From Cyanophora paradoxa CCMP329 (lineage: Eukaryota; Plantae; Glaucophyta): a stretch of 64,000 nt of DNA. The stretch spans positions 62,001-126,000 of the forward strand of contig QPMI01000428.1 of NCBI GenBank assembly GCA_004431415.1, in the 5' to 3' direction. The notes below the pieces were generated by a model. It made no database searches, was not told the origin of the DNA, and saw only the letters and a list, made by a program, of their open reading frames with translations. Positions 1 to 64,000 of the stretch are shown piece by piece. Numbering within the stretch: the first letter of the stretch is position 1; each line of letters starts with the position of its first letter. The translations under genes and the position numbers were made by a program.

Positions 1-286
1 TACTTTGCGCCGATTGCGAATACCGCCTAACGGAATCAAAGCAGCTCCCTCTGGAACATCTGGAACGATGACCTCCATCTGCGCAGCGAGCTGCTTGTCT
101 GCGACTTTTTCGTTACATTTACAGTTTGCATTATCTTTAAGACTTAAAAGTCGCGCTAATTTGTCTTAAAAGGATTTATGTCTCTTATTATTGAGAGACA
201 AACCGAACAATGACTTCTGCAATTACTGCGGATTGCGTTGCGGTTAAACGTGGCCGTGGGCGACCCCTAAGGTTCGTCTTTTAACA

Positions 287-553
287 ATGGAGCCTTATCA
301 GCCGAAGAAGAAGGGGCCTAAACCGATGGAGGTCACCCCGGAGATTTTAGCAGAGCGACGCAGAAAGAATGCTGAACGCAATCGCAAACTGCGCCACACG
401 AACGAAACATACCGTTTGAAACAGCTTGCCATCACAGCGAAGTATCGAGCTGAGAATCCTGATAGGATCCGGGAGTACCACAGGAATGCTATTGCGCGTA
501 GATGCCTCGCGAAGAGCGGAGCTTCTGTAGAGCTCGAGGTGATGCAGCTTTAG
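287..553 (+). CDS. Small basic hypothetical protein of the Polinton-like element
   Basis: 88-aa intronless K/R-rich ORF after an AT-rich intergenic region. It overlaps the 3' end of the integrase ORF antisense. Confidence 0.45.
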   Translation: MEPYQPKKKGPKPMEVTPEILAERRRKNAERNRKLRHTNETYRLKQLAITAKYRAENPDRIREYHRNAIARRCLAKSGASVELEVMQL

Positions 554-1438
554 CACCTGCTCGTAGCTTTGGCTCCCTGCAATCTCAAGCTTCTTGAGCT
601 CTCGATACTGCCGGCTTTGACCGCTGTATTTTTTTGTTTCGATCAAACCCTCACGTCTCAATCGTCTCTGCTGTCGCATTTGCACTTCTTCTTTTTCGAT
701 TCGTGTTTGAGGTGCAAGCTCACGCGGTTGACGTATTTCCGATGGTTTAACACGTCTAGAAATTTCCACACCCTGTTTTGTAACGAGTCGAACACGGTTC
801 TTGTCTGCGCCAGCAACTATGTACGTCTCCTTGCTTGGCTTTGTGGTTCCCTTCGCAAAAACGCTTGGCTTCGGCTCCAGGACTTGCACTTCGGTCCCTG
901 TGCGCGGTATGTTCGAATTGTCTCGTTCAATATCGTTCTGTCGCTGTCTAACTTGATGCAGCTGCTCGGCTACCTGTGTATTTTCCCGCATCCACTTTGG
1001 TGAGTGCTCCCCGCCGAAAGAGCTGTGGGCTGTTTCATTGTACGCCTTGACAATTGCCGGCAAACGTGAGAGGAAATGCGGGGAGCCACGAGCTTCTGTA
1101 TCAGTCTGAATCAGTGCTCGCAATGTCCTCGCGAACCTGTCGATAATTCCCAGCTTGGAGCCTTTTGAAATGTGATCATCCTTAGCCACATCAGTGTGCA
1201 TTTTCAACGAGTTCTCTTCAGCCATTTCCCGAATTGCTGCTGTGTTGAAGCCGTTGTCTCCTGAAAAGCCCCATATTCCAGGTAGCTGCTCGATCATTTT
1301 TGGAAGCTGCTTAAAAGTCTCGAGCTTACGGACCACAGCGAAACGGGTTGCAATCTCGACCGCTGCGAACAGGCGAAATCTCCCAATGAACAGCACGTCA
1401 ATTTGCCACGCACCGGGTGGCGCAGTAATCTGGTACAT
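347..1438 (-). CDS. RVE (retroviral-like) integrase of Polinton type
   Basis: Motifs WQIDVLF, FSGDNGF, KLGIIDRFARTLR and AYNETAHSSFG match the Maverick/PLV integrase core. The ATG lies 9 nt after the pPolB stop. The true C-terminus is uncertain. Confidence 0.85.
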   Translation of the reverse strand: MYQITAPPGAWQIDVLFIGRFRLFAAVEIATRFAVVRKLETFKQLPKMIEQLPGIWGFSGDNGFNTAAIREMAEENSLKMHTDVAKDDHISKGSKLGIIDRFARTLRALIQTDTEARGSPHFLSRLPAIVKAYNETAHSSFGGEHSPKWMRENTQVAEQLHQVRQRQNDIERDNSNIPRTGTEVQVLEPKPSVFAKGTTKPSKETYIVAGADKNRVRLVTKQGVEISRRVKPSEIRQPRELAPQTRIEKEEVQMRQQRRLRREGLIETKKYSGQSRQYRELKKLEIAGSQSYEQVLKLHHLELYRSSALREASTRNSIPVVLPDPIRILSSILRCDGKLFQTVCFVRVAQFAIAFSILSASLC

Positions 1439-1447
1439 CTTTGTAAA

Positions 1448-4400
1448 TCAGGCGCGATTTTTATAATGTCCAATCGCTCGGGTGTTGATCCCGTCAGTCT
1501 CGAGGAAGCGTTTGGTATCAAGGGGATGTAGAGCCTGACGCGAGGTTCGTTGTAAATAAATCTCATGTAGTTTCGAGCGGAAACCGAGAATTCCTTTGAT
1601 GTCATACGATTGCTTTTCTCCTCTTTAGGGCAGACGCACCGGAAGAATACATCCCTTGTGAGTCTGTTGTAGTACGTCTTTTGAATACCCTTGCATACCT
1701 GCTTGTCCGTGGAATCTTCACGCGAATAATAGTAAGATTTCGGCCGGTTAGCGATCCACTCTGTCATTTGCAGACCATGGAGCTCATCCTTGAATAATCC
1801 CGGAGTTTTCCCCATCGATCGTAGAGCTCGAACCTCATCGGCTGTCATGCCATCGAAGAATCGATGTGTCTCTGGGTAGTCGCTAACATCCAGCTCATGC
1901 TTGATTGAGCGTAAATCAGCATAGATATCTTTGGTGCGAACCTCGATGATGAGACTGTCAGTATCCGTACCTAATAGTGTCAGCCGCTGGCCCAAAGCAG
2001 CTTGAGCACCTGGTAGTAAAAGCGGTACATGTGCAGCTTGGAAAGTTCGAGGATGACGAACCCGCAGTAGATAGGTTTGTTCAGATTGTACTCACTTTTG
2101 CGCTTGGAAACGAATACAAGGTTCTCTTCGTACATCACCACCTGCTTCAACCGATTTGGTTCGCTGTTGATCTTCACCAGACGGTCTCCCGAAGTCACAA
2201 GCTCTGAAAGCAGTGCTTTCTCACGTTCTCCATTGTTTTGCCAAAGACACTGTTGTTCATCAACTTGTAAAGGTCCTTCTGGTATGTGAACTGCGATTCT
2301 TTACGTTTTTGAGTATTGAGATCTATGAAACGCCCTAGCCATGCGCTTTGTTCGTACGATAGGATCCGATGGATGTTGGTTACTATCATTCCCAGTGACG
2401 TATAGAGCTGAAGCAAGCGTCCATCAACAACATAATTCTTTTTTGGAAGCAGATTTGGAACGAGCTTTGGAGTTCGTTCAACTGAGGTAAGCTTCTCGTC
2501 GTTAATCATATCCTGTTGTCGCTTTGATAGGTGTTCCTTGGACACACACATCCGTTCAGGGGCCAGCGGATAGTCTGAGAACTCGTCATGGAGATGCTCA
2601 GGCATGTACATATCGACTTCGAGAGCATAGCCACGAGCTCCATCCGCGTCAAGGCTTGCAACGTACTGCATTACATCAACGTCTTGATCTAGTTTATCCC
2701 AGCGGAAATCTCCTGTGGGTAGCTTGCGCTTCATTGCGACGCCGTACAAGTTGTTTGCATCGAGGTACATGAGCCACGATTCCTTGTGTGTTCGGTAGTA
2801 GTTAGAAATGCATGTAGACTGTGAGACTGTAGGCTCAACAGCGTGGGTGTACTTGTTGAACTTTATGCTCAAATATTTGTTCTCAGCTCGTGCGTAGCGT
2901 TTTGAGATCATTGAGATTCCGCCCCTGATCCCGGATTCTATAAATCTGTGCATATCCTGCTGCCCCTCGTGAAAGAGCTCGAGCTTCACTCCAGTGTGCT
3001 TAAGTGCTGCCTGCCAAGCAAATCCCGGCGATGACATAAAATAGCTAGGATCTAGGCCATACGTTTCAATACACGTATCACGATAGTTTTCAAACACGTC
3101 AGCTAGTAACGCGATATCTGTCATCATATACTCCATTGTATAGCCTGATAGCGTTCTGCAGCCGAGCTCTCGCCAAACAGCCTTCGCATGTGCGTACTCA
3201 TCTTTCGTGCATTTCTTCTGTTTAAGCTGATTTTTGAAATAACGACGTGCAGGCAGTTTAGACTCCTGAAAGCGAGCCCAGCTCGTCATGTAGTCATAAG
3301 GGTAAATCCCTTTGCTAGTCATCAGCTTGAACCGAGTCTCGTCCAGATACAGCGAGCGCGTGATCTTCTTCTTCTCCGCGGGCAGAGCCTTTGCAAGGTC
3401 GTCCAAGCTCGCATTCAAGTGCTGAGCCGAGTCCGTAGAACGTAAATTCCATACTTGAACTGCGAAATTCGCTCGCTATTCTGGAAGACCTGATCGAATT
3501 TTATCGAAAGGAGACTCTGCGGGCGGAGCCGGCGTTCGAGCCCTTCTTCGCCTTCTTTTTCTGCTCTGGGGTCATCTCACGCCCACCGTACTTGCTTTCA
3601 AACTCGCTTTCGACATGCGCTTGAAACTCCTTCCAAGCTGCTAAACGACGGTTATAGCCAGATGCTAGAGCACGTACGAGCAGGTGGAAGTCAAATCCTC
3701 GACCGTTGTGCCAGAATAATGGAACAGCAGCTGATTTCGCGCGGCGTCGATTGCAAGCTCTGCAGGCAGCCCCGAAATATCGGCCAGATTCGTGGCAGTG
3801 ATCACGGTGCTTGTCTTTCGCATCCTTGAACGTGTTCTTGCACATGTAGCACTCGGTCGTCGTTTGAAAACGCTGCTCCTCTTCCTGAGTAATCTGGATT
3901 GGTGCAGTCTCTCGCAAAAGCTCTCGGAATTGTGGTTCCATTTCGTCCAACCATTGCACGAACTTCTCAGTGCAGTCCTCGCTCTCCGAACCCATGTATT
4001 TGAAACAAAACTGTTCACCTTTTGAAGATACAACCAGACAGCCGACTGAAGCAATCACATGCACACCTTTCTTTTCGGTCTTTCCACTAATGCAGGGAAT
4101 TGGCATTGTAATCGTCTCTGAATCAGCATATCCGACCAGACGTTGCCGGATTGAGTACTCAAAGTTAATAAACTTCTGGATATGTGCTCCTTTCTCCGGC
4201 AGAACATCTCTTGCGTGTTCATCCCGATCAAGGCAACGGTCATATTTCAGATGATTTTCAAATGCTTGATCTGAGCTAAAACCGACCTGGCAGGCTAAGC
4301 AATAGTGCTTTGCATTTGATTCGTTCTTTCGGAACAGTCGTGAGACGCTCTTAATCCAGAGGTAATGCCCGACATCGTTTCCCTCCCCAGCCGGCACATA

Positions 4401-5501
4401 CAGTATTGGGATTGCGTCTCTCGCAGCACTGATATGGATTGGTATGATATCCTGCTTATCTAGAGCAGTTGTATAAACGCAGAGCTTGACGTTATTTGCT
4501 TGCTCGAATTTGGTGAACATCCTCGAGTCAAGCGGGGTCGGATATGTAAGCATTGAGCAGTCCAGCGATGTCTCGTGCTGGCGGTAGTTCCCTGCATGCC
4601 GAGAATCAACACCTTCGCCCAATGGATTGCGAGCAGCAAGGACTGCGTATTTAAAGCACTCGTTGTTCGGTGCATTTATATTGATAAGCGCGTGCTTGTC
4701 TGAGAGCCACTTTGGCAGTACAAAGCCTCGGCCACGGCCACCAATCCTGCGGAAATAGCGCACAGTTTTAAAGACCAGATACACCCACGTGTCAAATACT
4801 GAGGAATCCCTGCTTTTCTCTGCCGAGATCATGTCTAATTCTTCGAGCTGTGAACGCAAGGCCGCCTCAATGCTTGTCCCTGGCTCGATGCGATCGAAAC
4901 GACGATGTTCAATAACGATAGCGATCGTAGAATCTGTCTCTGGCTTTCTGTAGACACCCAATCCAGAGATTTGTAGTGCAATGCCCATTCTTACCGCCTC
5001 TGCAAGATTTACCTGGGCGCTTACGAATGATATAGCATTCTGTTTGAACTGCTCAGAATTCTCGAAGCGAGCTTGCATTGATGTTACGCGGCCAGAACCG
5101 CGAGGCAATTGGTATTTCCACTCCGCATATCGCCCGTCAAGCGCTGTTGTAGTATTTCCGTCATTGATTTGAACATCATTTCCACCGTCATCCTCAGGCA
5201 GCTCGGCAAAGCCACGGACGATCTCTGCCTGCACCTCTGCGATCGCCAGCTCTAGTCGACGACCTGACACAGGACGCGCTGGCCTAGGAAGTCTTGCAAG
5301 TTCGTTCAAAAGTGAAGCGTACTTTTCCAAAGTTGCAAACCGTGTTCTCGACCCTTGTGCTGAAATTCTAATCAATTTATTTTTGAAAGCTCCATGTATG
5401 ACGCGTCGATTATACAATGAAATCGCGAGCGCTTCGATCTGGTCTTTGATTCTGGCCAACCGGAAGCGCCGAGTCGCTGCATTATTTTGGGTAACGTCCA
5501 T
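1448..5501 (-). pseudogene. Protein-primed family B DNA polymerase (pPolB), split by about 5 frameshifts (real decay or assembly indels)
   Basis: Motifs run in order across ORFs 3501-5501, 2195-3418, 1980-2198 and 1294-1995: YADSET, WHNGRGFDFH, KGIYPYDYM, YLDANNLYG, YKLMNNSVFGKTMENVRK, GTDTDS, KGIQK. The C-terminus LDTKRFLETDGINTRAIGHYKNRA* ends at 1448. An endonuclease VII-like insert (CYMC...HRDHCHESG...ACRACN) is present. Confidence 0.92.
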
Positions 5502-5879
5502 TGGAAGTATATATCACAATTTTTTTGCTTGTTCCAAACGCAACTTCACATAGCAATATTGGAAAGGGATCTCTTTAAGACAAAATAAGAGAAACCTCAA
5601 TTGCGGTGACCCTTTGGTGATTCAAAGACCGGCGCTATCATCCACACAGTATTATTGACTAACTAGAACCTAAACTCGCATATGCAATCAGCTTCGATTA
5701 TATAGTTTTATCGTCTAGCTAGAACCTGGAAACCTCTCCGCTATTTAGATAGGAAGAACACAGTATTAACGCCTAGCTGCTGATTAAGCTATCTCTGCAG
5801 ACCGTCGCGTTGGGGGCCCGTCTCAAATCACTGCTATATCTTTTGCAAGATCGATTGGAGTAGACGTTAGATACTACCT

Positions 5880-6050
5880 AGTGGTTGCTGGATGGAAGGG
5901 GAGGTAGACCAGAGGGAGAGAAGGGCGGTAGACGTAGCGGAAGGGTTGGCGAGAGTGATGGCTGGGAAGACGCTGGATTGGGTGGGTTGGGGTGGGTTCG
6001 GAGAGGTGAGGGTGGTGAAGAGGGGTGGGCCACAGAATCAGGTCCTCTCT
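5880..6050. repeat. Putative terminal (inverted) repeat of the Polinton-like element, G-rich with a G-quadruplex motif
   Basis: Purine-rich strand with GGGTGGGTTGGGGTGGG at 5980-5996, ending in CTCTCT (Polinton termini are 5'-AG...CT-3'). The partner repeat is not in the window. Confidence 0.45.
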
Positions 6051-9000
6051 CATTTTTTCACGTCTGGAGGCTTCGCCGTCCCTGCCGACGTCACCTTCAA
6101 CGCCTCAAGTGTGCTCTTGACATTCACGACAGACGGTAATTCGACTTCTTTTGCCTCGCGCGCGTGTTCCCGAAAATGACACCGAATCCCCGCAAGAGTT
6201 CGAATCCTCGGGACAGTCCGAAAGGGGATTCCGCCTCCGCTGGACGGCGTGCAGCGTGCTGAGGGAATCAAGTGGGGTGATCAGCCTGCGGAATCCATCG
6301 GATACCAAAGATGGGTACCGCGACTGGCTCATCCAGCCCGGCACCGGACCCAACGTCGTCCGCTTCGAGGGCACGGTGCTGGATCCCGCGAGCGACCTCC
6401 TGCGGGTGTACGATGGCGGCGACCAGTCGGCGGCGCTCATCTTGGAGACGAGGGGCCCCGCCGTGCCGCCGCGCCTCGTCGCTCGAACCGCCGTCTTCAT
6501 CGCATTCACCTGCAACGCCTCGGCCTTGAACGCCAGCGCCGTGGCGGCCGCCGCCTGGGGCTTCTCCCTCGCCTGGGCAGCAGCTCCAGACGCCAATGTC
6601 GTGCGCCCTCCCGCTCCCGGCCGCGGCTACGGCAACCTCGGGCTCATACCCCACCGCAGCTTGTCATGACGGACTTCTCCGTCAAGGGCATGATTAGCAG
6701 CAGCTTGCAGGTGCGACGTTGCCGGCCCTGAATCCACAGTCGCTGAGCGCGGGCCGTTTCGCAGCTGATGGGTCGGAGTGCGCTGGTGAACCAGCGCCTG
6801 GAGCTCACGAACGTGGACGTCGTCCGCAACGGCTCCAATGCCGCCGTCGTTACCCTCCCGCCCCCGACTTTCTTCCGCGCCACTTTCGAGGTTCTGCTCG
6901 GAGGCGGGCCTATTCAGGCGTCCGGCCTGACAGGAGGAAAGCTGCCGTCCGGCTTCCGTACGGACGTGGACATTGCGGGCGGGGAGGGCTGCTCCTTTTC
7001 CCTGGGCAATCCCGCGCTGGCCGACCCCCTCAAAGCGGGCACGGGCTTCCGCGGCGAGCTTGGCGCCAACGACGGCCTCGCACTGGTCCTGGTGACGCAC
7101 CTCTCTAACGAATTCATGTACAACAAATCCGTGGATCCCGAGTACGCTCCCGCCATCGGCATCCGCTTCCGAGGGCGCTGGGTTGCTCTGGTTCCGGACT
7201 CGTCGCTGAGGGACAAGGTGCTCTTCCGCACCTTCTCCGTGACGGTCCGCCCCGCGGGGAACCACATCCCTCGGGGCCCTCGTGTCCGTCGAGAAGAACA
7301 ACGCGGTCATTCTCCGCGACGTGCTTGTACCCGACTACCTCGTGTCGACGGAGAAGCGGTACGTCGACCCGACGTGGCGAGCATACCTGGCTGCCCGCAT
7401 GTACTCCGGCTTTGACCGAATGTACGGCAAGATGGTGCGATCTGCTGAGTCGGCTGCATGATCATGACGCTGCGAGCTGGCTAATGGAGCCCGCAGCTCA
7501 TTCACGCCGACAACACTTTTCTGAGACAGCTTTCGATCCTTCGAATCGGCGCAATCGCCTCCGCGACACCTCGCTACGGGCCGCGAGAGGGCGGCAACAT
7601 TGTTACAATTCGCGGAACTGCACTTGCCCACATCTCCGGCGAGGACATTATTCAGGTCTGCATTTGTACACTGTCTGTATGGCACGCGCGCCCAGTACTC
7701 AGGTCGGCCGCTGCACAGGTCCAACTTTCGGGGATCAATGTGGCGCGCATCCTGAACAAGTCAGACACTGTGATCGTTGCCGAGGCGGGAGCCTACACCC
7801 GCGAGGGCGAGTCCGAAGATTGGACCAACATTCGCATCTCCAGCCGCTTCTTCGGCGAGTCCGTCCTACTCAACGGGTACCTGTACAACCCCGAAATGGC
7901 ACGCCACCGTTGGTTTGCAGTACTAGTCTTGTCCTGACACCGACCACAGACGATAGTCTCCATTGAGCCCCGCGACGGGCCGGCCAACGGCACCATCCCT
8001 AACTCTCTGGTCCAGATCACCGTCTTCAATCTCGGCACAGACCGAGACGTTGTCAAGGTTTGGTTTGGAGACGCCGAAGCCGTCATTCTGCACGGCGAGA
8101 ATGAGCAGACGAACAACCACATCCGCGTCGCCACGCCTCCTCAAGTCCCGGGGGTCGTATCGGTCTCGATCTTCTCCATCAGCCGAGGCCACGCCGTGCT
8201 CAACGCCAGTTACACATACAACGAGGCTCCCGCAATCACCGGCTTCGGGCCCCTGGCCATTCCCCGTGGGCCCGTTTTCGGAGGGCACACCTTCACAATA
8301 TTCGGGAGGCGGTTGTTAGACGTCGGCGATTTGGAGGACCTCGCGACGGTCCGGATTTGCAACGAGACTCTCCCTGCCGGGTCCTACGCGTTCCAGCCCG
8401 ACGGGAGCATCGTAGCGACCACGCCAGAGCAGGACGCGCCGCGACCGTCTGGGCTCTGCGACGTCGAGACCTGCTCGCGCCGCTACGGATGCGCCGTCGC
8501 GCCTCAAGCGTACAGTTTTGAGATGCCCGGTGTCATCGTCCGGGTCAGCCCGGCCTACGGCAGCTCCCTTGCTGGTCAGCGCATCACTGTCACGGGACAC
8601 TCGCTCGTCGATCCCGCGCGCAACCTGAGCGACTTCGCTTGCCCGCCGGCGCCTCGCTTCCCAACCTTCTGCCACCCTGTGGTCTTCAGCAACGACGCGA
8701 CGACTCTGGCGGTTGACGTCACCTCGATCGAGATTGTTTCGTCCTCGGAAATCGTTGTCGTGACTCCGCCCAACATCGATGGCGTCTTCGCGCTGCGGGT
8801 GCAGACTCTCAGCCGCGGGCCGTACACGAAGCTGGCGGCCTTCTCGTCGGTCACGCTGGAGAGCATCGAGCCCGCCGAGGGACGCATCGAGGGCGGTGTG
8901 GACGTTACCGTGCGGGGCCGCCTGCCCGTCGCGGAGGACTTCGTCGTCTCTCTCTGCGGAGCGCCACTTCGCATCGTCAGCAAGGCGCTCAACGCAACAG

Positions 9001-12000
9001 AGTCCCTAACGCACGTGGTTGGCGTCACCACAAATGCACGCGCCTGCGGCACCGGGCTGGGTACGCAGGACCCGGAGCCCCCCACCACTTAGGCTTGCTG
9101 CGGCGCGCCAGCTGACTGCACGTGCGCGCGTGCACACGCGCAGTGCCCCTGGCGCTGTTCTTCGACGGGGTACGTGTGGATCTGGGCCCGGACCGCGCCC
9201 CGCTCTTCCTCCTCACGGGCATCGACGTCGTCGGGCCGCGCTTCGGGAGCGTCCACGGCGGGGACCTGGTCGCGCTCACGGGCGCGCGCTTCGTTTCGGG
9301 CCTGCCGGACGTGCAGTGGGTGCGTATCGCCGGCGTGCTCGTCGATCCCGAGGACCTCGTTTCGTGCGACGTCGGTGCCGACCACCGAACAACGCTGCTC
9401 CTCTTCACCGGAAGCGCCTTCGGGAGCGTCGGGTCGGGTCGCGGCGATGTTGTCGTCAGCTCCGCCACCTTTGGCGTGAGCACGTTGCTCGCTGCCTTCA
9501 CCTACAGCGGAGTGGACAGCGTCACGTGCTTCCCGGCCGACTATGCGGGGCCCCTCAACACCGCAGCCGCGCTGGCCAACGCGACGGTCGATGCCTGTGA
9601 TGGGCCGATTTCAGGGGGCACTTTCATGCTCATCTGGGGCTCCCACCTGCTGCACGGCGCCACGCAGACCATACGCGTCTTCGTCGACACCGCGCCGGCA
9701 GAGGTGCTCGGCTGGTCCGAGGCGAACCGTACGACTCTGCAGGCTCTCAGCAGCGCTGCCCCGTTGCCGACGGACCGCGCTGTGGTCTTCGTGGTGCGGA
9801 CGGGCCCGCACAGGGACACGGGCTCCTTCCCCATCGTCGTCAGTTCGGAGGGAAGCTTCGAAATGAGCCGCCCGCCCGTCGACTTCACGTACTGGCAGCC
9901 CCTTGTCTTCCCCACGCTGTCCATCGGTGGCTCGGGAGGCGCCGCCGGGTGCCGCTGGGGCGGCAACGGAGGCCGCGGCGCGATGGACGGCTGCGACTGC
10001 GGAGCGGGCTGCTACGACCCCGACTGCGGGTCGATGCCCGCCGCCGTCGCCTCGGGCGCCGACGGGCGTTACCCCGACGGCAGCCCCGCCTACTGCCCGC
10101 TGGAGCCGCCCGGCGCGGCCGAGGCGGCGGCAGCCGTCTTCGTTGGCCCGGCATCCGTCGCGGCTGCGGTTGCAGGAGAGCCAGCGCGGGTCGGGTCGTA
10201 CAGCTCGCCCGCCAAAAGCCTGGACGCTGCTTTCGAGGCCTTCCAGAAGCAGCGCAACGGGAGCGTCCAGATCGTCCTCCTCCCGGGCCGCGTCGTCGCC
10301 CTGCCCGCCTCCGACGGCAGCAGAGACGGCAAGAACGCCAACATCACCTTCAGCATGCCGGCGGACCTGCCCGCCGGGGCCAACGTGACGTGGCGGGGCC
10401 TCTCGGGGGCGCGCTACAGCGTGGTCGACTCGAGGGGGCGGGGCCGCGTGGTGAGCATCGACCTCGGCGACTTCGCGGGGACTTTCGTCGTGCGCGACCT
10501 CTCGTTCGCCAACGCCCTCTCCGGCGAACGCGAGGGCGGCTCCCTCCTCGTGTTCAGCAGCGCCCCCGTCGGGCGCGCCACCATCCTCGTGGAGCGCGTC
10601 AACTTCACCAGCTGCACGCTCACGCCGGCCGCAGCGGCCGCCGGCGGCGGCGGCGCCCTCGCCGTTCGCAACGTCGCTGAGCTGATCGTCCGCGACTCCG
10701 CTTTTGCGGGCAACTCGTTCAAGCCGAACGCACCGACCGCGGGCGCTCCGCCTGTGGCGGGCGGCGGCTCACTGTACGCGGCCCGCGTGGGGCGCGTGCG
10801 GATCGAGCGCACGAGCTTCTCCGGCGACTGGAGCGCCCTGCACGGCGGCAGCGTCGCCATCGTCGCCGCCACCGACGTCGAGCTCGTCGCCGTCAATTTC
10901 ACCGGCAGCGCCGCCGCCCTCGGTGAGCAAGCGGAAGCCGCTTTTCTAATTATGAGCAGGAATGATGAATTCTCTTTGACATTAAATGACGGCGCTCTCG
11001 TGTGCAGGCTCTGGCGGCTGCGTCTACCTGTCCGGCGTCGCCCGCTCGCTCGCCATTTCTGCCTCCTCCTTTGTCGGATGCTCCTCCGGCGCCGGAGCCG
11101 CCGTTCACGTCGACGGGAGCGCGCCCGACCTCCAGGTGACCGTCGGGTCGAGCGCCTTCGAGGGGTACGCGGGGGCGGGCCTGGCCGTCGCGAACGCCCG
11201 CGACGTCACCCTCTCCTCCCTCTCCTTCGACTCGGACTCGCCCGCCGCCGCCGGCTGCGTCTCCATTCCCGCCCTCGCCGCCTCGCTTTCCGCCTCCGCC
11301 TCCAACTTCTCCCGCTGCGTCGCGGGACCCCTCAGCGGCCCCTCCGCCGCCGCTTTTGCAGTCACCGCCGCCCCGTCCGCCGCGCCCCTCCTCTCCTTCG
11401 ACCGCCTCCGTTTTTCGGACGCAGGCGGCCCGCTCGCCGCCTCGGGCCCCGCCCGCCTCACCCTCGCCCACTCTTTCTTCGACTCCTCCTCCCCCGCTGC
11501 CGCCAGCGCCGGCGGCTGCCTCGTCGTCCGCGACGTCGCCCTCCCCGCCGGCTCCGTCGCCGTCTCCGACACCAACTTCTCCCGCTGCGTGCACCCCAAT
11601 GCGGCTGCACGCTCCGTGGCGGCCGTGCTCGTGGAGGGCTCGGCCTCTGGGGCGGCCGCCTCGAGCTCGGTGCACGTGGCGTTTGAGTGCGTCCGCCTGG
11701 ACGAGCCGGGCGGCCCCATCGAGATCGCACTCGCCGCCAACGTCACTCTCTCGACCGTCTCGGTCGTTAGCGATGGGGGAAGCAGGAGCAGCGCGGGAGG
11801 CCTCCTCCTCCGCCCCATCGCCCGCCGCCTCGCCCTCCGCGACGTCAACTGCACCCGCTGCCTGGCGCGCAGCCGCACGGCGCCCTACAGCTACCCGCAG
11901 GCGGCGCCCGGCGCTCTCTTTGCCGCCGGCCCCGACACCGACGACCCCGCTGCGGCCACGCTTGGTGAAATATTCATTGGCCGTCTTTTGCTATCATTCC

Positions 12001-15000
12001 TGTCGCGCTGAACCGCACCCGTCTCTTCCAGAGATGGAGATCGAGGGGCTGCGCCTGGAGGAATGCGCGGGGGGAGCCGCCTCTCTGCACGCCCTCCGCT
12101 CCGCCACTCTACGTACCGTCGTTATTAGAAACGCCGCGGGCGACGCGGCGGCAGCGGGCGGTCTCGCGGTGTCGAACCTCGCGGGCCCATTCGCAGCCCG
12201 CGATGTGACGCTCCTAGGTGCCTCCTCGAAATCGGCACCGGCCTCGACGGGGGCGCTGTCGGTGCGGGGCCCGGCGGGTGGGCGCGCGGGACCCGTGTCC
12301 CTCGACAACCTCCGCGTGGAGGGCAACGGCGTCTCCGCCGAAACCGACGCCCTCGGCGGCGGCGGCGCAGAAGGCGGCGCAGGCGTCTCCGTCGCCCGTG
12401 CCGCGTCCCTCTCCGTCCACGCGTCGCGCTTCGCGGGCAATCGGGCCCTCGCCCGGGGAGCCAGCGGCGGTTCTCTCCACGCGCTCGAGGTGCTTGGAGA
12501 GGTGCGCCTCGAAACCTGCTCCTTCGAGGCGGACGAGGCGGCCGGCGACGGCGGCAGCGTCGCCCTCCTGCACGTTGGCAGCGCGAGCCTGCGGGAGGTG
12601 AGCGTGCGGGGCAGCCGCGCCGTGGGAGGCCACGGCGGCTGCATCGCGGTGCGCGACCTCGCGGGCCCCTTCACTGCCCACTCCCTCGACCTCTCCACCT
12701 GCAACGCCACCGGCTCGCGTGCTTCCGGTGGCGGCGCCGGCGGCTGCCTCTTCGTGGCAGGCGACGCCGACGCCGTCGGGGGCAGCGTGGCGGTCACCGG
12801 CGCGCGCTTCTCCGCCTGCTCCGCCGCCGCCAGCGCCGAGTCTCTGGGCTTCGCGGGCGGAGGGGCGGCGTGCCTCGCCAACCTCGCGTCGGCCTCGTTC
12901 GAGGCCAGCGAGTTCGAGGGGAACGTGGACCGCGGCCAGGCCCTGAAGGAAGCCGTGACGCCCCGGACGGAGGGCGGCGGCGCCCTCCTCGCCGTCGGCC
13001 TCGAGCGCCTCTCGGTCACGCGCTCGCGCTTCGCGAGCAACGCGGCGCTGGTCAAGGGCGGCGCCGTCGCCGCCGTGCAGGTCTCCGACGCGGCGCTCCA
13101 CTTCTGCACCTTCGAGGGCAACGCAGCCGACAACGGTGGAGCGGCCTTCCCGAGCTTCGGCGGCGGCGGCGCGGTGAGCTTCGAGGGGAAGGACGGCCTC
13201 GAAGCGTCCCTCCTCGTCCGGAACTCGTCCTTCTCGAGGAACGTGGAGAGGCAGCTCGGGGGCGGGCAGATGCGGGGCGGGGGCGCCCTCTGGGCCGAGG
13301 GGGCCTCGTCGGTCGTCGTCCGCGGCTCGACCTTCGCGGGCAACGCGGCGCAGCGCGGCGGGGCGCTCTCCCTTGGCGCGCAGGCCCTCACGCTGGAAGA
13401 GTCGGAGTTCGCCGCGAACGGCTGGCCCGCCAGCGATGACGCCGGCTCCCGCGTCACGGACGGCGGGGCCATCGACGCGCGCCTCTCGGGCCCCGCCGCC
13501 TCCCTCGTCGCTCGCGCGTCCTTCACGAAGAACTCGGGCGCCACGGGCGGGGCCGTGCGCCTCGCCACGGACGGCACGGTCGCAGCGCCGGTGCGCATGG
13601 AGGGCGTCTCGTTTGTGGCGAACGCGGCGAGCGCCTCGGGCGGCGCGCTCCTCGTTTCTCAGGTGCCGTTTTCGCCATTCCCGCCATGCGATACCTCCCC
13701 TGCTTCTTAATACGATCGATATATCATGCGCTCGCCTGCTCTCTTCTTCGTGCAACGCCACACACCTCACACGTCGCAGCTCGACCTGGCCGCCACTGGA
13801 GTGACATTCCGCGACAACTCGGCGGGCCAGTCGGGAGGCGCCCTGCTGGTGGACGCCGACAAGCGCTGCGCCATCCGCTTCGAGTCGAGCTCCTTCGCCC
13901 GCAACGACGCCCAGGAGGGCGGCGCCGTCGCCCTGTTCACGTCCATCGCCGCCGTCCGCCTGGAGTTCTCGGCGACGTCCTTCGCGCTGAACGAGGCGAG
14001 GAGCAACGGCGGCGCCATCTTGAAGCAGAACGGCGAGCTCCTTGTCCGTGCATCCGCCTTCGAGTCCAACCGCGCCCTGGCCGCCGGGTGCGATCCGCAA
14101 GCTTGAGATTACGCAAGAGACTCGTTGCTTTCGATTCTGAATTTCTGACCGGCCGCGGGCCCGCCCCGTGTACGTAGCGGGGCAATCTATATGTCGGACA
14201 ACGTCGGGTGGGCGCGCTTCGAGGACTCGTCCATGACGGCCAACACGGCGACGGAGAACGGGGGCGCCCTGGCGGCCGTTCTCCGCGCCGCGCCGACCTT
14301 CGTCCGCTGCGCACTGCGCCGCAACGTTGCCAAGGCCGAAGTCCGCATCCTTGCTCGCCCCCCCGGCCCCGCCTTGCTTCGGGCCTGACGGCGCGCTCTT
14401 CGATTCGTTGCAGGGCGGGGCCGCGTGGTGCATGAAGTCATCGGCGTGCACCCTCGCCGCCAGCTCCATCGAGGCGGGCTCCGCCGAACACGGCGGCGCC
14501 ATTTTCGTCGACCAGGTGCGTGGCGCCACTAGCACTGCTGCTGGGCTTCCACCGCTCCGTCACACTTCGGATAGGATGCGACCCTGGTCCTCGAGGATGT
14601 GTCGCTTCTGCGGAACGCTGCCGAGACAGCGGGCGGGGCGATCCAGGCTGGGACGCGCTCCCGCGTGACCATTCGTGGCGGCTCGATCTCAGCCAACCAG
14701 GCGGATCGCGGGGCCGGCATTTATGCCGATGGCGACGCCTCCGCTCTCATCAACGGAACTGCAATAACGGCGAACCTGGCGGCTACTGTGGGCAATGAGG
14801 CACGGCCCGACGGCACGGGCGGCGGCATCTGCGTCGCCTTCAACTCGTCGTGCACGCTGCTGGGCGGCACGCTGGTCACCTCGAACAGGGCGGGAGCCGG
14901 CGCCGGAGTGGCGGTGCTCAACACGGCGCGGTTCACTGCGGGGGCCGAGGTCGTCGACGTCGTCGACGTCGGCAACCGTCGGGCGCTGCTGCAGGCGGGC

Positions 15001-18000
15001 AACGCGACATCCACGCCGATCGCTGTTGTGCTCATCGGCTCGAACGTCGCGACGGGCAACGGCGCGGGCCTGCAGCAGCTCGGCGGCGTGGTGCGCCTGC
15101 TGCGGGGCGTGCAGCTGTCGGAGAACGCGGCGGGCGGGCGCGGCGGCGGCCTCTGCTACGAGTCGGGCACGATCGACCTCCAGGGCGTCGTCATCAGGTG
15201 AGGGCCGGCCGCGGAGACAACATGAACACAGCGAATTACAGCTTCTAGATCTGACCTCGTGCGCGTTTGCAGCAAGAACCTGGCAACGGACGGCGCGGGG
15301 GCCTACGTGCGCCCCACGAAGTGCAGCGCCATCAGCATCGGGGGCGTCTCGGTCCGCGACAACGCGGCGACGGGCGGCGGAGGTGCTGGCGCCCGATCCG
15401 CCCTTTCTCTTTTGTTGCTTATTGCCTGCAGGCGGAATCTTCGTTGACGCCAAGGACCCGACCGCCTGCGCGCCCTTCGCCTCCCTCGCCTCGGGCGCCT
15501 CCGCGTTCTTCACGAGCCTCGACGGCAACACGGGCCGCTTCGGCGGCGGCATCGCGGCCGTCCCGACCACCATCGGCCTCTTCGGGCCGCGCAGCGCGAC
15601 GCCGCCGCACAACGAGACGACGCCAGCTTCGCGCATGCCCCTCTACTACAAGGTGGAGGTGCGCGGCAGGCAAACGTCGCCGTTGCGCAGCTAGAACTGA
15701 TATTTGAACGCTCCGCAGGTGAGAGACAGCTTCGGCCAGATCGTCAGGACAGCGACGGGCGCAGTCATCGCCGTCACCGCACTCGGCGACTCCGCCAGCA
15801 TCGGTGCGGCCTGCCCCGCCCTCGCAAAGCATATGCATCTGTTGCCGACCCGGCCCGTCGACGTCGACAGCGGGGACGCCGCAAATGGCGACGGTGGAAG
15901 GCGTGGCGGAGTTCAAGGACCTCCAGGTGCCTTCGAATTCGGCGCCATCCGTGCGGAGGGCGCCGCTGATGCGTCGGCAGGTGGTCGCGCAACCCGGCGC
16001 GACGGCGACGATCGTCTTCACGGCGACATTCCCCGACGGCTCTGTCCTGTCCGCGACGGCGGTCCTCGCCCTGCGGCAGTGCATGCGGGGCGAGGTCCTC
16101 GAGGAGAACAAGGCGTACTGCCCCGTGCGCTCGAGCGACGTCGACGGCAACTGCTGCGGTTTTGATTACGATCGCGCAGACGTGCTCGTACTGCAAGCTC
16201 TGCCCGCCCGGCACGTACTCCCTCGAGGACTCCGATTTCAGGGGCAAGGAGTGTCGCGTGTGCCCTGCGGGAGCCACCTGCGTCTTCGGGGGGAGCGACG
16301 TGCGGCCGCTCAGGGGCTACTGGCAGTCGCCGTACGACCCACACCGATTCCTGAACTGCGTCAACCAGGCCTGCGTCGCCGACTACGGTGCCGCCTGCTG
16401 TGCTGTGCTGCCCGTTCGCGCCCTCGCGCTCGATGCTGAGCCGCGGGCAGCCGACCGCGTCTTGAAGGCGACGGGGGCCCCCGACCTGGTCTCCGCCAAC
16501 CTCACCAACGCACAGTTCTTCGACCTCGCCAGGCCCTGCGCCAGCGGCTACGACGGCAACCTCTGCACCGTCTGCCGTGCGTACTCCCAATTTCCAAATT
16601 TCCCGCCTCCTTCGCTCATTAATATTGTACGCAGAGGTGGGGTGGGGGCGGCGCTCCGACTTCGAGTGCGAGAAGTGCATGGAGCCCGCCTACACGCGCT
16701 CCATGACCGCCGCCGTCATCTGCTTGTTGCTCGTCATTGCCGCCTTTCTTGTCAGGTCACTATTTCTTGGCCCGCGGCCGTCCGTTCTCTCGTGATGACT
16801 TGGTAATAACGCTGAGCACGTTTTCCGCGCGCCTCTTCGCAGAAAACACATCACGGTGAGAGGGCGATTCTGCATCGATTCCCGTACCCCATTTTATCTG
16901 TTGCTAATTCGCAATCATGCTTTTGCGCAGTCGTATAACAAGCAAATCAAGGTGGGCTCAATACATGCTCAGCTCCATTCCGCTTTAATTTGTCTCTCCG
17001 GGTGCTGATATCGATCCGACGGCCCGGGCGCAGGATGACCGAGGAGGAATACTCTTGAAGGTAGCACTGCACTCCGATCCGCGCCTCTCGAAGGAAAAAC
17101 CGACACGTGAGATGCAGATCTTCTTCGACTATCTCCAGCTTGTGGCCATGGCGAAAGGTTATATTATCGTTTCCTTGCTATCGTGTTTCCACCTGGACTT
17201 GACGCATCCGTCTGGCAGGCTTCCAAATCCGCTGGCCCTCTCTCTTCTCAGACATGATGTTCCTGCAGACATCCATCGCCAGCCCGCTGTGCGCTCCCTC
17301 CTGCGCTCAAGATCCGTAGAATGCCCTCACGATCGCGCTCACGCTCACGCGCGCGCTGCACAGCGAGTCGATGGTCTCCATCGACTGCATGTTCGACCTC
17401 AACACGGCGTCCATCTCGCAGGTCGTGCGGCCCTTCTACGCACGCGTCATCGGGTGGATCTCGATCCCCCTCCTCTGCGTCCTCGTCCCCGCGGTCATCC
17501 TTGTCGCCGAGCCCGCCTGGCACCGCTTCCGGTGCTGGCGCAAGGGCGTCAAGCCCTCGGACGCCGAGATGCGGGCGTCGCACGCGCACGCCCGGGACGA
17601 CTACTACGTGTCGATCGTCGTGAGCCTGTACCTCGTGCACCCGCAGATCACGCAGAAGATGTTCAAGCTCTTCTCCTGCCGCGACCTCGGCGGCGGGCGC
17701 TCCTTCCTGCAGCAGGACATGCAGGTCGACTGCAACACGCTCGCGTTCCGGCTCTGGCAGTGGGGCATCGGCGCCCCCGCCATCCTTCTCTACGGCTTCG
17801 GCATCCCCGTGGCCGCCTTCGTCGTCATGTACCGAAACCGCCACCGCCTCGACGACGCCGGCTTCAAGCGCAAGTTCTCCTTCCTCTACCGCGGCTACAA
17901 GCAGCGCTGCTGGTACTGGGAGGTCCGCTGCTCCTCTTGAGCCTTTGCGGGCCTAGGCCTCGGCCTCGGCTGAACTGCGCGCGGGACGAACGTGGACAGA

Positions 18001-19665
18001 GCATGGTGATCGTGCGGAAGCTGCTGGTGGCGGTGGTCGTCTCGGTCCTGGACGGGCGGCCGCAGGTCCAGGGCCTCGTCGGCCTCGGCATCCTCCTCGC
18101 CAGTCCGCCTTCTAGCTGCTCTGACGATGATGATGTACGAATGCATATTAATTGCCGCGCGCAGCGCTGGTGGCGAGGTTGAAGCTGGCGCCTTGGGACA
18201 GTCAGTTGCTGGACGCTGTCGATTTCTGCGGGATCCTGGCGGCGACAATCACGATATACGGAGGCCTGTTCTTCTACACGCCCGACTTCCTCGGCCAGGT
18301 CGACGAGAGCGTCATAACCGTGCGCCGTTGCTGTTCCTCTGGCTCTAATCGCCATCTGAAAATTAGAGCCGCCAATGCAGTATTGCCTCATTGTCGTGAA
18401 CGTGCGTTCCCGCGGCCGCCCTCCATCGCGCGATCGCCAGATTCCTTGCGGGTTATAATTGAGACAATCATGAATGGTCGGCAGGCTCTGTTCGTTGCCG
18501 TCTTTGTGGTCGTTTACTTCCTCGAGTGGGCGGTGAAGACGCTCGCCAGCCTCTCCAAGAAGCACCCGAGCATCGCCCGGCTCCGCGACCGACTCACCGC
18601 TCGCCACAAGTACGCTGCCGCCTTCAGCTTCCTTCGTGCGCTGCGATTCGATGCGCATGCGGGCTTTGCAGTGCGATGAAGCGACGGTTCAAACTGGTGG
18701 AGCAGCTGGACGAGGCGCTGAGCGGGAAGAACGACGGGCAGAACCTGACCATGAAGATCCGGCGCCTGCTCAGCAGGAGCACGGCCAGTCTGAATTCCGC
18801 CGCGATCGGCGTGGAAGATCGCGCGGGAGCGCTGGTCACCTTGGGCCCTGACGCGGAGTCCGGGGCCAAGCTCGGGAAGGAGAGGCTCAGGAGCTCGAGC
18901 ACGGTCAACCTGGACTTCCGCGGGACATCGATATCGGCGGTCAGCCTGACCGTCGCGCGCTCCACCAGGTGGGCGTATTTCCACGCGGTCGGGGGGAAGC
19001 TCACTGGAGGTAGCGCTAGCGGCAGAGTGCTGGTCGAGGGCGGCGCCAGTGGCAGCGGCTCGCGGTTCGAAGGCGAGGGGGAAGCCCTCGAAGGAGAGGA
19101 GCAGCGCGACGGGCGGAGCTCGATGCAGAGGCCCTCAACCGACCCGGACCTGGATCCGCCCCTCTACACCGGCGCGTCACAGACGCAGGCGCCGCCGGAA
19201 TTCGTGGAAGCTGCCTACCGTCTTGCGCCCCTCGAGCTCTCCCCGCTGCCGGCCCTGGGAGACCGGTTTCCGCCTGCAGCTGCTTTTCCCGCCCCATACG
19301 GCGGCCCGCGGCCGTCCGATGGGGGGGACACGGACTCGAGCTCCCTCCTGCCCCGGCCGCGGCCGGTGCCGCAGGTGCACATGTATTCTCTGATGCCGGG
19401 GCTGCCGGAGCTCGAGTCGGTGTGGTTGCGGACCGAGCTCCTGCAATCCGACGGCGGCGACGGCGACCCGACGGCCAACGATGCCAACGTTAACGCCAGC
19501 GCCGGGCCCTGGAGCGTTCCCGCCCAGGATCCGGAGGCCGTCTCGCCCCGCCCGTCGTCGACGTCGCCGTCGGACCTCCCCGACGCCCGCCGGCCGCTCC
19601 CGGGGACCGTCGACGTCGACGTCGACATCGAGAGCGGCGCCGGTCGCGGCGAGCCGTATACGTAG
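6051..19665 (+). CDS. Giant multi-exon cell-surface protein: 2 CUB, lectin-like, several IPT/TIG, Cys-rich repeat, PMP-like right-handed beta-helix, ephrin-receptor-like Cys-rich region, multi-pass TM region, low-complexity tail (5' part missing or interrupted)
   Basis: CUB motifs (GFRLRW, DLLRVYDGG). TIG starts (ITGFGP, IVRVSPAYGS, ESIEPAEG). GCDCGAGCYDPDCG. Dozens of GGA/GGG and FxxNxA repeats. CKLCPPGTYS...CRVCPAGATC. TM-region motifs LFSCRDL, FSFLYRGYK, WYWE. Short GT/GC-AG introns; exact exon structure not resolved. Confidence 0.8.
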
Positions 19666-20609
19666 GCCCAGTCCCCCCCCCCTCTCCTTGACTCAGTGAT
19701 CTTCTTCGGCGCCCTGCCGAATGTACTTTGCGCGCCTGCTTTCGTTGCTATCGATCAGTATGCTCGCTTCATTCAATGATTTTATAGCTATGTCACAGTG
19801 TATAGTTCTTTCAAGTTCGTCGTCTGCTCCTCGCTCTGCTGTTAGCTCGATCTCGTCGTCTAGATCTGTTCGTGCTGCTGCCTCGTCTCTTGTCCCTATG
19901 TCTGCTACGTCTAGCCTAGTAGTGCGAAGAGTACTGCTTTGTCTTTGAACTCTGGATCTAGATCTTCGACTGCAGTTCCTCGTGCTCGCTCTCCTTTTAT
20001 ATAATTATTTACTGCCCAGCCAAGCTGCGCATGCGTCTCCGTGCTCCTCGTCGTTCTCGAGTCTCAGAGTCTAGTGCTCCGCGTCGTTCTAGTGTCACTG
20101 CTGCGTCCTTGAGCTCTTTTACTACTTCGCCTCGTTCGCACTAGCTATCTTGTTCCTTATCGTGATCTTGCTATGGCTATACTATGATGATGATAGCTAG
20201 GACATGCGCTAACAAATCGACATGTACAGGGGCAGTGTAGATATAAATTAAACAGGGCCGCGGCTCTCAGAGTCTGATCATGAGCGAGGAGGCGCTGAGC
20301 AGTGCTGGCAGAATATGTAGCGGAGCCGAGGGAGTTCGAAGCAGGGAGGGGGGCCGGGGATGGGAGGGAAGAGTATGAATTCGAACGGAACAGGGACACT
20401 GCAGTTGCACTGCCCCTGTTGGAGGGGAAGGACCTCTAAAGGTTGAGCAGGAAAGTTCACCCCTGCAGCTGGTCACGTTAGCTTTGAGCCGAGATAGTGT
20501 GGACTCTGATAGCAGCTCGCCGAGTCGCGATCGGTGCTTTGTTCAGAAGCGGGGGAGGACGAGATCTAGCTCGTGATCGCGATCAAGAAGAGACTTGAGA
20601 GAAGCATGC

Positions 20610-21070
20610 GAGCCGCGCCGCCCCCGAACGCGCCTCCGCCCTGCCCGTCCGACGGTCGAGACGCGCCGCCACCCGCCGCGCCTCCGCCCCGCCCGGATAG
20701 CCGCTCCGCCGCCCGCAGCGCCTCCCGCCCCGCCCGGCGAGCTGCGCCGCCGCCCGCCGCGCCTCCGCCCCGCCCGCGGCCGGATAGCCGCTCCGCCGCC
20801 CGCAGCGCCTCCCGCGCGCCCCGCCCGGCGAGCTGCGCCGCCGCCCGCCGCGCCTCCGCCCCGCTTGGCGAGCCGCGCCGCCACCCGCCGCGCCTCCGCC
20901 CGCCCGGCGAGCTGCGCATGCGCCGCCGCCCGCCGCGCCTCCACCCCGCCCGGCGAGCTGCGCCGCCGCCCGCCGCGCCTCCGCCCCGCTTGGCGAGCCG
21001 TGCCGCCGCCCGCCGCGCCTCCGCCCGCCCGGCGAGCCGCGCCGCCGCCCGCCGCGCCTCCGCCCCCGAG
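20610..21070. repeat. GC-rich degenerate minisatellite
   Basis: More than 10 copies of GCCGCCCGCCGCGCCTCCGCCC-like units with GGCGAGC(T/C)GC linkers. Confidence 0.8.
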
Positions 21071-22940
21071 GAGCGGGAGGAGCCCGGCGGCCGCGCCGCC
21101 GCGCCAGTCCTCGACGCTCGCAGCCTGGCAGCGCGCTGGTATTCCCGAGTCAGGAAAGGCGGCGCCGCGGCCCCGTACGCGTGCCCCCCGGAGCGCCTTC
21201 TGCCGCACTGCGGCAGGGAGCCCAATGTGGGCCAGGTGCGCGGAAATCAGAATTAAATTATTAATCGTGGGCAATGTGTAATCGGAATTGAATAGAGCTT
21301 CTGAAAGTTCGGCGCTCGTCAGTTCCGAACTTCCGAATAGAAAATAGAAATTAAAATTCACGCTCGTCAGGCGGCCGTCGGATCGACGTCGACGCGTGCT
21401 TGCTCTTCCTGCAACCGCATGCGGGAGGAATTCGAACGCGTACGCATATATATATATCCTCCTTTGGGCCAAAGCTGCGGCAACCGTTGCGTGGTATCGG
21501 TGCGCCGGCAGACACAGAAGAATGGTGCGCCGGCGCGCGAAAATCTCTCCTGGGCGCGAAAATCGCCCTGCAGCTCAGCGGCTGGGCACCCGATCGACCG
21601 TAAAAGCGCAGGCTTCGCGTGCACCATGCCGCAAGAGGCGGGCCGGGCCGTGCGGCGATGGATGCTAGCACTGTACTACTTATAATTAGTAAGTTACTAC
21701 TAGCTGCAATCTAATTTGAAGCCATAATTATTGCAAGGGGGGAAGGATTCCCCCTTGCTTCCCGTTCCCTCGCTTCAGCCAAAAATTGCAAGGGGGGACG
21801 AAGACCGAAGGGCTTCTCCCATGCAGCTTGCTTACCGTTCCCTCGCTTCAGCCAAAATGTTTCTATGAGGCCGTTTTCGAGGTCCAGTATGCAACACCGG
21901 AAAAAATGATTCGTTATTCGCGATCCGATTGGCTCGGTGGACCGGTCAGCCCTCGACTTTCGACCGTCAAAGTCGAGGGCCCGGGGGGAAAAGTGGTTTT
22001 CGAGGGGAAAACGAACTTCTCCTCACTCCGGCCGGTCTTCGAATTTCTTGCGCGGTTATAATTATGCATGGAACCAGTTCTCCCTAGCTGTCTCCTCTAG
22101 ATTTCCGCTTCCTCGCTGCTGCAGTGCGCCGCGTACGCCGCACGGTACCCGTGCCGCCTGGACTACTTTTCTCTGCATCAAGCTTGCATCGCAGCACTGC
22201 GCATGCGTACCGAGCACGTGCCGCTGCCCGCAGCCGAGCACGCTTTGTGGCACTCGTGCTTGAGCTTGCCCTGCAAAACCGGTTGCACCGCTGCCTAGCT
22301 GCGTCGCTGATCGATATCGCAGCCGAGCACGCCGGGCCGTCCAGACCGTGCTCTCTTGCTGCGTTCAGTACGTCTCCGAAATCGAGTTTATACTGCAGAT
22401 TCGCGTGCGCCGCTGCCCGCAGCCGAACACGCCGGCCCGGCCGTGGACTGGCCGCGGTGCTTGTTTCCTGCTAGCAGCTTCGCCAAATTGCGCGCGTGAT
22501 TTTCCTGCTGACCAAGTCCGCACCAGATGGGACGGCGATCTAGTTCTGCAGCCGCGTCTGTGCCTGGAGACCTCGTCCTGGGGCGGGACTTCGTGGCGGG
22601 TGTTTCAAATATAAACCCAGTAAAATTCACGTCAATACAATACATGTTGGAATCACATCCAATACTCTTGAAAAAATGGGCGCAGGCTGCACGGTGTCGT
22701 CATCATGCAACGGCGGAACTTGCTTACATTGTCCGGACGGAGCCCGTGAACACTTCTGCTGGCGCCAGAACTTGTTTCGTCATGTCCGGCAGCACGGTCG
22801 CAGCGCTCGAGTTCGTGCAGTTTCGATCGAGCCGCGCGTTGGCAAAAACGCATGCGCAGCGGCTAACGCACGTATTCACCGCCACGCAGGGCACTCCCAA
22901 CCCGGTAATGCGTGCACAGCCTTCAGTTGGCGATACTCGA

Positions 22941-23297
22941 TTTTTTTTTTTGCAAAAGTGGACGTCGCATTGATACACCACGGCACATGTATCAATGTTC
23001 TACGTGACGTGCCCTTCCGACCGGTCATCTGTCTAGCCGAAGACGCTAGCAAGGTGCCGGCCATGGGTCGCTCAATATGGGAGGTTCGCCTGAGTGGGGG
23101 AGCCATGGTTTTCGGTGATAGCCGTAACCAGGCCCGCGCGCCCACCCCTTGATCTACTCCTCCATCCCTCATGAGCCCTGGAAGTGAAATGTCTCGCAGT
23201 CCGCCGCCCTCCCTTGCCGCCGCTCCGCCACCCCTCCTCCTCCTCACTCTGCCTCCTCCCTCCTCCTCACCTGCGCCCCAGGACCCCGATTAATCGG
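22941..23297 (-). mobile_element. 5'-truncated non-LTR retroposon (LINE 3' end or SINE)
   Basis: Poly(A)11 tail (T11 at 22941-22951). Perfect 19-bp TSD TTCAGTTGGCGATACTCGA at 22922-22940 and 23298-23316. 3' stem-loop CATTGATACA...TGTATCAATG. Confidence 0.9.
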
Positions 23298-23746
23298 TTC
23301 AGTTGGCGATACTCGAAGCGCGCGTTTGTGTGTCCAAGTGAGCTGGTTTCGCGGCTTCTTTACAAATTTGAAATTTTCGAATTCAAGAGTTATTCAGAGT
23401 TTTTTTCAGAATCCGGACCGGGAGTCATCTGCAGGCGAAGACCAGAGAAGTCTTCCCACAGGCTTTTCGTTGCTTGTTCCCCTGGCGGTACCTTGTCGTT
23501 GATTGGTATGCATATCCCGGCCGCATTGACGTGCACGCTCAGCCTGGACCGTTTCAACTGCCGTACGCTGAGCGGAACATTCGAGCAGTGCCGGCCCGCG
23601 AAACCGGCAATCAGGTCCATGCTTTGCCGGCATCGCCGTCCGCAGTGCGTAATGAATCTCAAGAGACTTCTTTTTATTGCTGAAGTGCTGAGCAGGAACT
23701 TTCTTCGAAGCGCGTCCCCTGCAATGGAAGATCAGCTAATTGTGTA

Positions 23747-24781
23747 TTGTCTTCGAACGAAAATGATCTCAATCACGCTGAGCATTGCCCCGACTTCCGC
23801 ATTCCGAATTCTGAATCGCGAACTCATGCTCCCAATTCCGGCGACACCGAATGCGTATCCCGCGAAATTGAGCCCGTGACGCATGCCGCTTCTGACAACT
23901 CGGTTTCGGGCGATGTGCGAATAGCGGAACCGTCTGTGAGCCGGGAAGTGCAACGGCTTTCTTTCCAACATCCCGGCCCGCGTTGGAGATCGGTGCGCGG
24001 TGTGGCGCCTTGTCCTTAGTGCTATTTCTCAGTGCGTTCGCATCAGATGTCGTGCAGCACCTGCAAGCGGCTCTTCAGCGAGAAGTCCTCGTTCGAGAAG
24101 CACGTGAAGCGTGCGAAGTGCTCGCTGCAGACTGTACCTACCGACATGTCTCTTCCGGCATCGGCAACGGTCGGCCAGTACCCGTGTAGGCAGTGCTCTA
24201 CCGTCTGTCCGTCGGCTCCTTCCCTTCGCCAGCACGAGGCTGCACACGCTTCGCGACGGCGCAGAAGAATAAGAAGACCGCCGCAGGAGGCGCCACTCCG
24301 CGCCCTCGCCGCTACCGTCCCGGTGCGCATACTTTCGCAATTCCTGGTCGGCAAAATTCAAACGCGCCGTGCTCCTCATGCAGGGACGGTTGCGCTGCGC
24401 GAAATTCGCAAGTATCAGAAGACTACGAACCTCCTGATCCGGAAGATGCCATTCCAACGTCTCGTTCGCGAGATCGCTGCAAAGGTTGCGGAGCAGAAGA
24501 AATTCCAGAGCCACGCGCTGCTCGCTCTGCAGGTTTGCGTGTCTGGAGCTTGTTTCACGGGTCGAGTCCTTCATTGACTCTGAGCGCAGGAAGCTGCTGA
24601 GGCTTATCTCGTCTGGATGTTTGAGGACGCCAACCTCTGCGCCATCCACGCCAAGCGGTGGATTTTCTTTGTGTTGCGTCTCGTCGCCCGCCGTCTGATC
24701 TGAAATGCGCATTCTCGCAGCGTCACGCTGCAAGCAAAGGACATTCAGCTCGCCCGCCGGATCCGCGGCGAGCGAGACTGA
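23747..24781 (+). CDS. Histone H3 variant with an N-terminal extension carrying two C2H2-type zinc fingers (one apparent 1-nt frameshift near 24250; start uncertain)
   Basis: Spliced histone fold RRYRPG|[31 protein letters not shown]...[10 protein letters not shown]|[23 protein letters not shown]|[23 protein letters not shown] introns at 24323-24383, 24533-24589 and 24658-24720. Upstream lie CSTCKRLF...KHVKRAKC and YPCRQC...LRQHEAAH, with a candidate in-phase intron at 23993-24046. Confidence 0.85.
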
Positions 24782-26345
24782 ACCCTTTCTCTTCAATACG
24801 CTCACGGACGTGTTCCGATGTGAATAATTCGCGCATGTGCTGTCTGTGTGCACGAAATCGCAGCTGCAGAACCTATCTTCGAGCTGCTGCAATTATCGCA
24901 AGCACGGGTCATTCAGGGCTGGGCTCGGGAAACGAGGTATGGGCCTCTATTTTAAGTTCCAGGGATCTCGGCTTTTAGTCGTGCACTTCAGGCATGGTTG
25001 CGGGCTTGCTGTCTTTTCTGTCTATCTTCTATCTTCCACGCTCTGTCTTCAGCACTCTTTCTTCTAGTTCTTTCTGTCGTCAGCGCTCTGTCCCCTTTCG
25101 TGTCCTCTTCTGATATATTCTAACGTCACCTATTCGGATCATGCGAAGGTTGCTGTCGATAGCTCTCTGCCCCAAATATACCATGCATTTTAATTTCTTG
25201 TTTCAATCAGGAAACAAATGGCCATGGGGGTGTCCGTAGTCTAGGCTCTGTGCTGCCGCCCCTGTGCGCCGAGTTCGTGAGCGGCCCGGCGACGGCCCCT
25301 CGGCGGCGGGCGGCCCGCACCCTCGATCTTCGCCTCAACCTAGCGCTGACAGAAGGGCCGCCGTTGCGCTCCGGCCTCCCCCGCCGCTAGGGCGCGTGGC
25401 GCTGCAGCCCCGGCCGCCCCCGCCTCGAGGGCGCCGCGAGTCGGGCTCCGGATCCCTCAGCCCGCCGCGCCGTTTATCTTTACACTTCACCCTCCCGCGC
25501 GCACTGGGCCGGGGTCGATCTGCCGCACGCATGTGCGTCCCACTACGACTCTTTCATTAGATCCCGGTTCCCCCCTTGCCCCCCCGGCGCGACAAACGCG
25601 GCCGGGCCACTAGTAAACCTGCCAACTTCTGGGCCAAGTTGGCAACAGTAAGTTACTACGTACTGCAATTTCATGGCATGGAAATTGAAAGCCATCAACC
25701 GTTGACCTGATCAAATTCGATTCGCTTCGAATTCAAGCTTAAGGCTTCGATATTTTCGCACGTGCACTGCAGCAAATCTTAATGTCGCCTCCCGCAGGAA
25801 TCTGGATCTCCCGGAGTCCTGCGTAACCCATATGCATGGCCATTCCGGCCTCGCCCCCACCAGCTGCAACCGTCGTCCTCGGCCCGGCTCCTCCAGTCAC
25901 GCCCCCTAGGCCTACTGCCCCGCCGATCGCGAACACTGCTTCTAGATCTGCAGGGGCACGGCGTCGGACCGGACTGCTACCCCAGCGGTCATGATCACCG
26001 GGTGACTCGGTGAGTGCACGTGAAATCGAGCGCACGCCGCGACGCGCGCGAGTCGGATGGCTCGCGCAGGCTGCAGCTGTGCGAACTCGCCGGACATCGG
26101 ACCCGCCCTATAGCTAGACCTCTCGATCGCGCGCAGCTGCAGGATCTGCTGCGCCTTGCCTGGATAGCAGTACTCGCTATATATATATTGCGGCGCAGGC
26201 TGCTGTGCATGCAGTACGCCAATTGCAATTGCAATCGGGGGGGGGGGGGGGGGGGGGGGGGGGCTGGAGGCTGGGCTTTAAAATTGAAGGCGGCGCAAAC
26301 AGATCAAGATCAGGCCGGCGCTGGGAGCGCGTCGACGTCGGAAGC

Positions 26346-28392
26346 TTAAGCCGCTGAGCTGCAGTCGACGCCCTCGTCGAGCTCGGTGCCCTTACGCGAA
26401 TTTCGAACGTCAACGACTTCGGCTCAGGTCCGACGGTCCGCTCCTGGTTCGGCATGCGCAGGGGTCTCAAAGGTTTTCTGGCCCATTTAAGTTTGGATAA
26501 AAAAGAATAACTTGCACTATAGCTACCTATGGATAAAAGAATAACTTGCACTATAGCTACCTATGCATGCGCATATGGGGCTTATATCACGGTAATGGAT
26601 AAAAGAATAACTTGCACTATAGCTACCTATGCATGCGCATATGGGGCTTATGAGCTGGCCCCGCCGAAATCGCGACGAAAATTCCGAAATCGAAAGCTGC
26701 ATACAAACTACTTGATAAGGTTTACTTTATTCTTGTGAGCTCCGCGGCCCGGCGGCCCCAGTTGAGCGAATGCCGCAGTGCGAAGATGCGATTGCGATAT
26801 CGATTGCTGCAATTGGCTAGTACAAGCCAACTATGGCAGCCGCCAGGAAGCCGACCCATGCCGCAAGCACGAACTGCAGCTGAGCGGTACCGGTGTGAAG
26901 CTCTGAATTCAGGGAAATAGGCACGAGGTCTAATTGTATAATTTGAATTCTAGATCTTATGGGCCAGCACGTGCACGCGTACATACCGCGGTGCTCGTGG
27001 GCATGGCGAGAAGGCCGGGGGACGCGGATGATGGCCAGTAGGGCACCGAAGCGACTGTCGGGCGCCACACAAAGGCCTGCGCGCACATCTGATTAAATTT
27101 TTTAAAGGTGTAAATCGATGCTTGCTCGAGTTCTGACCATGACCATTATAAATCCATAAAACAGCGTTTGCTAGTGCTCGATTTGCGAGCATCCGCCTTG
27201 AAATATTAATTGCAATTATATTGTCGCGGACGTTTTGGAGGATGAGGCGGGCGAAGGACGGCGTAGGATTGGCCGACTCGATTACGAGGCTGTAGGAGAC
27301 GCCCTCGGTGTACTGCTTCAGCTGCCGGTCGCCGCCTGGGCGCCGCCCCTGGCTGTTCTGGCGGGCCGAATTGATGCCGGGCACGCCTGCAAGAATAGCG
27401 CCATCAGCCCTAAGCCCTAATAATTTAAAAGCCCCTCGATTTCGATATATCAAGAGACCGTTGGGGGTGCTCTAACTATAGCCTAGTTGAGTTCAGAGCT
27501 CTGAGTTCAGTGCACGCACGGAACTGGATCTCTGTCGAGCTCGTGATGCGCGCATCGACGGCCTCTGTCAGCGTCCCGTCGGCAGCCTGGATGTAAATTC
27601 GGATCGGCTCCCCCACCTAACAAATTTAAAGCACGACATGGATGTCATGGTCAGGTGTACTGTTAATCTTGCGAAGGTTTTAGTAACTGGACAATAAACA
27701 GGAATGTCGCGCACTGGGAAACCGGTCCCAATGACAGATACGAGGTTTCCACCCTCCTGGTCGTGAAGTGCGTGCGTCAGAAATATTTCCGAATACAATT
27801 GCAACAATCGCAGAGTCCGAAATAATTATTATGCGCGAAAATTCAAAAAATCTAGAAGAGCGTCGACGTCAGCGTCCGAGTGCGCATGCAAGCACCGTGG
27901 AAGCCTGAACGACCGGGGCGGGAAGAACGAGCCGGAGGCTGCCGTCCGCGTCTCGGACGACGCTACCCCCCTTCACGTCAACCTGTTTAATTTAACGCCA
28001 CCATCAATATGTGAGTCGGACTCCATGGACCACGATCACATGAGATCATGATTGATATTATTGTCTTTAGACCCGAAAACCGAAACGCACCACAATACCC
28101 GCAATACTCAAGGAAGACGCCAACGGGGGCTGCGAATATAATTTGGAGAATCAGGCGCAATTGCAATCAATCGTCCGACGGTCATCATATTTCAATGTTA
28201 ATGATATTTATTATCGACCAGCTGAAGAGCATGTGCACCAGAGGAGTTGGTGACGGAGGCAGTGCAGTCGGCTCAGGATCCGATGCCGGCGTGGCCGCGG
28301 CCGTGGGCGAGGGGTCGGCGGAGAGTGGCGACTGGCTCGGGCTGGGGCTGGGGCTGGGGCTGGCGACTGGAATTGGGCTGGAGCTCGGGCTG

Positions 28393-28423
<31 letters not shown>

Positions 28424-31400
28424 CCGCCTCGGTGGCCATGGGCGAGGGGCTTGGAGACGGGCTGGGGGAGCTCGGCGGGCTCGGCGACGGGCTCGGCGAC
28501 GGGCTTGGCGACGGGCTGGGCTTCGGGGGCAGCGTCACATTCAGGTGGTGCGCGAAAACGTAAACGCCGTCCCACACTGCGGTTTCAATAAATTAGAACA
28601 CGCGTTTTCGTCATGAGTTAGCGCACGCGCACGCGTGATAATAATTGACACAAAGATCATTGATATTCAATATATAGGTATGTACGCGCGCACCAGAATA
28701 GAAAACAGGAAGCTCACGCACTCCGATGCTAGAGATTCCTTGCTCGGGGCGCTGGAGAGTAGCCGGGACGCTAGGCGCCGGCGGCTCGCCGCCTTCGCAC
28801 CCACCTCCTTTGCAGCATTCAGTGATGCACCCTCCTTTTGAGTCGAGACAGTTCTTACAACAGCAGTCGACTTTCACTCCGCATCCGCCCCCGCCACAAC
28901 ATTTCTCGTCGCAGACGCCTCCTTCTGAGTTCCAGCAGGTCTCGCAGCAGCAGTCGGCTTGGAGCGAGCGCGATGTCGACCCGCGCTCGCCACTGGGGCT
29001 CGAGCTCTGCGCTGCCGTCGACGTCGACGGCTTGGAGGGCGCGGCGATCCAGTGCTTTGGAATCCAACCCGTGGACTTCAGCGCGTTCCTCCTGGCCGGC
29101 GCCGCCGCGTTAGCTTCAGCCTGCTTCCACTGCTTTGGCTGCGTCTTCGCCGCCATGGCGATGGCGCCCGTTGGCGCGAAAGGATCGGGGGCTCGCGCCC
29201 CTCGGAGACTCCGTTTCCGTTCTGGTGCTGCTGCAGTGCGTTATAATAAATCACGATTATAAATCGCGTGAAATACAACTTTGAAGCGGCCCGAACCGTC
29301 GGTATCTCCGGCTTTTGATGCACTTTTTGATATCGATGCACTTTTGGGGCATCCTCCTCCTTCGCAGCACGCGCTGATGCAGAAACCGTCCTTCGTGCAT
29401 TCAGGGCAGCAGCAAGGGGCTGCAGGGCCTGACAATTGAGACATCAGCCGCACTGTGTTGGCAATCTGAAATCTGAAATATCAATCCCACCTCCGCATAC
29501 GCCGGCGTTGCAGCCTTCGCCCCTGACGGCAATGCACTCAAGATTGCATTGCTCCAGTTTCGGATCCTGGTTGTAGCAAGCTTGGCAGCAACCTTCACTG
29601 CACTCCCCGTTGAAGACACATTCGGGGCAGCAGCAGTCGACGTCGACCGGCGGCGCCCACTTAGAAGATGGGCTGCGAGCGCGCGCGTGGCGTCACGGCG
29701 TGCAAACGGCGCACACATACGTCAGCCGTATCCGGATCGGACACAAACGTTTATATATGGCGCGCGCCAAGCGTAAGGCGGCGGCGCACTCGGCAGGCGG
29801 GAGCACGGCCTCTTCCAAGAGCTCCTCGCCGGCCGAGTTGAAGGAGCGGATCCAGCCGGAGCTCGAGCCCTCGACGCCGACGCCGTACACGTACTGCACC
29901 AGCAGCCGCCACAGCCCGCCCCTGCGATCGCGACCTGAAGCTCAAATGCATTCACACGGTTCGCAATTCGCTGTACGGATATGGATCGCATATGGATTCA
30001 AACGTTTCGGGATCGTGCACGTGGTCGATATCGTGATCGGATATGGATTCGGACGTTTAGATTTAGCGAGCTCGAAGAAGTAGCGCACGTGGTTCTGAGG
30101 ATAGAGAGGCCCGTGGCGTAATTGAATGTTGCGTTGGTGAATGCAGAAACAGTCGCGGGCGTGGTCCTGGTATCAATCTGCAATCACTTCACGATCAGGC
30201 ATTGATATCAAAGTATACGTGTGTAGTACTGTGTACAGAATATCTCTATACTATATAGCTAGAATGTTTTGCGAATGCGACTGCAGTACTAATGTTAAAA
30301 TTGACATATATATATAGCTATATATGAATCGCGAATTCGAACCTTCCAAACAGGGACGTTGACCTCGGGAGCGCATTGCATTGAGACGTATAAAACAGGA
30401 GCGTCCTCCTCCGCGATCATTCCATTCATGGACGGCTCGCAGTCAGGGCCTGTGAGAGGCCACGTGTGCACCACGCTCGAAGTCGAAGTGCCTGTCGGCA
30501 TCGGATGCGCGAAAGTACCGCAGTGCATGAGTAATTGTAAGAAGTCGCAAAGGAAATGTGGATTTGCCGGAGCTCGAGGACCTGAGACGCTCATCGTGTG
30601 GAGCTCTGCGCGATGGGTGCTGAGCAACCCGCGTCTCCGAGGTACCTCGATCGGCTTGGGCTCGCTCGTCGTCCTGTGCACATGTCCATGTGCAGGTTCG
30701 ATTGCAATTAATATTGATCCGCGCCGGATCCGCTCGGGCCATCTCGCACATGTACATACCAGAATATTTTAGAGTCCGACGGAGAGTAAGCGATTGAACG
30801 GATGTCACTCCATCTCGTATCATCTGCGTATATAATTAGTATATATTGCAATTTTAATTTGATTTCAATGGACTCCGCGGCCGGGAGCTCATGCATGGTC
30901 AAGATCACATCGATATTAATGATATCCGGGGCTGGAAGATCGCATATCTAGATCGAGCTCGTCCAGCCCCCGCAGTGCTGGTGTTTAGCTATATGGACTC
31001 CGGGAGACTGTGGCCGGTAATTTACCAAAAACCTATATATATATATATATATCTTGATCTTCCAGCGAATGCGCATGCGCACCACGGCTAAGCCAGAGGC
31101 CAGTCACTGTCTTTGCAGTTAGGTCGATTACGCCGATGATGCCATACTTTACGTCCGCGAAGAATAGCTTGTTGCCTGGTCGCGGTATGAGAATTCGTTG
31201 ACGTTCAGCATTCGGAATCGAAGCACGATCGTTATCGCGAGTGTCGACGTCCATTTATAAATAGGAATCATCGTAAATAAGCTCTAGATCTTGATAAAGC
31301 ATGAGAGTCGGAGCGGCTCGGACCTGGCACAGACACCAGATTATTCGCCCTCCTGTCCAAGCGCATGCGCCATTGGCAATCAATATTTTTTTTTTCAGGA

Positions 31401-32722
31401 TAGCCCAATTCTTGGGCGCTGGTTTTATTCTCAGACGTTGAAGTCAGTGGCAATCAATATATATATTATATGACGAGCATATCATGATCCGATGATCATG
31501 ATCGTTCATGATTGTAATTATTTGAGAGGAGGCCTAGGGAACGCACACGCCAAGCACGATGTCGCCTTTCTCATCGGATTGCGCCCAGTCAAAAGGTCGT
31601 GTTTCGCCCTTCCGGACGGGTTCGGAATACTCTGCGCATATGCATGCATGGTCATCGGACATGTACGTATACATGTACATGCACATATTGATCTCGATGC
31701 ATATATGTGTAAAACATTCGCAATCGATCGCGAATCGAAAACGAGACTCACGACTTGAGTGTTTGGGGCCAACGATGACGGTCGCCGCGCACGAGCCATT
31801 AATGCGCCAGACTGAGACGTCGGCCCCGAGGTAAAGAAACCCTGATAACGAGCGAGGATTGCAAATATGCATTAATAATATAAATACCTTGAAGCCCGGA
31901 GCATGCGAATGATATATAAATCATTGTTTAACTACGCACCATCATAAGTCGAGTAATGCAGGGACAACACGGGAGCCCCTTGTCCGAATACGGCGTTCGA
32001 GCCGACGCCTGCGCATGCCGAATTCGGCGTTCGAGCCGATACGTATACGCGCGATTGTAGCTTATATAATTCAGATATCGATTGAATTTGCTAAACCGTT
32101 GAGCTCATGATCAACCGGCATGCGCATGCGCATGCGCAGAGATCATATATATATGCATCATCATTACAAACCTTCAACAATATCGCTAGCACCTGGCGTC
32201 GACGCGTACGTTAGATCGCGCGCGAATTACGATTTCGAACAGCTGCAGCGGCATGGATATCGATCCGGAATCGAGCTAAAGCTTGAAACACTAAATTTAA
32301 ACCTTCACATCTTGTACTGGCAGAGATCATGTATACGTATATCGTAATATTAATAATATTCACGAACCTTCAACAATTTCACCTGGCGTCGACGCGCACG
32401 TTAGATCGGCTTTCGGCTTTCCCATCTGAACATGCATATGTACGGCTGCAGCGTACGCGTCACGCACCGGTACGAAGTCTGCCAGCGCAGTAGGTGTAGT
32501 TGCCGCGGCCAATCGCGTCGGGGTCTCCAGCTGGGGTGCTGGAAGCATCGGCGATTGCCAGGGGATCTGTGCATGCGCATGCGCAATTGACGAATTCGAA
32601 GTCAAAGTCGTTCATATAGGCCGGGCATACTGCCAGGCTGCGCCAGGGAAGAACAAGAACGTATACGTACAGGCGGAGAGTAGAACTGCACTCGTCAAAG
32701 CGAGAACCACAATGGACCTCAT
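26346..32722 (-). pseudogene. Multi-exon secreted glycoprotein (signal peptide, beta-propeller-like pieces, four Cys-rich repeats, (SP)n stalk, TIG-like piece); probably degenerate, 3' end uncertain
   Basis: Signal-like start MRSIVVLALTSAVLLSA at 32722. Fragments GNKLFFADVKYGIIGVIDL and SIAYSPSDSKIFW. CCCxxC...CC repeats at 28790-29650. PSPSPS repeat at 28185-28577. EGGNLVSVIGTGF. Frames could not be joined cleanly. Confidence 0.5.
26494..26651. repeat. Short tandem triplication
   Basis: TGGATAAAAGAATAACTTGCACTATAGCTACCTATG x3; the last two copies are extended by CATGCGCATATGGGGCTTAT. Confidence 0.9.
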
Positions 32723-33177
32723 CCGCAAAATCGATATCCGGCCCACTTCCATATCCGGAGTACTAGTGGCCATATGCATGGAACGTGCACCCGCGGCCGG
32801 TACACGCGTACGCGAAGCGACCCCAACCCCCCGCGTACGTGGCCCGACGGTACCGATGAAACAGGTCAGACGTGCCACGGTGGACCCGGTCCCGTGGATG
32901 GTCGAGCTCAAGGCCTCCAGTCCAGGATCTGGGAAGACTGGGATCCGCTTCCTTTTCTAGATCATGCAAGCCTTGATCATGCCATGATCATGATGAAGCC
33001 TCAACTGCAGATCTAAGAAACTTCGTAGTGCACGCTGCAGCTGCCAGGCTCAGCGGCTGCACGTGTACGTATACATGCCATCATGGCCGGGCATGACATC
33101 GGTGCACAGTCCATCATGCTCTGCGAACCTGCCAAGCTGGACGATGAGCCCGCGGCCCCGCCACACTGGGCCGCCAG

Positions 33178-33236
33178 ATCATTGATACATGTGCCGGGGT
33201 GTATCAATGCGACGTCCACTTTTGCAAAAAAAAAAA
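33178..33236 (+). mobile_element. 59-bp extremely 5'-truncated copy of the same non-LTR retroposon
   Basis: Near-identical to the 3' end of 22941-23297. A11 tail. Perfect 16-bp TSD CACACTGGGCCGCCAG at 33162-33177 and 33237-33252. Confidence 0.9.
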
Positions 33237-33593
33237 CACACTGGGCCGCCAGGCTGCCGTACGCCAGCGAGGGCAGGCCCTGAGGGGTGCCTGGCAGCCT
33301 GTGCCACGGTGGCAGCCTGACACACTGTGAGTCTGTGACACCGTCACACACGCGGTCCCACCGGTACGGCGGTACCAGCTGCAGGTTGCCAGCGGGCCGG
33401 CGGCGGCTGCAGCTGGTCCTGCACGAAGGAAAGCAGCGGAATTATCGAAGCTGCGGAACACGTCGACGTCGAACGCCCGAAGTTCGGAAAGAAGTGCGGA
33501 ACTCCGGGACTGTCCATGGTACTACATGCTCGAAAAGAATCCCGTCGGGCACTAAATTACCGTAGTCCCGCCGTTTTAAAAACCGGCCCGCCA

Positions 33594-34110
33594 TAGAGCA
33601 AAATACCGCCGTACGGCCCGTACCAAATTACCGCGTTTTACAAAATTTGAGGCTTGTATGGGGCGGTAATGTTGGGGGGGTACTGTATGGGGCGACCTCG
33701 AGCTCTCAGCAGGTAATTACCGCGGTACCAAATAACCGCGTTTTAACAAACTCTTGGGCCGTCTTGGCGCGGTAATTTGGTTACTAATTTTGGTACCGCG
33801 GTAATTAAGTGGGCGCGGTATTTATGTGTTCTACGGTAGTAGCCTAGATGATTCGAATTCGTAGAAGCGGATCCGGACCTTTCGGAACTTTTCGAAAAAC
33901 CAAGTAGCGGACCTTTCGAAAAAAACTAGTAGCGGAGCTACTACTAGGCTCCGAGCGGTCCGCCGCCGGACCGAAAAGAAAAATGGAAGCGGACCTTTCA
34001 AAAAAAATAGAAGCGGACCTTTCAAAAAAAACTAGTAGCGGATTTTTTCGAGACTTGAAAAAAACTGCTGGCGAACCTTCATTTGTTTGGTGAATTCGAA
34101 CCTTCATGTA
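33594..34110. mobile_element. Two adjacent degenerate MITE-like elements (about 33594-33833 and 33845-34110)
   Basis: AT-rich. The first has many TACCGCG/CGCGGTA subterminal motifs in both orientations. The second has repeated AGCGGACCTTTC(G/A)AAAA. Imperfect terminal inverted matches; no clear TSD. Confidence 0.5.
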
Positions 34111-34122
34111 CGTGAGTCGACT

Positions 34123-36324
34123 CTAGATCTCTCGGCTTTCGAGCTCGATTAACCTGAGCCGTAGCTTGAATATGACTGCCAACGAAATCCTTGCATGCGA
34201 ACAGACTGCAGCTGTAGCTAACCCTTCGGCGTAGGGGGCGCCCCGGAGGGTCATCTCGTCGCCGCAGTTGCGCCGCACGCTCTCGAGGGCGTTGCGGCAG
34301 CGCTCCGAGTAGCTGGCGGCGGCGGGTGAGCGCGGGGCGGGGCGGGGGCGGCGGGGCGGGGCGCGGGGCGGGGCGCGCCGCTCGAGGGCCTCGGAGAAGA
34401 CGGCGCGCTCCTTGAGGAAGGCCTCCTCGGACTCGGCGGCCGGCCGGTCGCGCGGCTCCTCCGCCATGCGCGCCCCCACGAGCCGCCGCTCCTCCACTGC
34501 CGGTCCACCTCCTCCAGGTGCCGCACGATCTGCCCCGCCCGGGGCCTCGGCCGGGCTCGGCGGGGCGCGGGGCGGCGGGGCGGGGCGGGGCGGGCGCACG
34601 TCCTCGACCTTGGCGACGGCGCGGGCGGCGTCCTCCCAGGCGGCGACGGCGCGCTCGAGGCGGGGCGCGTGCTCGCGCGTCGTGTACTTGATCGCCATGT
34701 CGAGCCGCTCCCGCAGCGGCATCTCGAGCTGCTCCTGCATCCGCTCCAGCCGCGCCTGCAGCCGCACCTCGCTCGCCTCCTCCGGCTCCCGCTCCGCGCC
34801 CTCCCTGCGCCCGGGCCCCCGCTCGCCCCCGACCCGGACGGCCCGCCGGCGGGCGGGCGGGCGGGCGGGGCGCACTCGTCCTCGGCGGGGGAGGGCCCGC
34901 GCTCGGCCGCCGCGGCCGGGGCGGTCCCCGCGCGGCTCGAGCGGAAGAGCCGGTCCTCTGGGGGCGCGCGGTGAGGGCCGGGCGGGCGGGCGGGGCGGGG
35001 TGGGGCCGGACCCTTCTGGAGGCGCTCGTCGTTGGCGCGAACGAGGCCGGACATGAGGGCCCGCGGGTCCGGCAGCTCGATCTTGCCCGGCGGGCCCGCC
35101 ACGGCCGCCCGCGCAGCCGCCGACGCCGCCGCCGCCTCCCGGCTCTTCGGCCGGTCCTTCCCCTCCGCGGGGGCCTCGTAGAGAGAAACGCTGTACCCCG
35201 GCGCGATGCCGCGCAGGGGCCGGTTGAAGTCGGGCGGGTGCCCGTCCCGCCCGTCCCCTATCGACGCGCGGCCCGGTTTCGGCAGGCCCGGCCCGCCGCC
35301 CCTGTGGCCGTGCGGCGGCTTCGCCGGCGGAGCCGCAGCGCCGGCGGCGGGCGGGAGTGCGGCGGCGCTGCGCGGCCGGCTCGGCGGTCAATAAAAGGCG
35401 GGACGGGCTCGCGAGAGCGAGGCAAGCGCGCACGAAGGGTTCGGGGAGATGCCGGAGGGGCCGGCGGGGCTCTCGGCGCGTGAGGCGCGGGGTGGCGGAA
35501 CGTCGGCGGGGCGGAGGGGGTGGGCCGGAGGTCGGAGGAGGGAGCGGCGGCGGCGGAGGGGCCGGCGGGGCCGCGGGGGCCGAGACGGCAGAGACGATAC
35601 CCGGGGCGAGGGTCGGGGGCGGCCGGGGCGGGATGACGGGCGGGAGGTGGCCGGAGGTGATTCCGGCGTTGGCCCCCGCGCCGCCGGCCGCGGCCGCCGA
35701 CCGCAGCGCCGCCATCGCCGACCGGAACGCCGCCGCGTCCGCTTCCGACTCTGCGCGCGCGTGTAAACCGACGGCGTCAGCGCGGCGGCCGGCGCGGGGC
35801 GGGGCCCGGCGCACCCTGCGGGATGGGGGTGCGGTTGGCGGCGGTGCGGAGCTCCTGCCAGCGCGCGCTGAAGGGGACCGCCTCCTCGTCGCCTTTGCCC
35901 TCCGCGCCCTTCTCCGCCCCCCGCCCCCTGCTCGCCCGCCTGCCCGCCGGCCCCGCCAGCTGCAGTCAGGGCCCGGGGCCGCCGCGGGCGCGCGGAAGGG
36001 GGCTGGCCTGCTGCTCGAGGGCGCGCGCGAGCTTCATCTCGAGGGTGTCGGCGACCTGCGCGTCGGCGACGGCGGACGTGTTCTCGTGCCGCCGCTCGTC
36101 CCGCATCTCCCGCGCGCTTGATCATGATCGCCCGCAGCTGCAGCCCGCGCCGCGCCCCGCGTCGGCGCCCCGCGGCCGGCGCGACACCGCGCGACGCGGC
36201 GTTCGAGCGGCGCGGCGCACCGCCTGCGGAGCTCGACGCGGTACTGCGCCTGAGGTTCGCCTCTGTGAATATACTGCCGCGCGTACTTGCGCTGCAAAAT
36301 CGAAAGTGCTGCGTTCAGCTGCAT
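34123..36324 (-). CDS. CCDC87-like coiled-coil protein (multi-exon; ends approximate)
   Basis: RLERMQEQLEMPLRERLDMAIKYTT...LERAVAAWEDAARAV resembles the CCDC87/MAP65-like C-terminal region. Short GC-rich introns. Confidence 0.55.
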
Positions 36325-36661
36325 TGCGAAAGTGCGAACGCTCCGGCGCCTCCGCTATTCGTCAGAGGGCATGCGTATGCAGGGCGACTTGTTGTGAGGG
36401 GGGAACGGGGCCAGGGGGGGTAGTTCTCCAAGAGCTTGCCCCCGCCCTAGCTATATAGGATCAACCACCGCAAGGCCAGCGCCCGGGCCAGCGCACCAGC
36501 GCCCTCTACCGCACCGTGTCGCCGTTGTGATGTGCACGTAGGACAGCCGCAGCCAGCCGTTGACAGCTTGCGACTCTAGTTGCGAGTGCCGTGGTCGGCA
36601 GCGGATCAGGTCTGGACATGCGTATGCGAACCGAAAATTAGACGCGGCGGAGCAGCGGAGC

Positions 36662-38173
36662 ATGCATATAGACGGCGGCAACCCGCCGGCGCACTTCGCG
36701 GGAGGGGACGCCGAGCTGCGGTGCACGGCGTTCGATGAGGAGCACCTCGAGCACGTGCGCGCATTCAGCTGCAGGCTGCGCGTGCCCGCCGCCCGCCGGC
36801 GCCTTGGGACATGCGTCGATTCGATCCTCCCTTCCGAACAGGTCTTCGCGACGGTGCTGCGGGCGGCGGAGAGCGCGTGGAGCGTGCAGCTGGAGTGCCT
36901 GGACGTGCGCGTGGCTCGAACGGAATTCCAGCGGCCGTTCATCTGGCTGCGCTCCTCCGGCGAGGCGGCTGGCGTGCCCGTCGAGGTCGTCAACCGCTTC
37001 CTCGCCGCCTCGCCCCAGAAGGTGCTCCCGCCGCCGCGAGTTCTCGCCGTCCCGAGAGCGTGCGGACGCGATGCCGACGCCGGCCCCCGCCGCAGGCGTT
37101 CAGCCCGTTCGTGAAGCGGGACGCGGTGCGGGCGGAGCTGAGGGGGGCGGACGCGGGGGACCCCGACGCCCTCGGCCGCGTCCTCCTCTGCGACGTCTCC
37201 GCCGTCTACTTCGGTGCGCCCGTACCCCCCGCCCCCCCGCCCCCCCGCCCGCACGGCCGGCCGGCCGGCCGAAGTCTCCTCTCGGCCCCGGCCCCGCGCC
37301 GGCCGCCCCCGCCCCCGCCCCGGCGCGCGCTGCGTCTTAGGGCCTGCCCCCCCCCCCTCCCCCCCCCCCCGCCCCCCCTCCCCCCCCCCCCGCCCCCCGC
37401 CCCCCGCTCTTCCGCCCCTCTGATGCCGGACAGGCTTCCGGATGTCGGAGCGGCGGGTGTACGCGACGCGGCGGCTGCCGGACGGGACGTGCCTCGGCGT
37501 CAAGGTCCCCGTCGATTTTGAGGACGGCCGCTGGCGCGCCTGTACCCCCCGCCCCTCGCCCGGCTTCTGGCTCGCTCACGTACCCCCCTTGCTTCGTTCG
37601 CAGGACGTCGCGCAGGTGGGAGGAGCGGTTCTGCTCCCTCATCGCCTGGCGCTCCGAGCGCACCCCCGTCGGCTCCCGGTGCGGTACCCCCCGCCGCCCC
37701 CGGAACCCGCCCCCGCCGCGCCGCCGTCCCGAGCCGGGCGGCCGGATGGCGGCAGGATCTACATGTATTACAAGGAGCGCCCTTCCCTGCGCCTCATGTG
37801 GCCCCCGCTACTCCCCCACGCCGGTCCGCGCGGGCCGTACCCCCCTCGCATTCCCCTACCCCCCTCCTCATCCCCCCTCGCGGCAGCCCTGGCCTCGTTC
37901 CTGACGCGCATCCTGGCGAACATGATGCTGCGGTTCCGCCGGACGCACATCTCCAAGTGGCAGGCGGCGCCCGCCCGCCGCCCCGAGCGCCCCCTCCTCT
38001 TCGCCTCGGGCTCGGCCTCGGCGCCGCGGCACCTCTCCTCCCCCGCCTTCTCCCTCGCCCCCCCGCTCGACGCCCCCGCCCCCTCCCCCTTCGTCCTCCA
38101 CTCCTGGGCCCCCCGCCACCTGGACTTCGCCTGCTTCCCCTCGCCGCCCCCCGGCCCCCCCGCCCCGCCGCCC

Positions 38174-38212
<39 letters not shown>

Positions 38213-39316
38213 AACAAGATCTTCCTCGATTTGATCGGCGCCGGGGCGCCCCCAGCGCCCCCCGAAGGGGCCCCGCCCGAGGCCCAGGGCGACGCGGTGC
38301 GTGTACCCCCCTCCTCCCCCTGCATCCGCCCTGTACCCACCCTCCGCAGGCGCTCCGCGGGGGTGCGGCGAGGGGCGGGCTCTACCGCTTCAGCGACTCG
38401 CAGCTGGTGCAGTCGGAGGGGTACATGGAGACGCCGGCCTTCAAATCGGTGCTGAGCCAGGCTATGCGGGCCACCCTGGACCTCTCGATTCAGATGGAGG
38501 CCCTCTCCCTCGGCGCCGTACCCCCCGCCCCCGCCGCCCCCGCCGAGCCTGTACCCCCGGTCCTCCTCCACTCCCCCGCGGCGGCTGCGGCGGCGGCTGC
38601 GGCGGCGGCGGCGCCGGTGCCGGTGCCGCACGCAGAAGCGGGGGGCAAGCCGAAGGGCCGGGCGCGGCGGCGCCGCGAGCTGCATGGGGACTCGGAGCCC
38701 GAGGGGTACGCCTCGAGCTCGGGCGCCGAGGCCGGAGCCGATCGCGAGGTACCCCCCGCCCCCTTTCGCCCGGCGCGGCGCGGCCCCGCCTCACGGCCCC
38801 GCCTCGCGGCGCGCGCAGGAGCCCGCGCCGGCCCGCCGGAGGGGGCGCGTGGACGCCTCTGCGTCGGACTCTTCGCCGCCGCCGGCGCTGCCGCAGACCC
38901 TCAGGCCCCTCCCTCCCGTAGCCCGCGCCGTCGTCTCCAAGTCCAAGCCGCCGCCGCCGCCGCCGCCCGAGGCGCGGCCGGCCCCCCGCGAGCTCCCCGC
39001 GCCGGCCGCTGCCGAGCCCAAGCCGATCGCGCCCGTACCCCCCGCCCCGCCCGAGCAGCCGGCCTACTACCTCTGCTACACCGCGGTACCCGTCTTCGTG
39101 GCCCCCGTACCCGCAACCTTCGTCGCCGTACCCCCTCCGGTCCCCTCCCCGCCGGCGCCGGCCCCAGCCGCCGCTTTCCGTGCCCCGGGGCCCTCGACCC
39201 ACGCTGCGGTGCCGGCGCCGCCCGTGCCGAGCGCCTCGAGCCTGCCTCTGACTGCCGCCGCCGAGCGGCGGCTCCGGAAGGTCCCCCCGCGGGGTCCCTC
39301 CGGCCCCCGTCCTTAG
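36662..39316 (+). CDS. START/SRPBCC-like domain protein with a long Pro-rich C-terminus (multi-exon)
   Basis: Exon pieces FIWLRSSGEAAGVPVEVVNRFL, MSERRVYATRRLPDGTCLGVKVPV and IYMYYKERP follow START-fold order. Spliceable short introns. Confidence 0.4.
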
Positions 39317-39410
39317 CCTCCGGGCCTTCGGACTCCCAATTGTTATAATTATGATGCGTTCAGAACACATGCACAGTGCATAACTGTGGGAATTGTTTTT
39401 GGTGAATTAC

Positions 39411-39921
39411 CGGCCACAGTCTCTAGACACCAGCACTGCGGGGGCTGCCCAGGGGGCACAGAGACAAAAGAAGCAAGGTAACTAAGACAAGAGCACTAAA
39501 TATAAGAAAGACAAGACAAAGAGCCAAAATCGACAATAAAAGAGGAAAGACACAGAGACAGATCGAAAAGAGACGAGAAGCGAACCAGACCGAGCAGATC
39601 TAGTGACAGAGGATGACAGACACGAAGAAGAGCTAAAGCTAGAGATACCATCAACATCTGAGGGAACCACATCATGATCCGATCACTAACAAGCGGAGCC
39701 TCGGAGGACAGAATTGAGACAGATAAATCACAGGAAGCAGACGACGTGGCCATGGAGGCGGAGGCGAAACAAGGACCGTCGGACGATGCGAGAAGGCAGA
39801 ACTACGGCACGAGCGCGAAGAGGACACAGAAGACGGATCAGGCGGGTTGGTTGTCTGAACGGGGAATATTATCATTAATATTTGAATATTATGCAGTGCT
39901 GGTGTCTAGAGACTGTGGCCG
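39411..39921. mobile_element. MITE-like element with 29-bp perfect inverted repeats
   Basis: CGGCCACAGTCTCTAGACACCAGCACTGC (39411-39439) and its exact reverse complement (39893-39921) bracket an A/G-rich non-coding interior between two convergent genes. Confidence 0.7.
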
Positions 39922-40044
39922 CCAGTAATTGTGTCTAGTACGTCTTATATTCCGAGTTCAGCAAGATGCAAGATTATATTCCGTGAGCTCAATTCCGAAA
40001 TTCTGGATCGAGTCCGCTCTTTTGATCGCAAGGCTTTTCATGGA

Positions 40045-43000
40045 CTATGGCGCTCTGACAAAAGGCTTCGAAGCGATGGAGGAAGCGGGAGGGGTGGGGG
40101 TGGGATGCCGTGACGGAGGAGGGTGGTGGGCCCGGGGGCCCAGTACTAGTCGCCGGGTCAACGGGGCAGGCCGCCGGCGCCGCGCCCGCGGCCGATGTTC
40201 TGGACATACTCCGTGGGGGCCAGCGCGGTCCGCCACAGGCCCGTCGCCGCGTACTGCCCCGGCGCCGCTCCGGGGGCTGGTGCGGGGGCGGGGGCGGGGG
40301 CGGCGGAGGGGGCGGGGGCGGGGGCGGGAGGGGCCGCCCTGGGGTCCGGCCCCGTGGCGGAGGGGCCCTCGCCCCCCGCGGGGGAGAGGGGCGGGAAGGG
40401 GGGAGGGGCCCCGGGGGGGTACGGGGAGGTGGGCCCCCCCAGGCTCGAGCCCGCGCTGCCCCGCCCAATGTGAAGAGAGGCAAGGCCCGTGTCCAGCGCC
40501 CGCAGCGAGTCGCCCTGCGGGGTACACGGGGGCGGGGCGGGGGGTACACGGTGAGCCAGGAAGAGAGAGGAGGGGAGGGGAGGGGAGAGGGGAGGGGGTA
40601 CCGAGTACTGGATGCGTGCGAGGAGGGGCCGAAGCATCTCGCGGACCGCCGCCTGCGCCGGCGCGTGCTCCTGCGGGGCGGGGGTACTCGGAAACAGGAC
40701 GGGGGCGAAGGGGTACAGGAGCGGAAGCCGGCGGGCCTGGTGCTTGGATTCGGCGCAGCGGTCGGCGAGGGACTCCAGAAATAGCCGCAGGGCGTCGCGG
40801 CCGGCGAAGGCGATGCGGACCTGGGGGGCGGGTTACAGGGAGGGTTAGGGGGGGGGAAGCGAGGGGGGTACGCGCCTCGCAGTCGGCGGCGGGGGCGCGG
40901 GGCGGGGTGCGGGGCTCGAGCCCCGGGGAGGAGAGGCGGTGCAGGGCGGCGGGGAGGGGCACCGAGGCGGCCGGGGAGAGGGCCGGCCGCGGGATCGCGA
41001 CCGGCTCCGAGACCGCCGAGGCGAGCGGGGCCGGCCCGGCGCCGGCGCCCCCCGCCGCCTCCTCCGCAGCGCGCCGGCGGGCGCGGGCGGCGCGCGTCTC
41101 CGGCCCCGCGTCGCCGGCCTCGGGGGTACAGGCGGGCCCGCCGGGGGAGGGGGAGGAGAAGAGGGGCTTGGCGGGCTTGCGCGAGGAGCCGTACATGTCG
41201 TGCAGGGTCGGGGGCTCCCGCAGGGTCAGGACCAGCTCGGGGGGCGGCGCGGGGGGGCCCTGGCGGGGCAGCAGGAAGGAGCCAGCCTGGGGCGAGGGGG
41301 ACGGGGAGGGGGAGAGGGGGGGCGAGAGGGACGAGGTCTCATGGGGCGAGGCGGGGGCGGCGGCGGGGCGCGAGGGGGCCGGTCCGGGAAAGGTAGGGGG
41401 CGGCTGAAGCGGGGCGTCGAGGGCGAGGCTCCGGAGGCGGTCGCAGGGGATCACGAGGCACTCGCGCTCCTCCGTTGCGTCCCCGCGCCCCCGCGTCTCC
41501 ACGCTCACCGCGAACTCCCTCTGCGAACGGCGCGGGGGGGTGTACGGCCTCAGATCGTTGTCCGGGAGGGGGAGGGGGGGGGTAGGGGCGCCTGGTTGAG
41601 GAGGACGACGGCGCGGCGGGGGGGCGCCCCCGGCCGGGCGGGGGCCCGCAGCATCTCTACCCCCCCGACCCGTACAGACGCCACGCCGGCCCCGCGCTTG
41701 CGCCTGCGGGGCGCCCGTCAGCTTCGAATCTATTTTTAGTAGAAGAGGGGGTACCGGGCGGCAATGGAGTTGCAGAGCGCCTCGTCGCCGTGGACGCTGC
41801 TCGAGCGGCCCGGCGCCGGCGCCTGCGCGACCCGTCAGCGGCCGGGGCGGGGCGGGGGGAGAGAGGGGGGGGGGAAGGGAAGGGGCCCGCCACGGGATCG
41901 ATCCAGCGCTCCACGTCCCCGGCAAGCCACGCGTTCCGCAGCACGGCCCCCGCCTTCGGCCGGTCTGCCGTCCGATCAGCCCGGCGGCCGGCGGGGGAAG
42001 AGTCGGGCGGGGTACCGTCGGGGCGGAAGGAGAGGAGCAGGAAGATCAGATTCGACAGCTCCCGCGAGTAGCGCGCCTCCTAGAGGGGGTAGAGGCCCAA
42101 TCAGTGCGGGTACAGGCGCGGGAAGGGGGTACAGGGGCGGACCAGGAGGTCGGCGTGGGGCAGGCGGAGGCGCGGGCCGTGTTCCCGGTATCTGCGGGGG
42201 CCCGAGGGTGAGGGAAGGGGGCGTACAGCGTTCGGGGCGTGCGGGGCGGGGCGGCGGGTGCGCACACTGGGGAGGTACAGTGGCACGACTGCGCGAGCGC
42301 GCGGGGACCGTCAGCACGGCTTCGGGGTAGGGGTACGGACAGGGCGGGAGGGGGGTACGCACGAAGTCGACCTCGGCGAGGACGGCGAGGTTGAAAAGGA
42401 GTACCCCCAGCGAGAAGAGGTCCTGCAGGGGTACCCTCATTTCCCCGCCCTCGTCGGGGAGAGGGTCGAGGGGGGTACGGACCACGGAGGCGTCGTAGGG
42501 CTCATTCAGGAGGACCTCTAGGCGGGCGTCAGGGGGTACGGGGAGAGGGGAGAGGGGTACACGCGCCAGGGGAGCAGCAGGCCTGGGTGCCGATGCGGGT
42601 GTGCGTGGGGCCCAGCGTCAGCTTCGCGATTCCGAAGTCGCCGAGCTTGAGCAGCTGCGCGACGGAGGCTCAGCTCCGACGCGGGGCGGGCCGGGGGGCG
42701 GAGGCCTAGGGGGGTAGGGGATTCGGGCGAACCTTCCTCTTCCCCTTGGAGAGGGGGTCGTCGGCGAAGAGAACGTTCTGAAGCTTCACGTCCCGGTGGA
42801 TAAGGTGCCCTTTATTGGGGGGGGGAGAAGTCAGGGGGTACGCCGCCCTCAAGGGGGGGAGGGGGGGGGGACGGGGAGCGGGGGGAAGGGGCGGACCCCT
42901 GACCATCTCCCCCGTGGGGCGGATGTCCGGGATGCGCAGCGAGTGGAGGTAGTCCAGCGCCCGGCAGATCTGTGTGTACCCGGGAGTAAGAAGGGGGGGG

Positions 43001-43858
43001 AGGGGCGCTCCCGGGGTACGGGAGAAGGGGGGGGTACAGGAGAGGGGAGGGTCGCGCCTGGACGAGCCAGTCGCGCAGGACGGCCTCCTCGAAGGGCTGC
43101 TTGCTCGCCTTGCGCTCCCGCAGGATGGCCCCCAGGTTCCCCTGCGCTCCCGCCCCCAGCGTGAGGATCCGGAGGCGCCGAGGGGTCGAGGAGTGCGGTA
43201 GGGGGCGCGCCTGCATCATCTCCATGACCAGGAAGACCTCGTACCCGTTGCCGATCCCCGCGTGGTGCGCCGAGTAGAACGAGTCGTGCACCTGCGCCCC
43301 AATGCATTCGAATTCAGCCGCGGCGCGCGCCCCACGCGGTTCGATCCGCCCCGCGCCTGCACGATGTGGCGGCTGCCCTGCCCGAGCCGCGCGTGGATGC
43401 TGCCCTGCAGCCGGCCGCGCGTCAGCCGCCGGCGCCGCAGCCAACGCCCCCGCGGCGCCGCACGCCGCGGCCGGCGCTCGCTGCAGCGTCAGGCGGAAGT
43501 GCCGCGGGCTCACCTCCCAGAGGTTCTCGGTGAGGAGGTCATCCCGGTCGATGTCGACCTGCGGCGAGGCGTCAGAGGGCGAGCGGCGCCGCCCGCGCGG
43601 CGCGGCTGCTCCGCGCGCCTCCTGGACTTTGACAGCGACGTGCAGCCCTTGCCCTCCGATCGTCGTGCGGCCCGGGCGCACCACCCCGAACGAGCCACGG
43701 CCGATTACGCGGCTCTGCGAAACGAGCGCGTCAGCGACGGGCTCGCGGCGGGGCGTGCGGCGCGGGCTCGCCCAGTCGACGACCAGGGGGTCGAGCGTTC
43801 GGCGGTAGAAGCGCAGGTGCTCTCTACTCTCCTGCTCCGGCGGCTCCGCCGCGGCCAT
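40045..43858 (-). CDS. NIMA/NEK-like Ser/Thr protein kinase with a long Pro-rich tail (multi-exon; 3' end approximate)
   Basis: IGRGSFGVV, VAVK, FLVMEM, FEEAVLRDWLVQ, LIHRDVKLQNVLF, LKLGDFGIAK, DLFSLGVLLF. Confidence 0.88.
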
Positions 43859-43951
43859 CGTTTGGTCACCGGCTCCTCAAGGCCTCAAGGCTGAGGCTCA
43901 AGCTCGTCCCGGGGTACCTTAGCTAAGTCAGCCCAGCTGCAGCACAGCGCG

Positions 43952-45816
43952 ATGCCCTCGGGCTTCTCCCTCAACATGCCGGTGCACGTCTCGAGCAGCC
44001 TGCGCGCCCTGCGGCGTGCGCCGCTGCCCTCCGCTCGGGCGGCGGCGCCCGCGCGGCCGCTCTGCACGAGCGCCGCCGCCAGGAGCGCGGCGGGACGTGA
44101 AAGCGGTGTGCAGCGGCTCGAGACGTGTTCTTAAAGCGTCTCAGCGCGACACGTCAACCCCGCTCGCCTCTGCAGCTGACCGCCGAATTCGCCGCAGCGG
44201 CCGCGGAGCCGGCAGCGCTCCCGCCGCGCGCGGGGCAGGGCTCGAAGAAGCGCGTCGGGGCGCACGTGAGCATCCAGGGCGGTATCGACGCCGCGGTCGT
44301 CCGCTCGGCGCAGATCGGGGCCCGTGCGATGGCCTTCTTCACGCGGAACCAGCGGCGGTGGGTGAGCCCGGCGCTCAAGGAGGCGGACGCGGCGGCGTTC
44401 AGGGCGGCGTGCGAGCGGCACGGGTACGACCCGGCGCGAGACGTCGTCGTGCACGGCATCTACCTCCTCAACTGCGCCTCGCCCGACAGCGAACTCTTCC
44501 TCAAGGCGCGCCGCCGCCGCGCCGATCTGAGCTGACCGTACGCGTTCGCTGAGCGTGGGTGAGGCGGGGCGGGGCAGTCGAGCGCGGGGCTGCTGGACGA
44601 CGTGCGGCGCTGCGGGCAGCTCGGCGTCGGGCACTGGAACTTCCACCCGGGGAGCGCCGCCGGCTCCGCGGGGCCCGCCGAGGCCACCGCACGCGTCGCC
44701 CGCGCCGTCGGCGCCGCACTCGCCGAGACCGAGGGCGCGCCGCCGACCCCCTCCCCGCCGCCCCCGCGCCCCGGCGGCCGACCCAGCGGCGCCGCGGCAG
44801 GCGTGTCGGTGCTGCTGGAGAACACGGCCGGCGAGGGCTCCAAGCTCGGGGTGCCCTCCGTTCCTGTACCCCCAACTTCCCTAGCCTCCCTTCCTCTTTC
44901 AACCCTTCCCTCTTGCGGCAGGCGACGTTCGACGAGCTGGCGGCCATCATCGACGCGGCGCGCCCCGCGGCAGCCGCGGCCCCGCCCCGCCCGCCCGGCC
45001 CCAGGCCGCTCACCTCTGGCGTGCCGGACCGCAGGTAGAGGGGGACCGCTCGCGCGTCGGCGTCTGCCTCGACACCTGCCACCTCTTCGCCTCCGGGTAC
45101 GACATCTCGACCCGCGAGGGGTACGAGAGGACCTTCGAGGAGGTCCGAACCCCCGCGCCTGGACTGTACCCCCTGGCACCGCTCAGCGGCTGGGTGCGGC
45201 AGTTCGAGAAGACGGTGGGGCTGGACCGGCTGCGCGCCCTGCACCTGAACGACAGGCGCGGAACCCTGTACCCCTCCCCGCAACAACCCCGCCCGTGAAG
45301 GATCGACGTGCCCGGCCGCCCTGCAGCAAGGGTCCGCTGGGGTGCAGGCGGGACCGCCACGAGAACATTGGGCGGGGCCACATCGGCCTCGAGGCGTTCC
45401 GGTGCGCGCGTACCCCCACTCCCCCCCTGGCCTGGCGGAGCGCCGCCGGCCATTCGAAAAGATCCGAGGGGTACGGGGCGCTGAGGGGGCCTCGGGGCGC
45501 AGGTGGCTCATGGCGGACCCGCGCTTCGACGGGCTACCCCTCGTCCTCGAGACCCCCGACGCGTACCCCGCCGTCTACGCCGACGGTGCGGCCCCGTACC
45601 CCTCTACCCGCCCTTTCCCCGTCTGCTAATGCCCTTTCGCAGAGGTGCGGCTGCTGTACGCGCTGGAGGCCGCCGACGACGCCGCGTTCGGATCCCTGCG
45701 GGTCCGCTTCCCACCCCGCCCCCATCCCCCTGCACCCTGCGCCGCGCCGCGCCGCGCCGGGCCGAGCGCGGGGCCCGCAGGAGAAGTTCCGGGAGCTCGC
45801 CCCCGCCCCCGCGTGA
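43952..45816 (+). CDS. nfo: AP endonuclease IV (Nfo/Apn1 family) with a putative organellar transit peptide
   Basis: After splicing: VGAHVSIQGG, FFTRNQRRW, VHGIYLLN, NFHPG, LLENTAG, GVCLDTCHLFASGYD, HLNDSK, DRHENIGRGHIG, LVLETP. Confidence 0.95.
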
Positions 45817-46365
45817 CGCGGCGCGTGGCTGCACCGTGGCACGGCACGCGTGCACGCGCCCTCCCCGGGCCCGGCCCCGCGCCCTCGGCGGTCGCCCCCG
45901 GCCCGGCCCTTCCCTCTTCTTCGATTTCAGCCGGCAGCGCCGCCCCCTTCCCTTCCCCTCTGCAATTGCTCACACCCATGGGCCACGCGGCCGCGGCGGC
46001 GGCTCATCGAATAGTTTTACGAATACAATTCGGAATATTCGGAATGCAAGTAAGAATGCACATAATACAAGTGAAAGCTTCCATAAGTAAGACTACATCT
46101 GCATGAACGCGAACTGTACATGTACACGACCGAAAATACTATGATACACGCAGGAGCATCGCTTTCGACTGCGGTGGTTGGCGAAAAGCTCTTCTTGCCG
46201 AATCAATCTGCGAAGAGGAAATTGGTCAGAGAGGAACATGAACACACGCTCGTTGCAAATTCCCCCTCTCGGCGGCACAGCGATTGCATCAGTTGGCTTT
46301 TGATACATCTTTCGGCGCGAGGCCGTCGGCTGACACGCATGAATATTGTTTAAGAGTTCATCCCA

Positions 46366-46837
46366 TCAATCGCTAGTGGTTATCGTGGTGGCTGGGGGGA
46401 AGCGTGCGAACCAGGGCGTCGAGGAGGCGCTTCGCGGCTTCGGCGGAGGCGGGATCGGGAGCTGATCGCTCAGCTCCTCTTGGCGCCGTTCCAGACACGC
46501 CTCGAAGGCGCGGACGTGGTGCAGGCAGTCCTTCGGGAGGAATCCGCGGACGCCCGCTCCTTTGCCCGTGAACGTCTCGCTGCAGCTGTTAAGGGCATCG
46601 CCTTCGGCAGGGCAGAGCGATCGCAGAATGCAGAACTGGAGCTGCGTCCGGAATTCTGCGAAGGGCGTGAGCGAGGCATCATTGGGGCGATCATCGGATC
46701 GAACAACGGGGCGCACGGTCGCAAACCATTCCATCAGGGCCCTTGTGGCGTGAGCTGCACTTCTCGAGCGCCTCGGCAACCGCGCGACAATCGGGGAAGG
46801 AATCCGCGATCGCGTTGCTCGCGCTCGGCCGCGACAT
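46366..46837 (-). CDS. Quadruple CX9C (CHCH-type) small protein, likely mitochondrial intermembrane space
   Basis: Removing the GT-AG intron at 46656-46716 gives CRAVAEALEKC, CDQFRTQLQFC, CPAEGDALNSC and CLHHVRAFEAC, four exact CX9C motifs. Confidence 0.75.
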
Positions 46838-46980
46838 CGCGCAGGCAACGCGAGGCGACCTGGATGGACCGCCTATGCCCTTCGGCGCATGAGAAGTGAA
46901 GAGGGACGCCGAGTACTCGCCAAGATCCGATGCACTTTGGCAGAGAGTTGTAATCCTGTACCCCACTTCCGGGACCGACC

Positions 46981-47388
46981 TAGGGACGGTGCTTGCAAGG
47001 AAGCAGCTTGCATTCAAGGTGCACTTTCGGGTGTTTAAGCTAAGCTTGTCAAGGTGGCAAGGTGCTCAAGGCAAGGCGCAAGCTGCTGCCATACAAAAGT
47101 TTTGTATGGGAGCGGCATGCATATGGTAGCCCCCCAGCGCCGGCGTCATATTGGTGAAAAAATAGCTCTCACAATTAAAGCCAATTGCGATATGCATGAC
47201 GTAAACCCAAGTTGTAGATTGAGGTTTGGATGCAGTTTGAATGTCTAGATCTAGTTAGGTTTTACGTCATAGCACGATTTGTATGGGGAAAATTTTGTAT
47301 GGGAGGATCTTAAGCTCAGCTTGTCAAGGTGGCGAGGCGCTCAAGGTTAGCTTGTCAAGGTGAGGGGGGGTACCAAGCCCCGTCCCTA
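46981..47388. mobile_element. Non-autonomous hAT-family transposon (MITE), 408 bp
   Basis: TIRs TAGGGACGGTGCTTG / CAAGCCCCGTCCCTA (1 mismatch). Perfect 8-bp TSD GACCGACC at 46973-46980 and 47389-47396. Subterminal AGCTTGTCAAGGTG repeats. Confidence 0.92.
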
Positions 47389-47509
47389 GACCGACCTCCC
47401 GTGAATCGCCGCGGTCCAGCGCGACCTTGGCAGCGGCTTCCGCCCCAGTGGTAGCAGCAGGAAGCAAGGAAGCAATTGGAGCCGGGGCAGGCCGCGGGCG
47501 TTGTCAACC

Positions 47510-47899
47510 ATGGGGTGCTGCTACAGAGGCCTTTGCGCGACAGGATGTTCGATGTGCTGCTTGCTCCTGAGCATCTTCGGCATCATCATCCTGGTCTGGC
47601 CCGCCGCAATCGCACCGGCTTTCGAGCGTCACTCACTCGCCTCTTGGCCCACAGTTCTCCGTGGGCATGATGATCCAGCAGAACTACTTCGATTGGGAGC
47701 CTATCTCTAACCCGCACGCGACATGTTCGTTCCCCCTGGCCCTTCTCGCCACAGCGCGTCCGACGCTCGCGCAGCCCAAGCGTGCTACGTAGCGGGCGCC
47801 ATCTACTTTGGCGTCCTTGTTCTTTCCCTCCTTTGCTACTACGGTCGGAGTGCCCTGGACAAGCGCAAGGACGCTGGCGGCGCCTACGCGCAGGTGTAA
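47510..47899 (+). CDS. RNASEK: RNase kappa / V-ATPase subunit f homolog (2 TM, 3 exons)
   Basis: MGCC...CSMCCLLLSIFGIIIL...QACYVAGAIYFGVLVLSLLCYY matches the RNASEK pattern. Two GT-AG introns. Confidence 0.7.
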
Positions 47900-48195
47900 G
47901 CCATCGACCATCCCGGCCCCAATTCACCGCCCCGGCTCCCCAATTCCTTCCCATCCTCTCTTTCCTCCCTCCTCTATCGTTTTGATAGGACCGCGTGTGC
48001 TCTAATGATCATCGCTCTCTCTGGACGAGCTCCCACGCATTCCCTTCCCATCGTTCAGCTCTCGTGAGCTCGTTGGCCGGGCACAAGGGTCAGCGTACAG
48101 CGCCCATACACTACACCGCTATCTCTTACCTCTAGCTACACCTTTCTCTCTCCTATCTAGCACTAAGCGGCGGCCGAGCATCGGAGGCGCGGGCG

Positions 48196-49143
48196 CTAAA
48201 GATTGTCGTCTCGGATGGCGCGGATGGACTGGACCTGGAGCTCGAAAGGCCCGTCCTCTCCGTCCTGCGGGCCGGCCCGGGTCAGAACCGCAAGGGATAG
48301 AAGGCGACCCGGAGATCTAGAGCCGCGGAGGGGCGGACCTGTATCGAGAGCGTTACCCCCGAGACGTGCCCGAGATCCATATCGGTGGCGGTCCCTATAA
48401 TACTCCCCGCTCTCATAAGCACGAGCTTCCCGACCGGGATCTGCGCTTGCACGATAGACAGCGCGCGTGAGCGCGGGGCGGGCTGTGGCCCTGGGGGGAC
48501 CCCGGGAGGCAGCCAATCCCGCGAGCGGGAAAAGGCTGACCTTGATATCAGACCAGGCGCCCTGCCGGGGCTTGATATCGGCGCTGTAGACGTCTCCGGC
48601 CATCATGTGGCCCGGGATGACCGAGAACGTATACCGCCGGCCGTCCCCCGCCGTGCAGCGAATTACGAGCGCGTTCGCGTCCGCCTCGTGCATCTCTCGG
48701 CGCTGCTCAAGCGTGAGGTCCGCCGTCATCGAGCAGAAGCCGCTCTTCGACATCTTCGGCCCGAGCTCGAGCGACGTCGTGCCGAAGAAGCGCGCAGCTG
48801 CGTCGCGTCACAGCGCAGATCAGACGCGCCATTGTTCCGAGTCTGTATGTCTACACGGGACCTGCGCACCTTGGGCCTGCGCGTTGTGCTCCGCGGCAGC
48901 CTCGCTGAAGCCCCCCATGCGCTTGTCCGAGCTCAGCTTCCACGACGCCAACGCATGCGCATCCGCAAACGAGAAAAGCTGGATGGACGAAGGTGGCGCC
49001 TCAAAGGCTCCGAACGAGAACGCTGCGGACCGGCCTGTTCTCCCAAGCGCCGCGGAGCACGTCGGCACTTCGCAGGCGTTCGCACCTTGTTTGGAAGCCC
49101 GTGCAGCGCGCGAGATGGCGCGCGCCAGCCCCTCGACGACCAT
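48196..49143 (-). CDS. NDUFAF1: Complex I assembly factor CIA30
   Basis: WKLSSDKRMGGFSEA, SGFCSM, GDGRRY, WSDIK, GPFELQVQSIRA. N-terminal R/A-rich targeting-like peptide. Confidence 0.85.
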
Positions 49144-49569
49144 GGCGGCGCCGCGTGTCGCTGCCGGTTGTGCGCTGTCCCTGCTAAGCTACGGGCTTGA
49201 TCCTGCTCAAGCACAGACGGGCGTCGGCGGCCGCTGGCGTGCTTCTTCGCCGGGTTCGCCGGGAACTTCGCCCGCCCGCTGGGGTACGGGCCAAAACTCC
49301 TCAACGTCGTGGGTTTGTCAGCGGCCTCCTGTGCAGCAGCTGGGCAGGTAGCGATTAGCTAAGGGTAATCAGGAGCGCTAAGCGGCAGGCCAAAGCTCTA
49401 TCCCGTCGTTGCTCGATCGACTTCGCACAGGAGGGCCGCGAAAGAATGCATGTGCGCCTCTAAGCGCACGGAGATGTTAGCTACGCCGGTTTCCGACCGC
49501 TTTCTCGCAGCGGACCTCGGCTTCTGTCGCAGACCTCCCGCGGGCCACAGACGCGTACCTGGGTGAGCC

Positions 49570-50994
49570 GTGGTTGTGCACGCTTCCCGGGCAGTTCTGC
49601 TTGTGCTGAGAGCCCGTTCCAGGCGCCGGGGCGGACGACCTGCATATGGCGGGCGGCCGCTCCTCGCCCTTCGCTGGCCCGCCGACAATGCTCTACCGCC
49701 CCTCCCGTGCGCTCTTCCTCTCCGTGGTGACCGGCGCTCTGCCGCGGCACGCCTCACGGCGATGCGCAGAGACGGCCGGCGGGGGCCAGCGGCGGTCTGT
49801 CCCGGAGCAGTTCATCGTGGACGAGGAGGGGATGCGGGACGAGATCCGGGCCCTGGCGCGCCGGGTGCGTATTCGCCCGTTCCCACGCTCCGCGGCGCGC
49901 TGGCGCAGGAGAGGTACCGACGCGGGCGGGGCGAGCAGATGGAGGCGGTGGAGCACGAGAAGGCGGAGCTGCGGGGCCGCATCGCCCGCGCCGAGCGCGA
50001 GCTGCAGCGGCGGGACCGGCAGATCGAGGACCTGCTGGAGGCCCGTACCCCCACGGGCGCGCAGGAGGGTGGCCCCAGGCAGAGCGGCGGCACCGCCCCC
50101 CTCCGCGTCGAGACCTCGGTACGCCCCGCCCTTCCTCGCATTGTCCACCTCCCTCCCGCCCGCCCACGCGCCGGCAGCTGGCGCGGAGCCTGCGGGACCG
50201 CGTGCGGCTGCTCGAGGTGCGCGGGGCGCGCCGGCTGCTGCCGCGCGGGCGCCTGCCGACGCGGGCGGCGGCAGGCGGCGGTGGGGACAAGGAGGCGGAG
50301 ATCTTCCGGGTGAAGAACAGCGCGGAGTACCGGGCGGCGGCGGAGGGCGAGCGGCTGCGGACGCGCCAGCGCGGCGCCGCGGAGGCCCTCGCAGACCTCC
50401 AGGAGCGCGCCCTCCACCTCCGCGTGCGCCCGGAGACGATCCCGCCCGCCCGCCCGCCTTCCTTTCGTCCTAAGGGGCGGCAGGCGGTGAACGAGCGGCT
50501 GCGGGAGCAGAACGCGCGGATGGCGGCGGAGGCGGAGCGGTGGCGGCGGGAGGCGGGCCACGCGGAGGGCGCCCTGGGGCCCTCGAGCGCGAGCTGGCGG
50601 CGCTGCCGGCGGGGAGCGCCGCTCGCTGGCCGAGGCCGGCGAGGAGCTCCAGCGGCTGCGGGAGGCGCTGCGGGCGCGGCAGCGCGAGGCGGCGGCGGCG
50701 GAGGCGGCGGCGCAGCAGTCGCAGCGGGACCGCGCGGCGCGGCTGGCGGGCCTCGAGGAGCGGCTGGCGGCGCGCGGGGCGGCGGTGGCGCGGCTGCAGG
50801 AGGAGCGCGATCGGCTCGAGCGGCTCCTGCGGCTCGAGGAGGGCGCCGTCGGCCGCCACGCGGCGGAGGCCGCCCGCGGCCAGCGCGCCGTCGACGGCCT
50901 CCAGCGCCGCATCTCCGAGCTGTGCGCGCCCTTTGCCGGCCGGGCGAGCTCTGTGTGCGCGCGCTTGCCTGACTCGCCCCGCAGGAGCGGCTGA
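49570..50994 (+). CDS. Coiled-coil protein, IQCE-like N-terminal region (multi-exon; start uncertain)
   Basis: DEEGMRDEI...LRGRIARAERELQRRDRQIEDLL...SLRDRVRLLE, followed by long heptad E/R/A-rich exons. Confidence 0.5.
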
Positions 50995-51234
50995 GCTCGC
51001 GGCGCGGGCGGGCGCGGCCGGTGTTTCAAGCGTAGAGTGCGGAGTGTAGGTGGGGGCCGGCGCGCTCGTGTTCGGAATGGCAAATCACTCGTCTGCTGGT
51101 TGGGGCCAGCGTACGCGCGGCATGCACGACGAACAGGGGCGCGCGCGTGCATATGCTTACCGATGCACGCAAGTGCGCATCATGCATGGATACAGCCGGG
51201 CGTCTGCAGAGTGCCGGCGGCGCTAGCGCGGCGC

Positions 51235-52974
51235 CTATCGCCGCGGGGAGCGCCGGTCGGCGTCGCGTCCTCCCCGACCACGGTCCCGCTCGCGGCTGTC
51301 GCGTCTCCGCTCCCTCTCCCGATCGCGGCTCGAGCTCCTGCGCCGCGCGGTCAGCCACGGGCCAGCCACGAAGGGCTGAGAAAGGCCCGCGGACCGTCGC
51401 CTCTGGCCCCGCTCGCGGCTGCGGCTGCGGCTCCGGCTGCGGCTGCGCGAGTCCCGCCCGCGCTTCCGCCGCCCGGGGCTGCGGCTGCGGCTGCGGCTGC
51501 GGTCCCGGCTCCTCCCGCCCTGGTCGCCGGAGCGGCCCCCGGCCCCGAGTCCCGCTCCCGCCCCCGCTCCTGCTCCCGCGGCGGCCCTTCGCGGCCCCTG
51601 CGCCGAATGAGCTTCCGGGGGGAGGGGCCGGCGGCGGGGCGCGCACGGTTCTGGCCGCGCGGGACCCGCCGGCGGCCGCGCGGGCCCGGCAGGAGGCCGG
51701 TCGTCGCGACGCGTGGGCGGGGGCGGCGGGGGCGGCATGGCAGTCCGCTTGGCGCCGCGGTCCGACGCGTCGCTCTCGCTGCCGCTCCCGGAGCCCGAGG
51801 ACTCGTCGCCCTTCTCCTTCCGCTTGTCCCGCTTGTCCTTCTTCTTCAGGAAGGGCGCCGCCTCCTCCTGCGCCCGCCCCCGCCCCGCCCCGTCCGTGAG
51901 CCTTCGCCGCGCGTCCCGGCCCGGCCGGCCCGGCGCGCCTCCTCGCGCTTCATGCGCTCCTCGAGCTCGAGCAGCTTCTCCTCGGCGTTCATGTCGCCCT
52001 CCTTCGCCAGCTTCTTCAGCTGCTTCCGCTGCTTCTTCAGCACCTTCCGCTTCCGCTTGTACGCCCGCCGCAGCTCCTTCGCCTTCGCCTGCGCACCCGC
52101 CGCTTGGCCTCCGCCCCCGCCCCCGCCCCCGGCAGAAAGGACACGGCCAGCGCCCCAGACACACGCGCGCACCTTGTCCATCTCCTCCGAGGCCGCCTGC
52201 ATGGCCCCCATCGCCTCCGCCCGGCCCTCCGCTGCCGCCGCCGGTCAGCGGCCGGCGGCGCGGCGACGGGGACGGGGGCGGGGCCGGGACGGCCGGCGCA
52301 CTCGGGGGCGGGCCGCCCTGGTACATGTCGTGGCCCCAGCGGCCCTCGGCGTCGGGGCCCGGCCGGCTCTCGTCCCCTTCCTCCTCCTTCGGCTTCCTGT
52401 AGTTGCTGCAGTGGTCCACGCGCAGCGTGCGGCCCACGAGCTGCGCCCCGCGCGTCAGCTTCCGCCCGCCCCGCGCGGCGCGCGCGGGGCGGTCGGCGCG
52501 CCTTGAAGCCGTTGAGGTTGTCGACGGCGAGGATCGTGCTCCGCTGGTCCTCGTACTTTAGGAAGGCGAAGCCGCGCGACTTGCCCGTGCCCTTGTCGCG
52601 GATCAGGTTGCAATCCACGATCTCACCGTACCTGCGCGGCGGGCATCGGCCCCTGCAGCCCGCGGCTTGGTGCAGGCGGCGCACTCCGAGAAGACGGCGA
52701 GGACATCGCCCTCGTTGAGCTCGAAGGAAAGACCGCCCACGTAAATGTACTGCAGGCCGGAGCGAGCGTCAGCGGAGGCGAGGGGCGTGCCGCTGGAGCG
52801 TTCGCGGGAGGGCGGACCGCGGAGTCCTTGTACTTCGCGTGCCAGGACGCGTCGTCCGAGAGGCCAAGCGCCGCCTCTCGGGCGTTGATCTTCGCTTGCG
52901 GCGTCAGGCGGTTCGCAGCGAGCGCCCGGCGGACCGGGCGGGCCGACCTTGGCAATCTCGCGGACGACGTTCAT
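51235..52974 (-). CDS. RBMX2: RES-complex RRM protein RBMX2/Snu17 with an RS-rich tail
   Basis: [11 protein letters not shown]...[17 protein letters not shown]...[41 protein letters not shown]...RTLRVDH. Confidence 0.95.
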
Positions 52975-53393
52975 TGTCGGCCGCGCTGATCTCCTTTCGT
53001 GAGCAGCGAGGCCAGTGCGAGCGTAGAGAAGAAGCCGGGTGGGGGGTTCGTTTCCAGACGGGTACGGGCGTTCGGGCTTGGTGGGAACAGGACGCAATGG
53101 CGCCCGGCGGAAATCGCCTGCCGGTGCGTCGCCGCTCTCTATGCCAGCATTTGCGTGCCGGCTGGGTTGGGGCAGCCGGGCCTATCCACTTTTGTTCAAC
53201 GGCGCCGTCGGCGTTTCCGACGCAACTCCTTCGCTGCAGTCGACGCATGTGCCTGCCTAGCCTAGAGTCCGCTCGTCGCCGCTGCCGTCCCGTCCGCCGT
53301 CCCCGGTCTAATCCCTTCACTTGGCGCCGGCGACCGCCGGGCCGCGAACGCGACGGTGACGGATCTAGTTGCGTAGAACAGAACCACCAGACG

Positions 53394-56300
53394 ATGTCAC
53401 CGGCCATATCGGCGCCCGCCTCGATTCACAGAGCTGTGCCGCCAGCCGCGCCTGCAGATAAGACATAGCGCCCGTCGCTGCCGGGCGCCGCTCGATTTTT
53501 AGACGATCCAGCGGCTCTCTCATGTGCGTTCATCACCGCTGATTCGACTGCCGTTCGCAGTTCTCGCGGGTTTGGCTCCGCGAGGTCGAGGTCCGCTCCC
53601 TCCGTGAGTGCAGCGTCCCTCGTCGCCCCTGAACGAGGCCGCCGCAGGATGACTCGGCCGACGCGAAGAAAGAGCGCGAGCGCTTGGCGGAGCAGTCGAA
53701 GCGGCAGCTGGAGGCTGTCGCCGATGGGAAGGAGGTCCAGCAGGCGGTCCTCACGAACGAAGTGCGCCCCGCCCCGCGCCCCGCTGCCGCCGTCGGTGCC
53801 GAGCCGCGGCCGAGCGCAGACCGTCAAGCGCCGCAAGCGCATCATCATGAGCGAGCAGAAGCTGCCGGCGACGTACCAGTGCTTCACGAAGGGCTTCTAC
53901 GTGCGCGGGTTCCTTTTCCCTCCTTTGCGCGGGCCCGAGCCGCGCCGCAGAACATCCAGGTGACCGTGCACGAGGCACGGGATCTCCAGCCTGCGGACCG
54001 CGACGGGACCTCGGACCCCTACGTCGGTGCGGCCCGCCGGGGGCCCCGCCCGCTGACGGGCGGCCGGGCCGTGGCTGACGGGGGACGGCGGCGGCGGGGC
54101 CGGGGGGCGCGCAGAGGTGGCGATCCACAACAAGCAGCGGCAGAAGACGGCGGTGCGGCAGTCGACGCTGAACACGATCTGGGACGAGCTGCTGGTGTAC
54201 GACCACATCGAGGTGGACGAGCCGCAGGAGCTCGAGCGCGGCAAGATCAAGATCTTCGTCAAGGACAAGGACTCGATCGGCACCGACGTCGACATCGGTC
54301 CGCCCGCGCCGGCTTCGCGCCGCTCCGCTCCGCTGCTCGCGCCGGGGGCCCCCGCCGACGTGGCTGGCGGCGTGCGCAGGCGCGTGCGACATCGACATCT
54401 CATACGTCTACCGGCAGCCCAAGCACCTCATCTGCCAGCGCTGGTCCGCCCCCTCTCTTGGGGCGCCGCCAAGGCGGGGCCTCGAGCGCGGGGCGGGGGC
54501 CGGGGCGCAGGATCCCGCTGGTGGACCCGAACGCGTACACGGCGCGCATCCAGGGCTGGCTCAAGGTCTCCTGCGCCATCATGGGGCCCGGCGACCCCCA
54601 GCAGATCGGCCCGCCCCCGCCCCCGCCCCCGCCCTTCCTCGCCCCCGCCCGCCCCTGACGACGACGACGGCGCCCGCAGACGTCTCGCCGGCCCAGACGG
54701 ACGTGAACGACCTGGGCAACGGGTACTACCTGTGGCGCAGCCCCAAGCCCCCCAAGAACTTCTCCTGCTACCTGTGCGCCCCCGCGTGTACCCCCCTCCC
54801 TCCCCCACCCCCCGGGCCCAGCGGGGCGGCCGCGGCGCCGCGCAGGCTCCGCGTGAACATCGCGAAGGCGGAGTACCTCCCCCAGATGGACTTCTGTGCG
54901 CCCCGCCCCGCCCCGCCCCGCCCCGCCCCGCCGGCCGCGCATCCCGGCCGCCGACGCGACGCGCCCCGCCGGCAGCCTTCACGACGCGCCCCAAGGACTC
55001 CGTCGACGCCTTCGTCCGAGTCTCCTTCGGTGCGCCGGCCTGGCGCTTCCGGGGGGCTGGCGATGCGTGGCCCGGAGCGGGGCGCGACGCGGTGGCCGGC
55101 AGGGGGCGTGGCGAACCGCAAGACGGCGGTCGTCTCGAGCTGCAACCCGGTGTGGAACACGACCATCACGATCCCCGTGCTCTACCCCTCCATCCAGACC
55201 GACAACGTCTCCATCTGTGCGCGCCCCGCGCCCGGCCCGCGCCCGGCGGGGAGGGCGGCGGGGCGCGCTGAGGCGCCGCCGCGGCAGACGTGATGGACCA
55301 CGACGTGACGTCGGAGGACGACATCGTGGCGACCGTCTCCCCCTCGATCTCCTTCCGCGAGCTCCACCACAACGTCGTCAAGCACAAGAAGCCCGCCCCC
55401 TACGCCCTCTCCTGGATCAACCGTGCGGCCCCGCCCGCCCGCCCCGCCCCGCCCCGCCTCTGCGTCGTCGTCGTCGCTGAGGCGCGCGGGGCGGGGCGCG
55501 GGGGGCGGCAGTGTACGGGGCGCCGCCGGACCGGACGCTGACGCTGCAGGGGGCGCTCGAGAAGATGAAGGCGCTCGCCCGCTCCGGCGTCTCCCGCGTC
55601 AAGGACGAGCACGAGATCCTCGCCGAGCGCATGGCGCGCCCCGCCTCCCGCCCGCGCCCGCCGGCCCCGCCCGCGCCTGATCGTGGGGCGGGGCAGAACG
55701 AGGGGCACGTGCCGGGGTCGTACTACCGGGGCCGGCTGCTGATGCGGGCGTACGTGGAGGGCCCGGTGGAGAACCACGAGCGCCTCACCGAGGCCGAGCT
55801 CGAGAACGCCCCCTTCTACATGCAGGGCGACGACGCCCTCGTCCGCCCCCCCGCCCCCGGCCCCGCCCCCGCCCCCGCCCCTTCCGACGGGCGCCGCGCG
55901 TGCCGCGCCGGACCGCAGCCGCCGCCGGCGCGGGACTACGTGCTGCGCTTCGACTGCTTCGAGTCGGCCTTCGTGGGCGGGCGCTCCGACTACCTCTGCG
56001 TGGAGGTCACGGTGGGGCCCTGGAGCGAGTTCTCCCGCCCCGCCCCCGCCCGGGCGGGGCGCGCCGAGTGGAACAGCTTCTTCCGCCGCCGCCTCGAGCT
56101 CCCCGAGTCCCCCGAGGAGATCCCCGACGTGCGCCCGCCCGGCCGACGCCCGACGCCCCTCGCGCCCTCCCTCCGCTTCAGCGAACCTGACGGGGGCGCC
56201 CGCCGGCCCGCCCGCTGGCCCTCGGCGCAGGTCTTCGTGAACGTGTACGCGGCGCAGGCGGACGGGACGCTGGGCCCCCGCCTCGCGTACCGCCGCATCG

Positions 56301-59300
56301 TCGCCCGCGAGCTCTTCCCCGACCGCGCGGGGGCCGCCCCCGGCCAGCAGCAGCCGAGCGCGCTGCGGGCCCTCTTCCTCGGCTCGGCCGTCACCGAGAA
56401 CCTCGACTCGGCGGGGCGCGCGCAGGGCACGTGGGCGCCGCTGCGCCGCGACACCTACTCGGGCGGCCTCCACGACGAGGAGTGGGCCGGCTTCCTCCAC
56501 TTCGCCATCCAGCTGACCCCGGCCGCCGGCACCGCCGGCCTCGACGGCCTCGAGGAGTCCGACGCCGCCTCCATCTACTCCACCGTGCGCGGGGCGGAGC
56601 GGGGCGGGGCGGGGCGGGGCACGGCCGGGGCTCGTCCGATCCGGGCGCAGGCGGCGGGGAAGATCGAGGCGATGCCGGAGTGGCGGCCGACGGTGGACCT
56701 CCGCTCGGCGCTGGAGCTGCAGGCGATGCTCCCGCGCGGCCGCCAGAAGCTCTTCCGCGAGGCCAAGGCCTTCGAGAGCCTCGCCCGCGTCCCCAAGGTC
56801 CAGCACGACGTCGTCGCGTGCGTGTACCCCCCCCTCCTACGGCGGATCGGATCCGGGCTCAAGCCGCGGGCAGGTACATCTACGGGGCGAGCCGGCTGGA
56901 CTGCGCGGACGAGAACGGCCTCGCGGACCCCTACGTCGAGCTGATGGTCGGAAACGTGAGCGACACGACGCACGCGGAGAGCAACACGCTGTACCCCACC
57001 TGGAACAAGGAGATCAAGTTCTGCCTCGACCTCCCCGACGCCGACCAGGCGCCCGCCGCCGGGCACGGCTCGATGCTCGTGCAGCCGCCGCTCTGGCCCC
57101 TCTGCTGCTTCCGCGTGTGGGACAAGGACAAGCTGGCGCGGGACCAGTTCATGGGCCACTGCTTCTTCCCGCTGCCGCCCCGCGGCACCGACAACGCGCC
57201 CTTCCCCGAGGCCTTCCCCCTCTACAAGGAGAACCCCAGCTCCACGCACGGCCAGATCTACGCCGTTATCCAGGCGAGAGGCGCCCCCCGCCGCGGGGCG
57301 CCGGCCCCGGCGCTGACGCTGCAGCTGACGCCCCTTCCGCCCCCGCAGGTGGTGAAGGCGGGGGTGCCGCGGGGGATCCAGCCGAGGTTCCTGGACACGC
57401 AGCTGATGCCGTGCCGGCTGACCTTCGACCTGCTCGGCCTGCGGGGCATGCCCGTCCTCACGACGGCGCTCTCGCGCGCCGTGGGCGCCCTCGTCCCGCA
57501 GACCTTCGTCATCGACATGAAGCTCGGCAGCCGCCGCTGCTCCGTCGAGTGGCCCCCGAAGGAGCTCAGCGCGGCCGCCGGCCAGCGCGCCGCCCTCGCC
57601 GCCCCGCGCGGCTTCGGCGTCTACAACCGCCTCCTCGCCACGGACCAGGAGCGCAACACGGACTCGCCGAACATCGTCCAGGCCGTCTACATGGACGTCA
57701 TGCTGCCCCCGTACCCCCCGATCGCCGGCGCGCTCGTGGTCCGCGTCAAGTCGGTGCGCGCGGACATCCGCACGACGGTCGGGCAGGTCACCGTACCCCT
57801 CGCCAACCTGTACGCCCACGCGCTCAAGGCCCCGCCCCTCTCGCCGGCCCCCGCCCTCGCCGTCGGCAGCCTCCCCGCCGTCGCCGGCTCCCCCGCCGAC
57901 CCCGCGGCCGCGTCGGCGTACCCCGCGATCTACAGCAGCGTCGAGTCGACGGCGACGGGCGTGGGCGACGCGTGGTTCGGCCAGCAGCAGCAGCAGCAGC
58001 CGGGCGTCCAGATGCAGATCAACAGCAGCGCCTTCCTGCCCAACCCGAGCGCCCGCGCGCCGCTCATCCCCGCCGGGGCCCCCGACAGCGCGGCCTCCCC
58101 TCCGGGCTCGCCGGAGCAGGTCCGCTCGCGCGGCATGGGCAAGATCTCGAGGCTGCTGCGCCGCGAGGCGGAGACGGGCGCCGGCGCCATCGCCGCCGCG
58201 CTGCCGCCGATGCCCGGCACGAAGCCGGACTACCAGACGCGCATCGTGGGCGGGACGGGCCTCTTCGGGGTCTCGACGGGCCCGCTCTCGGGGGCCCGCG
58301 AGGCGAAGCGCACGGCCTCGGGCGCCTGGATGGACTGGGACGAGTTCGACCTCGTGCGCACGCGCCCCGCCGCCCCCGCCGCCCCCTCCCCCGCCCCCGC
58401 CCCCGCCCCCGCCCCCGCCGGACGGCTCTGAGGCGGGCGCGCAGGACTTCCTGCGCCACCGGCCCCTCTTCGACTGCGAGCTCGAGGTCTACATCGCCGA
58501 CGGTGCGCGAGGGGCCCGGGCCCGGGGCCGGGGCCGCGCCCCCCGCCGGGCCCCCTTTCCCCCGAAAGCCTCACCGCGGCATCGGGCGTGCAGTGCCGTT
58601 CGACACGTTCAACCTGACGAAGGGCTCCTCGCGCTTCCGCATCCCCTTCCTCAAGGCGACCGACATGGGCGAGGAGATGGGCCGCATCAAGGGCCGCCTC
58701 ACCCTCCACACCCTCGCCCCCCACGCCGCCCAGGCCGCCCAGGCCGCCCACGCCCAGACCGCCTCCGCGGCCGCCGCCGGCGGCTCCAGCCGCGGCGGGC
58801 CCGTGCAGACGGCGCAGAGCAAGCTGCCGGAGGCGCTGGCGGCCGTGGAGGACGGGGCGCGGCAGCGGGACGCCCTGGACCTGCCCGAGGTCCCCGGGGG
58901 CCGCCGCAGCGGCGTGCCGAGCCTCGTGCGGCTGGAGCGCGTCGTCGTGCGCGTCTACGTGCTGCGCGGCCTCAACCTGCCGCCCCGCGACCTCGGCGGC
59001 TCGAGCGACCCCTACCTCGTCTTCTCCCTCGGCGAGCAGAAGTCCCGCCGCAAGGAGCACAGGAAGGTGCGGCGGGCGGGGGGCGGCGCGGCCCCTCTCT
59101 CTTTCCTGCGGGGCGCGCGGGGGAGCGAGGGGCTGACCCCCGCCCCCCGCCCCGCCCCGCCGCAGACGAAGACGCTGCAGCCGATGTTCTACGACTTCTA
59201 CGAGACGCAGACGACGCTGCCGGGGGCGAGCCTGCTCAAGGTGGAGGTGTGGGACTACGACACGGCCGACAAGGACGACTTCATCGGGGAGACGGTGATC

Positions 59301-60980
59301 GACCTCGAGAACCGCTGGTACTCCCGCACCTGGCGCAACAACCTCTGCCACCACGCCCTACCCGCCGCCGCCCCGGCCGCCGCCGGCGCCGGCGGCGCGG
59401 GGGCCGAGGCCGGGAGCGGGGCGGTGTCGCCGCGGACGGAGGCGGCGCTGCGGCGGGGGCGGCCGACGCGGGCGCCGGTGGAGCGGCGGACGCTGTTCGA
59501 CCCCGTGCGCAAGTCGGCGATGGGCAAGCTGGAGATGATCGTCGAGATCCTCACCGTCGAGGAGGCCTCCCGCATCCCCGCCGAGAAAGTCATCGTGCGT
59601 CCTTCCCCCGCCCGCCCGCCGCTCTCTTCCCCCGCCCGCCCGCTGAGCTGAGCGGGCGCCGCCTCGGCCGCGGCCCCGGCAGTCGCCGGCGAACGAGTTC
59701 GAGATGCGGGTGGTGGTCTGGGGCGCCCGCAAGATGGTCTCCAAGGACCCCGTCACGAAGATGAACGACCTCTGCGTCACGGGCGTCCTCGAGGCCGGCA
59801 ACGGCGTGGAGCCGCAGTCGCAGGAGACGGACACGCACCTGCGCGCCAAGGACGGCAAGGGCTCCTTCAACTGGCGGATGGTCTACCAGCTGAGCCTGCC
59901 GATCGCGGCGCCCGTCTTCAAGGTGCAGGCGTGGGACGTCGACCTCGTCGGCCGCGACTCGATCGGCGAGTCCGTCATCGACCTCTCCCCGCTCTGCAAG
60001 TGCGCCCCGCTTTGTCCCCCCCCGCCCCGCCCGTGCCCCGCGCCCCGCCCTGCCCGCGGCCGTCCTGACGCGGGGCGGGGGCCCGGGGGGTGGCAGGGAC
60101 GCGCTGCGGCTGCGGCGGGAGCTGATCAACAACGGGGAGTGCTGCTCGATGATCCGCCGCTGGCTGCCCCTCTACCACCCCACCAAGCCCGGCGCGCTCC
60201 AGGGCGAGGTCGAGATCCAGCTCGACCTCTGGCCCAAGGAGGTCGCCGCCCGCCGCGCCGTGCGCCCCCCCGCCCCCGGCCCCCGCCGCCCCGCCGCCCC
60301 CGCCCGCGCCCGAGCGAGCGCGCGCGCCGCCGGCCGCAGTCGGGAACAAGCGCGAGGAGCCGAACCGTTACCCGTCCTCCCGCCCCGGAGCGCGAGAAGC
60401 TGGCGCGCCCCGCCCGCCCCGCCCGCCCCGCCCCGCCCCGCCCGACTCGGCGCCGCTGACCGGGGCGGGGCGGGGCGCCACGCAGGAGCTGCTGCGGCCG
60501 GACCTCATGCTCCAGCAGGTCCTCGGGCCGACATGTGCCGCAAGTTCGGTCCGCCCCCGCGCCCCGCCCCGCCCCGCCCCGCCCGCCCCGCCCCGCCCGC
60601 GCCCCTCCCGACGAGCCGCGCGCCCCGCCCCGCCCCGCCCCGCCCGCAGGCGCCGTCGTCTGCGTCGGCGCGTTCGTGGTCCGCCCGCCCGCCCGCCCGC
60701 CCGCCCGCCCGCCCGTCCCCTTGCGCTCCGCGCCCCTGACGCCGCCGGCCCGCCCCGCAGATCTGCCTCGTCTTCATGCTGCCCAGTGCCGCCCCGCCCC
60801 GCCCCGCCCCGCCCCGTCCCCAGCCCTTGCCTGAACGCGCCCCGCCCCGCCCGCGCCGCCTGCAGTGATCTTCTCGGTGCGCCCCGGCGCACGCCCCTCC
60901 CGCCCTGCCGCCGCTCGGCGCCGGCTCACGCGGGCCGCCCCCCGCAGAACGTCATCGTCGCGTTCATCAAGCCGGGCTGA
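53394..60980 (+). CDS. Ferlin-family multi-C2-domain tail-anchored protein (more than 20 exons; start uncertain)
   Basis: C2 motifs VHEARDLQPADRDGTSDPY, IQGWLKVSCAIMGPGD, YRGRLL, ADENGLADPY, VRVYVLRGLNLPPRDLGGSSDPY, FIGETVIDLENRW, QETDTH...GSFNWR and GNKREEPN, then a C-terminal hydrophobic segment. Confidence 0.9.
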
Positions 60981-61314
60981 TCCGCCCGCGCCCCGCGCTG
61001 CCCGCGCCGCGCCCCGGATCCGCGGCGCCCAGTGTATGCAATGCAGTGTACTGTGTTTCAATTGCAGTTTCAGCTTTCCATCCAAATCTCTCCGGGGGAG
61101 GCGGCGCATTGAGGCAGCCGCGAGTGCAATGGCATGGCCATGGGGGTCTCGGGGAGCGGTGCGCGCGGGCGGGGCGAGCGGGGGCCTGGCTCTCAAGCCT
61201 TCGGCTTCGAAGCAGCGCTCGCCGAAACGTATCGAGCGTGCGCCGCCGCGTCCTGTGCAGTGCGCCACCGCCGGCCGCTGCTGCAATCTACGGGCGCTGC
61301 AGCTGGCCGCTGGT

Positions 61315-62437
61315 TGAACCGCCGACGTCACTTGGATGTGCCGTCCCGACTCGCCTCACCCACGGCCTTCACGAGCGCGGCCCTCGCCGCATCGCGCTCC
61401 TCCGGCGTGTACAGCGCGAGGTCCAGAGGGCCCGGGGCCAGCACGTCGGCAACCTCCTCCACCTGCGACTTCATCGTCTCACTGCGGCGGCGGCGAATGA
61501 GACCTCAAAGAGAGAGCTGCGTGCTGCAGGGCACGCACACGAACGCCATCGAGGGCGAGGGGTTGGGCCGGCGGACGGCACGGAGGAGGGAAGCGACGGC
61601 GGACTCAGCGCGGGCGACCCCGCACTCGCCGACCGCCTTGGCAACCATCCGGAACGCCTCGGCGTTCATTGCCGCTGGCAGGCGAACACCCTGGGCGAGT
61701 TCGCAAAGCTGAGAACGAAGGCTTGACACAGTACCCCAACAACGACCGGCTTCGCCGGCCTGTTAGCAGCCTCGCAGCGTGGCGAATCTGTCATTGAACT
61801 CGGCCTGAACGTGTACACGACAGGCGGGCGGTACGCTCGTCAACGCCGACCGCAAAGCCCGACTCTCCAAGCTGCAGTCGGGCACACAGAACCTCGATGC
61901 AGCCAGGCCAGTATGTTTGGGCGAAGACTGCTGGTTTTCCGCATTGGCCCGCCCAGGTGCGCCTCGAGCATTTTGGCCGTCGGGTTTCGAACGGCGTTCG
62001 GCCCATTTATCTTCTCTCAACACATTGCATTTGATGGATTAGTCGAAGCTGAGATGAGGCCGGGGCGGCCTTGCTGGCTTCCAGCATTTGATCTCCCCAT
62101 TTTGAAGAGATAAGCCTAATGTGGGGCTCTCGAGGCTCCGTTTGGGCTTCGGGGTAGAAGGAGAGTGTTTTGGAGACATTTTGTGTTGGTTTCGTGGGCG
62201 AGCGCAGCTCGGTGGGACTCCCCAGCTAACTTCGCACTCAACAATCCTCGCCCGCGTCAGGTCGTGTCCAGTTCGGAGATTCCGAAAGATGTAGTCAAGA
62301 AGAAGAAGGATGGGCAACTTTGCGTGCGATACGTGTGAGTCCCGTTCCTCGCACCCTGACTGTCGCTGGTGCTGATGCGCTGCGAGCAGCATGGAGGGCA
62401 CCGAGACTTTGTAAGCACCGGCCCAATTAGCTATCAT
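61315..62437 (-). CDS. Hypothetical multi-exon protein
   Basis: Coding-like pieces (LCELAQGVRLPAAMNAEAFRMVAKAV; VEEVADVLAPGPLDLALY). No family recognised; limits uncertain. Confidence 0.25.
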
Positions 62438-62505
62438 GCGTTCGCTCGCTGACGCACTCTGCGCAGCGGCTGGTTCCCGCCGGCGCAGCTCTTCGATTTC
62501 CAGGA

Positions 62506-63183
62506 TTGCCTAGAAAAGTTCTCGAAGCCGTCGGGGAAGCAAAAACGGATCCCGGTGGCGCTGCAGAGGAGTATCGACCTCGTGCGTCGGGGCTCGGGCG
62601 GCGCGGCGCGGCCGGAGCCTCACGGGCGCTCCGCAGGCGCTGGAGCGGTCGAAGGCGAGCGGGGGCGCGCAGCCGAAGCCGAGCGCGAGGAGAGGGGCCG
62701 ATAAGAAAGAGGCGCGACCGGCGCCGGAGCCGGCCGAGTCGAAGTCAAGGAGGCCGCCCGCGCGGCCGGAGGCGGCCGCGCACCCGTCGCCCCCGCCGCT
62801 GCTCCTGCAGATCGCCGGTGCGCCCCGCCGCCCGCCAGCCTTCCGCTCGCAGCGCCCTGACGGCCGCCGCAGCGCAAGCAAAGGACCGGCCGCCGCGGTC
62901 GAAGGCGCCCCCGCGGCTGCGGCCCGAGCGCAGCGTGCGAGCGGAGCCGGCGGCGCCTCCGCCCCCGACGCCGCCGCCACCGCCGGCGCCGGCGCCCTCA
63001 CCGCCACCGCGCTCGCCTCTGGACGCGTTCGACAGCCTGCTGCCGGCGGCGGCGCGGCGGCCGGAGTCGATCAGCGCCGCCGCGCTGGTCCGCATGGCAG
63101 CCTCGGGCGCCAAGCGCAGTGGCCTGGACGCCGACGACGGGCCCCCTAGGCGCAGGACCCGCCACGCCCCGCAGCCCGACTAG
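62506..63183 (+). CDS. Hypothetical low-complexity protein
   Basis: ORF with coding-like codon usage ending in TAG, convergent with fibrillin. No family recognised. Confidence 0.25.
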   Translation: MPRKVLEAVGEAKTDPGGAAEEYRPRASGLGRRGAAGASRALRRRWSGRRRAGARSRSRARGEGPIRKRRDRRRSRPSRSQGGRPRGRRRPRTRRPRRCSCRSPVRPAARQPSARSALTAAAAQAKDRPPRSKAPPRLRPERSVRAEPAAPPPPTPPPPPAPAPSPPPRSPLDAFDSLLPAAARRPESISAAALVRMAASGAKRSGLDADDGPPRRRTRHAPQPD

Positions 63184-63536
63184 CCGCCCCGGGCCCCCGG
63201 GCCGCGCCCTCTACAGCCGCATTTCTGCGAGACGCATAAGTTAATTTCCCGTATACGTAGGCCTGTATATACGAGGTGCCACCGAGCTTTCAAATGAAAT
63301 CCAATGTCACTGAGGTGCAAGGCACTGCCAGCTGCGACGGCTGCGAACGATATGCTCCCCTGAGTGCCCTCCGCTGCATCTGCAGCTGGCCGTGGCAAGT
63401 TCCATTTTGCGAGCTCGAGGTCCGACTTCAGAGTTGAACCGATCGCTCGAATGCTTAAAGACATATGCATGTACAAGCTCCGTTGTAACGACTAGTACTG
63501 TAGACATACGGATGCGAGCCGCCGGAGCCTCCGAAC

Positions 63537-64000
63537 TCACTTGGTGAGCACGAAGAGATTGTTGCGGTTGCCCCGAGAGACGCGCATCGACTGAGGGCGC
63601 GGGTCGTCGATCAGAGGGGGCACACACAGACACGAAAAGAAAGCGCGGTACGTACCCCGTCGAGGAAAGTCGTCTGCGCGAGCGGAGCGGGTCGAATGAG
63701 GGGTAAAGGGGGGTACACAGGGTAGGAGTTTCAGCGGGGAGGTGGGGGCGGGGGTATGGGGCGAACCTCGAGGAAGCCGCGCGCGTTCTCGCCGGCCTTG
63801 AACCTGATCGCGCCGCCGATCTCGAACTCGTTGAACTTCACCTGTACCCCCCCGAGCCGCTCGGGGGCGGCGGGGCGGGGAGGAGAAGGGCGGAGGGCGC
63901 GCGGGGGCAGGAGGGGAAGGGGGGTACGACGCACCTGGACGCGGACCGGCCCGTCGACGGTGAACGTGGCCCGGACCTGCGGGGCGCGGGGGCGTGAGGG
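63537..64000 (-). CDS. PAP/fibrillin plastid lipid-associated protein, 3' part
   Basis: Spliced exons VKFNEFEIGG...ARGFLE|TTFLD|SMRVSRGNRNNLFVLTK* match the fibrillin C-terminal signature. Confidence 0.85.
   Translation of the reverse strand, partial: LTPPRPAGPGHVHRRRAGPRPGASYPPSPPAPARPPPFSSPPRRPRAARGGTGEVQRVRDRRRDQVQGRRERARLPRGSPHTPAPTSPLKLLPCVPPFTPHSTRSARADDFPRRGTYRAFFSCLCVPPLIDDPRPQSMRVSRGNRNNLFVLTK

Follow-up and report, generated by a model that had tools for sequence, protein, structure and literature searches.

Does the locus at 24047-24781 of the Cyanophora paradoxa window (the whole stretch of DNA analyzed here, 64 kb in length) encode a histone H3 in which zinc fingers have taken the place of the N-terminal tail, or have parts of two genes come to lie side by side there? 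An H3 fold and two C2H2-type fingers on the same strand genuinely adjoin at this locus. The initial annotation, made from the sequence alone, had read them as a zinc finger-H3 chimera and proposed a nucleosome subunit with a recognition module of its own. We somewhat favor a different explanation, in which a recent rearrangement placed an orphan H3 variant, in a copy truncated at its 5' end, downstream of a zinc-finger gene fragment, the resulting chimera being most likely no working finger-histone, or not yet one. All features given below are on the plus strand unless stated otherwise.

Anatomy of the locus and its published gene model

The stretch 24265-24781 holds a histone fold of the H3 type that is intact, contains three GT-AG introns and is preceded by a partial H3-like tail, and the exons, introns and Pfam Histone scores bear out what the initial annotation had described. 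The tail remnant (24250-24322) corresponds to H3 residues ~20-43, with only 24265-24322 forming annotated exon 2, and is followed by a 61-nt intron (24323-24383; GTGCGC...TGCAG), which is in phase 1 and interrupts the G44 codon. Exon 3 (24384-24532; Pfam Histone 50 bits) encodes alpha-N, alpha-1, loop 1 (AKVAEQKK for QDFKTDLR) and the start of alpha-2. After a 57-nt GT-AG intron (24533-24589; GTTTGC...CGCAG), exon 4 (24590-24657; Pfam Histone 27.8 bits) encodes the remaining alpha-2 and loop 2, and a 63-nt GT-AG intron (24658-24720; GTGGAT...CGCAG) separates it from the last H3 exon (24721-24781), which ends in a TGA stop codon (24779-24781). The exons were searched one by one, and for the spliced protein the query was the database entry P0002, whose score of 136.9 bits against a cut-off of 26.4 places it in the Histone family (PF00125). 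On the upstream side the H3 frame is closed by a TAG at 24187-24189, and no ATG occurs from this TAG to the fold, as had been stated. In the 64-kb window, tblastn found no other H3 or finger copies. An antisense ORF of 287 codons (24029-24892, minus strand) covers the whole locus including the introns; neither its 286-aa translation nor any of nine neighboring ORFs had a Pfam match, and long bidirectional ORFs are numerous in the C. paradoxa genome (PMC6704402).

The two fingers, which had been placed directly upstream and one base out of frame with the fold, were found there at 24053-24121 and 24179-24247, in the frame of a 181-aa ORF that is open from 24032 to 24577. Finger 1 has the pattern C-x2-C-x3-F-x5-F-x2-H-x5-C (i.e., C-x2-C-x12-H-x5-C), which is the C2HC form of a classical finger with Cys rather than His as the last ligand. 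Finger 2 has the full classical C2H2 pattern, Y-x-C-x2-C-x12-H-x3-H, with a Cys at the usual place of the core Phe. The two-finger genomic stretch scores above the Pfam thresholds for both zf-C2H2 (PF00096; 26.2 vs. 25.2 bits) and zf-C2H2_4 (PF13894; 28.1 vs. 27 bits), the best stretches being residues 2-21 and residues 45-67, respectively, of the 68-aa piece. A phmmer search with this piece among 1.84 billion representatives returned generic multi-C2H2 proteins only, some with the same final Cys, and found no finger paralog as a protein; a word-based search returned P0002 alone. Fingers that end in Cys like finger 1 are also present in P0131 and P0123.

The locus has already been annotated as tig00020603_g11748.t1, which encodes P0002 (152 aa; EukProt EP00741_Cyanophora_paradoxa_P012160), and its five annotated exons, when joined, translate exactly to this protein. 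Annotated exon 1 (24047-24169) begins with the ATG, runs over 41 codons to ...PASAT and contains finger 1 and a 16-aa linker. It is followed by a 95-nt GT..AG interval (24170-24264; GTCGGC...GGCGCAG) that is annotated as an intron, was missed in the first reading of the sequence and contains the whole of finger 2 as well as the breakpoint described below; exon 2 begins with KNKKTAAGG at 24265. In the annotated splice finger 2 is removed and the H3 rump tail follows finger 1 without a shift of frame; as finger 2 is intronic, P0002 has one finger only. The public model is therefore indeed a finger-H3 chimera, but the claim that both fingers are carried on the histone found no support. Between 24104 and 24289, 28 different GT..AG pairs join the ORF that starts at ATG-24047 to the fold in frame and without a stop, and none of them (0/28) keeps finger 2 intact. 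With 28 such pairs an in-frame rescue is nearly certain by chance, and the annotated model is thus weak, non-independent evidence.

The gene models of C. paradoxa are BRAKER1/Augustus predictions that, according to their authors, need manual curation (PMC6704402). The gene identifier is absent from the supplement text of Price et al. (2019), and the contig identifier had no match in the literature. The sites of the 95-nt interval resemble those of the RNA-proven introns of a minus-strand neighbor (donors GTCCGC and GTATGT; acceptors GCGCAG and GCTCAG), and the mean intron of this genome is 86 bp (PMC6704402).

In the Pfam search of the spliced model P0002, the Histone score is high, and finger 1 alone, with its C2HC spacing, reaches 14.6 bits with zf-C2H2 (E = 0.049), which is under the cut-off. 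In an AlphaFold2 model of P0002 (34 sequences; mean pLDDT 52), residues 1-51 have pLDDT values below 50 and the finger is unfolded, which is a weak result given that the model contained no zinc and the alignment was shallow. Lone classical zinc fingers seldom bind DNA.

The junction at 24249/24250 and the copies of its two sides

The finger side of the locus has copies elsewhere in the genome. The block 24080-24249 is ~98% identical to an expressed paralog represented by the RNA contigs X1 record 8, which covers 24088-24249, and X2 record 13, which covers 24080-24249, and the match runs unbroken through the donor at 24170. In X1 and X2, these are the only contigs that match the locus. They differ from the window at three positions (T24112C and C24175G, both synonymous, and G24130T, which changes Q to H), and beyond 24249 they run on for 27 and 173 nt, respectively, with sequence unlike that of the window. 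Given that the match is confined to 24080-24249, includes three differences and gives way to unrelated sequence, the RNA contigs are attributed to the paralog and not to the locus itself. DNA contigs of X4 depart from the window at the same base, 24249, with yet another continuation, and carry T24119C, which changes the last Cys of finger 1 to Arg. It follows from these matches and continuations that the finger block is one member of a small family, that at least one of the other members is transcribed from elsewhere in the genome, and that the homology to this family ends at 24249. The continuations of the paralogs past 24249 are absent from the entire 64-kb window, and an H3 element inserted in a finger gene that resumes downstream was rejected for this reason.

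The H3-like coding sequence begins exactly at this breakpoint, at ~codon 20. When aligned without gaps to H3 residues 20-39, codons 24250-24309 have a BLOSUM62 score of 26 with six identities (A21, T22, K27, A31, G33, and P38), a score that is reached by 0.25% of composition-preserving shuffles (p = 0.0025). The 19 codons upstream of 24250 score -17 against H3 residues 1-19, with 0 identities. Finger-gene sequence and H3-derived sequence thus meet between 24249 and 24250, where the join is one base out of frame.

The initial annotation had supposed that one base was missing near 24250, the restoration of which would fuse the fingers to the fold. This was contradicted by the short-read contigs, in which no indel was found over 21800-27700, and there is no homopolymer at the join. 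We consider it hardly credible that the junction or its frame shift is an artefact of long-read assembly. The assembly is PacBio-based (PMC6704402) and no single short-read contig is displayed across 24249/24250, but the assembly was also Illumina-corrected (PMC6704402) and the short-read contigs of the 2012 runs match the window here. Furthermore, the X3 contigs have a depth of 13.7 at 24112-24175, the same as their mean over the whole bin 24164-24360, which suggests that an X3 short-read contig, not listed as a single bridging piece, covers the join.

The H3 side also has a second version. X4 DNA contigs (record 25) contain a version of 24346-24634 that is ~2% diverged and has a similar depth; of its six differences, the two in exon 3 are synonymous, and another three fall within the 57-nt intron (24533-24589). 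As the C. paradoxa genome is considered to be haploid (PMC6704402), this version is probably a paralogous copy, and it may be either the parent of the H3 part or a second copy of the chimera.

The locus is situated in a patch of 57-59% GC that is flanked by blocks of 63-77% GC. High-copy repeats flank it at 21800-22193, 22785-23375, and 25543-25739, where the depth in the X3 DNA contigs is ~40 to 170 times that of single-copy sequence. The element at 22785-23375, at ~100-fold or more single-copy depth in X3, contains the direct repeats TTCAGTTGGCGATACTCGA at 22923 and 23297. Some DNA contigs omit the 891 nt from 22916 to 23806 and have 9 other letters in their place, which suggests that copies of the element differ by an insertion. 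One X4 DNA contig joins 22197 to 25558 and omits 3360 nt (22198-25557, with 33 other letters between). Because both flanks of this joint are high-copy repeats, a repeat family may enclose the whole finger-H3 segment, either within one of its members or between them; the joint itself is weak, since its shorter side is only 28 nt. Farther away, a GC-rich unit of 40 nt (GCGAGCCGCGCCGCC...CCGCCCG) occurs eleven times in tandem at 20608-21071, a run of ~27 G is found at 26238-26264, and near this run, at 26529-26651, lies a perfect 57-nt direct repeat whose copies are 66 nt apart.

The H3 variant, its expression and the origin of the chimera

Canonical H3/H3.3 and the H3 part of the locus share 74-80% identity. 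Of the 96 positions from RYRPG to the C-terminus, 19 differ from the plant/protist-type H3.3. Eight of these changes are consecutive and make up the replacement of loop 1 (no K79; R83K), while the 11 others are S57T, E59N, L65M, V89L, G102W, L103M, T107A, I119L, M120Q, P121A, and A135D; the changes in the fold are mostly conservative or within loop 1. The other two reading frames, as judged by eye, show no likeness to QDFKTDLR, and a compensated frameshift behind the eight loop-1 changes was rejected accordingly. All of the 47 columns that are invariant in the 34-sequence alignment are kept, nearly all of them in the H3 part, including C110, H113, and RRIRGE. D123, L126, and I130, which together with C110 and H113 we take to be residues of the four-helix bundle, are likewise retained, as are arginines that presumably contact DNA. 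Because the invariant columns and the key residues are kept, the H3 part looks, from its sequence, like a nucleosomal H3 variant that has been under purifying selection for a long time and not like a decaying one. The initial annotation was also correct in stating that the marks of the canonical N-terminal tail are missing: an ARTKQTARKS tail with K4, K9, and K27 was not found, ARKS motifs are absent, and K36 and K37 are replaced.

Among 5.8 billion proteins, no relative closer than canonical H3 was found, and neither was an ortholog, a paralog or a parent of the variant. P0002 forms a singleton cluster, and in searches over proteins of 84-317 aa it was the only one found with the finger-H3 architecture. 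It should be noted that P0180, a 133-aa H3 from sea-water metagenome contigs (L001:916-1317; also L002 and L003), has the tail sequence GKNKKTTAAGG, which is much like the KNKKTAAGG found here. P0180 is encoded amid densely packed genes without Pfam matches, and it may come from a virus or from a small eukaryote. Despite the likeness of its tail, P0180 is overall no closer to the variant than the others are and was rejected as its relative.

X2 was confirmed to be truly RNA by a spliced contig over 26817-27290. This neighboring minus-strand gene is transcribed and spliced in X2, with introns at 26880-26986 and 27076-27230, and the pieces of its ORF have no Pfam match. At the locus, neither X1 nor X2 contained an RNA contig on the H3 exons, across 23376-24079 or over 24250-25345, and no RNA contig in either set carried the splice joint 24169-24265. 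In 15 further runs guessed to be RNA, next to none of 99 sampled words of the locus occurred (share 0.00), and no contig encoding P0002 is on record. Because contigs drop rare transcripts, these results stand for low or no expression in the sampled conditions and not for absence of expression.

According to the explanation that we prefer, an orphan, lineage-specific H3 variant would have evolved under constraint, and one copy of it would have lost codons 1 to ~19 at the breakpoint. In a repeat-rich, lower-GC patch of the C. paradoxa genome, this truncated copy would then have landed downstream of, and in a different frame from, the first ~68 codons of a C2H2 gene with two fingers and with transcribed paralogs elsewhere. 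The event appears to be recent, as the finger block is only ~2% diverged from its paralogs, and a recent event would explain why nothing has decayed. A histone-containing protein would result only if the 95-nt stretch, which still encodes finger 2, left as an intron, and the spliced product would consist of one C2HC finger, the 16-aa linker, a 20-aa rump tail and the complete H3 fold. The chimera would be young and, in the data examined, silent or very weakly expressed. Several observations count against such a joining of fragments: the H3 fold and its three introns are intact, with an ATG exon on the same strand 95 nt before them; the 95-nt interval is ordinary for C. paradoxa in both length and splice sites; BRAKER may have been given RNA-seq hints; contig-level RNA misses rare or condition-specific transcripts; and the similar depth and ~2% divergence of the second H3 copy could mean that the whole chimera was duplicated and maintained.

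That the annotated model is right and functional is, in our view, unlikely. The 152-aa protein would carry a C2HC finger in place of H3 residues ~1-24, pair with H4 and enter nucleosomes, and the finger together with the basic rump tail would provide local recognition of DNA or protein in the absence of K4, K9, ARKS-27, and K36. P0002 is public and translates exactly from its exons, the 95-nt intron is unremarkable in its splice sites and its length, both exon differences from the second copy are synonymous, and the fold retains its DNA-contact arginines, the five residues named above and every invariant column. These points have to be set against a join that is out of frame and recent, the absence of an RNA contig for the junction or the H3 exons, 28 alternative in-frame introns, the lack of any ortholog or paralog with the same architecture, the loss of finger 2, the 14.6-bit score of the lone finger, and an AlphaFold model, made without zinc and from a shallow alignment, in which the finger is not folded. 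A finger-H3 protein made at all, through the cryptic 95-nt intron, is a prediction that we regard as rather doubtful. As a candidate for a working nucleosomal histone it is improbable, and so is the scheme of a nucleosomal H3 with a C2HC finger for the first third of its tail, in which the locus would yield either a two-finger non-histone or a finger-histone, depending on how the 95-nt interval is used. The nucleosome subunit with its own recognition module that had been proposed initially is weakened by the evidence for a recent, out-of-frame breakpoint in the DNA, and no RNA contig in X1 or X2 supports its expression.

Two other explanations separate the fingers from the histone or set the annotated splice aside. 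There is a slim chance that the H3 variant works and receives its start codon from another 5' exon, with the fingers belonging to a short gene of their own, to an upstream ORF or to a fragment that is dead. This would fit a fold that is well kept though ~20% diverged from canonical H3, an acceptor at 24264 that is open to any upstream donor, and an unannotated, low-copy stretch at 23376-24046. However, no candidate exon was found, no RNA contig lies across 23376-24079 or 24250-25345, and the H3-like codons extend upstream of the acceptor to 24250, which suggests that a continuous exon was lost rather than that an old intron ended there. Even less probable is a finger protein produced from the locus. 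With the 95 nt kept and the 61-nt intron spliced, it would contain both fingers and an Arg-rich, out-of-frame tail that ends at an early stop, without the fold; with both intervals kept (ORF 24032-24577), it would contain both fingers and, joined to them through a linker of 45 aa, the fold from G44 onward. The RNA of the paralog does retain the finger-2 region as exon, the ORF is open and the two fingers are jointly above the Pfam thresholds. Yet no RNA contig comes from the locus itself, the fold-less product has a premature stop upstream of two introns, and the fold-bearing product requires that an ordinary GT-AG intron be kept and is without the RYRPG/alpha-N entry segment. The suggestion in the initial annotation that retention of the 61-nt intron joins the fingers to the fold therefore holds for the existence of the ORF, but the retention is absent from the RNA contigs. 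None of these alternatives is as probable to us as a recent joining of a truncated H3 copy to a finger-gene fragment.

Comparison with known histone variants and chimeric genes

Should the fusion protein be produced and assembled, it would stand as the first core H3 to possess its own zinc-finger module. Consistent with the initial statement that no characterized C2H2-H3 fusion was known, none was found in the literature examined, including a survey of chromatin evolution. Such a protein would provide a natural test of a nucleosome without most tail marks. It would unite a core histone and a recognition module in one chain, be devoid of the K4, K9, ARKS-27, K36, and K79 sites, and have been caught at its birth from a join of fragments. 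It should be noted, by way of caution, that the Augustus model found an open frame where 28 alternatives exist. The more modest value of the locus is that of a dated example of histone-gene rewiring in which the breakpoint is mapped to the base.

Like canonical and replacement H3 (H3.3-like, plant/protist type), the variant possesses all of the H3 stretches compared (55 + 13 letters), and, like replacement H3 genes, its gene has introns. It differs from canonical H3 in being without residues 1-19, the ARKS motifs and an ATG of its own, in the replacement of K36 and K37 and in a loop 1 that is wholly replaced. With CenH3/CENP-A it shares the state of an H3 paralog with a non-canonical N-terminus and an altered loop 1. 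The fold identity of CenH3 to H3 is roughly 50-60%, whereas that of the variant is ~80%, and its loop 1 is of canonical length and its alpha-2 almost canonical. A CenH3 identity was rejected on these grounds, in agreement with the initial view that the variant is not a typical CENH3, and the variant is not filed as CenH3.

The likeness to macroH2A, in which a core histone is joined to a small folded module, is one of principle and depends on the annotated model being real. MacroH2A, an H2A whose macro domain is placed at the C-terminus, is conserved and proven in chromatin, while the module here is a single N-terminal zinc finger on H3 that is unconserved and putative. As in Arabidopsis H3.15 and H3.10, the H3 fold is kept and the K27 context is lost, such that the variant would escape Polycomb-type marking; H3.15 and H3.10, however, retain the ARTKQ start and full-length tails, whereas the variant here lacks the first third of the tail. 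Drosophila jingwei is a young chimeric gene built from joined gene fragments. In contrast to chimeras of this type, the join at this locus shifts the frame and depends on a cryptic intron, and the chimera is known from the gene alone; what it shares with them is a recent junction between a 5' piece and a body, and a parent copy that is still expressed.
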